Assembly (NCBI GenBank): GCA_017400965.1
Contig: JAFPRF010000004.1
Coordinates: 1-40,311, forward strand
Origin: Lachnospiraceae bacterium
GTDB lineage: Bacteria; Bacillota; Clostridia; Lachnospirales; Lachnospiraceae
Length of the DNA stretch: 40,311 nt
Reading direction: 5' to 3'
Of this stretch, positions 1 through 40,311 are shown piece after piece (positions within the stretch are counted from its first letter, which is position 1; each line of letters starts with the position of its first letter). The position numbers and the translations under genes were made by a program. The notes under the pieces are model-generated. The model ran no database searches and was not told where the DNA came from. It worked only from the letters and a program-made list of their open reading frames with translations.

Positions 1-1134
1 GCTCTCATAGCGAACCTTGCGGCCCTCAGGTCGGGTCTCCTTACCGTAAATGGTAAAGGTGATCCTTTTATTCTTCGTGGTCGTCCCCTCGATGTAGATG
101 GGATACCCCGTATTATTCACAAACTTAAAATCCTTGCCTGCGCCCTCTGCGATCGCCGCGTCCGCGGAAGCGTCCACGTAAGTCACGATCATGGAGTGGG
201 GGCTTCGCTCGATGACGTCGAGCTCCGCGAGGAGCACTGCGTTGTAGAGCGTACTGCTTACCTGACAGATGCCGCCGCCCATGCTGTCGATGACCTTACC
301 ATTCAGGTAGGCACCCGCCATGGCATAGCCGTTTGTTGCGGTAAAGGGAGAAACCGTTGCCGTTGCCGAGAAGGTCTCGCCGGGATAGATCAGGCTTCCG
401 TTGATCTTCGAGCAACCATTTGCCACATTGCCGCTTCGGTTGGCGCCGGAGGAAGAATAGTCCGTAGTAAAAGTTCCAAGAACGTCCTTCACCTGTGCGA
501 GATCCTCCGCCGTTCCGCGGGGTTTTTCCTCAACGACGTTGAGCTTGATCCGGCAGTCACCGCCGTCCCAGGAATTCTCCAGGTAATCATAGACGATGTC
601 AATGGAGGACTCCACGTCCAGCTCGTAGCCGACCTGACCCTCCGTGATCACGAACTCTCCGTTTTCACGGGTCATCTTCGCATCTACGGGCAACTGATCA
701 TAGGTCGCCGCACGATTCACCAGCAGGTCATTTATGACACCCACGTCAAATCCAAGCTTTACTTCGTAGGTTTTATTTTCAAATAACAGGTCCTTCATCG
801 CTTTGTAGCGTTGGATGACGTTGCCTTCCATTCCAAGGCTCGCCGCCTCAGAAACAATCTCTGGATTTGCCCAAAAGATCCCCAGCTCGTCCGCCGTCAC
901 GGTCAGCTCATGGTTACCCGCCGCGATCAGCGTTACGCTACTCTTTCCCATGTCGGCAACCTTGGCGCGGATCATGGCGTCCGCCTCCTCCTGCGTCAGT
1001 CCGGCAAGGGAATCCTGATCTGCAAAAACGCCTTCCTTGATAGTCGGGGAAGACGCCTTGGCTACAGATCCCATACTGATGAATACTGCAAAGGCGCTGG
1101 CTAACAACGCGCCTTTCCAAAATGCTTTCTTCAT
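1..1134 (-). CDS. VanW family protein with signal peptide and PG-binding-like region (3' end outside window)
   Basis: Not in the ORF track; manually translated from ATG 1134: MKKAFWKGALLASAFAVFISMGSVAKA... Contains VanW motifs INGSLIYPGETFS, GGGICQVSSTLYNA, RSPHS and DFKFVNNTGYPIYI; open to the window edge. Confidence 0.9.
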   Translation of the reverse strand, partial: MKKAFWKGALLASAFAVFISMGSVAKASSPTIKEGVFADQDSLAGLTQEEADAMIRAKVADMGKSSVTLIAAGNHELTVTADELGIFWANPEIVSEAASLGMEGNVIQRYKAMKDLLFENKTYEVKLGFDVGVINDLLVNRAATYDQLPVDAKMTRENGEFVITEGQVGYELDVESSIDIVYDYLENSWDGGDCRIKLNVVEEKPRGTAEDLAQVKDVLGTFTTDYSSSGANRSGNVANGCSKINGSLIYPGETFSATATVSPFTATNGYAMAGAYLNGKVIDSMGGGICQVSSTLYNAVLLAELDVIERSPHSMIVTYVDASADAAIAEGAGKDFKFVNNTGYPIYIEGTTTKNKRITFTIYGKETRPEGRKVRYES

Positions 1135-1152
1135 TTCATCCCCACTGCTTCT

Positions 1153-1254
1153 TTACAGCGAAAAGATCAAGGGAACGATCATTGCAATCACAAGAATGAT
1201 CACAATGACGGCCGCAATGGTCTTTTTCGTCTTCCTGTTGTTAAAGTTGATCAT
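1153..1254 (-). CDS. 33-aa small single-pass membrane protein (DUF4044/Prli42-like)
   Basis: AAGGAG RBS 6 nt before ATG 1254; MINFNNRKTKKTIAAVIVIILVIAMIVPLIFSL*, a basic N-terminus plus one hydrophobic helix; lies downstream of a good promoter. Confidence 0.75.
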   Translation of the reverse strand: MINFNNRKTKKTIAAVIVIILVIAMIVPLIFSL

Positions 1255-1328
1255 CACTTACTCCTTGTATTCATTTTCTTAGGTCAAAAACCGCCCAAGG
1301 AACTGAATCCATTTCGTTCTTGACAGGT

Positions 1329-1357
1329 ATTATAGCTTAGTTCCCTGCCTTTGACAA
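1329..1357 (-). promoter_or_regulatory. sigma70/sigmaA promoter for small ORF-vanW
   Basis: TTGTCA-17 nt-TATAAT on the minus strand. Confidence 0.7.
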
Positions 1358-1411
1358 GTGGAAACGTGCCCAAAATATGGGGCCCGCGAGCGGTTTGAGA
1401 GAGCATATTGC

Positions 1412-2590
1412 TTACAGGATCGTCGGGCCGTCTCCGACCTGAACAACATAAAACGTTGCGGGATAGCCGATCTTCTTCTCGTAGGCCTCGCCAACGCGCG
1501 CAATAAAGTCATCTACGGCCTCATCCTTCACGATGCTGACGCTGCAGCCGCCAAAGCCCGCGCCGGTCATGCGCGAGCCGATCACGCCGGGTACCTTCCA
1601 GGCTTCCTCGGCAAGGGTATCGAGCTCTATGCCCGTCACTTCATAGTCATCGCGCAGAGATACGTGGGAGGCATTCATCAGCTGACCAAACTGTGCCAGG
1701 TCTCCGGCCTTCAGCGCCGCCACGGCCTTCAGCGTCCTCTGATTCTCGTAAACCGCATGCTTCGCCCGCTTTCTGCGTACGTCGTCCTTGATGGCATCCT
1801 TGTATTTTTCAAAGGTCGCCTCATCCAGCTCGCCCAGGTTCTTTACGTCGATCACCTTCTGAAGCTCTGCCAGTGCCGTCTCGCACTCGCTTCTTCTTTC
1901 GTTGTACTTCGAATCTCCAAGGCCGCGCTTTTTATTGCTGCTAGAGATCACAATCTTCGCGCCGTCAAGCACAACAGGCGCATACTCATACTGGAGCGTT
2001 GCGGTGTCGAGGAAGATCGCGCAGTCCTTCTTGCCCATGGCGATGGCGAACTGATCCATGATGCCACAGTTTACCAAATTGTACTTATTCTCCGAATACT
2101 GACCGATGAGGGCCAGGTCCTGATTGGTCACTTCAAAGCCGAACAGATCGCGCAAGATCGATCCCGTCAGTACCTCCACGGAAGCAGAGGAAGAAAGGCC
2201 GGAACCATTGGGAATGTTGCCAAAGAGCAGAAGGTCAATGCCCACGGGCATCTTCATGCCGCGCTGCTCGAAGGCCCACATCACGCCCTTCGGATAGGCC
2301 GTCCAGTTTTTGTCCCCGCCGGGAACAAAGCTCTTTAGGGACGATTCGATCACGCCCCTTTGCTCAAAATTCATGGAGAAAAAGCGAAGCTTATTGTCCT
2401 CGCGCTTTCTCGCAACGCCATAGGTACCAATGTTCAGCGCACAGGGGAACACGTGTCCTCCGTTGTAATCCGTGTGCTCACCGATGAGGTTTACGCGTCC
2501 CGGTGCGAAATACACCTTTGCACCCTCCGCCGAGCCATACACCTCCGCAAACTTTTGAAGAACTGTCTCTTTTATTGAACTCATTTCCAC
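1412..2590 (-). CDS. galK: galactokinase
   Basis: APGRVNLIGEHTDYNGG, PNGSGLSSSAS, CGIMDQ and GSRMTGAGFGGC motifs. Confidence 0.97.
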   Translation of the reverse strand: MEMSSIKETVLQKFAEVYGSAEGAKVYFAPGRVNLIGEHTDYNGGHVFPCALNIGTYGVARKREDNKLRFFSMNFEQRGVIESSLKSFVPGGDKNWTAYPKGVMWAFEQRGMKMPVGIDLLLFGNIPNGSGLSSSASVEVLTGSILRDLFGFEVTNQDLALIGQYSENKYNLVNCGIMDQFAIAMGKKDCAIFLDTATLQYEYAPVVLDGAKIVISSSNKKRGLGDSKYNERRSECETALAELQKVIDVKNLGELDEATFEKYKDAIKDDVRRKRAKHAVYENQRTLKAVAALKAGDLAQFGQLMNASHVSLRDDYEVTGIELDTLAEEAWKVPGVIGSRMTGAGFGGCSVSIVKDEAVDDFIARVGEAYEKKIGYPATFYVVQVGDGPTIL

Positions 2591-2602
2591 ATCTCTCCAT
2601 CC

Positions 2603-4057
2603 TTATTTCATAAATACGAACTCTTCCATCTCGCAGATCGTTCTGCCGTCAAAGAAGCTGCTCGTCCACGCGCCCTTGGGAAGACCCAGGTCCGCCACAA
2701 AATACAAGGCATGACGCCCCGTCACGTTCTCCACTCTTCCGCGGTAAACGCCGTCACCAAGACCGATCTCCACGACACCGATCTCGCGGCCTGCCTGCTT
2801 CTTGCCCTCCGAAGAGTACCAGATGATCTCCAGACCTTCCTGCGTCATGCAGCCATGGCCTTCCGCGGGCGCTTCGCTTTGCTCGCCCTGCTCGGCAGCC
2901 AGCTCCTCAGCGGTCTGAGTGCCGTCGATCCATACGTGAAGCTTACCCTTGCAGCCCATGCCGACCACCTTTACGGCCAGCTCCATGGTCTTTGTGGAAT
3001 CATCCTCACCAAAATCAAAATACTTAAAGCCTACAACGCAGCCGTCGGCCACCTTCGTCACGACGCGGCGGAAAACATCCTTCTCGGTCACAAAACAGCC
3101 GCCCTTTAATACGCAGGCGATCTCTGCCTTCACGGGCTCATAGGGCGTTAAGGACTCCTCAAAGCCCAGGGAGGTCATCTCCACGGGAGGGATGGTGCCA
3201 TCCGGTAAGATCTGCACTTTCTCAACGCAAGCCCTTCTGGAGAACACGGAATCGTTGGTCATGCGATGATAGAACACGTACCACTGGTCACCGATCTTGC
3301 AAAGGGAACCGTGATTGTTGCCGCCGGGATAATCAATGCCGTTATCGATCAGATATCCGCGATAGGTAAAAGGCCCCGTCGGGGAATCGGAGGTCGCATA
3401 GGCCAGGCGGCTTCCCTTTCTGGGCGAATAGATCAAATAATAGGTATCCCCGATCTTTCTCGGAGAGCTTGCCTCATAGAAGCGCTTCTCCACCGGAACC
3501 TCGGCGCGATCATCCATCACGCGCTTTTTCAGGCTCCCAGGCAGTACCTTGTACATGGTCTCAGGGTCAAGCTCGTTCATGTTGGAGCCCTCAAAACCAT
3601 AGTAAATATAGACCTTCCCGTCATCATCCACGAGTACGCCAGGGTCGTTGTATATACCGTCATCCCCTGCATCCTCTGGCGCATACTCGTAGGTCGAGAG
3701 GAACTTGAAGGGTCCCTCGGGCTTATCGCTCACGCTAACGCATCCCTTCGCGCCAACAATGTAGGTAAACAGGTAATACTTTCCGTCTTTTTCCACCACG
3801 TCAGGCGCGTACAGCTCGTTGCTGGTGTGCGGCACGCTGGATTCATGATCCGTATCCGGACGGGTCTGGAAAATGTGTCCGTGGCAAACCCAGTGATTTA
3901 GGTCATTCACTGAGGCACTCCACGCCTTTAACTTATAATCACAAAATCTGCTACAGCCGTATCTGTCATGAGATCCATACAGATACACCCTGTCTCCAAA
4001 CAATCTCGGCTCCCCGTCGGGGATGCATTCCCAAAGGGGAAGTATCGGATTTGGCAT
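2603..4057 (-). CDS. glycoside hydrolase family 43 with C-terminal CBM6-like module, no signal peptide
   Basis: NPILP...PDGEP...RVYLYGSHD, LYAPDV, NDPGVLVDDDG, FYEASS, NNHGS and FYHR motifs; C-terminal FKYFDFG...GRHALYF. Confidence 0.88.
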   Translation of the reverse strand: MPNPILPLWECIPDGEPRLFGDRVYLYGSHDRYGCSRFCDYKLKAWSASVNDLNHWVCHGHIFQTRPDTDHESSVPHTSNELYAPDVVEKDGKYYLFTYIVGAKGCVSVSDKPEGPFKFLSTYEYAPEDAGDDGIYNDPGVLVDDDGKVYIYYGFEGSNMNELDPETMYKVLPGSLKKRVMDDRAEVPVEKRFYEASSPRKIGDTYYLIYSPRKGSRLAYATSDSPTGPFTYRGYLIDNGIDYPGGNNHGSLCKIGDQWYVFYHRMTNDSVFSRRACVEKVQILPDGTIPPVEMTSLGFEESLTPYEPVKAEIACVLKGGCFVTEKDVFRRVVTKVADGCVVGFKYFDFGEDDSTKTMELAVKVVGMGCKGKLHVWIDGTQTAEELAAEQGEQSEAPAEGHGCMTQEGLEIIWYSSEGKKQAGREIGVVEIGLGDGVYRGRVENVTGRHALYFVADLGLPKGAWTSSFFDGRTICEMEEFVFMK

Positions 4058-4077
4058 TTATTTTTCCTCCTAATGCT

Positions 4078-7000
4078 TTATTCTGCGTCGTTTTTCTCTT
4101 TCATGATCTCGCGAAGAACGGTGTCGTAGATGTTCTCATCCATGATGCCCTCCTGCGTGCGAAGTCTTTTAGCGATCCTAAACCGCATGGTGATGGGCTT
4201 GTCGTCCACGATGTTGATCTTGCTGAGACGCTCTCGCAACTGCTTTGCCGTCTCCTCAAGCTTTCGCACGCTGTTGGCATGCAAAAGAATGCCAAACACG
4301 GAACCCTTGGTCCTTGCGACGACGCCGCATCGACCGATCACCTCTAAGATGGCGGCACCGATCTCCTTCAATACGGCGTTGGCAAATTCGGTCCCGTAAG
4401 TCTCCACAATGCGCTCATGTCGCAAATTGCGAAGCAGGATGATGCCGTAATTCTCTTCCTGTTCATGATAACGGAACGCGTAATCGATCAAGGCATCCAC
4501 GAAAGCATGGGCATCCATGAGATTGGTCACGGGATCCTGATTGAACTTATGCGCACTGGACTGCATGCCCTTGAGCTCGGCATCTGCATCGAGGAAGAAC
4601 CCTGCAATGCCCACAATAAAGCCGTCCTTGTAAATCGGCATCTTACTGTAGACAATGTTTCGGATCGTGCCGTTCGCAATACATTGTCCGGGTTCGTTGA
4701 TCAATCGCGTGCCTCTCTGGATCACTTCGATCTCCTGCGCGCGGTAGGTTTCCTCGCTCACGTGGAGATTTAAGTCCTCATTGGTCTTACCAATAATCTC
4801 CTCTACCGAATGATATCCAAAGAAATCAAGGTACGCCTGGCTCGCGCCGAGGAACCTCCGATTCTGATCCTTCCAGAAGTACTTCACGCTGGAATTCCAG
4901 AGCATGTTGTCCCAAAGCAGGCGATAGGATGCGTCATCGCTCTTGATCGCGTCAGGGGCATTTGCGCTAAGAAGTCCTCCAACGCCTTCTCCCTCCTGAC
5001 TCTTCATACTCCAGTAGGGCTTCACGCAGTAGAGGAACTCCTGCGCATTGGTGTCAGGAATGATCATCAGCGAAACCTCTGCCATGCGATAGTTGCCGTC
5101 CGGCTGTTTGATCTGGAATACGTCCGTCACGTAGCCAAAGGGCGAATGCTCGATCCTTTCACGCAAGGTGGAGAAGTCCATAAACGCACGGTAGCGGATC
5201 CTCTCCGTCGGGAAGATGTTGTTGTCCGCAAAGAACAGATTGTTACGTAATAAGCTCCCCTTCTCGGTTGAATCCACCTTCATGTTGGCGGAAGTGCCAA
5301 GAAGCGGCATCAGCGTTTGATTCTTCATGTCTGCGTGCAGGATCACCTTGAACAGGAGATTCAGCGCGCGCAATTTATTGTCGAGGCGCTCCGTCTGCTG
5401 CGCGTTGGGATCCGACGCCATGTTGTAAAGGGCCGCCCTGATGATGCTGTGACCGTCCTGCTGTACCATGGCCTGGCCGCGCAGGCACAGGTAGCCCTTT
5501 CCAGTTGAGTAATAGAAGATTTCCGGATTTCCAGTCGCCTTCATTTTATCCGCGAACTCACGGTATCTCGTCAGCAGCGGTGATGCGCTGTGATAAATGC
5601 GATTGTCAATCTCGGCAAGGGTCAAGTTGCTCATGCCGATCTGCTCGCGATACGGCTCATTCATAAAGAGCGTGCGGAAGTTTTTCCCGTCGTCCTCAAT
5701 GACCTCGAGGGGTGCGTCCGTTGTCTTCACGCAGAAGCTCGCCACCTCGTAGAAGTGCCTCCACTTACGCGTTTCGATCGGGATTCCCTTTTCCATCAAG
5801 TGTTCAAACAGATCCTCGATTGGCTCGGGTTTTCCGTAGTAATAACCCTGGATTTGCTCGCAACCGATGTCTCGCAGGTAATCCAGGTGTTCCTTGGTCT
5901 CCACGCCTTCTGCCAGCGTCTTGATGCCAAGGTCCTTCGCCATGAGGATGGCGGAACGCATGATGTCGCGGGATTTATTCGTAAAGTTTGACAGGAAATT
6001 CATGTCGAGCTTTAGCATGTCAAACTGATAATCCTTGAGGACGGTCAGGGAAGAATAGCCGCTTCCGAAATCGTCCATCCAGATCTCGTAGCCGGCTGCG
6101 CGGAAGCCGTCAATGACGCTGCGCATCAGGGTTTCATCGGAGGCAATCATGCTCTCCGTGATCTCGATGTGCACGTAATCGCGGGGGATCTCATATTTTT
6201 CAACGGCCGTCTCCACGACCTTTAACATGTCACACATGACAAAGTCAAGTCTCGAGAAGTTGACCGAAACGGGAACGATGGGCTGTTTATTGACGACGCG
6301 CTCATGCATCATCTTGCAGACCTGCTCCACCACGTAGGAATCGAGCTTATGAATCTGTCGGCTCTCCTCCAAAACACTGATAAACGCGCCCGGCATGATA
6401 AAGCCAAACTTGGGATCGTTCCAGCGCACCAGGGATTCCATACCGCAAAGTCGACCTGTGATGGAACGGATGACCGGCTGGTAGTACACCTTGATCCAGC
6501 CCTTATCCAAGGCTTCGTCGAAGCTCCGTACCAAGTGCTCCGCAAGGTTTCGCTGTTTCGCGATCTGCTCGGAATACTCAATGCGATAAATGTCCGCGAG
6601 ATACTTGATCTGATCGCAGGCGATCTTTGCGTAGGACACCGCCTTCTCCGCATCAAAACTATCGTTTGGCGTAAAGGCGTAATAGCCCCATTTACCGATG
6701 ACGCCAAAGCGGTCACCGTTTCTTTTGCGGAAGTGCGCCCTGGAGATCTCCATGCGGTCCTCGAGGCCGTCGAGCTTATCCATGATCACAAAGTGATCGT
6801 CGGAAAGTCTCGCCATAAACGCATCCTCAAAGGCGTAGCTTAAGCTGTCCGCAATGCTGCGAAGGCAGGCATCGCCCTCATCAATGCCCTTATTGACGTT
6901 CAAAAGCTTGAAATTCACAAGATTCAAGTACGCAACGGCATATTTTTCTTCCGTCTTCCCGCTCAGGCTCCGGCTAAAGTCCGTAACGTAATTCTGGAAC

Positions 7001-7443
7001 CTCGATTTTCCATAGAGACCGGTGACGGAGTCATAATCCGCGTTGCCGTTGTCATGCTCTCTAGAGATGAGGAAGCTATAAAATACGGGACCCAGCTTTT
7101 CATCCTGCACCAGCGACCAGTGCTCCTCAGCGAGAAGCAGGTTCCCCGTTTTCGTCACAATATGATAAAACAGGCGACCCGTAGTCTGCTTCTTTTCTTT
7201 GACCTGGAGCATGATCTCCTTGTAGATGCTCGCATACTGCGTTTTGCTCACCATTCCCTCAAAGGAATTTCCCACTTGCTTAACGAAATCCTCGTAGCTG
7301 TCGCTCTCAAATAAACGAATCAGGGATTGATTCGCATAATAAATCTCCCACCGATTCTCCGCGCTGCAGACAAAGGCTGCCGCGGCCATATGCTCCACAA
7401 ATTCTTTTCCCGTTCTGCTAATCTGATTTACGTCTGTAGCCAT
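4078..7443 (-). CDS. c-di-GMP phosphodiesterase: PAS-like/degenerate GGDEF/EAL/PAS/degenerate GGDEF
   Basis: EAL motifs ESLVRW, VSVNFS, IEITES, DDFGSGYSSL, KLD, EGVET, QGY. GGDEF positions read SDDHF and KGSVF. Start moved to ATG 7443 (GGAG RBS; the promoter overlaps the longer start). Confidence 0.9.
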   Translation of the reverse strand: MATDVNQISRTGKEFVEHMAAAAFVCSAENRWEIYYANQSLIRLFESDSYEDFVKQVGNSFEGMVSKTQYASIYKEIMLQVKEKKQTTGRLFYHIVTKTGNLLLAEEHWSLVQDEKLGPVFYSFLISREHDNGNADYDSVTGLYGKSRFQNYVTDFSRSLSGKTEEKYAVAYLNLVNFKLLNVNKGIDEGDACLRSIADSLSYAFEDAFMARLSDDHFVIMDKLDGLEDRMEISRAHFRKRNGDRFGVIGKWGYYAFTPNDSFDAEKAVSYAKIACDQIKYLADIYRIEYSEQIAKQRNLAEHLVRSFDEALDKGWIKVYYQPVIRSITGRLCGMESLVRWNDPKFGFIMPGAFISVLEESRQIHKLDSYVVEQVCKMMHERVVNKQPIVPVSVNFSRLDFVMCDMLKVVETAVEKYEIPRDYVHIEITESMIASDETLMRSVIDGFRAAGYEIWMDDFGSGYSSLTVLKDYQFDMLKLDMNFLSNFTNKSRDIMRSAILMAKDLGIKTLAEGVETKEHLDYLRDIGCEQIQGYYYGKPEPIEDLFEHLMEKGIPIETRKWRHFYEVASFCVKTTDAPLEVIEDDGKNFRTLFMNEPYREQIGMSNLTLAEIDNRIYHSASPLLTRYREFADKMKATGNPEIFYYSTGKGYLCLRGQAMVQQDGHSIIRAALYNMASDPNAQQTERLDNKLRALNLLFKVILHADMKNQTLMPLLGTSANMKVDSTEKGSLLRNNLFFADNNIFPTERIRYRAFMDFSTLRERIEHSPFGYVTDVFQIKQPDGNYRMAEVSLMIIPDTNAQEFLYCVKPYWSMKSQEGEGVGGLLSANAPDAIKSDDASYRLLWDNMLWNSSVKYFWKDQNRRFLGASQAYLDFFGYHSVEEIIGKTNEDLNLHVSEETYRAQEIEVIQRGTRLINEPGQCIANGTIRNIVYSKMPIYKDGFIVGIAGFFLDADAELKGMQSSAHKFNQDPVTNLMDAHAFVDALIDYAFRYHEQEENYGIILLRNLRHERIVETYGTEFANAVLKEIGAAILEVIGRCGVVARTKGSVFGILLHANSVRKLEETAKQLRERLSKINIVDDKPITMRFRIAKRLRTQEGIMDENIYDTVLREIMKEKNDAE

Positions 7444-7493
7444 ATCGTTTCTCCATCTTAAAACACTGGTTAAAGAAGGGTATATTCGATTAT

Positions 7494-7522
7494 AGTATAC
7501 CATAAAACGCCCGTATTGTCTA
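7494..7522 (-). promoter_or_regulatory. extended -10 promoter for the EAL gene
   Basis: TAGACA-17 nt-TATACT with a TG-N extension. Confidence 0.6.
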
Positions 7523-7544
7523 ATCTTTTCAGATATGGAGGCAT

Positions 7545-7579
7545 AAAAAACGTGCCCGAAGTTCTCCGCCGGGCACGTT
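7545..7579 (-). terminator. rho-independent terminator after aldo/keto reductase
   Basis: AACGTGCCCG/CGGGCACGTT stem running into a T6 tract on minus, 10 nt after the stop. Confidence 0.8.
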
Positions 7580-7588
7580 CCAAAATCC

Positions 7589-8725
7589 TTATAATACCAT
7601 TTCCTTCTTTTCCAGGTCGGCCTGTACCTTTTTCAGGTCCTCCCTGATCGCCAAATGCTGAGGACAAGCCTTCTCGCACTTACCGCATTCCTTACAGTTC
7701 TTCGCCTGCTTGCCTTCGCGTCCCATGTTCTCCCACTGCCAGCCGACAACGCCGTAATTCTGGTACATGTGGTAGCGATTCCAAACGCTGAAGTTCCCGG
7801 GAATGTCCACGCCAAACGGGCAAGGCATGCAGTATCTGCAGCCGGTGCAGCCGTTCTGGATGCGGCTGTTCATGATCTCCTTGACTTTCTCAATGGCCTG
7901 ATATTCCTTCTCCTCCATGGGCTCGAAGTTCTCGAAGGTCTTCAGGTTATCCTCCACCTGCTCCATGGTGGACATGCCGCTGAGCACCGTTAAGATGTTG
8001 GGCATCGTTGCCACGTAGCGAAGCGCGATGGATGCTGCGGATGCGCCGGGCTTTACGGCATGGAACACGTCCATGATGTCCTGCGCGAACGTCGCAAGAG
8101 AACCACCCTTGATGGGCTCCATGATGGTCAGAGGAATACCCTTATCCTCTGCGAGCTTATAGCCCTTCAGGCCTGCCTGCTCCTCGGTATCCATGTAGTT
8201 TAACTGGATCTGGCAGAAATCCCAATCCCTATAGTTTATGATCTCTTCAAAGGTCTCGTACGCATCGTGGAAGGAGAAGCCAAGGTACTTGATCTTACCC
8301 TCTGCCTTTAATTCTTCAAGGCGCTCCACAACGCCAAGGCCTACCATCTTATCCCAGCTGCCCTTGTTCATGGCATGCATCAGGTAAAAGTCCACATAGT
8401 CCACCTGGAGCTTTCCGAGCTGCTCGTTGAAAAGTCTGTCCACGTCGGAGAGCTGGTTTACGTTCCAGCAGGGAAGCTTTGTCGCGAGATAGAAGGAATC
8501 ACGAGGGTACTTTTTCAGCACCTTGCCGACAAAGAGTTCGCTCTCGCCGCCGTGATAGGGATATGCGGTGTCTATGTAATTTACGCCTGCCGCGATGGCC
8601 TTATCCATCATCTTCTCCGCAAGCACCTGATCGATCTTTCCGTCAGGTCCCGTGGGAAACCTCATGCACCCAAATCCCAAGAGGGAAACGTCAATGCCTA
8701 ACTTATCGAATCTTCTCTTTTCCAT
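7589..8725 (-). CDS. aldo/keto reductase with C-terminal 4Fe-4S dicluster
   Basis: LGFGCMRFP, IDTAYPYHGG.SE, LATKLP, YLMHA; CTGCRYCMPCP and CKECGKCEKACPQ. Confidence 0.93.
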   Translation of the reverse strand: MEKRRFDKLGIDVSLLGFGCMRFPTGPDGKIDQVLAEKMMDKAIAAGVNYIDTAYPYHGGESELFVGKVLKKYPRDSFYLATKLPCWNVNQLSDVDRLFNEQLGKLQVDYVDFYLMHAMNKGSWDKMVGLGVVERLEELKAEGKIKYLGFSFHDAYETFEEIINYRDWDFCQIQLNYMDTEEQAGLKGYKLAEDKGIPLTIMEPIKGGSLATFAQDIMDVFHAVKPGASAASIALRYVATMPNILTVLSGMSTMEQVEDNLKTFENFEPMEEKEYQAIEKVKEIMNSRIQNGCTGCRYCMPCPFGVDIPGNFSVWNRYHMYQNYGVVGWQWENMGREGKQAKNCKECGKCEKACPQHLAIREDLKKVQADLEKKEMVL

Positions 8726-8812
8726 AGAATACCCCTTTCTGAATAATTACATCATATCACGTATCTAATGGATTTGTCTTCTTTATTGCCTAGATTTTCT
8801 CAATAATTCTTC

Positions 8813-9523
8813 CTACTTTTTGTCGTCCTGCGTTTCCAGAAAGCTTTGGAAGGATTGCCCTTCGGGCGTGATCACAAAGTGCATGTTTTTTTTCGTGACG
8901 GGATGCTGGAAATCGAGCGAAGCGGCGCACAGGGCAACGCTTCGAACGCCCTTTTGCCGGCCGACTTCGCATGACGCCGTCGACCCATATTTTTGATCTC
9001 CCAGGATCGGATGTCCCGCGTTTGACAGTTGCGCCCGGATCTGGTGAAAGCGGCCCGTCTCGATCTGCACCTCCAAAAGGGAGGCATCGTCTCCAAAACT
9101 TTGCAACGTACGGTACGACAGCGCGGCTCTCTTCGCCTGTGGATTTTCAGACGCCTGCCCCGTGACAACCCGCGCCATGTTCCCGTCTTTTACGAGATCA
9201 TCCAAAAGTTCGCCCGCTTCCTTCTCCATTTTTCCACAGATCACGGCAAGGTAGGTTTTATTCAGGCTCCCCTTTTGCAGCTGCTTGGTAAGCGCTGCGG
9301 CAGCAACCCTCGTTTTCGCAAAGACCAAGAGCCCTTCCACGGGCTGATCCAGGCGGTGTACGACACCCAAGTAAAGCTCCTTTTGCGTGCCGCTCTTTTT
9401 CAGATATCCCTTGAGCTCGCTTTCCGCATCCATCTGCCCCGTTCTTGCGCTCTCCGTCGCTAGCCCGGCGGGCTTATGGACAACGAGAAGCTCGCCATCC
9501 TCATATATGATCTTACAACGCAT
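8813..9523 (-). CDS. RluA family RNA pseudouridine synthase
   Basis: VHKPAGL, HRLDQPVEGL (catalytic Asp), TGRFHQIR, GHPILGDQKYG; start set to ATG 9523 after a GGAAGG-like RBS. Confidence 0.92.
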   Translation of the reverse strand: MRCKIIYEDGELLVVHKPAGLATESARTGQMDAESELKGYLKKSGTQKELYLGVVHRLDQPVEGLLVFAKTRVAAAALTKQLQKGSLNKTYLAVICGKMEKEAGELLDDLVKDGNMARVVTGQASENPQAKRAALSYRTLQSFGDDASLLEVQIETGRFHQIRAQLSNAGHPILGDQKYGSTASCEVGRQKGVRSVALCAASLDFQHPVTKKNMHFVITPEGQSFQSFLETQDDKK

Positions 9524-9551
9524 TTTTGTTCCCTTCCCGATCATATGACGA

Positions 9552-9575
9552 GAGCGGCGAATGACTTCGCCGCTC
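9552..9575. terminator. GC-rich hairpin after the diguanylate cyclase (weak terminator or mRNA-stabilising stem)
   Basis: GAGCGGCGAA-TGAC-TTCGCCGCTC perfect 10-bp stem; no U-tract. Confidence 0.45.
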
Positions 9576-9585
9576 GTGTAATCTA

Positions 9586-10992
9586 CTAATGTGCCTTGCG
9601 CTCCGGATGCAGTTCGTAATAACGCTTTTTATCCTCGTACATGCGCTTGTCTGCGATCTTTAGGGCGTTTCGGATGTCCTTTCCGTCCTTCTCCCAGCAA
9701 AAGCCCACGGCGAAGTTGACGTTGTGGTACGCTTCCGACTGCTTTTTGATGCGCTCTACCTGCCATTCCAAAACCTTCGGGTCCGAATCCTCGATCAGTA
9801 CCATGAATTCATCGCCGCCGGCACGGTAGATCTCGTTTCCCATAAAAATGTTTTGCAGAAGGAGCGCCGCGTTTTTGAGGAGCAGGTCTCCAGCGAGATG
9901 TCCCTCCGAGTCGTTGACGATCTTTAAGCCGTTTAAGTCGGCAAAGACGATGCCAATGGGCTTTCCGCCATTCCCTTCCTCGCTCAAGTGATCTACTCGA
10001 TTGTTCATCTCGTTTCGGTTATAAACGCCCGTCAGCATGTCCATGGAGCTTAGGATCTTTAAGCGGTCGAACATCTGATAGCTTGCGATCTCAGAAGCCA
10101 GGAAGAATGTGGTCAGTTCCAAGGTTTCCTTGATGCGGATGGCATTCTCGATCTCAAAATTCGACGCCCAGATGTAACCCATCAACTCTCCCCTGGCCTT
10201 CAAGGGGAAGAGCACCAGGCTCGTTACCTGCGCCTTATGGAGCGATTCGTACCAAACAGGGCTCTTTTCCGCAACGACCTCCATATCCTTCTCATTCTTT
10301 AGGATCAGGCAGTTGCTGCCGCCGATCAGGTCGGACCAGGTGCGCACAATCTCAAAGTGCTCATCGTCTGACCAGTGATTTAGCGGTCTTCTCGAACCTT
10401 CTCCCTCAAAGGAAAAGGCCAGTACGTCACATCTTCTGTTATTAAAATTCACCTGAAGCAAACAGCAGGTCCGCGCCTTACATATCTGGCGCACGTCGCT
10501 GATCACCTCGTGAATGGTATTGTCAAAATCGTCCGTGCCGCGCAACTTAATACAGGTATTCAGCACGTCACTGGCCGTCTCGTAAGAAAACTGCGTCATC
10601 TTCGAGACGTTGACCTCATGGGAGATCTCCTGCGTATAAGTGCAGTACCCGAAATTCTCATCGTCCGACTCTAGCGGCATCATGAACATGTTAAACCAAA
10701 AGTCAAAGCGCTCGGGATGGACGTAGGTGTGGAGCGGCTGCTTCAGGATGGCAGAGCGATAGCAAAAATCCTCAAAGTTTAGGTCTCTGGGCAGATAATC
10801 CAGATAATTACTGTTGGGGATAAATTTGGACGTCTTCATTTCCATCCCACCGATAGGATTCTCGATGGAATTAATATATGCTTTATTACCCGTGACTATC
10901 CGGATCTTTCCATAACCGCCATCTGGCAATTTTTCTACGGAAAGTACACAGGTCATGGGTGCAATGCAATCCACGAATTTCTGATAATCCAT
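9586..10992 (-). CDS. GAF-GGDEF diguanylate cyclase
   Basis: DMLTGVYNRN, FADLNGLKIVND.EGHLAGD and an intact AGGDEF; GAF-like SLVLFPLKARGELMGYIW; start ATG 10992 after GAGG. Confidence 0.92.
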   Translation of the reverse strand: MDYQKFVDCIAPMTCVLSVEKLPDGGYGKIRIVTGNKAYINSIENPIGGMEMKTSKFIPNSNYLDYLPRDLNFEDFCYRSAILKQPLHTYVHPERFDFWFNMFMMPLESDDENFGYCTYTQEISHEVNVSKMTQFSYETASDVLNTCIKLRGTDDFDNTIHEVISDVRQICKARTCCLLQVNFNNRRCDVLAFSFEGEGSRRPLNHWSDDEHFEIVRTWSDLIGGSNCLILKNEKDMEVVAEKSPVWYESLHKAQVTSLVLFPLKARGELMGYIWASNFEIENAIRIKETLELTTFFLASEIASYQMFDRLKILSSMDMLTGVYNRNEMNNRVDHLSEEGNGGKPIGIVFADLNGLKIVNDSEGHLAGDLLLKNAALLLQNIFMGNEIYRAGGDEFMVLIEDSDPKVLEWQVERIKKQSEAYHNVNFAVGFCWEKDGKDIRNALKIADKRMYEDKKRYYELHPERKAH

Positions 10993-11024
10993 AGTATGCC
11001 TCACTTTGCGTTATTGATACTTTT

Positions 11025-11053
11025 ATTTTAGTCCGCGGAGCAAAAAATGGCAA
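11025..11053 (-). promoter_or_regulatory. sigmaA promoter for the diguanylate cyclase
   Basis: TTGCCA-17 nt-TAAAAT. Confidence 0.6.
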
Positions 11054-11060
11054 GTAAAAC

Positions 11061-12458
11061 TTACGTGAACAAATTGTTGCGAAGGCCCTTTGGATAGTGG
11101 TTTTTCATGATTCCGCCGGCGAGCTTGCCCCAGCCGAGGGAAACGCCATCCACGCAGATCAGATGCCACCCCTTACCCCCTTCCGCAGGGAAGGTCTGGC
11201 CGTTTAAGTATACGGCGGGAAGGCGGTCTTTTGTGGTCATGCGATAGCAGTTAAAAACATCGCCTGCGCCAAGCGCCAATGCCAGCGCGTGTGACGGTTC
11301 AAAACGATTCTTTTTGAGCTCTCCGAGATGCAGGCCTGGGCGAAGCACCTTAAGGCCCTTCAGGCTTGGGAATTCCTCCGGCGCCAGATAGAGTTGATCT
11401 CCAAAGCGGTGAAGCCACCCTTCCTGCTTTCCGCCGTATACGGAGACGCCCAGCGGCCTTTTTAAGGTCTCCCGCGCAAACTCGGCCCATTCCTTGCAGT
11501 CCGCCATGCGCAGGGGTTTGATGCAACCGTACAGAGGCTGTGTCCGAATGCCTTCGGGAAGGCTTCCTTCCTTTTGCAACACCGCGAGGAAATGTCCCTC
11601 GCCGCGCACCTTATGCGGGTAGATCCGAAGCTCCCCGTCGAAGGGGATTTCGATGTCATCACTTGCCTTGAACGTTAGGCCCTTTACCAGAGAAAACTCA
11701 GGATGCCTTTCTAAAAAGCGTCCAATGCTCCCTTCGTTCTCCCATTTTGAGAAGGTGCAGGTGGAATAGACAAGTCTTCCGCCGGGACGCAGCATTTTTG
11801 CCGCCTCGTCCAAGATCCCATCCTGGCGCTCACCGCAAAGCGTAACATTCTCCTCGCTCCACTCCGTCAACGCGATCTCGTTTTTCCGGAACATCCCTTC
11901 CCCGGAACAGGGCGCGTCCACCAAAATCTTATCGAAGTATTCCGGGAACGCCTCCGCAAGGCGCTCTGGCGTCTCGTTGGTCACGCAAGCGTTCGACAGG
12001 CCCATGCGCTCCACGTTCTCCGAAAGGATCTTTGCCCGCGAGGGATTGATCTCATTGGCAAATAAAAGTCCCTCGCCTTTAAGCAAAGCGCCTATCTGGG
12101 TGCTCTTGCCACCCGGCGCTGCGCACAGGTCCAAAACGCGGTCCCCCGGCGTTACGTTTAGAAAGCCCACCGGTGCCATGGCGCTGGGCTCCTGAATGTA
12201 ATACAGCCCGGCTTCATGATAGGGGTGCTTTCCAGGGTATGTGGCGGGATCATAGTAATAGCCATCCTGCGCCCAGGGCACTCTTTCCATGTGAAAAAGA
12301 GCGGTTAGGGCCTTCTCCATGCTCTCTCCGCTCTCTGTCTTTTTAATGCGATTCAGGCGCAGCGCCTGATGTCTTTGCTGATCATAGCTTGCAAGGAACT
12401 GCGGGAACTCGTCCCCAAGGTCCTCCTGCATGCGACGTAAAAACGTCTCTGGAAGCAT
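11061..12458 (-). CDS. RsmF/RsmB (NOL1/NOP2) rRNA m5C methyltransferase
   Basis: YYIQEPSAM, VLDLCAAPGGKS, ILVDAPCSGEGMFRK, LVYSTCTF and C-terminal KNHYPKGLR; start ATG 12458 after AGGAGG. Confidence 0.93.
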   Translation of the reverse strand: MLPETFLRRMQEDLGDEFPQFLASYDQQRHQALRLNRIKKTESGESMEKALTALFHMERVPWAQDGYYYDPATYPGKHPYHEAGLYYIQEPSAMAPVGFLNVTPGDRVLDLCAAPGGKSTQIGALLKGEGLLFANEINPSRAKILSENVERMGLSNACVTNETPERLAEAFPEYFDKILVDAPCSGEGMFRKNEIALTEWSEENVTLCGERQDGILDEAAKMLRPGGRLVYSTCTFSKWENEGSIGRFLERHPEFSLVKGLTFKASDDIEIPFDGELRIYPHKVRGEGHFLAVLQKEGSLPEGIRTQPLYGCIKPLRMADCKEWAEFARETLKRPLGVSVYGGKQEGWLHRFGDQLYLAPEEFPSLKGLKVLRPGLHLGELKKNRFEPSHALALALGAGDVFNCYRMTTKDRLPAVYLNGQTFPAEGGKGWHLICVDGVSLGWGKLAGGIMKNHYPKGLRNNLFT

Positions 12459-12487
12459 AGGCTCCCTCCTTTGATCCTTTTCCAATC

Positions 12488-12892
12488 TTATAAAACCGTA
12501 TAACCCTTGGTCTTCAGGCAAGCCTTCACCTCGCCGGTGTCAAGGCAGTGGAACACCATGATGGGCTTTCCGGATTCTCTGTTAAAGGACAGGTACAGAT
12601 AGTCCACGCTGATGTTGCTCGCCTCAAGGTCCTTAAGGAGGTGATTTAAGTTACCAACCTCATCCGCTACCTCTACGCCGATCACGTCGGTCAGGCGGCA
12701 AAGAAAGCCTGCTGCCGTCAGCGCGTCATGCGCCTTCTGCGCGTCGGAAACCACCATGCGGATGATGCCGTACTCTGCACTGTCGTTCGTTACGGAGCCC
12801 AAGATGTTAATGTCGTTTTCCAAAAGGATCCCCGTGATCTTCTGCATGGTTCCCTTTTTATTTTCTGCGTAAATCGATACCTGCTTTAACAT
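12488..12892 (-). CDS. tandem ACT-domain protein
   Basis: MLKQVSIYAENKKG...INI...DSAEYGIIRMVVSD...VIGVEVADEVGNL...ISVDYLY, the double-ACT pattern. Confidence 0.85.
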   Translation of the reverse strand: MLKQVSIYAENKKGTMQKITGILLENDINILGSVTNDSAEYGIIRMVVSDAQKAHDALTAAGFLCRLTDVIGVEVADEVGNLNHLLKDLEASNISVDYLYLSFNRESGKPIMVFHCLDTGEVKACLKTKGYTVL

Positions 12893-12930
12893 AATTCCTT
12901 CATTCCTTCCTACACGTCGATGTCTACACC

Positions 12931-12959
12931 ATTCTATACGCATCTTCCTAAGAAGTCAA
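12931..12959 (-). promoter_or_regulatory. sigmaA promoter for ACT-methyltransferase
   Basis: TTGACT-17 nt-TAGAAT. Confidence 0.75.
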
Positions 12960-12988
12960 TCCCCGTATTTCGGGCATTTTTCTCGCCA

Positions 12989-13681
12989 TTAGATCTTAAA
13001 GCGGTAGCCGACGCCCCAGATGGTCTCAATGTACTGCGGCTTCGCGGAATCCTTCTCGATCTTCTCGCGGATCTTCTTGATGTGTACGGTAACGGTCGCG
13101 ATATCGCCGACGGGGCCCATGTCCCAGATCTCCTGGAAGAGCTCTTCCTTCGTGAACACGTGGTTCGGATTCTCCGCAAGGAAAGTCAACAGGTCGAACT
13201 CCTTGGTCGTAAAGGTCTTCTCCTCGCCGTCCACGTAAACGCGGCGCGCCGTCTTGTCGATGCGAATGCCGCGGATCTCCACGATGTCGTTCTGCGGTTT
13301 TTGATTGGTGCCGACGAGCCTTTCGTATCTCGCAAGGTGCGCCTTCACGCGCGCCACCAGCTCGCTGGGCGAGAAGGGCTTCGTCATGTAATCGTCCGCG
13401 CCAAGGCCAAGGCCCCGGATCTTATCGATGTCATCCTTTCTGGCCGACACCATGAGGATGGGGATGTCCTTTTCCTTACGGATCTGCTTGCAGACCTCAA
13501 ACCCGTCCATGCCAGGCATCATCAGGTCCAAAATGATCAGGTCATAATTCCCCTCCAATGCCGCCTTTAAGCCCTTGTCTCCAGTGTTGCAGATATCCAC
13601 CTGAAACTCCGAAAGCTCCAGATAATCCTTCTCGAGGTCCGCAATGGCTTCCTCGTCTTCCACGATCAAAATCTTACTCAT
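12989..13681 (-). CDS. OmpR/PhoB family response regulator
   Basis: ILIVEDE, LIILDLMMPGMDG, GADDYMTKPF, winged-helix TVTVHIKKIREKIE...IETIWGVGY. Confidence 0.96.
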   Translation of the reverse strand: MSKILIVEDEEAIADLEKDYLELSEFQVDICNTGDKGLKAALEGNYDLIILDLMMPGMDGFEVCKQIRKEKDIPILMVSARKDDIDKIRGLGLGADDYMTKPFSPSELVARVKAHLARYERLVGTNQKPQNDIVEIRGIRIDKTARRVYVDGEEKTFTTKEFDLLTFLAENPNHVFTKEELFQEIWDMGPVGDIATVTVHIKKIREKIEKDSAKPQYIETIWGVGYRFKI

Positions 13682-13710
13682 AGCTCCTCCGTTCCGCCGC
13701 TACTACGGCT

Positions 13711-15183
13711 TTATGACAATTCAATGTATTTTCTAAGGACAAAGTGCATGCAGGTGCCCTCCCCTTCCTTGGAGGTTGCCCAAATGTACCCGCCGTGATC
13801 CTCGATGATCTTCTTCACGATGGAAAGGCCAATACCGCTGCCGCCCTGGGCGGAGTTGCGGGACGCATCCGTCCGATAGAACCGCTCGAAAACCCTGGTC
13901 AGGTCCTTCTGTGCGATGCCCTTTCCGTTGTCCTCGATCTCCACCTGAATGGAATCGTCGCGATCGAGAATGCGGATGTCGATCCGTCCGTTCGCCTTGT
14001 CCATGTATTTTACGCTGTTGCCGATGATATTGTTGATGACCTTCTTCATCTGCTCCGCGTCCGCGATGACCCTCGTCTGGGGGTCCACCATGTTCGTGTA
14101 GTTGAGCTTGATGTTGCGCGACTCCAAGTCAAGTCCCACCTCTTCCACGCAGTCGCCGAAGTAATCCGCCACGTTGATCCGCTGGAAGTTGTACTGGATG
14201 CGGTGATTGTCAATGCTCGAGTAGGTAGTCAGCTCGTTGATCAGCTTATCCATGTCGTTCGCCTTGTTGTAGACGGTGCGGATGTATTTGTCCATCTTCT
14301 CGGGCGTGTCCGCCACGCCGTCCATGATGCCCTCCACGTAACCCTTGATGGCCGTGATGGGGGTCTTTAGGTCGTGAGAGATGTTGCTGATCAGCTCGCG
14401 GTTATGCTTTTCGTTGTCTGCCTTCTCCTCCGCAGACTCCTTTAAGCGAAGCCGCATGTCCTCGTAGTTGCGGTAGAGGTCGCCGATCTCGCCCTCCGCC
14501 GAGGTCTCCAGAGAATAATCGAAGTTCCCGTCCTTGATCTTTTGCATCGCGACGTTGAGCTCCGTGATTGGGGTGAACACGCCTTTGTGGATCCAGTTTG
14601 TCAGCATCATGCTGGTAAACAGAAGGATCAGGACGATGGCGATGAACATGTACGCGACGAGCTTTCTGGAGATCAGCGCGTGCATTCTCGCTACGACAAA
14701 TACGGTACCGCTCTCCCCGTCCGGGAATTCGAAGTCGATCTGCTTTACGTACTTTTCAAGATCGTTGAAATAGATCCCGCCATCCTCATCGTGCAAGTCG
14801 CTTCCGTACTGTGGAAGTCTTGGATACAGCGCCTCCGCCGCCTGAGGGTTCCCCGTATAGTAAAGCTGCGTGCCCTTGCGCACCATAATGTAAGCACCGC
14901 GGCGTGAAAACTCCCGATTCGTTTTTTCGAGGAACTCGCGATTTTCAAAGACCGCCGAGTCCCTGGACGCCTGCGCGGAGAGCATGTCGTACATCTGGTC
15001 CGCCTCGCCGACGAAATCCTTTAGGTTGTCGCTCATCATGGTATAATCGAGCTCGCGAAGGCCGTACCCCTTTTGCACGTTGACCAGGTACACGCCGATC
15101 ATCATGAAGGCAAGCACCGTTAAAAGCAGGGGCAGCAAAATGATGCTGATAAAAGTCACCTGTAATCTTGTTTTGAATTTCAT
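13711..15183 (-). CDS. HAMP-domain sensor histidine kinase
   Basis: Two TM segments, HAMP, H-box ISHDLKTPIT, N-box NIIGNSVKY, DNGKGI, FERFYR, GGSGIGLSI; start at MKFKTRL is uncertain. Confidence 0.94.
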   Translation of the reverse strand: MKFKTRLQVTFISIILLPLLLTVLAFMMIGVYLVNVQKGYGLRELDYTMMSDNLKDFVGEADQMYDMLSAQASRDSAVFENREFLEKTNREFSRRGAYIMVRKGTQLYYTGNPQAAEALYPRLPQYGSDLHDEDGGIYFNDLEKYVKQIDFEFPDGESGTVFVVARMHALISRKLVAYMFIAIVLILLFTSMMLTNWIHKGVFTPITELNVAMQKIKDGNFDYSLETSAEGEIGDLYRNYEDMRLRLKESAEEKADNEKHNRELISNISHDLKTPITAIKGYVEGIMDGVADTPEKMDKYIRTVYNKANDMDKLINELTTYSSIDNHRIQYNFQRINVADYFGDCVEEVGLDLESRNIKLNYTNMVDPQTRVIADAEQMKKVINNIIGNSVKYMDKANGRIDIRILDRDDSIQVEIEDNGKGIAQKDLTRVFERFYRTDASRNSAQGGSGIGLSIVKKIIEDHGGYIWATSKEGEGTCMHFVLRKYIELS

Positions 15184-15320
15184 GTTGGAAAACCAGTCCC
15201 TTCCATCATCAGGTTTCTCTACAACTACCATCATATCACGTTCTGTGCGGAAAAGTCATAAAATAATCCTATATAACCGTTAAAAATTTCTAAACTCAGG
15301 TGCCTGCAGGCGCGGGTGCA

Positions 15321-15349
15321 TTGACGAAGCATGCGGCGCATGGTAGAAT
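15321..15349 (+). promoter_or_regulatory. sigmaA promoter for the SGNH esterase
   Basis: TTGACG-17 nt-TAGAAT with a TG-N extension. Confidence 0.7.
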
Positions 15350-15393
15350 GAAAGCAATCATCAAGATCAAAAAAACGCGAAAAGGAGCGGCTT

Positions 15394-16461
15394 ATGAAGA
15401 TCATTTGTAATGAAAACAGCGTAAAGTATCTCGGACGGACCATTTTAAAGGGCGACGATTTATTCTTAAGTCTCTCCGGCTCCGGCATCGCCTTTGTCTA
15501 TGAAGGTAAGGGGCTAGATCTGACGCTCCTTGGCGGCGGTGCGGCGCTCGTTCCCGATAATGACGGAAATTACGCGCGCATGGCCGTTTACGTGGACGAT
15601 GCGCGCGTTTACGACTTACAGCTTCAGGCACCAAAGACTACGCTTCGCGTTGCGGAAAGCGCTGAGAAAGAAACCCACGTGATCCGCGTGGTAAAGCTCT
15701 CGGAATGCGCCATGTCCCTCGCGGCGATCGCACCCCTCGAGATCGCAGAGGGCGAAACGATAAAGCCCGCTCCCGCAAAGGCACGTAAGATCGAGTTCAT
15801 CGGCGACTCCATCACCTGTGGCTACGGCATCGACGACGAGGATCCCCTCCATCCGTTTAAGACCGCGAATGAGGACGTCACCAGAGCCTATGCGTATAAG
15901 ACCGCCATGGCACTTGACGCCGATTACAGCATGTTCTCCACCAGCGGTTACGGCATCATCTCCGGCTACACGGGTGACCCGACCGTGAAGATGACCAATC
16001 AGCTGATCCCCGATTTTTACGAGTGGATGGGTTTTAGCTATGACAACATGCCCGGCTTTGCCGCACCCATGGAAATGGCCTGGGACTTTTCGAGGTTCGT
16101 TCCTGATGCAATCGTCCTAAACCTTGGCACCAACGACGACAGCTACTGTCAGGAGGATGAAAACCGCCAGCAGGAGTACGCTGACCAGTACGTGGCCTTC
16201 CTGAAAGTGATCCGTAAGCATAATCCCGGCGCCATGATCTTCTGCGTGTTGGGTCTCATGGGCGACAGGCTGTACCCTTGGGTATGCAAGGCGGCGAAGA
16301 AGTATTCCGAAGAGACTGGCGATCAGCGCATCACGACCGTGCATCTCCCAGAGCAGGACGAGAAGGCTGGCTTTGTCTGCGATTATCATCCCCTCGAGTC
16401 CGCGCACCAAAAGGCGGCGGACGAGCTCGTACCCGCGATCCGAAAGGTCATGGGCTGGTGA
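15394..16461 (+). CDS. SGNH/GDSL hydrolase, carbohydrate esterase family 2-like (acetyl esterase)
   Basis: N-terminal beta-domain (VKYLGRT...VVKLSE), IEFIGDSITCGYG, LNLGTND, DYHP; no signal peptide. Confidence 0.87.
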   Translation: MKIICNENSVKYLGRTILKGDDLFLSLSGSGIAFVYEGKGLDLTLLGGGAALVPDNDGNYARMAVYVDDARVYDLQLQAPKTTLRVAESAEKETHVIRVVKLSECAMSLAAIAPLEIAEGETIKPAPAKARKIEFIGDSITCGYGIDDEDPLHPFKTANEDVTRAYAYKTAMALDADYSMFSTSGYGIISGYTGDPTVKMTNQLIPDFYEWMGFSYDNMPGFAAPMEMAWDFSRFVPDAIVLNLGTNDDSYCQEDENRQQEYADQYVAFLKVIRKHNPGAMIFCVLGLMGDRLYPWVCKAAKKYSEETGDQRITTVHLPEQDEKAGFVCDYHPLESAHQKAADELVPAIRKVMGW

Positions 16462-16473
16462 TTTTTGAAAATG

Positions 16474-16510
16474 AAAAGGATCTGCCGTAACCTTAGGCGG
16501 ATCCTTTTTT
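16474..16510. terminator. bidirectional rho-independent terminator between convergent genes
   Basis: AAAA-GGATCTGCC-loop-GGCGGATCC-TTTTTT. Confidence 0.8.
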
Positions 16511-16533
16511 GATGCTTTTGTGATTCGATTGTT

Positions 16534-16794
16534 TTAGCCGTGCAGGCCGCGAGACTGACGATCCATGTCCTCTACCACGATGTCATAGATCTCTCCAAGG
16601 CTTCTGCCATATTCCAAGATCTTCCAAGGCTCATTGGTATGAAAATGAATCTTGATCAGTTCATCGTCGCCAACCGCCAAAAGGCAATCGCCCTTGAAAT
16701 GCTCGGTAATGTAATCCGTGATCTCATCCTCGTCGAGGCCAGTTCCCTCGATCAGAAGCTGCGTATCATAGCGAAACTCCAAAGATTCTTCCAT
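16534..16794 (-). CDS. small protein resembling the middle domain of DAK2/FakA (often annotated 'kinase to dihydroxyacetone kinase')
   Basis: FRYDTQLLI...GDCLLAVGDDELIKIHFHTNEPW...GEIYDIVVEDM matches the FakA central GDS-x-KxHxHT pattern; AAGGAG RBS before ATG 16794. Confidence 0.8.
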   Translation of the reverse strand: MEESLEFRYDTQLLIEGTGLDEDEITDYITEHFKGDCLLAVGDDELIKIHFHTNEPWKILEYGRSLGEIYDIVVEDMDRQSRGLHG

Positions 16795-16864
16795 CTGCTT
16801 GTCTCCTTTTTCAAAAGCTCGATTTGCCCTTTGAAAGCGCGCTTTCAACCTGGCATCCTGCAAC

Positions 16865-16894
16865 ATTATAACCGAAACCAATGGCCTATGTAAA
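16865..16894 (-). promoter_or_regulatory. sigmaA promoter for the small DAK2-related gene
   Basis: TTTACA-18 nt-TATAAT. Confidence 0.55.
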
Positions 16895-16931
16895 GGAAAA
16901 AAGCTAGGCGTACGTGAAAAAAACTCCTCAA

Positions 16932-18125
16932 TTACCGGAAAAACAGCGTTACGTTACCAATCTGCAGCTCATCGCCCAGCTCGAGCTTTTTCGATTCGTA
17001 AGGTTGCAGTCTTGCATGATTTAGGCTGGTCCCATTCGTACTGTTTAGGTCTTCGAGAAAAAAACCATCCTTGTCATGCACGAGGCGCGCGTGCATGCGC
17101 GAGACGGACTCATCAGACAGATACAGATCCACTTTCTCCTTAAATTTACCGATCAGGAGATTCCCCGTACCCAGGTCGCAGGCCTTGCGTCCGTCCGCGT
17201 AGTACAAGTGCTTTGCCCCCTCCTTTTTCTCCGGCTTTTGGGTTAGGAAGGTCGTTCGGCCATATTCCTCCTCGGCATAGTCCGTTTCCTCTGCCACGCA
17301 ATACCCGTCAAGCAGCTGTTTCATGCTCTCCTGGTACTCTTCCCGCTGCTCCGCGTCCTTGGTCTTTTTATTCTTCTTATTCTCAAAGAGTCCAAAGATA
17401 CGCCGCTGCGGCGTACTAGTCGTCTCGATTTCCGTTGGTTTCACGGTTTCTACCGACTTTACGGGGCGCTGCGGCAGGGCAGGCAGGTCTTTCTTTACCT
17501 GCGGCGCGCTCTCCCAGGTTGGTACTTCCTCAATGCTGCGAAACTCGGCGGCAGTACCTGCATCCTTCTTCTCCGCTTTCTTTTCCAAAACCGCTGCATC
17601 CTTAAAGATCTGCTCCTGCAGGTAACTGGTCCCGTTTTTCTCTACCTGTTCGTACATCTTGTAGACGCATTCCACAAGCTCGGAATCGTCATAATCGATC
17701 TTCTCGACGAGGAATGCAAGCAGATCCAAAAATTGGTTTTCCCCTTCATAGTATGGCACGTACATGAAGGAAAATACGGGGTCCTCAAGGTCTTCGAACA
17801 CGTGGCGCGGGTCCCAAATGACATTCTCTTCGCGCAGCAAAAAGCGCTCAAGCTCTTGCTGGAGCTTACGAAGGCCGCTGATAAAGCCAAGGAGCCATTC
17901 GCGAGTGACGTGACCGCGCTGATGGAGCTGGAGAAGGCTTTGCTTGGAGGTAATGTCGTAGTACAAATACGCCCCGCCGTCCAAATACCGAAGGCTACAG
18001 GGCAAAAGACCCCGAATGCCTCCTCTGCAGGTGATGCAGTACTGGTATTTTTTCTCTTCCGGCTTCTCCGAAAGCAGGACCCTAACATAGTTGCTGTGCA
18101 AGTTTCTTACGTATTCCGTATTCAT
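16932..18125 (-). CDS. Tad-associated DUF6382-like/FHA domain protein
   Basis: N-terminal IRGLLPC...YLYYDITSKQSL...ERFLL region; C-terminal FHA LIGK...VSRMHA...EDLNSTNGT; AAGGAG RBS before ATG 18125. Confidence 0.82.
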   Translation of the reverse strand: MNTEYVRNLHSNYVRVLLSEKPEEKKYQYCITCRGGIRGLLPCSLRYLDGGAYLYYDITSKQSLLQLHQRGHVTREWLLGFISGLRKLQQELERFLLREENVIWDPRHVFEDLEDPVFSFMYVPYYEGENQFLDLLAFLVEKIDYDDSELVECVYKMYEQVEKNGTSYLQEQIFKDAAVLEKKAEKKDAGTAAEFRSIEEVPTWESAPQVKKDLPALPQRPVKSVETVKPTEIETTSTPQRRIFGLFENKKNKKTKDAEQREEYQESMKQLLDGYCVAEETDYAEEEYGRTTFLTQKPEKKEGAKHLYYADGRKACDLGTGNLLIGKFKEKVDLYLSDESVSRMHARLVHDKDGFFLEDLNSTNGTSLNHARLQPYESKKLELGDELQIGNVTLFFR

Positions 18126-18142
18126 GATTCTCCTTTTGTCTC

Positions 18143-18577
18143 TCAGTTCCCTTCCGAGAGGCTTACCTTTCTGCATAATCGTAAAAACGTGGCTGGATGG
18201 ATCTGCCGAGCGCTGCTAGAGACTTTCGCTTTCCAGATGCGGTCTCCCAAAAGGAGCTGCCCCGTTCGTTTGAGCTCCAGCTTGTCATGCGTTAAGGACA
18301 GGTTGATCTCTCCCTTATCCCACGCGTAATATTTCTCCGCAATATAGGTCTTTTGCGTCGATAAGATTTGCGTTTTTAGCTCCTCCGCGGTTTTCTCGCC
18401 GCTGGCCGCCGCCCGGATCGTCAGGATGGCAACGTCCTGCTCCATCAGGCACCGGTTATAGTAAAAAAGCAGAAAACATAAAACAAAAATGATCGTCCCG
18501 ATCACGATCGGCAAGACAAGCGATGCCTCCACCGTAAAATACGCGCCGACGCTTCCCTTTTTTCTTTTCATCCTCAT
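18143..18577 (-). CDS. TadE-like minor pilin
   Basis: Class III signal KKGSVGA|YFTVEASLVLP followed by a hydrophobic helix. Confidence 0.82.
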   Translation of the reverse strand: MRMKRKKGSVGAYFTVEASLVLPIVIGTIIFVLCFLLFYYNRCLMEQDVAILTIRAAASGEKTAEELKTQILSTQKTYIAEKYYAWDKGEINLSLTHDKLELKRTGQLLLGDRIWKAKVSSSARQIHPATFLRLCRKVSLSEGN

Positions 18578-18586
18578 CCCTCCATC

Positions 18587-19009
18587 TTAACTGCAAAGCG
18601 ACACCAGACACCCCAGCCAAAGAAACGGCAGATAGGGGAGCCGCAGGTCCTTGTTTTTCTTATTCTTTAGCAGGATCACCGTTGCAAAGGCGCCCATGAC
18701 CACCATGCTCACGCCAAAAGCAATGACGGCCCGCTCCATAAGGAGTAGAAGACTTACTTGCAGCAAGACGATTCCGTCCCCGCAGCCGGCGCTCCCCGTC
18801 ATTCCCGCGATCGCTAGTAAGATCACGCCCGGAACCGCGCCAAATAATAGCTCTTCCCAATGCACCGTGCCCTGCCAAAGAAGCCACCCGGCCAGCGCTG
18901 CTGCCAAAATGCTCCCTAGGAGCAGAAGCCAGGCAGAAATCGCTCTTCGCCTTGCGTCCATCAGGGACAGCACGGCCAGATAGATCATGGTTCCAACGGA
19001 TACCAGCAT
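18587..19009 (-). CDS. A24-family prepilin peptidase-like protein (second copy)
   Basis: Polytopic; SLMDARRRAIS, GCGDG and LPYLPFL motifs. Confidence 0.75.
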   Translation of the reverse strand: MLVSVGTMIYLAVLSLMDARRRAISAWLLLLGSILAAALAGWLLWQGTVHWEELLFGAVPGVILLAIAGMTGSAGCGDGIVLLQVSLLLLMERAVIAFGVSMVVMGAFATVILLKNKKNKDLRLPYLPFLWLGCLVSLCS

Positions 19010-19025
19010 TGTCTTTTCCTCCCTC

Positions 19026-20024
19026 TTAGTTCGCCTGACCCTTACCGCATCTCGAGCAAGGCCGATACTTTTTCGCCTCGTCCCAGGTCACGGCGCGGAT
19101 CGTGCGCTTAAGCCCCGGGCAGTCCCTTCGCAGATGGTAGCACGCACCCTCCGGCGAGATCCAAACCTCCACGGGCATCGGCCCGTCATTACACATGCTG
19201 CAGGCCCGATAACGACTTCCCTTGGCATTCCTCGCCTTCGAAAGCTCCGAGGAGAGGATGCAGGTCGGTTGCAGCTTTAGGTGACTGCACTCGAGGCTTA
19301 CGTGATACACCTCCGCATTTTCAGTCAGGTAATACAACGCATTGTCACCGTCTTTTAATTCATACCCCGTCCATGCACGGCCGTAGTAATGGTTTTCCAT
19401 CCAAAACCGCCGGTAACCGCGCACCGTCCACTTCGGCTGCGCCGCATAGCTGACCACCATGGAAACAAGACCGTCTCCGTTTAGGATCGAACCTCCTAAG
19501 TAAGTCAGCCCTGCGTCAGATATGGGCGCGGACTTTAGGTATTCCTTGCCCAGCGACTCCTCCACCCTGCCCTTTACGTAGGTGTAGGAAAAGGCAAGGT
19601 TCCCTACGGCATTCCGAATCTGTGCACCATCCTCACCGGCGCCCGTCTTAGCAGTCAGCCCCTTTTGCAGGGCCGCGCCGTAAATGCAGGTCTCCCTCCC
19701 GATCTCCCAAAGCGCCGTTTGCATGCGTCCGTGGAATCGCATGAGTTCCAGCCCCCCGCCTAAATTCAGGAAAAAGAGCAAAAACAGCGGGAGGACCAGC
19801 GAAGCCTCCACCGTCATAGATGCAACGATTTTTTTGACAAAGAAAGTGCGCGGCGACGTCCTCTCCATGGTATGGGATGACTGTTTGGCAAACAGTTTTT
19901 GTTGTGTGGGAGTTGCGCCCTGAAGAGGCGCATTTGAGTTTTTTGTCTGATACAAAGAAGGTGCTTGTTTTGCTGTTCCTTTTTTCTTATTTAGTTTTGG
20001 ATGCATTTTCCACAGAGAGGACAT
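19026..20024 (-). CDS. TadE-like minor pilin with long N-terminal leader and two C-terminal Cys/His repeats
   Basis: AAGAAGGTG RBS; class III site KKIVA|SMTVEASLVLP after a leader of about 67 aa; two YH-x4-C-x2-L...Y-x2-C-x2-C repeats. Confidence 0.82.
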   Translation of the reverse strand: MSSLWKMHPKLNKKKGTAKQAPSLYQTKNSNAPLQGATPTQQKLFAKQSSHTMERTSPRTFFVKKIVASMTVEASLVLPLFLLFFLNLGGGLELMRFHGRMQTALWEIGRETCIYGAALQKGLTAKTGAGEDGAQIRNAVGNLAFSYTYVKGRVEESLGKEYLKSAPISDAGLTYLGGSILNGDGLVSMVVSYAAQPKWTVRGYRRFWMENHYYGRAWTGYELKDGDNALYYLTENAEVYHVSLECSHLKLQPTCILSSELSKARNAKGSRYRACSMCNDGPMPVEVWISPEGACYHLRRDCPGLKRTIRAVTWDEAKKYRPCSRCGKGQAN

Positions 20025-20041
20025 CGCCGCGCACCTTCTTT
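19839..20041. repeat. 32-bp imperfect inverted repeat (19839-19870 and 20010-20041) around a 139-bp spacer
   Basis: Plus 19839-19870 AAAGAAAGTGCGCGGCGACGTCCTCTCCATGG vs minus 20041-20010 AAAGAAGGTGCGCGGCGATGTCCTCTCTGTGG; 28/32 identical. Confidence 0.92.
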
Positions 20042-21517
20042 CTAATATCCCTTCTCTTCATTAAGCGTTGCCCGGTATCCACGGGGACTCGTAAAGGAGA
20101 TCAGCGCCTTTAGGTCCGTACAGCAAGCGTCGATCCGAAAGTTTTTGTTCCCCGTCGTCAGACGTATGTCCGCCTCCACCATGTCCATGGCACGACAAGT
20201 CACCGCCTCATGATCCGCGACTAACAAAAGCACTTTTAAGTATTCCTGATAGGTCAGGCCCTCCTGCTCCGTTTTTCCGGCAAACCCGTCCCACATATCC
20301 TCTAAAATATTGCTTAACGCATAATGCCAGGTATGGTCATCCTTCATCAGCGGCACTCTCCCGCGATAATACAGGAGGACGCTTAGGTCATAAACGCTCT
20401 CCGCATAGGCCCAGCCAAGTAGGATCGTCGTCGTAAAGAGTTCCTGAAGCTCTGGCACGCCAAGGAGCGCACTCAGAGCCAGGGCAACCAGGTCCGCCTC
20501 TTTATATTTCGTCTGATCTGAATACAGATAAGCTACGTTTGCCGCCTCCCGCACCGCAAGGAGCTTGAGGAGTACGGCTTCCAGATTCTTGTAGTCTGAA
20601 TCCTTCCCGGCAAGCATGTATTCAAGTTCATACTCCAGCGCGCTTCCCTTCTTTGCGCCATCGTAATAGCCAAAGTAGTTTCGCAGGTACTCCACGAAAA
20701 AGATCCATTCGCTCTCCTCCTGCACGGCATTCCCCAGTTTCACGGGAAGATTCCCCTGATTCACCTTTCCGGCTTTTTGCCTCTGGGAAAAGAGGTCTCT
20801 AGGGTAAATCTTCTTCTGGGAAACCGGATGATTTCGCGTTGCCTGCCAGACAATCCCCATCTTTTTGTGATGATCCAGCGACACGGTCGGGTTATCGAAT
20901 TTGAGGATCGCCGTCTCCTTGCCCTTCTTGATCTCCTTCCCCTGATAAGAGGCGATCTTCTCGTCCACGGCCGCCTTCTCTGCCTCCACGTCCCGGGTGT
21001 CCAGCTGGTAATCTTCCACTGTCTTCATCCAATTCACGGCGTCTTGGATCGCCGCCAGGCCCAGATCATCTCGAATGGCCTCCACTGCCTTTTTGCGAAA
21101 CACGGTACCTGCATCATCTGAGAGCAAGCGATACGTCGTTACATTGGCCTGTTCCAGTTGCATGCCTAGGAAATCGCGATACCGATAGCTACCCAAATTC
21201 CCCCAGCTGCCCTTTGGCGCGCCCCCGAGATTCATGTCCAGATACCAGGCGAGCCGCCCCTCCAGATTCTCCTTGCTCGCAGTCCCGCTCCCGTAGGAAA
21301 AGTCGACGGCCAGCAGGTTAAACCTGCGAAAGAGTTCCTGATGATACTCTGCCAAGACATTGTCCGTACAAGTATCCGCGATGCATGCTGCCTCGAGCTG
21401 CAGCGTGTTGACGCGCACGCCCTCGATCAGCGCCAGGCAAAGCGTCGTCATCACGCCGAGCATCATGGCCAGATACATGGTCAGATAGGCTGGTGCGTTT
21501 TCTCTTCCCGCGATCAT
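20042..21517 (-). CDS. Tad-associated DUF5702-like large pilin-like protein (TadG-like position)
   Basis: N-terminal A|YLTMYLAM helix; LAEYHQELF, EYLRNYF, YELEYMLAGKDSD..NL, WAYAES..D and Y.EYL..LL motifs; ATGA overlap with the flp stop. Confidence 0.75.
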   Translation of the reverse strand: MIAGRENAPAYLTMYLAMMLGVMTTLCLALIEGVRVNTLQLEAACIADTCTDNVLAEYHQELFRRFNLLAVDFSYGSGTASKENLEGRLAWYLDMNLGGAPKGSWGNLGSYRYRDFLGMQLEQANVTTYRLLSDDAGTVFRKKAVEAIRDDLGLAAIQDAVNWMKTVEDYQLDTRDVEAEKAAVDEKIASYQGKEIKKGKETAILKFDNPTVSLDHHKKMGIVWQATRNHPVSQKKIYPRDLFSQRQKAGKVNQGNLPVKLGNAVQEESEWIFFVEYLRNYFGYYDGAKKGSALEYELEYMLAGKDSDYKNLEAVLLKLLAVREAANVAYLYSDQTKYKEADLVALALSALLGVPELQELFTTTILLGWAYAESVYDLSVLLYYRGRVPLMKDDHTWHYALSNILEDMWDGFAGKTEQEGLTYQEYLKVLLLVADHEAVTCRAMDMVEADIRLTTGNKNFRIDACCTDLKALISFTSPRGYRATLNEEKGY

Positions 21518-21684
21518 ACCTTATCCGTCTGTTTCGTGATCTTGCTAAAGATGGAATTGACAATGGCCGTGATCTGATCCTTGAATATGAGCACTAAGCC
21601 CACGAGCACCACGATGATCAAAATCACCTCGACCGTCCCCATACCTTCCTCGTCCTTTAGTAACTCCTTAAAGCCTCTTAACAT
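21514..21684 (-). CDS. flp: Flp1 family type IVc major pilin (56 aa)
   Basis: Below the ORF-track cutoff; MLRGFKELLKDEEG|MGTVEVILIIVVLVGLVLIFKDQITAIVNSIFSKITKQTDKV*; AAGGAAGG RBS; G|xxxxE cleavage motif. Confidence 0.93.
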   Translation of the reverse strand: MLRGFKELLKDEEGMGTVEVILIIVVLVGLVLIFKDQITAIVNSIFSKITKQTDKV

Positions 21685-21722
21685 GTTGTTCCTTCCTTTC
21701 CGTCCCCTTGGGACCTTTGTTT

Positions 21723-23300
21723 TTATGCGCCCATCATTGAAAACGCGGGCACCATAATCATCAGCATTACGGTTGCGAGTAGCAGGACCATGGGAATGAG
21801 TAGCTTTGTCTCTGCCTCCTCACCGAGCTTTTTCCCGCTCTGGATCCGGCTCTCCGCCGAGAGCAGTGCTTCCTCCTCCAGCCTTGCAAGGAGTGTTGCG
21901 CTTCCCTTTTTCAGGTTCTGACAAAGGAGCGTGCTGAGCTTTACGTACTCCCGAGGACCTGCCCTTTTCCCGAAGTGCTCATAGGCGATCAGCTCCGACT
22001 GTCCCGCCTGCATCTCGCGGCAGGCATAGGCCGCCAGCTCGCTGGTCTCCCCAAGCTTTCCGAAGGCCGAGCGGATGGTCATGCCGGCCACGAGGTACAG
22101 CGCCAAGCGATTTACCAGATCTGGATAGCCCAGCCGCAGTAAATTCCGCCGCTTTTTCACCTGGTCCTCCAGGTCCTTGTCCATCAGGAAAAAGATGCCG
22201 ACCGACGCTCCCAGCCCTAGGAGCAGTATGGTTCCAGGGAGGTTTTCCTGCCCCGCCGAGGGACCCTTTAGCCGAAGGCAGAGCGCGAGAAAACAGCTTA
22301 AGACGGCGACTAAAAACGACAACCCCAGCTTCCCGCCGTAGTACTTTCGAAGAAGATCCTCCCGATTCTCATCCTCATACAGGATCTCCAGGTACTTCCG
22401 TAGCTTTTCTTCTCCGGGCAAGCCTCGAAGCTTTCCGCGAACAAAGGCGTAGCAGGCCTCTCCGATCCTTGCCACTCTCCCAAGGACTCCCTCCCTCGCC
22501 ATGGCCGCCAGTTTTTCCTTCTTTCCCTGCCCTTCCATCTGCTTCCAGATCCCTTCAAAGATCCTTTCGCCGAGGAACAGCGAAAGCAGGTAAAGTCCAA
22601 GACATAGCGTCATGATCCCGATGCCCGAAAGCTCGTGATACAAAGGGTCAAAGTACCCAGGGTAAGTGATCCCGACGTAGAATACAATGCCAAAGGGCAT
22701 CACGCGCATCACGTTTTGCTCCATCCTTCTTCCCGCCAGCATGGTCTGCACCTCCCCCCTCGCCTCGATCCTCTGGCTGATCAGGTTTGAGCTCGTGCGG
22801 ATCATCTCGGACAGGCTTCCGCCGCCCCGCTTCGCTATGGAAAACATCTGCGCGAACTGCAGGATCTCCTCGCACCCGCTCCGCTTGCCAAAATCGAGAA
22901 GAAGTTCCTCGAGCGGCACGTTGATCACCAGGCCTCGCCGGATCCCTTCAAGCTCTTCGTAGATCAGAGACCGCTCTCCGTAAAGGTTTCGCATGTCCTC
23001 CCTACTCTCCAAAAAGGCATTTTCCACGGCGTAGCCCGCCTGGAGCGAGGCCGAAACGGAAAGGATGCATTCCTTGAACTGCTCCGTCAACTCCTCCCGC
23101 TGCCGCTGCCCCTTCTTTCGCTTTTGGTAACGGACCCAGAAGATGCCAAGAGGTGCAAGCGGGATCGCCCAGAGAAGATTCCTGTAAAAAAACCAGGCAA
23201 AGAACAAAACGATCCCCGAAGCCTCCAGCACCACCGTGACGACTTCCCTTTTGTCAAACTCATATTGGTGATAATCCAGCCGCTTTAAGCTTGTCTTCAT
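21723..23300 (-). CDS. fused TadB-TadC (two T2SS-F domains) pilus platform protein
   Basis: TadB half: SASLQAGYAVENAF, AKRGGGSL, EQNVMRVMPF. TadC half: YPDLVNRLALYLVAGMTIRSAF, QNLKKGS, GEEAETKLLIPM. Single open frame of 525 aa. Confidence 0.88.
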   Translation of the reverse strand: MKTSLKRLDYHQYEFDKREVVTVVLEASGIVLFFAWFFYRNLLWAIPLAPLGIFWVRYQKRKKGQRQREELTEQFKECILSVSASLQAGYAVENAFLESREDMRNLYGERSLIYEELEGIRRGLVINVPLEELLLDFGKRSGCEEILQFAQMFSIAKRGGGSLSEMIRTSSNLISQRIEARGEVQTMLAGRRMEQNVMRVMPFGIVFYVGITYPGYFDPLYHELSGIGIMTLCLGLYLLSLFLGERIFEGIWKQMEGQGKKEKLAAMAREGVLGRVARIGEACYAFVRGKLRGLPGEEKLRKYLEILYEDENREDLLRKYYGGKLGLSFLVAVLSCFLALCLRLKGPSAGQENLPGTILLLGLGASVGIFFLMDKDLEDQVKKRRNLLRLGYPDLVNRLALYLVAGMTIRSAFGKLGETSELAAYACREMQAGQSELIAYEHFGKRAGPREYVKLSTLLCQNLKKGSATLLARLEEEALLSAESRIQSGKKLGEEAETKLLIPMVLLLATVMLMIMVPAFSMMGA

Positions 23301-24483
23301 GCGTCAGCTCCCCTTTTCGCACCAACCTTCCCAATACCTTCCCGTCTTCCTCCCCGCTCTCCTCGAAGGAAAAGAGGGTCCCCAGCTTTATCTCCCCGTC
23401 CTCAAACCCAAGAACCTCCGCAATCTCCAATACCTTCCTCGACTTATCCCGAAGGCGCCCCAGGTGCACGATCACGTCAATCCCGGAAGCAATCTGCTGA
23501 CGGATTGCCATTAGCGGCAGGTCCATCCCCATCAGCACCATGTTCTCAAGGCGCGATAACATGTCCCTCGCGCTGTTGGCATGGCCGGTACTCATGCTCC
23601 CGTCATGTCCCGTATTTAACGCAGTGAGCATGTCTGCCGCCTCGCCGCCTCTCACCTCGCCAACGATGATCCGATCTGGTCGCATCCGGAGGGAGGTTCG
23701 GATCAGGTCTCGGATGCTGATCTCCTGACAGCCCGAAACATTCCCGTTTCTGGTCTCCAGTCGCACCAGATTATCGATGCCTAGGAGCTGAAGCTCCGCA
23801 CTGTCTTCGATGGTGATGATCCGTTCATCCTTTTGCACGAACGCTGACAGTGCATTGAGAAACGTCGTCTTACCTGACCCCGTCGAACCGCTGACAAAAA
23901 TGGAATAATGGGCTTTGACGAGCTGTTCTAAAAACTGCGCCGCCTCCTTGCTGATCGAGCCAAAGGCAAGGAGCTGTTGCATCGTAATCGGGTTTTGCGG
24001 GAAGCGCCGGATCGTCACGATCGGCCCGTTGATCGCCACGGGGTCCATAACGACGTTTACGCGTGCGCCATCCGATAGCCTCGCATCGACGATTGGCTGT
24101 GCTTCGTTCACGACTCTATTACAGCCAGCCACTATTTGCTGTATTAAATCGCGTAATCTCTCCTTAGAATCAAAGGTCAGTTCGAGCTTCGAAAGCCTTC
24201 CGCCACGCTCCACGAAAATGTTATCGCAACCGTTGATCATGATCTCCGAAACGCTCGGGTCCTCCACGAAAAACTGCAATATGTCCAGCCTTCGCATGGA
24301 ATCAAAGAGCTCCTTTTTCATCCGAAGGCGCTGGTCCACGGTCAGACGGCAGGAGGCGGGGTGCTCCAAAAGCTCCTCATCGATCAGCTCCTCGATCTCC
24401 TCGTCGCAGTAATCTCGTCCGTAATCCATTTTTTCGCGCACGTGATCCCGCATCTCCTGCTTGATCTTTTGTATATCCACCAT
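23260..24483 (-). CDS. tadA: CpaF/TadA pilus assembly ATPase
   Basis: VSEIMING, PIVDARL.DGARVN, GSTGSGKTT, IEDSAEL, LRMRPDRIIVGEVRG, NTGHDGSMSTGHAN; AGGAGG RBS before ATG 24483. Confidence 0.95.
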   Translation of the reverse strand: MVDIQKIKQEMRDHVREKMDYGRDYCDEEIEELIDEELLEHPASCRLTVDQRLRMKKELFDSMRRLDILQFFVEDPSVSEIMINGCDNIFVERGGRLSKLELTFDSKERLRDLIQQIVAGCNRVVNEAQPIVDARLSDGARVNVVMDPVAINGPIVTIRRFPQNPITMQQLLAFGSISKEAAQFLEQLVKAHYSIFVSGSTGSGKTTFLNALSAFVQKDERIITIEDSAELQLLGIDNLVRLETRNGNVSGCQEISIRDLIRTSLRMRPDRIIVGEVRGGEAADMLTALNTGHDGSMSTGHANSARDMLSRLENMVLMGMDLPLMAIRQQIASGIDVIVHLGRLRDKSRKVLEIAEVLGFEDGEIKLGTLFSFEESGEEDGKVLGRLVRKGELTHEDKLKAAGLSPI

Positions 24484-24493
24484 CTCGCGCCTC

Positions 24494-25501
24494 CTATTGC
24501 TTTTCCAGCTCTGCAATTTGGTCCCGCACGTAACCCGCCAGCTCTCCGCGGTCGAAGTACTCTAGCTCCGCGGGGAGATGCCGAAACTTCGGGAGCTTAC
24601 AGTGCTGCGTCTTTTGCAGCACGTCGTCATAACTGTACTGCTCTAAGAGCCTTTCATATTGCGAGAGCTTCCCGCTGGCCGCGTGGTCCTCCATGGTGAT
24701 CGTATAGACCTTGCGGCAGGCCCGCAGCACGTCAAAGAGTCCCTGCATGCATTCCGACAGATCCATGATCACGTAATCGTACTCTCCCAGCTCCTGCAGT
24801 CTTTGCAGAAAGGTCATCCACTCCTTCGCCGTGATGGCGAGGAGGTTCTGGCCCGACTTCATGGGCGGTACGTAATCCAGCGGTCCGATCTGCCCCACCA
24901 TGCTCTGCAGCCGCAAAGAGAACTTCTCCTTCTCCGCATTCAGGAAGTATAAAAGGTCCGCGAGATCCCTGGTCTGCAGATCCGCGATGAGCTCCTGATG
25001 CCCTGCAAAATACTCGAAATTCAAATAGAGCGTTTTATGCTCCTGCGCAAGGAGCCTCGCCATGGTAAAGGCAAAGGGTGTCTGCATGCACCTTCTGACC
25101 GGAGAAAAGAAACCGATAAAGCTAGTTCTTCCTTCCGTGCCGAGCTTTGGCAGCACCTGCGTACAGATTTCGAGATACACGGCGATGAATTCTCGGATCA
25201 GCTGATCCGCCTGCTGATACTTATTGACGTACCGCAGCCCTTTATCGCGAACGATCCCCGATTCATTTAGTACGATCATGCGCTTTGCAGCAAAGCCCTT
25301 GAGCTCCTCAACGTAACAGGACTCCGCCACCACAAGAAGGTCCACTTCCTTTTCCACTTCGAGAAGCTTCCCCAATCCCGTGTAGGTATGGACGATCCAT
25401 GGGAGGTTCTTTTGCTTTTGCATAAACTCCGTCAGAAGCTGCGCATACTCCTCTTCCTCATCGCAAAGTGCCAAGATTGCCTGTGTTTCTACCTGATTCA
25501 T
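24494..25501 (-). CDS. TadZ/CpaE-like receiver-ParA protein with degenerate Walker A
   Basis: Receiver-like N-terminus, KYQ motif, FFSPVRRCMQTPFA at the Walker A position, LYLNFE, LADLLY, YDYVIMD; directly upstream of tadA. Confidence 0.75.
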   Translation of the reverse strand: MNQVETQAILALCDEEEEYAQLLTEFMQKQKNLPWIVHTYTGLGKLLEVEKEVDLLVVAESCYVEELKGFAAKRMIVLNESGIVRDKGLRYVNKYQQADQLIREFIAVYLEICTQVLPKLGTEGRTSFIGFFSPVRRCMQTPFAFTMARLLAQEHKTLYLNFEYFAGHQELIADLQTRDLADLLYFLNAEKEKFSLRLQSMVGQIGPLDYVPPMKSGQNLLAITAKEWMTFLQRLQELGEYDYVIMDLSECMQGLFDVLRACRKVYTITMEDHAASGKLSQYERLLEQYSYDDVLQKTQHCKLPKFRHLPAELEYFDRGELAGYVRDQIAELEKQ

Positions 25502-25504
25502 AAG

Positions 25505-26035
25505 TTAATAAAACCCTCCAAAATAGAGCAAAACGCTTAGTAAGATCGGCCCCGCCATGCAGATCCCGGCCCTGCGTTTTTCCTCCAGATCATGAAAATA
25601 CAGCGTCCACTCGCCGCTTCTTGCAACGCCCTTCACGTATGCACACAAATACGAAAAGCGCTCCTTGAGATCTGACCTTCGAAGGAACCGAAACAGGGAA
25701 AAGATTGCTGCGAAAAGCAGCGAGAAGAAGAGAAAAGAAAGAATTTTACCTTTGGGAAGGGCAGCGCCAAGCACCGCAAAGAGCTTGACGTCGCCGCCTC
25801 CCATGGTACCGATGCGAAACAGAGGATACAGGGCAAGGAGCACTGCGCCGCCGCGAAGGAAAAACGAAAGCGCATCCGCCACCGCGCCGCCCCATAGGGC
25901 ATGGGCCAGTCCCAGCGCCAAAAGGACTAAGATCAGCCAGTTTGGAATTTTCATAAACCCGTAGTCAAAAATGCATGCCACGCATAAAAGGGCGCAAAAA
26001 GACAACACAAAAAACACTTCTCCCATCATAGGCAT
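25505..26035 (-). CDS. A24 prepilin peptidase (TadV/CpaA-like)
   Basis: IFDYGFMKIPNWL and MGGGDVKL carry the two catalytic Asp; first gene of the tad locus. Confidence 0.88.
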   Translation of the reverse strand: MPMMGEVFFVLSFCALLCVACIFDYGFMKIPNWLILVLLALGLAHALWGGAVADALSFFLRGGAVLLALYPLFRIGTMGGGDVKLFAVLGAALPKGKILSFLFFSLLFAAIFSLFRFLRRSDLKERFSYLCAYVKGVARSGEWTLYFHDLEEKRRAGICMAGPILLSVLLYFGGFY

Positions 26036-26116
26036 TACTCCATTTCGCCAGGAAAAATTTGAACCGATCGGTTCTTTGAACTTCGAATGGTCAGATCAAG
26101 AATGTTTGTAAGACGG

Positions 26117-26145
26117 ATTATAAATGGCATGAAAACAAATTGCAA
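26117..26145 (-). promoter_or_regulatory. sigmaA promoter of the tad operon
   Basis: TTGCAA-17 nt-TATAAT, downstream of the glgB terminator. Confidence 0.75.
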
Positions 26146-26193
26146 TAGGTAAATCACAATTTCTCAAAGTTTGTGAATTCTCCACGTAAAGTC

Positions 26194-26226
26194 AAAAAGG
26201 CCGACGAGGCAAATGCCCCGTCGGCC
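26194..26226 (-). terminator. rho-independent terminator after glgB
   Basis: GGCCGACGGGGC-ATTT-GCCTCGTCGGCC-TTTTT on minus. Confidence 0.85.
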
Positions 26227-26252
26227 CTTGATTTTCTTGGATTTTTTACTTG

Positions 26253-28160
26253 TCAAAAGACAAACACCAACGCTGCATAAGGCGGCAGATCCACGGAAAT
26301 GGACTGGTCCTTAAAGTGGCAGGGCGTTGCCTGTGCCGTGATCTCCGCGGGCACAACGTTGCCGAAGCCGCCGAACCGCTCCTCGTCGCTGTTTAACAGG
26401 AGCTTATACTTTTTCTTTGCAGGCACGGGTACCAGATATCCCTCGCGCTTCATGGGCGTCATGTTCAGCACAAAGAGGAGGCTGTTTCTTCCCGTGGAGG
26501 ACTTTCTGACGAAGGAGTAGACGCTGTTATCCTTGTCGTCCGCATTCATCCACTCAAAGCCCTCCCAGCTGTTGTCGAACTCATACAGCGCGGGATACTT
26601 GCGATACATCTTGAGAAGCTCTTTGACGTAGTCCTTCAGACCTGCGTTGCTCTTCTCGCCGAGCAGGTACCAATCTAGCTCCCTGGCCTCGCTCCACTCT
26701 CTCTCCTGGCCGAAATCCTGGCCCATGAACAGGAGCTTCTTGCCGCAGTGTCCAAACATGTAGGTGTAGCCTGTGCGCAGGTTTGCGTACTTATCGATGG
26801 CGTAGCCCGGCATCTTATTGACCATGGAACACTTGAGGTGTACCACCTCATCATGCGACAGGGGCAGAATGTACTTCTCACTGCTGTTATAGGTCATGGC
26901 GAAGGTGAGCGCATAGTGATTGCCCTTGCGATACAAGGGATCGAGCTTCATGTATTCGCAGAAATCATGCATCCACCCCATGTTCCACTTAAGCGAGAAG
27001 CCTAAGCTGTCCGTACCGATGTCGCCGGTAACCTTCGGCCATGCGGTGGATTCCTCCGCGATGGTCAGGAATCCGGGATAGGTGCCGCGCACCACGGAAT
27101 TCATGTGGCGGAAGAATTCAATCGCGTCGAGGTTTTCGTTTCCGCCGTATTCATTGGGTAGCCACTGGCCGTCCTTCTTACCGTAATCGAGGTAGAGCAT
27201 GGAGGCCACGGCGTCCACGCGGATGCCGTCTACGTGGAACTCACGCAGCCAGAACAGTACGTTCGCGATCAGGAAGTTCTTGACCTCCGGCTTCGCATAG
27301 TTAAAGATCTTCGTGCCCCAGTCGGGATGCTCGCCGCGACGGGGATCGGGATGCTCGTAGATGCAGCTCCCGTCAAAGTTGCCGAGGCCATGGGCATCCG
27401 TTGCGAAGTGCGCGGGCACCCAGTCAAGGATGACGCCGACGCCGATCTTATGGAGCTCATTCACCAGGTACATGAAGTCCTTGGGCGTTCCGTAGCGGGA
27501 GGTCGGAGCATAATAGCCCGTCACCTGATAGCCCCAGGAGCCATCGAAGGGATGCTCTGCAATGCCCATCAGCTCCACGTGCGTGTATTTCATTTCCTTC
27601 AGATATTCCACGAGGCGCGTTGCGAACTCACGGTAGTTGTAGAACCCGTCCTCCGTGCCGTCCGGATGCTTCATAAAGGAGCCCACGTGGCACTCATAGA
27701 TTGCCATGGGACGCTTCGTATAATCCTCGCCGTCGCGCTTTTCCATCCACTTTTGATCCTTCCAGGCAAAGCCGGAAAGGTCCGTGACGATGGATGCGGT
27801 CTCGGGACGCTTTTGTGCGAAATTCGCGTAGGGATCGGCCTTGTACAGCTTCTTGCCATCCTTCGCGGTGATCAGATACTTATAGATCGTCCCCTCTTCC
27901 ACGCCGGGGATAAAGATCGTCCAGATGCCGCCATCGCCGATCTTCGTCATCTCGTGAGAGGTCTCATTCCAATCATTAAAGGAGCCGATCACGTGAACCG
28001 TCTCGGCATTCGGTGCCCAAACGGCGAAGAAAGTGCCCTTTTTGCCCTTTTCTTCCGAGAGGTGTGCTCCCAGCTTTTTATAGATCTCATAATGCGTGCC
28101 TTGGCCAAACAGATACTGGTCCGTTTTCGAAATAAAAACCTTTTCCAAAGAATCTGCCAT
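26253..28160 (-). CDS. glgB: 1,4-alpha-glucan branching enzyme
   Basis: FAVWAPNA, EHPFDGSWGYQ, ILDWVPAHF, DGIRVDAVASMLY, IAEEST, KWNMGWMHD, LPLSHDEVVH; start ATG 28160 after GGGAG. Confidence 0.97.
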   Translation of the reverse strand: MADSLEKVFISKTDQYLFGQGTHYEIYKKLGAHLSEEKGKKGTFFAVWAPNAETVHVIGSFNDWNETSHEMTKIGDGGIWTIFIPGVEEGTIYKYLITAKDGKKLYKADPYANFAQKRPETASIVTDLSGFAWKDQKWMEKRDGEDYTKRPMAIYECHVGSFMKHPDGTEDGFYNYREFATRLVEYLKEMKYTHVELMGIAEHPFDGSWGYQVTGYYAPTSRYGTPKDFMYLVNELHKIGVGVILDWVPAHFATDAHGLGNFDGSCIYEHPDPRRGEHPDWGTKIFNYAKPEVKNFLIANVLFWLREFHVDGIRVDAVASMLYLDYGKKDGQWLPNEYGGNENLDAIEFFRHMNSVVRGTYPGFLTIAEESTAWPKVTGDIGTDSLGFSLKWNMGWMHDFCEYMKLDPLYRKGNHYALTFAMTYNSSEKYILPLSHDEVVHLKCSMVNKMPGYAIDKYANLRTGYTYMFGHCGKKLLFMGQDFGQEREWSEARELDWYLLGEKSNAGLKDYVKELLKMYRKYPALYEFDNSWEGFEWMNADDKDNSVYSFVRKSSTGRNSLLFVLNMTPMKREGYLVPVPAKKKYKLLLNSDEERFGGFGNVVPAEITAQATPCHFKDQSISVDLPPYAALVFVF

Positions 28161-28173
28161 GTTACAGTCTCCC

Positions 28174-31100
28174 TTATTCAAAGTCTTTTTCGGTGATCAC
28201 GATCATGTCTTCCTCGTCGTAGCGTCGTCCCAGAATGATGTCAAAGAAGTGACCGATGGTCTTTCTGGAAGCGCTCTTAATGGCGTCGTCCATGATCTCT
28301 TTGACGTCCGTTGTCGTCACGGCGTGATCGGCCGTCTGAAGCTCGTCAATTCTCGTATGCAGTGCAAGCATTCCCAGATTATCGATGGAGAATTCCTGCT
28401 CCCTTGCGTATTCGCGCGCGAAATTCGCAAGCGCGTCATTACTCAGCGGCTGCATGTCAACGCGGGCGTTGAACATGGGACGGAGCCCTTCATGTGCCTT
28501 GAAGAACTTATTGATGGCCTTCTTGGTATCAAGCAGTGCCACGATGATGCCAAAGTTCTCTCTCTGGAGGTTTTTCTGAAGCTCTGCGATGGGTTTATCC
28601 TCCATGTCGGATACCTTCTCGATGATGAGGGCACCGTTCTTTAAGTCGTCAAGGAGCTTTACAACGTCCTTATTGTTCATGGCCTTGCCAGGGATCTTTG
28701 CCACCTTGCCGGAGAAGTTGCTGTCGCTCTGCTTCACCTCGTAGATGACCTTCTTTGCCAGCTCCAGCGTATTCATGCCGGGCTCGCCGGTGATCACAAG
28801 GTTTCCGGTGAAGGCAGCCATGCTGATGCTGTCGATGGCTCTCGCAAGCTGCTCTCTGTCGGAATCGGACTGCAGAAGGGAATCGTACATCTCCTCCTCT
28901 TCCTTGGTCAGCTCTCTTGCCTTCGGAAGTGCAGGCTCTTCATCATCTGCGTCAGCACCCTCTGCGTGTTCTTCCTCCTTGGGCAGGTTGTCAAAGCTGA
29001 TGGCGTCATCGGAAGGTGCTTCCTCCTCGCCCTGCTCCTTGGTCTCGATCTCCGCTTCCTCAAAGGTCTCGTCGCTCCAAGAGAAATCATCCTCGCCAAT
29101 GGAATCATCCATAGAGAGGTTCGCTGCCATTCTTGCGGCTGCGAACGCCGACATGACGGGCTTCTCCTCGGCAGGCTCTTCCTCGTTCTCCTCAGCAGGC
29201 TCTTCCTCGTCCTCGGCGGCAGTCTCTTCGTAATTCTCCTCGAGGTCTTCTTCGTAGCCTTCCTCGTTTTCGTCTTCTTTCGTCTCAGCTTCTGCGGTCT
29301 TCTCGGTGGTCTGGAAATCATCCGACTCCACGCCCCAATCATCGCCAAGCTCTATGTCATCGAAATCTACCGCGATCTGCGACTCTTCCGCCTTATCGCT
29401 CTCCTTATGCTCAAAGAAGCTCCAGCGCATCTCAAGACCCGAAGGCTCCTTGGCAGCTTCCTCAGCGGCCTTTTCCTCCTCGACGGGCTTCTCCTCAACG
29501 ACTTCTTCGGTAGCCTCTTCGGCTGCTTTTGTAGCTTCCTCCGTCTTTTCGGGTTCTGCATCAGCTGCATCCTCAGCCTTTGCTTCCTCCTCGGAAGGTT
29601 CCTCGGTCTTTTCCTCTGCGGATTCCGCAGGTTCTTCTGCCTTCTCTTCCTCAGCGGGCGTTTCTTCGACGGGCTCCTCAGCGGGCTTCTCTTCAACAGG
29701 CTTCTCTTCTGAAGTCTTTTCAGGCTCCTTGGCAGCAGGCTCTGCCACGGGCTCGGCGGGCTTTGCTTCCTCTGCCTTCGTCTCCTCAGGCTCCGTGATC
29801 GTCTCCTCCCAAGGCTCGTCATCGGTCACAAATGACGCGGGATCAACGGTCGCCTCCATCTGCTTTAAGATATTGTCACGCATGGCTTCCTCAAACTCCG
29901 TAAACATACGGCCGGTTTGACGAAGCACCTGCTGTCTGGTCTCTTCTTCCTGCTTTGCCTGGCTCTCCTGCTTCCAGCGCTCCCACTCAGCGCGGATGTC
30001 CGCAATGCTCAGCTGTCCCGTGATCTGCTTCTCCAGCTTCTTACTCTCAGGCACGACAAATCGAAGCTGCCCATCCGACTCCTGAGTGAGCACCTTTGCG
30101 ATCGGCTCGGGGGGCTGCGCCGTTAGCGCTTCCGTCTCCAGCTTCGAAGGCGTAGACTCCTGCTTCGGCGCGGGCGCCTCATTTGCCTCATGGAAATAGC
30201 CGTTCTCATCCAGATAAGGCTCTCCGGAACCGGCAGACCAGTTGATGGTCACCTGCTTTGCCTCCGGCTCCTTTGCGGGCTCTGCCACGGGTTCCTTCGC
30301 TACATCCTCCTGCGCGAATTCTTCCTCCAGGCCCTCCATCACGGGCATATCCAAAGGACCGGAATCCGCATCCAGCATCGGCGATACGATCGCGCGCGTA
30401 ATGGGATCGAGTCCCTTTTCCTCTTGCGCGGGCTCCTGCGGCGTCGCAGGCTGCTCCTCAGTGCCTAGGATCTCCTTCAGCCCCTCGGCGAGCTCTGCCT
30501 GCAGATTCATGGTATTGTACTGGCTGACGTCAACAGTCTTGACCTGAATGTCCAGATCGTCGCCATGCACCGGATTCTGTAACTGTTTTCTCACCTCGTC
30601 CACGTTAAACACGCGGGTCTCGCCCATGTTCTCCGCGGTCTCATGTGCCACCTGCGACGCATCCCAAATGGCGGTATCGCCAGATACGCCCTCCATGGGC
30701 GTCGTCTGCTGCGTAACAGGCTGCGGTCTTTGCGGTACCTGCTGAGGCTGCGCAGGGCGGGGACGGGCATGTCTTTGCACCGACGCGGGATTTTGGTCAA
30801 AGCGATGATCATATTTTTCCTGCTGCGTCGGCGTTAAAGGCTCATGAAGCATCTTCAGCTCCATGGCCATGTTGACGTACTTACCAGTGCCAAACCAAAG
30901 GATCAGCTCATCGCAGACCTCCACGCACTTAGAACCCAGTCCGCGCTTGTGATACAGGCTGGCCAGCTCATACATCCACTTTTCCTGATACTCTTCTTCC
31001 TTGAGTTTTTCGAGTACCTCGATCTTCTCGTCAAGACTAACGTCATAAGCGTTATAAAGCTTATATTTTAAAACATAACGACCGGGATCCTTGGGTGCGA

Positions 31101-31407
31101 GCTTTTCGAATTCCTTGTAGAATTCGGCTGCGTTCACCGGGTCTCCCGTCTTAATGTAAAGTTCGCATAAAGAATAACAGATCTGTCGGCTCTCAGGCTT
31201 TCTGTCGTAAGCGAGGAGCAAAATGTCACGGGCGTCCTCGAAGCGCCCGTTGATCTTATAAAGATCGCTGATGGTTCCCAGGGTCGTTACGCTGCGAACC
31301 CTTCTCCAGTCGATGCGATCCGCGATGATCACTGCCTGTGCGTAATCTCCTTGATCGATCAGGCTTTGAATCTGTTCCACAAGATGCTTATATTCATATT
31401 TATCCAC
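28174..31407 (-). CDS. TPR-like N-terminus, long acidic low-complexity linker, degenerate SpoVK/CbbX-like AAA+ C-terminus
   Basis: Helical repeats in aa 1-200; E/A/P/K-rich region at about aa 520-830; LVITGEPGMNTL, GALIIEKV and ITEKDFE at the C-terminus; GTG start. Confidence 0.7.
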   Translation of the reverse strand: MDKYEYKHLVEQIQSLIDQGDYAQAVIIADRIDWRRVRSVTTLGTISDLYKINGRFEDARDILLLAYDRKPESRQICYSLCELYIKTGDPVNAAEFYKEFEKLAPKDPGRYVLKYKLYNAYDVSLDEKIEVLEKLKEEEYQEKWMYELASLYHKRGLGSKCVEVCDELILWFGTGKYVNMAMELKMLHEPLTPTQQEKYDHRFDQNPASVQRHARPRPAQPQQVPQRPQPVTQQTTPMEGVSGDTAIWDASQVAHETAENMGETRVFNVDEVRKQLQNPVHGDDLDIQVKTVDVSQYNTMNLQAELAEGLKEILGTEEQPATPQEPAQEEKGLDPITRAIVSPMLDADSGPLDMPVMEGLEEEFAQEDVAKEPVAEPAKEPEAKQVTINWSAGSGEPYLDENGYFHEANEAPAPKQESTPSKLETEALTAQPPEPIAKVLTQESDGQLRFVVPESKKLEKQITGQLSIADIRAEWERWKQESQAKQEEETRQQVLRQTGRMFTEFEEAMRDNILKQMEATVDPASFVTDDEPWEETITEPEETKAEEAKPAEPVAEPAAKEPEKTSEEKPVEEKPAEEPVEETPAEEEKAEEPAESAEEKTEEPSEEEAKAEDAADAEPEKTEEATKAAEEATEEVVEEKPVEEEKAAEEAAKEPSGLEMRWSFFEHKESDKAEESQIAVDFDDIELGDDWGVESDDFQTTEKTAEAETKEDENEEGYEEDLEENYEETAAEDEEEPAEENEEEPAEEKPVMSAFAAARMAANLSMDDSIGEDDFSWSDETFEEAEIETKEQGEEEAPSDDAISFDNLPKEEEHAEGADADDEEPALPKARELTKEEEEMYDSLLQSDSDREQLARAIDSISMAAFTGNLVITGEPGMNTLELAKKVIYEVKQSDSNFSGKVAKIPGKAMNNKDVVKLLDDLKNGALIIEKVSDMEDKPIAELQKNLQRENFGIIVALLDTKKAINKFFKAHEGLRPMFNARVDMQPLSNDALANFAREYAREQEFSIDNLGMLALHTRIDELQTADHAVTTTDVKEIMDDAIKSASRKTIGHFFDIILGRRYDEEDMIVITEKDFE
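29162..29209. repeat. 24-nt in-frame tandem duplication (EEEPAEEN/EEEPAEEK)
   Basis: TTCTCCTCGGCAGGCTCTTCCTCG followed by TTCTCCTCAGCAGGCTCTTCCTCG. Confidence 0.8.
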
Positions 31408-31449
31408 GGTTTTAGCCCCCTTAGGGTATTTCTTCTCATAGTTATTATA

Positions 31450-31478
31450 AGTGTATCATAGTAGGGCATGCATGTCAA
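31450..31478 (-). promoter_or_regulatory. sigmaA promoter for TPR/AAA gene and glgB
   Basis: TTGACA-17 nt-TACACT with a TG-N extension. Confidence 0.7.
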
Positions 31479-31510
31479 AACGAAAGACAAAAAATGTGTA
31501 AGAAACCGTC

Positions 31511-32374
31511 CTATTTTGTGAGCAGACGATTGGAAAGCTCCGCGAACTGCTCCAGCGTCAGCGCCTCGCCGCGAATGGTCGCCGAAAGGCCCATGTTTTC
31601 AAGAACCTCCGTAACGCGATCGCGGGAAAGGCCAAGCTCTGGCGCATTGGAAAGTCCGTTGGCCAGCGTCTTTCTGCGCTGATTAAAGGAAGCACGGATC
31701 AGTGAGAACATGTACTGCGCGTCCTTTACCTCCACGGGCGGCTTTTCATGACGGGTCAGCCGGATCACCGCGCTGCCCACGCTCGGGCGCGGAATAAAAC
31801 AGTTCGGCGGCACGTTTGCCACGATCTCAGGCTTCGCATAGTATTGCACGGCCAGCGAAAGCGCGCCGTAATCCTTGGTACCGGGGCCCACCTGCATGCG
31901 CTCCGCCACCTCTTTTTGCACCATGATCGTAATGCTGTTTAGGGGTACGCCGCTCTCGAAGAGGTTCATGATGATCGGCGTCGTGATGTAATAGGGGAGA
32001 TTCGCCACGACCTTAATGGGCTTGCCGCCATTTTTCTCCTCTGCCAGCTGTCGAAGATCCAGCTTAAGCACGTCCTCATTGATCACCGTGACGTTTGTAT
32101 ATGCTGACAGCGTCTCCTCCAGGATCGGGATTAGGTTCTTATCGATCTCCACGGCGACAACGCTCCCCGCTGCCTCCGCGAGGTACTGGGTCATCGTACC
32201 GATGCCAGGCCCGATCTCTAAGACCATGTCCTCCTTCGTGATCTGTGCGGCGGAAATGATCCGCTCGAGCACGGAGGTGTCGATCAGGAAGTTTTGTCCA
32301 AACTTTTTTTGAAAATTGAAATTATATTTTTGCAGAACCTCGATGGTGTTCCGCGGTATTCCCAAATTTGCCAA
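31511..32374 (-). CDS. rsmA: 16S rRNA m6,2A1518/1519 dimethyltransferase (KsgA)
   Basis: KKFGQNFL, VLEIGPGIG, VVANLPYYITTPI, MVQKEVAER, FNQRRKTL; TTG start. Confidence 0.97.
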   Translation of the reverse strand: MANLGIPRNTIEVLQKYNFNFQKKFGQNFLIDTSVLERIISAAQITKEDMVLEIGPGIGTMTQYLAEAAGSVVAVEIDKNLIPILEETLSAYTNVTVINEDVLKLDLRQLAEEKNGGKPIKVVANLPYYITTPIIMNLFESGVPLNSITIMVQKEVAERMQVGPGTKDYGALSLAVQYYAKPEIVANVPPNCFIPRPSVGSAVIRLTRHEKPPVEVKDAQYMFSLIRASFNQRRKTLANGLSNAPELGLSRDRVTEVLENMGLSATIRGEALTLEQFAELSNRLLTK

Positions 32375-32378
32375 TTTT

Positions 32379-33032
32379 TTACCTCTCTCTGGCCTTCAGC
32401 CACTCTAGGACTTCCAAAAGATCCCACAGAATCACCGTCGTCTTCTCAATCATTTCTGCCGTGACGGGCAAAAGATCCGGCACCATGATGGGTCGCATCC
32501 CTGCGCTGTATGCTGAGCGGATCCCGTTGTGCGAATCTTCGATCGCGTAAGTTTCCTTCGGATCAACGCCCAGACCTTCACAGGCCTTTAAGTAAATCTC
32601 CGGTTCCGGCTTGGAATGCACGATCTCTTCGCCGCCGATGACATAGGAAAAATACTGCGCGATCCCAGCGTTTTCCAAAAGACTTTGGATCGATGCGCGC
32701 TTCGTTGAAGAGGCAAGTCCGATCTTCCAGCCATCGTTTTTTAAGTACTCCAAAAGCTCATGCACGCCCTTTTTCTCAGGTAGTCCCTTGGCCGCAATAA
32801 TGTCCCAGAACTCCTTGGAGGCCTGTGCGCGGAAGCCTTGATAATCAAAGTCCACGCCGTAATGCTCCTTGATGATCTTCTCATCATCCGCGTTGTTTCG
32901 GCCAATGCAAAGCGGGAATACCTGCCGCATTCCCTGCATGCCAAGGCGCTCCGCCACGTTCACCCAGGCGTTCATGCAAACCTTCTCCGTGTCGAAAAGG
33001 ACGCCGTCCATGTCAAAAACTACTGCCTTCAC
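32379..33032 (-). CDS. HAD family phosphatase (beta-PGM/CbbY-like)
   Basis: FDMDGVLFDTE, LASST, KPEPEIY, IEDSHNG. Confidence 0.92.
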   Translation of the reverse strand: MKAVVFDMDGVLFDTEKVCMNAWVNVAERLGMQGMRQVFPLCIGRNNADDEKIIKEHYGVDFDYQGFRAQASKEFWDIIAAKGLPEKKGVHELLEYLKNDGWKIGLASSTKRASIQSLLENAGIAQYFSYVIGGEEIVHSKPEPEIYLKACEGLGVDPKETYAIEDSHNGIRSAYSAGMRPIMVPDLLPVTAEMIEKTTVILWDLLEVLEWLKARER

Positions 33033-33035
33033 TCA

Positions 33036-34157
33036 TTACTCCTTCTGTCCAAACCAATTAAGCAGCGCCGGAATGCTTCCCAGCACCAAAACCTCGCTCT
33101 TATTCTGCTGCGTGAGCAGGCTCCATAGATCCCCGTGATAATTGCCCGGGTTGACGAAATAGATCGTCTGATAGTGGGGCGCGAGCAGCGGGATCATGGC
33201 GTTCGCATACGAATCCCCGATCACCACGAGGGAGTCCTTACGCTCAAGTCCCGTATCGATCTTTGCATATCCAAATCCGTCCCCTAGTACATAGCCGTAA
33301 GGGTTATCGGAATCTAAATACTCCGGTCTGTAATAGCCCTGCACGGAAACGCGTCCGTCATACGACACGTCGACGAGCTTCCCCTGGGTCTCTTCAAAAA
33401 CAGTCAGCTCTTCCCCGGCATCCTCCATGTCCGCCGTTCTCACCAGCGTTCCCTTAAAGTAGGATGCGATCACGGACATATGCGACAGATCGTAATAATA
33501 GGGCAAAAGCTTCCCTGACTGCTTCCACCAGGTCTGATACCCATAGTACGCCCCAAGGCTTGTCCAGTGCGGGTCCGTGCGGTGGTAAACCTCCTCCGCG
33601 CGATGCGCCCAGAGTACGCTGTACATGTCAATATACGCCTCGTCGCCCACCGCCTCGCGTACCTGGTCCAGATAAGCCTTCTGGTTCATGGAGTCGAGAT
33701 AGAGCGGCAAGCGGTCGCGCCAGATTTCATCCGCCGTCGGCAAAAGCATTACCTTCGCGCCATACTGCGTCGTCAACGTTTCTAGGAATTCTAAGCTCTC
33801 CGTCACCTGTGCGGCGCTTACGTCCTGCGCCAGGTGCTTTTCAAAATAGGTCTTTTGCTTTCCAAGGAGGACCCCTTGGAACTCTTTCTTTCCAAGCAAA
33901 AGCTCCGTCTCGCGAACGAGCCCGGCCCATTTATTCTTGTTGTAAAAATGCGAATCCGCGTAGTTCCCGTAGTCTTCTAGGTAGGTCCCCGTCAAAAAGC
34001 TCCTTGCGGAAAAGGCAGGCTGCGGGTCAAGCGTTACGGACGGGTCCTGATAGATCAGGCCCATCTGGTACAGAAAATCCAAAACGGCAAACGCCAAAAC
34101 GATCACGGCGATGATGCTGATCGTTAGAAAATCATTTTGTTTTTCGCTCATGTCCAT
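33036..34157 (-). CDS. DHHW / AlgX-AlgJ family SGNH-like O-acyltransferase
   Basis: N-terminal TM anchor; YHRTDPHWTSLGAY; VIGDSYAN; adjacent to an MBOAT gene. Confidence 0.85.
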   Translation of the reverse strand: MDMSEKQNDFLTISIIAVIVLAFAVLDFLYQMGLIYQDPSVTLDPQPAFSARSFLTGTYLEDYGNYADSHFYNKNKWAGLVRETELLLGKKEFQGVLLGKQKTYFEKHLAQDVSAAQVTESLEFLETLTTQYGAKVMLLPTADEIWRDRLPLYLDSMNQKAYLDQVREAVGDEAYIDMYSVLWAHRAEEVYHRTDPHWTSLGAYYGYQTWWKQSGKLLPYYYDLSHMSVIASYFKGTLVRTADMEDAGEELTVFEETQGKLVDVSYDGRVSVQGYYRPEYLDSDNPYGYVLGDGFGYAKIDTGLERKDSLVVIGDSYANAMIPLLAPHYQTIYFVNPGNYHGDLWSLLTQQNKSEVLVLGSIPALLNWFGQKE

Positions 34158-34188
34158 GCCTCCTTTCCCCAGTAGTCAAAGCCGTTTT

Positions 34189-35580
34189 CTACCACTTTCT
34201 GCCGATCAGATAGACGAGAGACAATAGTAAAAATACGGCGGGATAAATCTTCTCCACCAGTCTTCGCAGTGCAATGCTCGGACCGTTTTTCCCCTTCTCG
34301 AGCTGGTCCATAAAGCTCCTTGCGACGGGCAGCGCAAAGAATGCGCCAAGCACCAACACAGGAAGGAACTCAAAAAACAAAAAGAGGAACTGGTTGTCAT
34401 AGATCGCGTTCTTTGAAAGGCAAAGCGCAGACTGCAGATAGGTCCAGGCGTCTGAGACGTCATCCAGCGCAAAGAGTAGCCACCCAAAGGCAACCACCAG
34501 CATCGCATACGCCCAGCCGATGAGCCTTGGCAGATGCTCCAAAAGCTTTCCAAGAAAGAGTTTTTCCAAAATAAAAAACAGGGCCATCCAAAGTCCCCAA
34601 AGCACAAAGGTCCAATCGGGACCGTACCAAAAACCGATCAGTCCCCAGGTGATCATGACCCAAAAGATCCTGCCAAGCGCCCCCTTTTTCCCGCGGGTTA
34701 CGGCATCGTAAAAATACTCCTTCATCCACTTCCCGATGGTAACGTTCCAGCGATAAAGGAAATCCGTGACGCTCGTTGCCGCGTAGGGGTGGTCAAAGCT
34801 CTCCGGCAACGTATATCCAAGACAGCTTCCCAGTCCGATGGCAATGTCCGCATAGCCGGCAAAGCTAAAGTAAATGCGAAACGCGAAGGCCACAATGCCA
34901 AGCCACGCCGTCGCGACGCTGATGTTCTGCATGGGATTCTCCATTACCATGTTCCAAAGCTGACCGCAAGTATCCGCGATCAAAACCTTCTTTGCCAGGC
35001 CCACGCAGATCCGCTTCGCGCCCGTACTCACCTGATGCAGGGAAACCTTACCGCTTTTAAGGTTCGGTTGCAGGTCCTGAAAGCGAACGACCGGGCCGAC
35101 CTTCAGCTGCGGGAACATGGTCACGTAAGTCGCGTATTCCAGAAGATTTCGCCCTGCCGGGATCTTACCGCGGTAGACGTCGATCACGTAGGACATGGTC
35201 TGGAGGGTGTACACCGTGATGCCCACCGGAAGCGGGTAGCCGAACTTCGGCCAACCCACGTGAAACAGGATGTTCGCCGTCTCGATAAAGAAGTCCGCAT
35301 AACCAAAGAAAAATAAAAGGCTCAGATCCAAAAAAATGGCACTTGCCAAAAGGATCTTTGCCGTCCCCTTCCCGCGGTGCTTTTCGATCTGACGCGCATG
35401 AATAAAGTCCGAGATCACGCTAAACGCCATGGGAAGCAGACAGATGGGCTCTCCCCAGGCATAAAAACAAAGGCTCCCTAACAAAAGGACGACGCTTCTC
35501 GCCCTCCCGGGAACCAGATAGTACAATATGAAAAACATCGGCAAAAACCGAAGCAAAAATACAACGCTGCCAAATTCCAT
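34189..35580 (-). CDS. MBOAT family AlgI/DltB-like membrane protein (catalytic His apparently absent)
   Basis: SLCFYAWGEP, LPVGIT.YTLQTMSYVIDVYRG, FPQL..GP.VRF, GLAKKVLIAD, GYADIAIG; the WHG site reads WYG. Confidence 0.9.
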   Translation of the reverse strand: MEFGSVVFLLRFLPMFFILYYLVPGRARSVVLLLGSLCFYAWGEPICLLPMAFSVISDFIHARQIEKHRGKGTAKILLASAIFLDLSLLFFFGYADFFIETANILFHVGWPKFGYPLPVGITVYTLQTMSYVIDVYRGKIPAGRNLLEYATYVTMFPQLKVGPVVRFQDLQPNLKSGKVSLHQVSTGAKRICVGLAKKVLIADTCGQLWNMVMENPMQNISVATAWLGIVAFAFRIYFSFAGYADIAIGLGSCLGYTLPESFDHPYAATSVTDFLYRWNVTIGKWMKEYFYDAVTRGKKGALGRIFWVMITWGLIGFWYGPDWTFVLWGLWMALFFILEKLFLGKLLEHLPRLIGWAYAMLVVAFGWLLFALDDVSDAWTYLQSALCLSKNAIYDNQFLFLFFEFLPVLVLGAFFALPVARSFMDQLEKGKNGPSIALRRLVEKIYPAVFLLLSLVYLIGRKW

Positions 35581-35613
35581 AACGTACCCTTCGTCAAGTG
35601 AAGCTTTGCGAAT

Positions 35614-35642
35614 ACTGTACCATTTTTTCGCCTAATAGTCAA
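35614..35642 (-). promoter_or_regulatory. sigmaA promoter for MBOAT-DHHW-HAD-rsmA
   Basis: TTGACT-17 nt-TACAGT with a TG-N extension. Confidence 0.65.
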
Positions 35643-35669
35643 TGACCCCGCCTTTTCCGGGCGGGGTCA
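35643..35669 (-). terminator. GC-rich hairpin ending the LytTR/ABC operon
   Basis: TGACCCCGCC/GGCGGGGTCA perfect 10-bp stem 18 nt after the permease stop; short U-tract. Confidence 0.65.
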
Positions 35670-35687
35670 AAAGATGCTTAACTTGGG

Positions 35688-36473
35688 TTACTGAAGGTCC
35701 TTTTTCTGGTAGTGCATCACGGCTGTGCTGGCAGATATGACGATCAGGCAAGCCGCGATCACCATGCTCACCGCGGAGAGCTTTACGTCGGTGAAAATGT
35801 CCGTCGCATTACAGTAATAAAAGGGCGTTACGTACTTGAGGTCCTCGATCGCCGGGATCACGCGGCAAAGGATGTCCATGGCAAAGAAGATCATCGCCAC
35901 GCCGAGGCCCGCGCCCATGCGGTTCTTTTTCGAAAAAGCCGAGATGCAAAAGCAAATGCTCCCGATCTCCAGCATCATGAGAAGCTGCGTCCCGCCTAAG
36001 GTGAGAAGGTGCTTCGAGGAGAGCTCCTCTCCCATGATGGCGAAGCCGCCGAGGTAACAAAGCATTCCGAACACTTGAAAACAGACCAGCATGCTGACCA
36101 TGCTCAGGTACTTTTGCACCAGCATCGAAAATCTGCTCAGCGGCAGAACGCCCAAGTACTCGATCGTGTGCCCGAACTCCTCCTTGCTCAGAAGGTTACT
36201 GCCAAGGATCGCCGCGAACATGCCGCCGCCAAGGGCATGAAGCATTGCTATTTCAGTCGCGAAATACCCGCCCATGGTAGCAACGCTGAGCCTGTCCATG
36301 CCAAAGGCCTTCGACATCATGCCCATCTTTGCGAACAGATCACCCATGTCTGAAAGGGAACTCTCCACGCTGGAATACATCAAAATGCAGCCAAAGCACA
36401 TTCCAACGATCACGCCAAACCAGATGAGGAACCCTTTGAGATTTGATTTCAGTTCTTGTTTATACAGTACCAT
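35688..36473 (-). CDS. ABC-2 type exporter permease
   Basis: About six TM helices; SKEEFGHTIEYL...P.SR, KYVTPFYY, KKDL motifs. Confidence 0.88.
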   Translation of the reverse strand: MVLYKQELKSNLKGFLIWFGVIVGMCFGCILMYSSVESSLSDMGDLFAKMGMMSKAFGMDRLSVATMGGYFATEIAMLHALGGGMFAAILGSNLLSKEEFGHTIEYLGVLPLSRFSMLVQKYLSMVSMLVCFQVFGMLCYLGGFAIMGEELSSKHLLTLGGTQLLMMLEIGSICFCISAFSKKNRMGAGLGVAMIFFAMDILCRVIPAIEDLKYVTPFYYCNATDIFTDVKLSAVSMVIAACLIVISASTAVMHYQKKDLQ

Positions 36474-36474
36474 C

Positions 36475-37314
36475 CTAAACCCCTTTCTCCTCTTCGTAGA
36501 AGTGCATGAACACGTCCTCCAGCTCCGGCTCTTCGATCAAAATGTCCGATATGTCATGCCCGGTGAGGCCCTTAAGGAACTCGCCTATGTTGCCGCGGTA
36601 GATGAAGTCCTCTTCCTTCCCGTCCTTCGTCATGCGGATGTGCTTTGCGCTGGTCTTCGTTAAGTTCTCCACCGTATCCGCCTTGATCAGCTTCCCCTCG
36701 CGGATGATGGCGGCGTGCTTACAATACTTCTTGACCTCGGAAAGCACGTGGGAGGACAAAAAGCAGGTCGTCCCCTTGGCGTTGTACTCCATGACCAGAC
36801 GGAAGAACTCTGCCTGCATCAGGGGATCGAGGCCGCTGGTGGGCTCGTCAAAGACAAAGAGTTTGGGCTTGTGCTGCATCGCGCAGACAATGCTCACCTT
36901 CTTTCGATTTCCCAAGGAGAGCTCCTCCACCTTTTTATTCACGTCAAGCTGCAGGCGCTCGCAGAGCATCTCGGCCTCCTTCTTACAGTCAAGCCCGCGC
37001 ATGTCAGCCGCGTACTTAATGGCGTCCTTCACCTTCATGTCGGTGTAAAACCAAGCCTCTGAAGGCATGTAACCAACCTGACGCAGGATCTCCACCTGCT
37101 GACTTCCCGCGTCCATTCCAAGGAGTTTTATCTCGCCCTCCTGATACCGCGCCAGCCCCAGCATCGAGCGGATCGTCGTAGATTTTCCGGCACCGTTCGG
37201 CCCGAGAAACCCATAGACGTCACCCTCCTCCACCGTCATGGAGAGGTTCGTCACACCCCTGTTTTTTCCGTAATTCTTCGTCAGATTCTTTATCTCGATC
37301 GCGTTCTTTCCCAT
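36475..37314 (-). CDS. ABC exporter ATP-binding protein
   Basis: GPNGAGKST, LSLGNRKK, FDEPTSGLDP, SSHVLSEV; start ATG 37314. Confidence 0.95.
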   Translation of the reverse strand: MGKNAIEIKNLTKNYGKNRGVTNLSMTVEEGDVYGFLGPNGAGKSTTIRSMLGLARYQEGEIKLLGMDAGSQQVEILRQVGYMPSEAWFYTDMKVKDAIKYAADMRGLDCKKEAEMLCERLQLDVNKKVEELSLGNRKKVSIVCAMQHKPKLFVFDEPTSGLDPLMQAEFFRLVMEYNAKGTTCFLSSHVLSEVKKYCKHAAIIREGKLIKADTVENLTKTSAKHIRMTKDGKEEDFIYRGNIGEFLKGLTGHDISDILIEEPELEDVFMHFYEEEKGV

Positions 37315-37315
37315 C

Positions 37316-37765
37316 CTATTCCTCCCTCTTTCTGGCCTTCTTAAAGGTCTCCAGCTCCTCATTGAGCTCCGCCGTATCCCAGTGCCTGCGGATGTAATAG
37401 ATCAGGCGAAGGGAGATAAAGCAGAGGAGCACGTAGCCAAAGAATAGCACCTCTGGGAGCCACTGCCTGTCAAACCAGGAAAGCAGAAATGCCAGCCCCG
37501 CGTAGACTAATGAGCATCCGAGGGAAGCCAGTAATTCAAAGGCTCCCAAGTGATCCGACTCCTCAAAATTCTTTAAGAGGAACACCTGTACGTACCCCAT
37601 CACGTAGGTTGTCAGGATCATCTCCGCCATGACAAGCATGTCCGCCTGAAAAATCCCCTGCGTCATCTTGTACACACAATAGAAAAATAAGATCGCAAAG
37701 AAATACAAACATGCCTTAAATTCAATGCCCACCTCTGCGAGCAAAAGCTTTCGAAACCGTTTCAT
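37316..37765 (-). CDS. four-TM membrane protein, DUF3021-like LRS inhibitor
   Basis: Hydrophobic 149 aa with C-terminal LNEELETFKK, directly after a stand-alone LytTR gene. Confidence 0.7.
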   Translation of the reverse strand: MKRFRKLLLAEVGIEFKACLYFFAILFFYCVYKMTQGIFQADMLVMAEMILTTYVMGYVQVFLLKNFEESDHLGAFELLASLGCSLVYAGLAFLLSWFDRQWLPEVLFFGYVLLCFISLRLIYYIRRHWDTAELNEELETFKKARKREE

Positions 37766-37769
37766 CTTC

Positions 37770-38210
37770 TCACTCCTTTCCCGCCAGCAGCCTGCGAAGT
37801 GCTTTCGCGTAGCGCCTGGATATGATCACGTGCTCCCCACCCGTCATCTGCGCGTCAATGCGGTTCCCCGCCTCGCTTCGCAGCCTCTCGATATGGTAAA
37901 CGTTGATCACCATGGACTTACTGCAGCGAAAGAAACCTTCTCCCGCATACTCCGCTTCCGCGCCCGCCAGCGAGATCCCCGCCTGAAGCACGTCCGCCTC
38001 CGTATAGGCATAGGTCGTCCCGTCCACGCTCTCCAAATAGATCACGTCGCCTGGCCGCACCAACACGTCCTCCCCGTCCTTCTTACAAAGGAGCGCGCGA
38101 CTTCGCTTATTCAAATAGGCCAGCAGCTCTTCGATCTCCCGCGTCTTCTCCCGGTACCGAAGAACCACTTCCTCTTCCCCTTCTGCAATCCTCTCGATCC
38201 GAATCTTCAT
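37770..38210 (-). CDS. stand-alone LytTR DNA-binding regulator (no receiver domain)
   Basis: VIYLESVDG, FFRCSKSMVIN..I, GEHVIISRRYAK. Confidence 0.9.
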   Translation of the reverse strand: MKIRIERIAEGEEEVVLRYREKTREIEELLAYLNKRSRALLCKKDGEDVLVRPGDVIYLESVDGTTYAYTEADVLQAGISLAGAEAEYAGEGFFRCSKSMVINVYHIERLRSEAGNRIDAQMTGGEHVIISRRYAKALRRLLAGKE

Positions 38211-38243
38211 GTTCCCGATCGTCTCCCCACATTTGATACTTCT

Positions 38244-38313
38244 ACCTTACAAAAAAGCCCGCAAAAAAGCAACCCATCCGAAGACAGGTTGCACTTTTTA
38301 CGGGTTAAGCGGT
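38244..38313 (-). promoter_or_regulatory. LRS-type promoter: LytTR repeat pair plus -35/-10
   Basis: ACCGCTTAA(38313-38305)-12 nt-GCAACCTGT(38292-38284)-11 nt-TTGCTT-17 nt-TAAGGT. Confidence 0.55.
38263..38292 (-). terminator. rho-independent terminator after the solute-binding protein gene
   Basis: GCAACCTGTC-TTCG-GATGGGTTGC-TTTTTT (UUCG loop, two G-U pairs). Confidence 0.75.
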
Positions 38314-38326
38314 CAGACTATCTGCT

Positions 38327-40311
38327 TTATTTCTTTTGCTCCTTTAGATACAACTCAACTCTGCTTTGCAAGGTCTCGCAAGCCGCTTCTAGACTTTTGT
38401 CTTCTTGCCAGTATGCCTCCATCTCCTCGAGAAGCATCTCGTAAATTTCTCCCTGTGCCTTCGTCACAGGAACGGCTTTTGTTATGAGCTGTTTTAGATG
38501 TCCAATTTGTTCATCCGTGTAGTAGTAGGGATAAAACACCTTATCCTTTCCTATGCATACATATGGTTCATCTGTTTCATATATTTCTTCCCTAAGGTAT
38601 TTTTCCCAAACAGAGAACATCGCCATGGTGGTTCCGCCTTTTCCATAATCTTTTTCCGAATACCCCTTGATTAAGGGTTCACGGAGAGATGTGTAATATG
38701 CGATAAAGTCGAAAGCCTCTTGTTGACAATCCGATGTTCGCAGAATGGACAGCGGATCGTCCAATCTTATATATACACAGTCCTCTCCCGCGGGTCCAGG
38801 CAAGCCTTCCACGGATATGTTGGGCTCAGTTAAAGCCTCAATTCGATAGGTTGCCCTCCACCAAGGGCCTTTTGCAATCTCGCGTTCAAAGAAAAGCCTG
38901 CCAGATGCGGAGACATTCCCTTGATGCTTTTCTCGTAAACCCTTGTAAGCTTTCATCAGTTCCTTGAATGTTTCCGAAGAAAAAGAAGCTTGTGCACTTG
39001 ATTCATCATAATAAAATGGAATGTTTGCATAAAGAATATTCTCTACTGTCCCAAGTCCGACGAATTCTCCTTGTTCCATAAAGTCATCATACCAACAAAG
39101 GTAGCTGATGGCATCGCAAGTTCCATTCTCTTCTTTTTCAGCACCGTTAGATACGCGAAGGAGCATTCGAAACCTCGCCGACATGGCATACATGGCGTTC
39201 TCCTCGCCGATTCCAAGAAGTTCCTGCGCCTTGGGGATCATCCCCTCCAGTTCCTCCGGCTCCCACGCTTCAAACATGGGAAGAAGGTTAACCAAAACGC
39301 CCTTTTGCACGTAAGCCGCAATCTCCGTGTGGTCCGAGAACATGATGACGTCGGGGCGGTTGCCCTTCCCGAGATAGTCCTCAAGGCTCCCCTTAAATCG
39401 CTCCACCTGAACGAGGGATTTGTCGCTCTCCTGATTGTACTTCTTTGCGTGGAACTCCACCTGAAACTGACAGGCTTCAGGGATCGCGACGCGTACGATC
39501 CGCCTGCCGTCCGGCGCATACTTTTCCGGCTCGTCTTTTGCCTTCTCCGTCGTCTGCGCTTCGGCTGCGTCCTCCCTCAGCGTTAGCGTAAAGGTCAGGG
39601 CCCTTAAGTCCGTACTTGCCTGATCCACGGACACCAGCTTGATCTCTTTTTTGTTTCCAAATACCGCCTGGATCTGCGAGGACAGGATGCCCTGTCTTTC
39701 AAAATCCACGAGGTTTTCCTCCTGCGCCTTTCCGGCTTCAAAGTAAGCCATGTAACTTGAATATAGCGATACAAAGCCATTCTCGAACGGGAATATCCCA
39801 AAGACGCCCTCCGCGGGGTCGCGTACCACTTCAGATTCCGACTTCCCTTCGGTAAGCTTCTCCAGGCCGCGGCAAACCTTGCCGCTTGCATCGCTTTCCG
39901 TCACCGCATATACTTCGCCGTCCTTAGCTGACGTCAAAGAATAAACGGTGCCGTGAAGCTTTGTCTCGCCCGTAACGCTTCCCTTCTCATCCAGGAAGCT
40001 CGCCTTGTCGCCCACGGCGATCACGTATCCGCCGTCCTGCCTTGCAAGGAGCTTCGGGAAGCTTTCCATCTCGTTAAACGCATTATCCAAGGGGATCTCC
40101 CGAGGCGTGCTCCCCATGGAGGCATATTCCAGGATCGTCGCCGCATCTCCAATGCACAGCACGGCCAGTCCGTTCTCACCCTTCGCCGCAAAGTCTCTTA
40201 CGTACCCGTCCTTTACATTACAGTATGACCCAACGTTCCCGTCGTCATAGGGCTGAAAGAAAAAGCGATATTCCTTTTCACCCTGCGCGTTCGCGCCGAA
40301 CACGTAATAGA
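38327..40311 (-). CDS. large extracellular solute-binding protein with N-terminal beta-rich region (5' end outside window)
   Basis: Frame is open past 40303 to the window edge; SBP-like KKYNQES...GNRPDVI...KGVLVNLLP...QQEAFDFI...EEMEAYW...LQSRVELYLKE. Confidence 0.72.
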   Translation of the reverse strand, partial: YYVFGANAQGEKEYRFFFQPYDDGNVGSYCNVKDGYVRDFAAKGENGLAVLCIGDAATILEYASMGSTPREIPLDNAFNEMESFPKLLARQDGGYVIAVGDKASFLDEKGSVTGETKLHGTVYSLTSAKDGEVYAVTESDASGKVCRGLEKLTEGKSESEVVRDPAEGVFGIFPFENGFVSLYSSYMAYFEAGKAQEENLVDFERQGILSSQIQAVFGNKKEIKLVSVDQASTDLRALTFTLTLREDAAEAQTTEKAKDEPEKYAPDGRRIVRVAIPEACQFQVEFHAKKYNQESDKSLVQVERFKGSLEDYLGKGNRPDVIMFSDHTEIAAYVQKGVLVNLLPMFEAWEPEELEGMIPKAQELLGIGEENAMYAMSARFRMLLRVSNGAEKEENGTCDAISYLCWYDDFMEQGEFVGLGTVENILYANIPFYYDESSAQASFSSETFKELMKAYKGLREKHQGNVSASGRLFFEREIAKGPWWRATYRIEALTEPNISVEGLPGPAGEDCVYIRLDDPLSILRTSDCQQEAFDFIAYYTSLREPLIKGYSEKDYGKGGTTMAMFSVWEKYLREEIYETDEPYVCIGKDKVFYPYYYTDEQIGHLKQLITKAVPVTKAQGEIYEMLLEEMEAYWQEDKSLEAACETLQSRVELYLKEQKK

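Follow-up and report, generated by a model that had tools for sequence, protein, structure and literature searches.

A Tad pilus operon with a putative long-leader minor pilin

The window, 40,311 nt of DNA from a Lachnospiraceae bacterium (GCA_017400965.1, contig JAFPRF010000004.1, positions 1-40,311; genome G000), carries on its minus strand a Tad operon at 16932..26035, as defined by gene calls and profile matches. The operon encodes an A24 peptidase, a 335-aa protein, a TadA ATPase, T2SSF (TadB/C) proteins, a Flp1 pilin, a DUF5702 protein, the pilin that is the subject of this study, a second A24 peptidase, a second TadE-like protein and a DUF6382-FHA protein. The DUF5702 pilin-like gene (20042..21517, minus strand; PF18960, E 2.5e-73) lies upstream of the pilin gene (19026..20024, minus strand), whose 332-aa product has Cys/His-rich domains on its C-terminal side and a class III site at A68|S69, placing the mature start at 19820. 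The prepilin leader ahead of the A|SMTVE site is indeed unusually long, as had been noted, at 68 aa rather than the estimated 67 or so.

We refer to this protein as a putative TadE-like minor pilin on the basis of its (G/A)|SxTVE motif and its Tad operon context. Residue -1 of the class III site is G or A in 169 of 170 orthologues and residue +5 is E in 169 of 170, and the predicted fold has a pilin-type hydrophobic N-terminal helix at residues 6-61. The protein has no Pfam or NCBIfam match, and a Foldseek search gave no match at E<=0.001; a pilin-like resemblance to PilX (Z 5.7, rmsd 2.8, 88 aligned) does not rise above the scores of unrelated rows. Orthologues were found in 191 of 201 genomes, sampled at one per genus. 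Within the genus, comEC is present in 24 of 25 genomes and dprA in 22 of 25. A gene for RNase III is present.

A conserved RNA helix in the pilin leader

On the mRNA strand, the start of the pilin gene is complementary to a stretch of its own leader, forming a helix that we call P1. The 5' arm (20010..20041, minus strand) contains the pilin Shine-Dalgarno sequence (SD; 20040-20032) and AUG (20024-20022), as the original prediction had claimed. The 3' arm (19839..19870, minus strand) lies 139 nt away within the translated prepilin leader, where it encodes MERTSPRTFF. Of the 32 nt in this unbroken duplex, 88% are Watson-Crick paired, and in the mRNA each of the remaining four is a G-U wobble. 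The predicted minimum free energy of the region is -93.1 kcal/mol, compared with -63.7 +/- 4.9 for 200 shuffles, none of which equalled it (z -5.95).

We found the helix in 154 of 170 orthologous loci, with a median length of 31 bp, and in none of the 16 scored among 18 orthologues from other families of the order. Across orthologous loci, compensatory double changes outnumber breaking ones by 389 to 40, and 283 positions are G-U while 27 are A-C. As G-U is so far in excess of A-C, the helix is RNA on the mRNA strand; judged by comparison of orthologues, covariation shows P1 to be a conserved helix of that kind. The distance between the arms preserves the reading frame in 107 of 114 loci, bearing out the proposal that the long leader is free to carry RNA structure while being translated.

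The literature searched gave no description of such an element. Rfam gave no match at the gathering threshold in the window, none at E<=1 in seven pilin loci and, in ten radC or recN loci, a single irrelevant snoRNA match (E 0.13); the Rfam families include the proteobacterial radC motif.

Several other origins for the helix were rejected. A DNA inversion or MITE does not fit the G-U to A-C ratio or the frame kept through the loop, and no inversion joints were seen in the contigs of three DNA runs (X2, X4 and X6). An intrinsic terminator with a large loop does not fit the lack of a U-tract 3' of the helix across loci. Mimicry of boxA or of an rRNA stem was set aside after comparison with the 16S processing stems of four relatives, which are alike in length, not in sequence. 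Splicing-like removal of the loop is disfavoured, as frame conservation through the loop argues for translation.

P1 and the pilin start site

The original prediction read P1 as a cis-acting switch, in which the helix would lock the pilin ribosome-binding site (RBS) until an upstream ribosome melts it, or leave it open only until the 3' arm has been transcribed, and would in this way set minor-pilin stoichiometry. The pilin start does lie mid-arm within the 5' arm in 115 of 154 helices, and across the family P1 spans about -16 to +14, which equals the ribosome footprint. Here, the base directly following the DUF5702 TAG (20044-20042) is where the helix starts, as had been observed; this exact abutment is not conserved, being found in 6 of 140 loci. 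The helix starts within 2 nt of the upstream stop in 23 of 140 loci, within 9 nt in 77 and more than 20 nt away in 36. Because this distance varies so widely, melting by a terminating ribosome is not supported as the main function. Nor is locking the RBS supported as the purpose of P1: 32 loci have a pilin start that no longer lies in the helix (17 inside the loop, 15 after the helix), with at least 14 such changes on the tree, and these loci retain the helix at unchanged length. The switch would also leave unexplained the match between the loop and radC described below. Collectively, we consider it very improbable as the explanation of P1, while an effect in cis on pilin output is a likely secondary function wherever the start lies in the 5' arm (115 loci).

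A C-rich loop seed complementary to radC leaders

The RNA bounded by P1 extends over 19835..20043 (minus strand). Reading 5' to 3' between the arms, all on the minus strand, fold prediction gives an A-rich unstructured linker (19966..20009), a single-stranded C-rich seed with its extension (19939..19965), a small hairpin P2 that occupies the same place in most genus relatives (19914..19932) and a small hairpin P3 that varies among relatives (19880..19896). The seed motif occurs in 103 of 154 loops, whereas shuffles give about 14, and its mean unpaired probability is 0.64. It is found in at least two reading frames and is retained in non-coding versions of the module. The seed shows no covariation with any of seven cis regions (its own SD, the 3' arm, the loop halves, the downstream and upstream sequence and the next start), and a cis role as anti-SD or anti-anti-SD was rejected on this ground. 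The original prediction missed that this seed is complementary in trans to the mRNAs of radC, recN and comEC.

In 79 of 101 genomes the seed is complementary to the leader of the same genome's radC, just upstream of the SD, at a score of >=25 that 17.7% of non-cognate pairs reach. This share of genomes is inflated, as possession of the motif was the reason for choosing the genomes behind 46 of the 60 radC regions picked by hand. Across the 101 genomes, cognate pairs have a median score of 32, compared with 20 for non-cognate pairs; the genome's own loop ranks first for its radC leader in 37 and among the top three in 59. Control windows gave such a match in 4/101 and 10/101, and the P1 arms had no comparable match to the radC leader in these genomes. 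After subtraction of opening costs, net binding has a median of -10.1 kcal/mol, compared with +0.8 for non-cognate pairs, and the cognate pair is better in 93/101. Among 50 independent sister pairs, the own radC partner beats the swapped one in 47 and ties with it in 3, with no case of the reverse, and G214 and G208 each carry single-genome compensatory swaps in radC. Covariation shows that, at the level of their sequences, the loop and the radC leader co-evolve as complements across genera, and their predicted pairing in trans is strongly supported.

Could the shared sequence instead be a DNA site, set in opposite orientations in the pilin leader and ahead of radC and serving a transcription factor or RNA-guided protein or as an antisense promoter element, with P1 a separate RNA feature? 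G-U exceeds A-C in the trans duplex by 61 to 38 overall and by 22 to 12 in the 12-bp core, far less strongly than in P1, and the sense reading beats the antisense one in 39 cases to 27, with 20 ties. Because this excess is modest, a DNA-level reading of the trans match deserves consideration, and co-evolving sites would be expected as well if the specificity of a protein drifts. The matches, however, are 15-23 nt long and have species-specific extensions past the core; the motif belongs to the single-stranded loop that an RNA helix closes, and its counterpart in the radC leader is a hairpin loop; and the gap between site and SD, at 2-8 nt, is too short to allow a promoter box. The seed 10-mer is also not enriched genome-wide, its 160 matches (60 of them retrieved) being at or under control. 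We therefore regard a DNA site as improbable.

Predicted opening of the radC start site

In computed folds, radC leaders form a hairpin over their own start site and expose a G/A-rich core in a loop or bulge. Opening the radC start region costs 10.2 kcal/mol, compared with 5.35 for shuffled upstream sequence (higher in 66 of 73 genomes) and with 6.3 for the next gene (higher in 34/48). When the seed site is occupied, the cost falls to 6.0 kcal/mol, a drop of at least 2 in 52 of 73. Among class B genomes (n=11) the lock is weak, at a median of 5.9 kcal/mol. By computation, the seed site overlaps the strand that sequesters the radC RBS, the arrangement of an anti-antisense activator; for recN the same arrangement is weak.

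At the locus in the window, the seed (19965-19939) is predicted to pair with radC (C231) at -40 to -15, ranking 27 of 2621 starts. This pairing is bipartite and weak, at net -5.7 kcal/mol, or +1.6 with an ungapped segment; occupying the site lowers the radC opening cost from 10.9 to 4.2 kcal/mol. The same seed is predicted to pair with recN (C326) at -34 to -14, ranking 2 of 2621, and the recN start region is not strongly locked (4.5 kcal/mol). In this genome and two close relatives the seed has changed to CCUUCUUUG and the recN leaders match it over 17-20 nt, with energies of -28.1, -28.9 and -29.9 kcal/mol. Among these lineage-specific compensations, the genomes G371 and G372 differ by a C-to-U change in one partner and a G-to-A change in the other, a seed-recN swap; their radC pairing is just about -17.5 kcal/mol, with uncertain start calls. 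Only a subset has recN as a predicted target, the own loop being top-ranked in 6 of 18, with medians of 20.5 vs 19. Further sites lie in the 5' part of the comEC coding sequence in 4/5 genomes; genus-wide, no consistent seed sites were found in comEA, dprA, comEC or the first tad gene.

The same pairing could have the opposite sign, the module repressing radC, recN and comEC in the manner of RocR, for example as a delayed shut-off of competence after Tad transcripts have accumulated and been processed. The radC duplex ends at a median of -16 and extends into -14..+5 in 31 of 73 genomes, where binding could repress, and the comEC sites lie in early coding sequence. Precedent also points this way: in the accounts consulted, Gram-positive sRNAs with C-rich seeds are mostly repressors (PMC12205990), and RocR of Legionella silences radC, comEC and comF (PMC6744872). 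Against this, the seed leaves the SD itself unpaired, binding immediately 5' of it, and its site overlaps the locking strand of leaders that are self-locked; because the radC mRNA is already locked, a repressor would gain little. We consider repression unlikely.

Complementarity by itself has no direction, and the radC and recN leaders might instead bind the loop, or the effect might be mutual, tuning P1 folding and hence pilin translation or Tad mRNA processing. A single loop, however, matches several unlinked mRNAs and sits tens of nucleotides from either P1 arm. The radC match is kept, moreover, in class C genomes, whose module is non-coding (6 of 7), and a strong match is kept before the pilin in 7 of the 11 genomes that lack P1. 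Such a reversal is thus highly improbable.

Collectively, the predicted pairings and folds favour a model in which the module is an mRNA-embedded, trans-acting activator that ties the Tad pilus to radC and, in some clades, to recN and comEC; we assign this reading a probability of about 0.6. P1 would close an RNA module of about 200 nt in the minor-pilin leader, on the mRNA strand, and the C-rich loop would base-pair in trans with the radC leader (in some clades recN or comEC) of its own genome. In the computed folds, this pairing would open the hairpin that hides the radC RBS and so activate translation. Of 48 loci, about 40 have an mreB-like gene next after radC, 29 of them recognised by pattern and 11 by eye. 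Heading a radC-mreB operon, radC is probably always transcribed, as is recN in its housekeeping operon; both would then need a competence-specific translational key, which would arrive just when the Tad operon is transcribed. P1 may bar ribosomes from the leader, present the seed and shield both ends, so that each transcript would be either a pilin template, during a short co-transcriptional window, or a regulator. The fuller proposal, that the Tad operon transcript is a self-locking, stem-closed natural toehold trigger that turns on radC, recN, comEC and other DNA-processing genes in housekeeping operons, we hold at a little under even odds.

Relation to known systems

Loop-seeded pairing to a locking strand frees the start site in the anti-antisense pairs DsrA/RprA-rpoS, RNAIII-hla and GlmZ-glmS and in synthetic toehold switches. 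Such activators are independently transcribed sRNAs, whereas the module belongs to a polycistronic mRNA, within which it conceals the start codon that it carries. In RNAIII, SgrS, SR1 and 3'UTR sRNAs, one transcript both codes and regulates; the module differs in overlapping the start and disposable leader codons of a mid-operon structural protein, and in that coding and regulation look mutually exclusive.

The module resembles sRNAs in having a conserved accessible seed and covarying complementarity to an unlinked mRNA. RocR/RocRp of Legionella likewise base-pair in trans with the 5' regions of radC, comEC and comF; RocR is described as a free-standing 66-nt repressor needing the ProQ-domain chaperone RocC (PMC6744872). 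The module is instead embedded in a pilin leader (in the ORF) or operon spacer, is closed by a 30-bp helix with no terminator U-tract after it, and is predicted to bind upstream of the SD and activate; we do not place it in the RocR family. The unpaired C-rich seed between structured elements and the G-rich target recall RsaE/RoxS, FasX and the csRNAs as reviewed in PMC12205990, yet the module stems from a translated, later cleaved signal sequence and has no sequence or Rfam match to them. In Acinetobacter, Arp provides sRNA control at a pilin gene by repressing pilA, as outlined in PMC12338739, whereas here the pilin mRNA is the proposed regulator. Tad genes serve DNA uptake in Micrococcus luteus, in a paper whose abstract describes no such RNA (PMC4322843), and in pneumococcus radC is one of the late competence genes (PMC6560143 Table 3).

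No description of natural transformation or its control in Lachnospiraceae, dominant bacteria of gut and rumen, was found in the literature searched. Co-evolution with radC would tie their core pilus to competence; if the fuller proposal is right, the core Tad locus would be their DNA-uptake pilus and an mRNA-to-mRNA relay would partly replace a competence sigma-factor regulon. It would also mean that regulatory RNAs can hide from intergenic screens in the codons of a cleaved leader peptide. With the seed as a guide, the regulon could be read in each genome separately, and transformability might be induced in commensals that are hard to engineer.

P1 as a candidate RNase III site

In the weakest step of the model, a stable RNA might be released by an RNase III cut near the AUG, by exonuclease trimming to the helix ends, or by both. 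The original prediction had raised an RNase III site, and helix length makes this plausible: P1 exceeds the near-perfect duplex of at least about 22 bp expected of a substrate (median 31 bp, 5th percentile 24). The family-modal predicted cut in the 5' arm falls at 20025..20026 (minus strand), between -2 and -1 of the AUG, with its partner near 19853/19852; at the locus in the window, higher scores are reached at registers -4 and -3. A single register comes out best in 38/107 and 18/33 loci, and the outer positions of the proximal box score above all 500 spacer shuffles. At the modal register, -1, 87 of 107 loci pass -25.5, while best-register scores are no better than those of shuffled stems; U-G at +1, found in 21/107 loci, is absent from the E. 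coli matrix used for scoring.

We also considered that P1 might serve solely in selective RNA processing and stabilisation, dividing the Tad operon mRNA into an upstream and a downstream part that differ in stability. The register signal at P1 fits this view. Among B. subtilis long-range RNase III sites, the pair 310003/310154 is presumably znuB/yceA. In it, the SD-plus-start region is reported to pair with coding sequence 151 nt downstream (PMC11780869). The geometry of P1 resembles the B. subtilis sites as presented there, duplexes of 10-36 bp over 100-500 nt (up to 505 nt apart; PMC11780869), and a clostridial precedent is outlined in PMC10311766. The B. subtilis sites, however, are decay sites without a known conserved loop, whereas the P1 loop carries a co-evolving seed; a processing signal needs neither a large loop nor a conserved seed, and it leaves unexplained the seed-radC co-evolution and the recN compensations. 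We judge this reading extremely improbable on its own.

Runs X21-X23 contained nothing on the element. A single 209-nt contig from a probable RNA run, at most a faint hint of a discrete RNA, has the ends of the P1-bounded RNA, 19835..20043, and spans the uncut helix, with about six other scattered contigs of 170-220 nt in that run.

A conserved helix in the pilin leader

The predicted inverted repeat in the leader of the TadE-like minor pilin gene was confirmed: on the minus strand, 20041-20010 pairs with 19870-19839 across a spacing of 139 nt. This helix (P1) contains four G-U pairs in the minus-strand sense, folds with a z-score of -5.95 against 200 shuffles, and covers the Shine-Dalgarno sequence (SD) and AUG 20024 of a 332-aa protein. 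The leader is long, as had been claimed, at 68 rather than about 67 aa. The surrounding Tad operon encodes Flp1, T2SSF, a T2SSE ATPase, two A24 peptidases and a DUF6382-FHA protein, and close relatives are rumen Lachnospiraceae MAGs.

P1 is real and kept. Pilin orthologues were found in 191 of 201 genomes (one per genus), and we analyzed 170 loci: 150 listed orthologue matches plus 2 and 18 from two further searches, with one duplicate removed and two loci belonging to other families. A long helix precedes the pilin cleavage site in 154/170, with ungapped scores of at least 50 in 149/170, compared to 0/168 and 0/170 control windows. Scores were better on the mRNA strand in 144 loci and on the opposite strand in 6, and the 5' arm preferred its own leader in 92/107. 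Consistent with the original prediction of an RNA on the mRNA strand, non-Watson-Crick positions were G-U in 283 cases and A-C in 27. The covariation check proposed for orthologues likewise bore out the helix, as RNAalifold on 17 genus loci found compensatory changes at 26 of 30 pairs. Across 67 independent sister pairs, 389 double changes preserved pairing and 40 broke it; in a slid-register control these numbers were 65 and 59. Orthologues of other families have short leaders, and none of the 16 scored carried the helix.

The helix had been proposed to lock the pilin ribosome binding site (RBS) until a ribosome terminating upstream melts it. At the window locus P1 does start right after the DUF5702 stop codon, but this holds in only 6/140 loci, and in 36/140 P1 starts more than 20 nt away; because this distance varies, strict coupling is not conserved. 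Nor is the lock likely to be the main purpose of the helix. Of the 154 helices, 115 enclose the start codon in their 5' arm; 17 loci have it in the loop, 15 have it downstream of the helix, and 7 are ambiguous. The state changes at least 14 times on the tree (root uncertain), and full-length P1 is also kept where no start lies inside it. As median helix length is the same across these classes (31, 31 and 30 for arm, loop and after the helix), the helix is under selection whether or not a start codon is hidden. Arm spacing is in frame in 107/114 loci with the start in the arm, so the leader is translated there. In two loci, L027 and L046, ACG and ATA occupy the place of the start codon behind a good SD, and the leader is open; these are candidate non-canonical start codons.

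The loop matches the radC leader

A C-rich motif is present in 103/154 loops, whereas only about 14 shuffled loops contain it; two reading frames predominate (62 and 21). It showed no covariation with any cis region tested. Its complement was not enriched in ten genus genomes (160 matches); among the 60 matches examined, it fell in the radC leader in five genomes, in the recN leader in two, and once by a ComF-like gene.

We compared loops with radC leaders in 110 genomes (30 best matches, 20 more, and 60 hand-picked with priority for motif-bearing loci), 101 of which were usable, having a located radC start and a helix. Pairing of a loop with its own radC leader had a median length of 15 nt and ended at -16, with a median score of 32 for cognate and 20 for non-cognate pairs, and a score of at least 25 in 79/101 genomes. 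The own loop ranked first for the radC leader in 37 of the 101 and in the top three in 59, and the own partner beat the swapped one in 47 sister pairs, with 3 ties and no pair showing the reverse. Among control windows, 4 and 10 of 101 matched radC, and the P1 arms gave no radC-type match. Net binding energy was -10.1 kcal/mol for cognate pairs versus +0.8 kcal/mol. The match is kept in 6/7 non-coding versions of the module, is weaker in loop-start loci (5/11), and lies before the pilin in 7/11 genomes lacking P1 (400-nt search space). Complementarity of loop and radC leader is shown by covariation. We put the probability that it represents RNA-RNA pairing at roughly 85%; G-U outnumbers A-C by 61 to 38, a modest RNA-over-DNA signature.

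In one clade (L056, L094, L124, L138, L155, L167, L170, L171) the pilin start has moved into the loop, and the new RBS and start region is the part that pairs with the radC leader. The radC leaders of this clade are less locked (median 5.9 kcal/mol).

Direction of control

For the 73 genomes whose site is clear, the computed cost of opening the start region of radC is 10.2 kcal/mol. It drops to 6.0 when the site is occupied and to 5.35 when the upstream bases are shuffled, and the next gene has a cost of 6.3. In the window genome the radC SD and AUG lie in a predicted hairpin that presents the seed target in its loop; the seed extension is predicted to pair with the locking strand, and predicted opening falls from 10.9 to 4.2 kcal/mol. 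Repression of radC is possible, as the duplex ends near the SD. Because the lock is costly and is lowered when the site is occupied, we favor a model in which the module would activate radC. Genes resembling mreB follow radC in about 40 of 48 loci, a linkage that would account for a need for translational control. We infer a role of the Tad pilus in competence.

Other targets

For the seed of the window genome (19965-19939), recN ranks 2 and radC 27 of 2621 starts, with net energies of -16.2 and -5.7 kcal/mol. The three genomes sharing the altered seed, the window genome among them, have matching recN leaders plus further compensations. Across the family recN is a target in part only, the own loop coming first in 6/18; in the genus the figure is likewise 6/18. 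Two exact 11-mers gave 33 matches in ten other genomes versus 6 for controls: 10 in the Tad locus itself, 7 at radC, 4 in early comEC coding sequence, 1 at recN, 1 at a UvrD-family helicase, and 10 unexplained. Within the genus, comEA, dprA, comEC and the first tad gene showed no consistent site. At L507 (G045:C19:31406), a 16-bp seed match lies upstream of a gene for a 232-aa coiled-coil protein, possibly a further target.

Possible processing by RNase III

Bacillus subtilis RNase III cleaves long-range duplexes of P1-like size, one spanning an SD and start codon (PMC11780869, Table S3 for the latter). We scored cut registers with an E. coli pair matrix (PMC6212723 Table S4). The modal best register was one base before the AUG position (38/107 loci), and it was also best in 18/33 loci with a moved start, a set that excludes 7 poorly anchored loci. 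Spacer positions -7 to -4 fit the matrix better than 500/500 shuffles, with U or C at -5 in 65% versus 29% at other starts. Best-register scores were no higher than for shuffled stems, the -1 register coincides with the helix centre, and the window locus favors -4/-3 rather than -1. In run X20 (presumed RNA), one contig (19835-20043) covers the uncut helix and extends 2 and 4 nt beyond it; as the 19.5 kb has about seven such short contigs of low depth in scattered places, it is a weak hint of a discrete module RNA. The module may be excised from the transcript.

Relation to known RNAs

We read the module as a variant of a trans-acting sRNA whose origin and reach are unusual; DsrA, RNAIII, GlmZ, SgrS, SR1 and toehold switches are comparison systems. 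It would act much as anti-antisense sRNAs do, through a C-rich seed of the Gram-positive kind. It matched no Rfam family, and we found no description of it in the literature searched, which mostly did not extend to subscription papers. Targets are shared with Legionella RocR, as described in PMC6744872 and PMC12378983, but the module is not RocR. PMC8040213 gives no function for two candidates, HMP2_16046 (39 nt, Lachnospiraceae, near CpaF) and HMP2_10232 (56 nt, Oribacterium, near RadC), which could be fragments of the module/radC system; its supplement has four TadE rows from other taxa. Further sources were PMC5141509, PMC5389636, PMC6560143, PMC12205990, PMC6668835, PMC10311766, PMC4322843 and PMC12338739.

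Further features

A YH-x4-C...C-x2-C module with invariant His/Cys and abundant Arg/Lys occurs twice at the pilin C-terminus (19026-19520, minus); the repeats are probably zinc-binding and a candidate DNA-binding tip. A 525-aa ORF (21723-23300, minus) seemingly fuses TadB and TadC. Ahead of the Tad operon lies a sigma-A-like promoter (TTGCAA-N17-TATAAT type; 26155-26035, minus), and many relatives (L251-L270 and L275-L294 compared) have a GAGGC/GCCTC hairpin in the operon 5' UTR. As comEA leaders have a similar GAGG/CC hairpin plus a related promoter, common control of the two is possible.

The window genome (G000) also carries dispersed intergenic palindromic repeats of 90-180 nt (contigs C363, C51, C55, C119, C223, C1, C180, C343, C298). 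Their ends are fixed and their stems compensate in a way specific to each copy; this REPIN/MITE-like family is unrelated to the pilin module. Of two further repeat families, one is another long element with a variable stem, on C269, C14, C111, C186, C9, C51 and C119; the other, a REP-like inverted repeat, is shorter, has a 19-nt spacer and lies on C101, C124, C297, C80, C263, C37 and C334. At a contig end, C300 (about 14390-14890) has CRISPR-like palindromic repeats spaced by about 67 nt. In the Lachnospiraceae rRNA operons L172-L179, by eye, a 5S-like gene appears to lie right after 16S, before the 23S boxA-like stretch.
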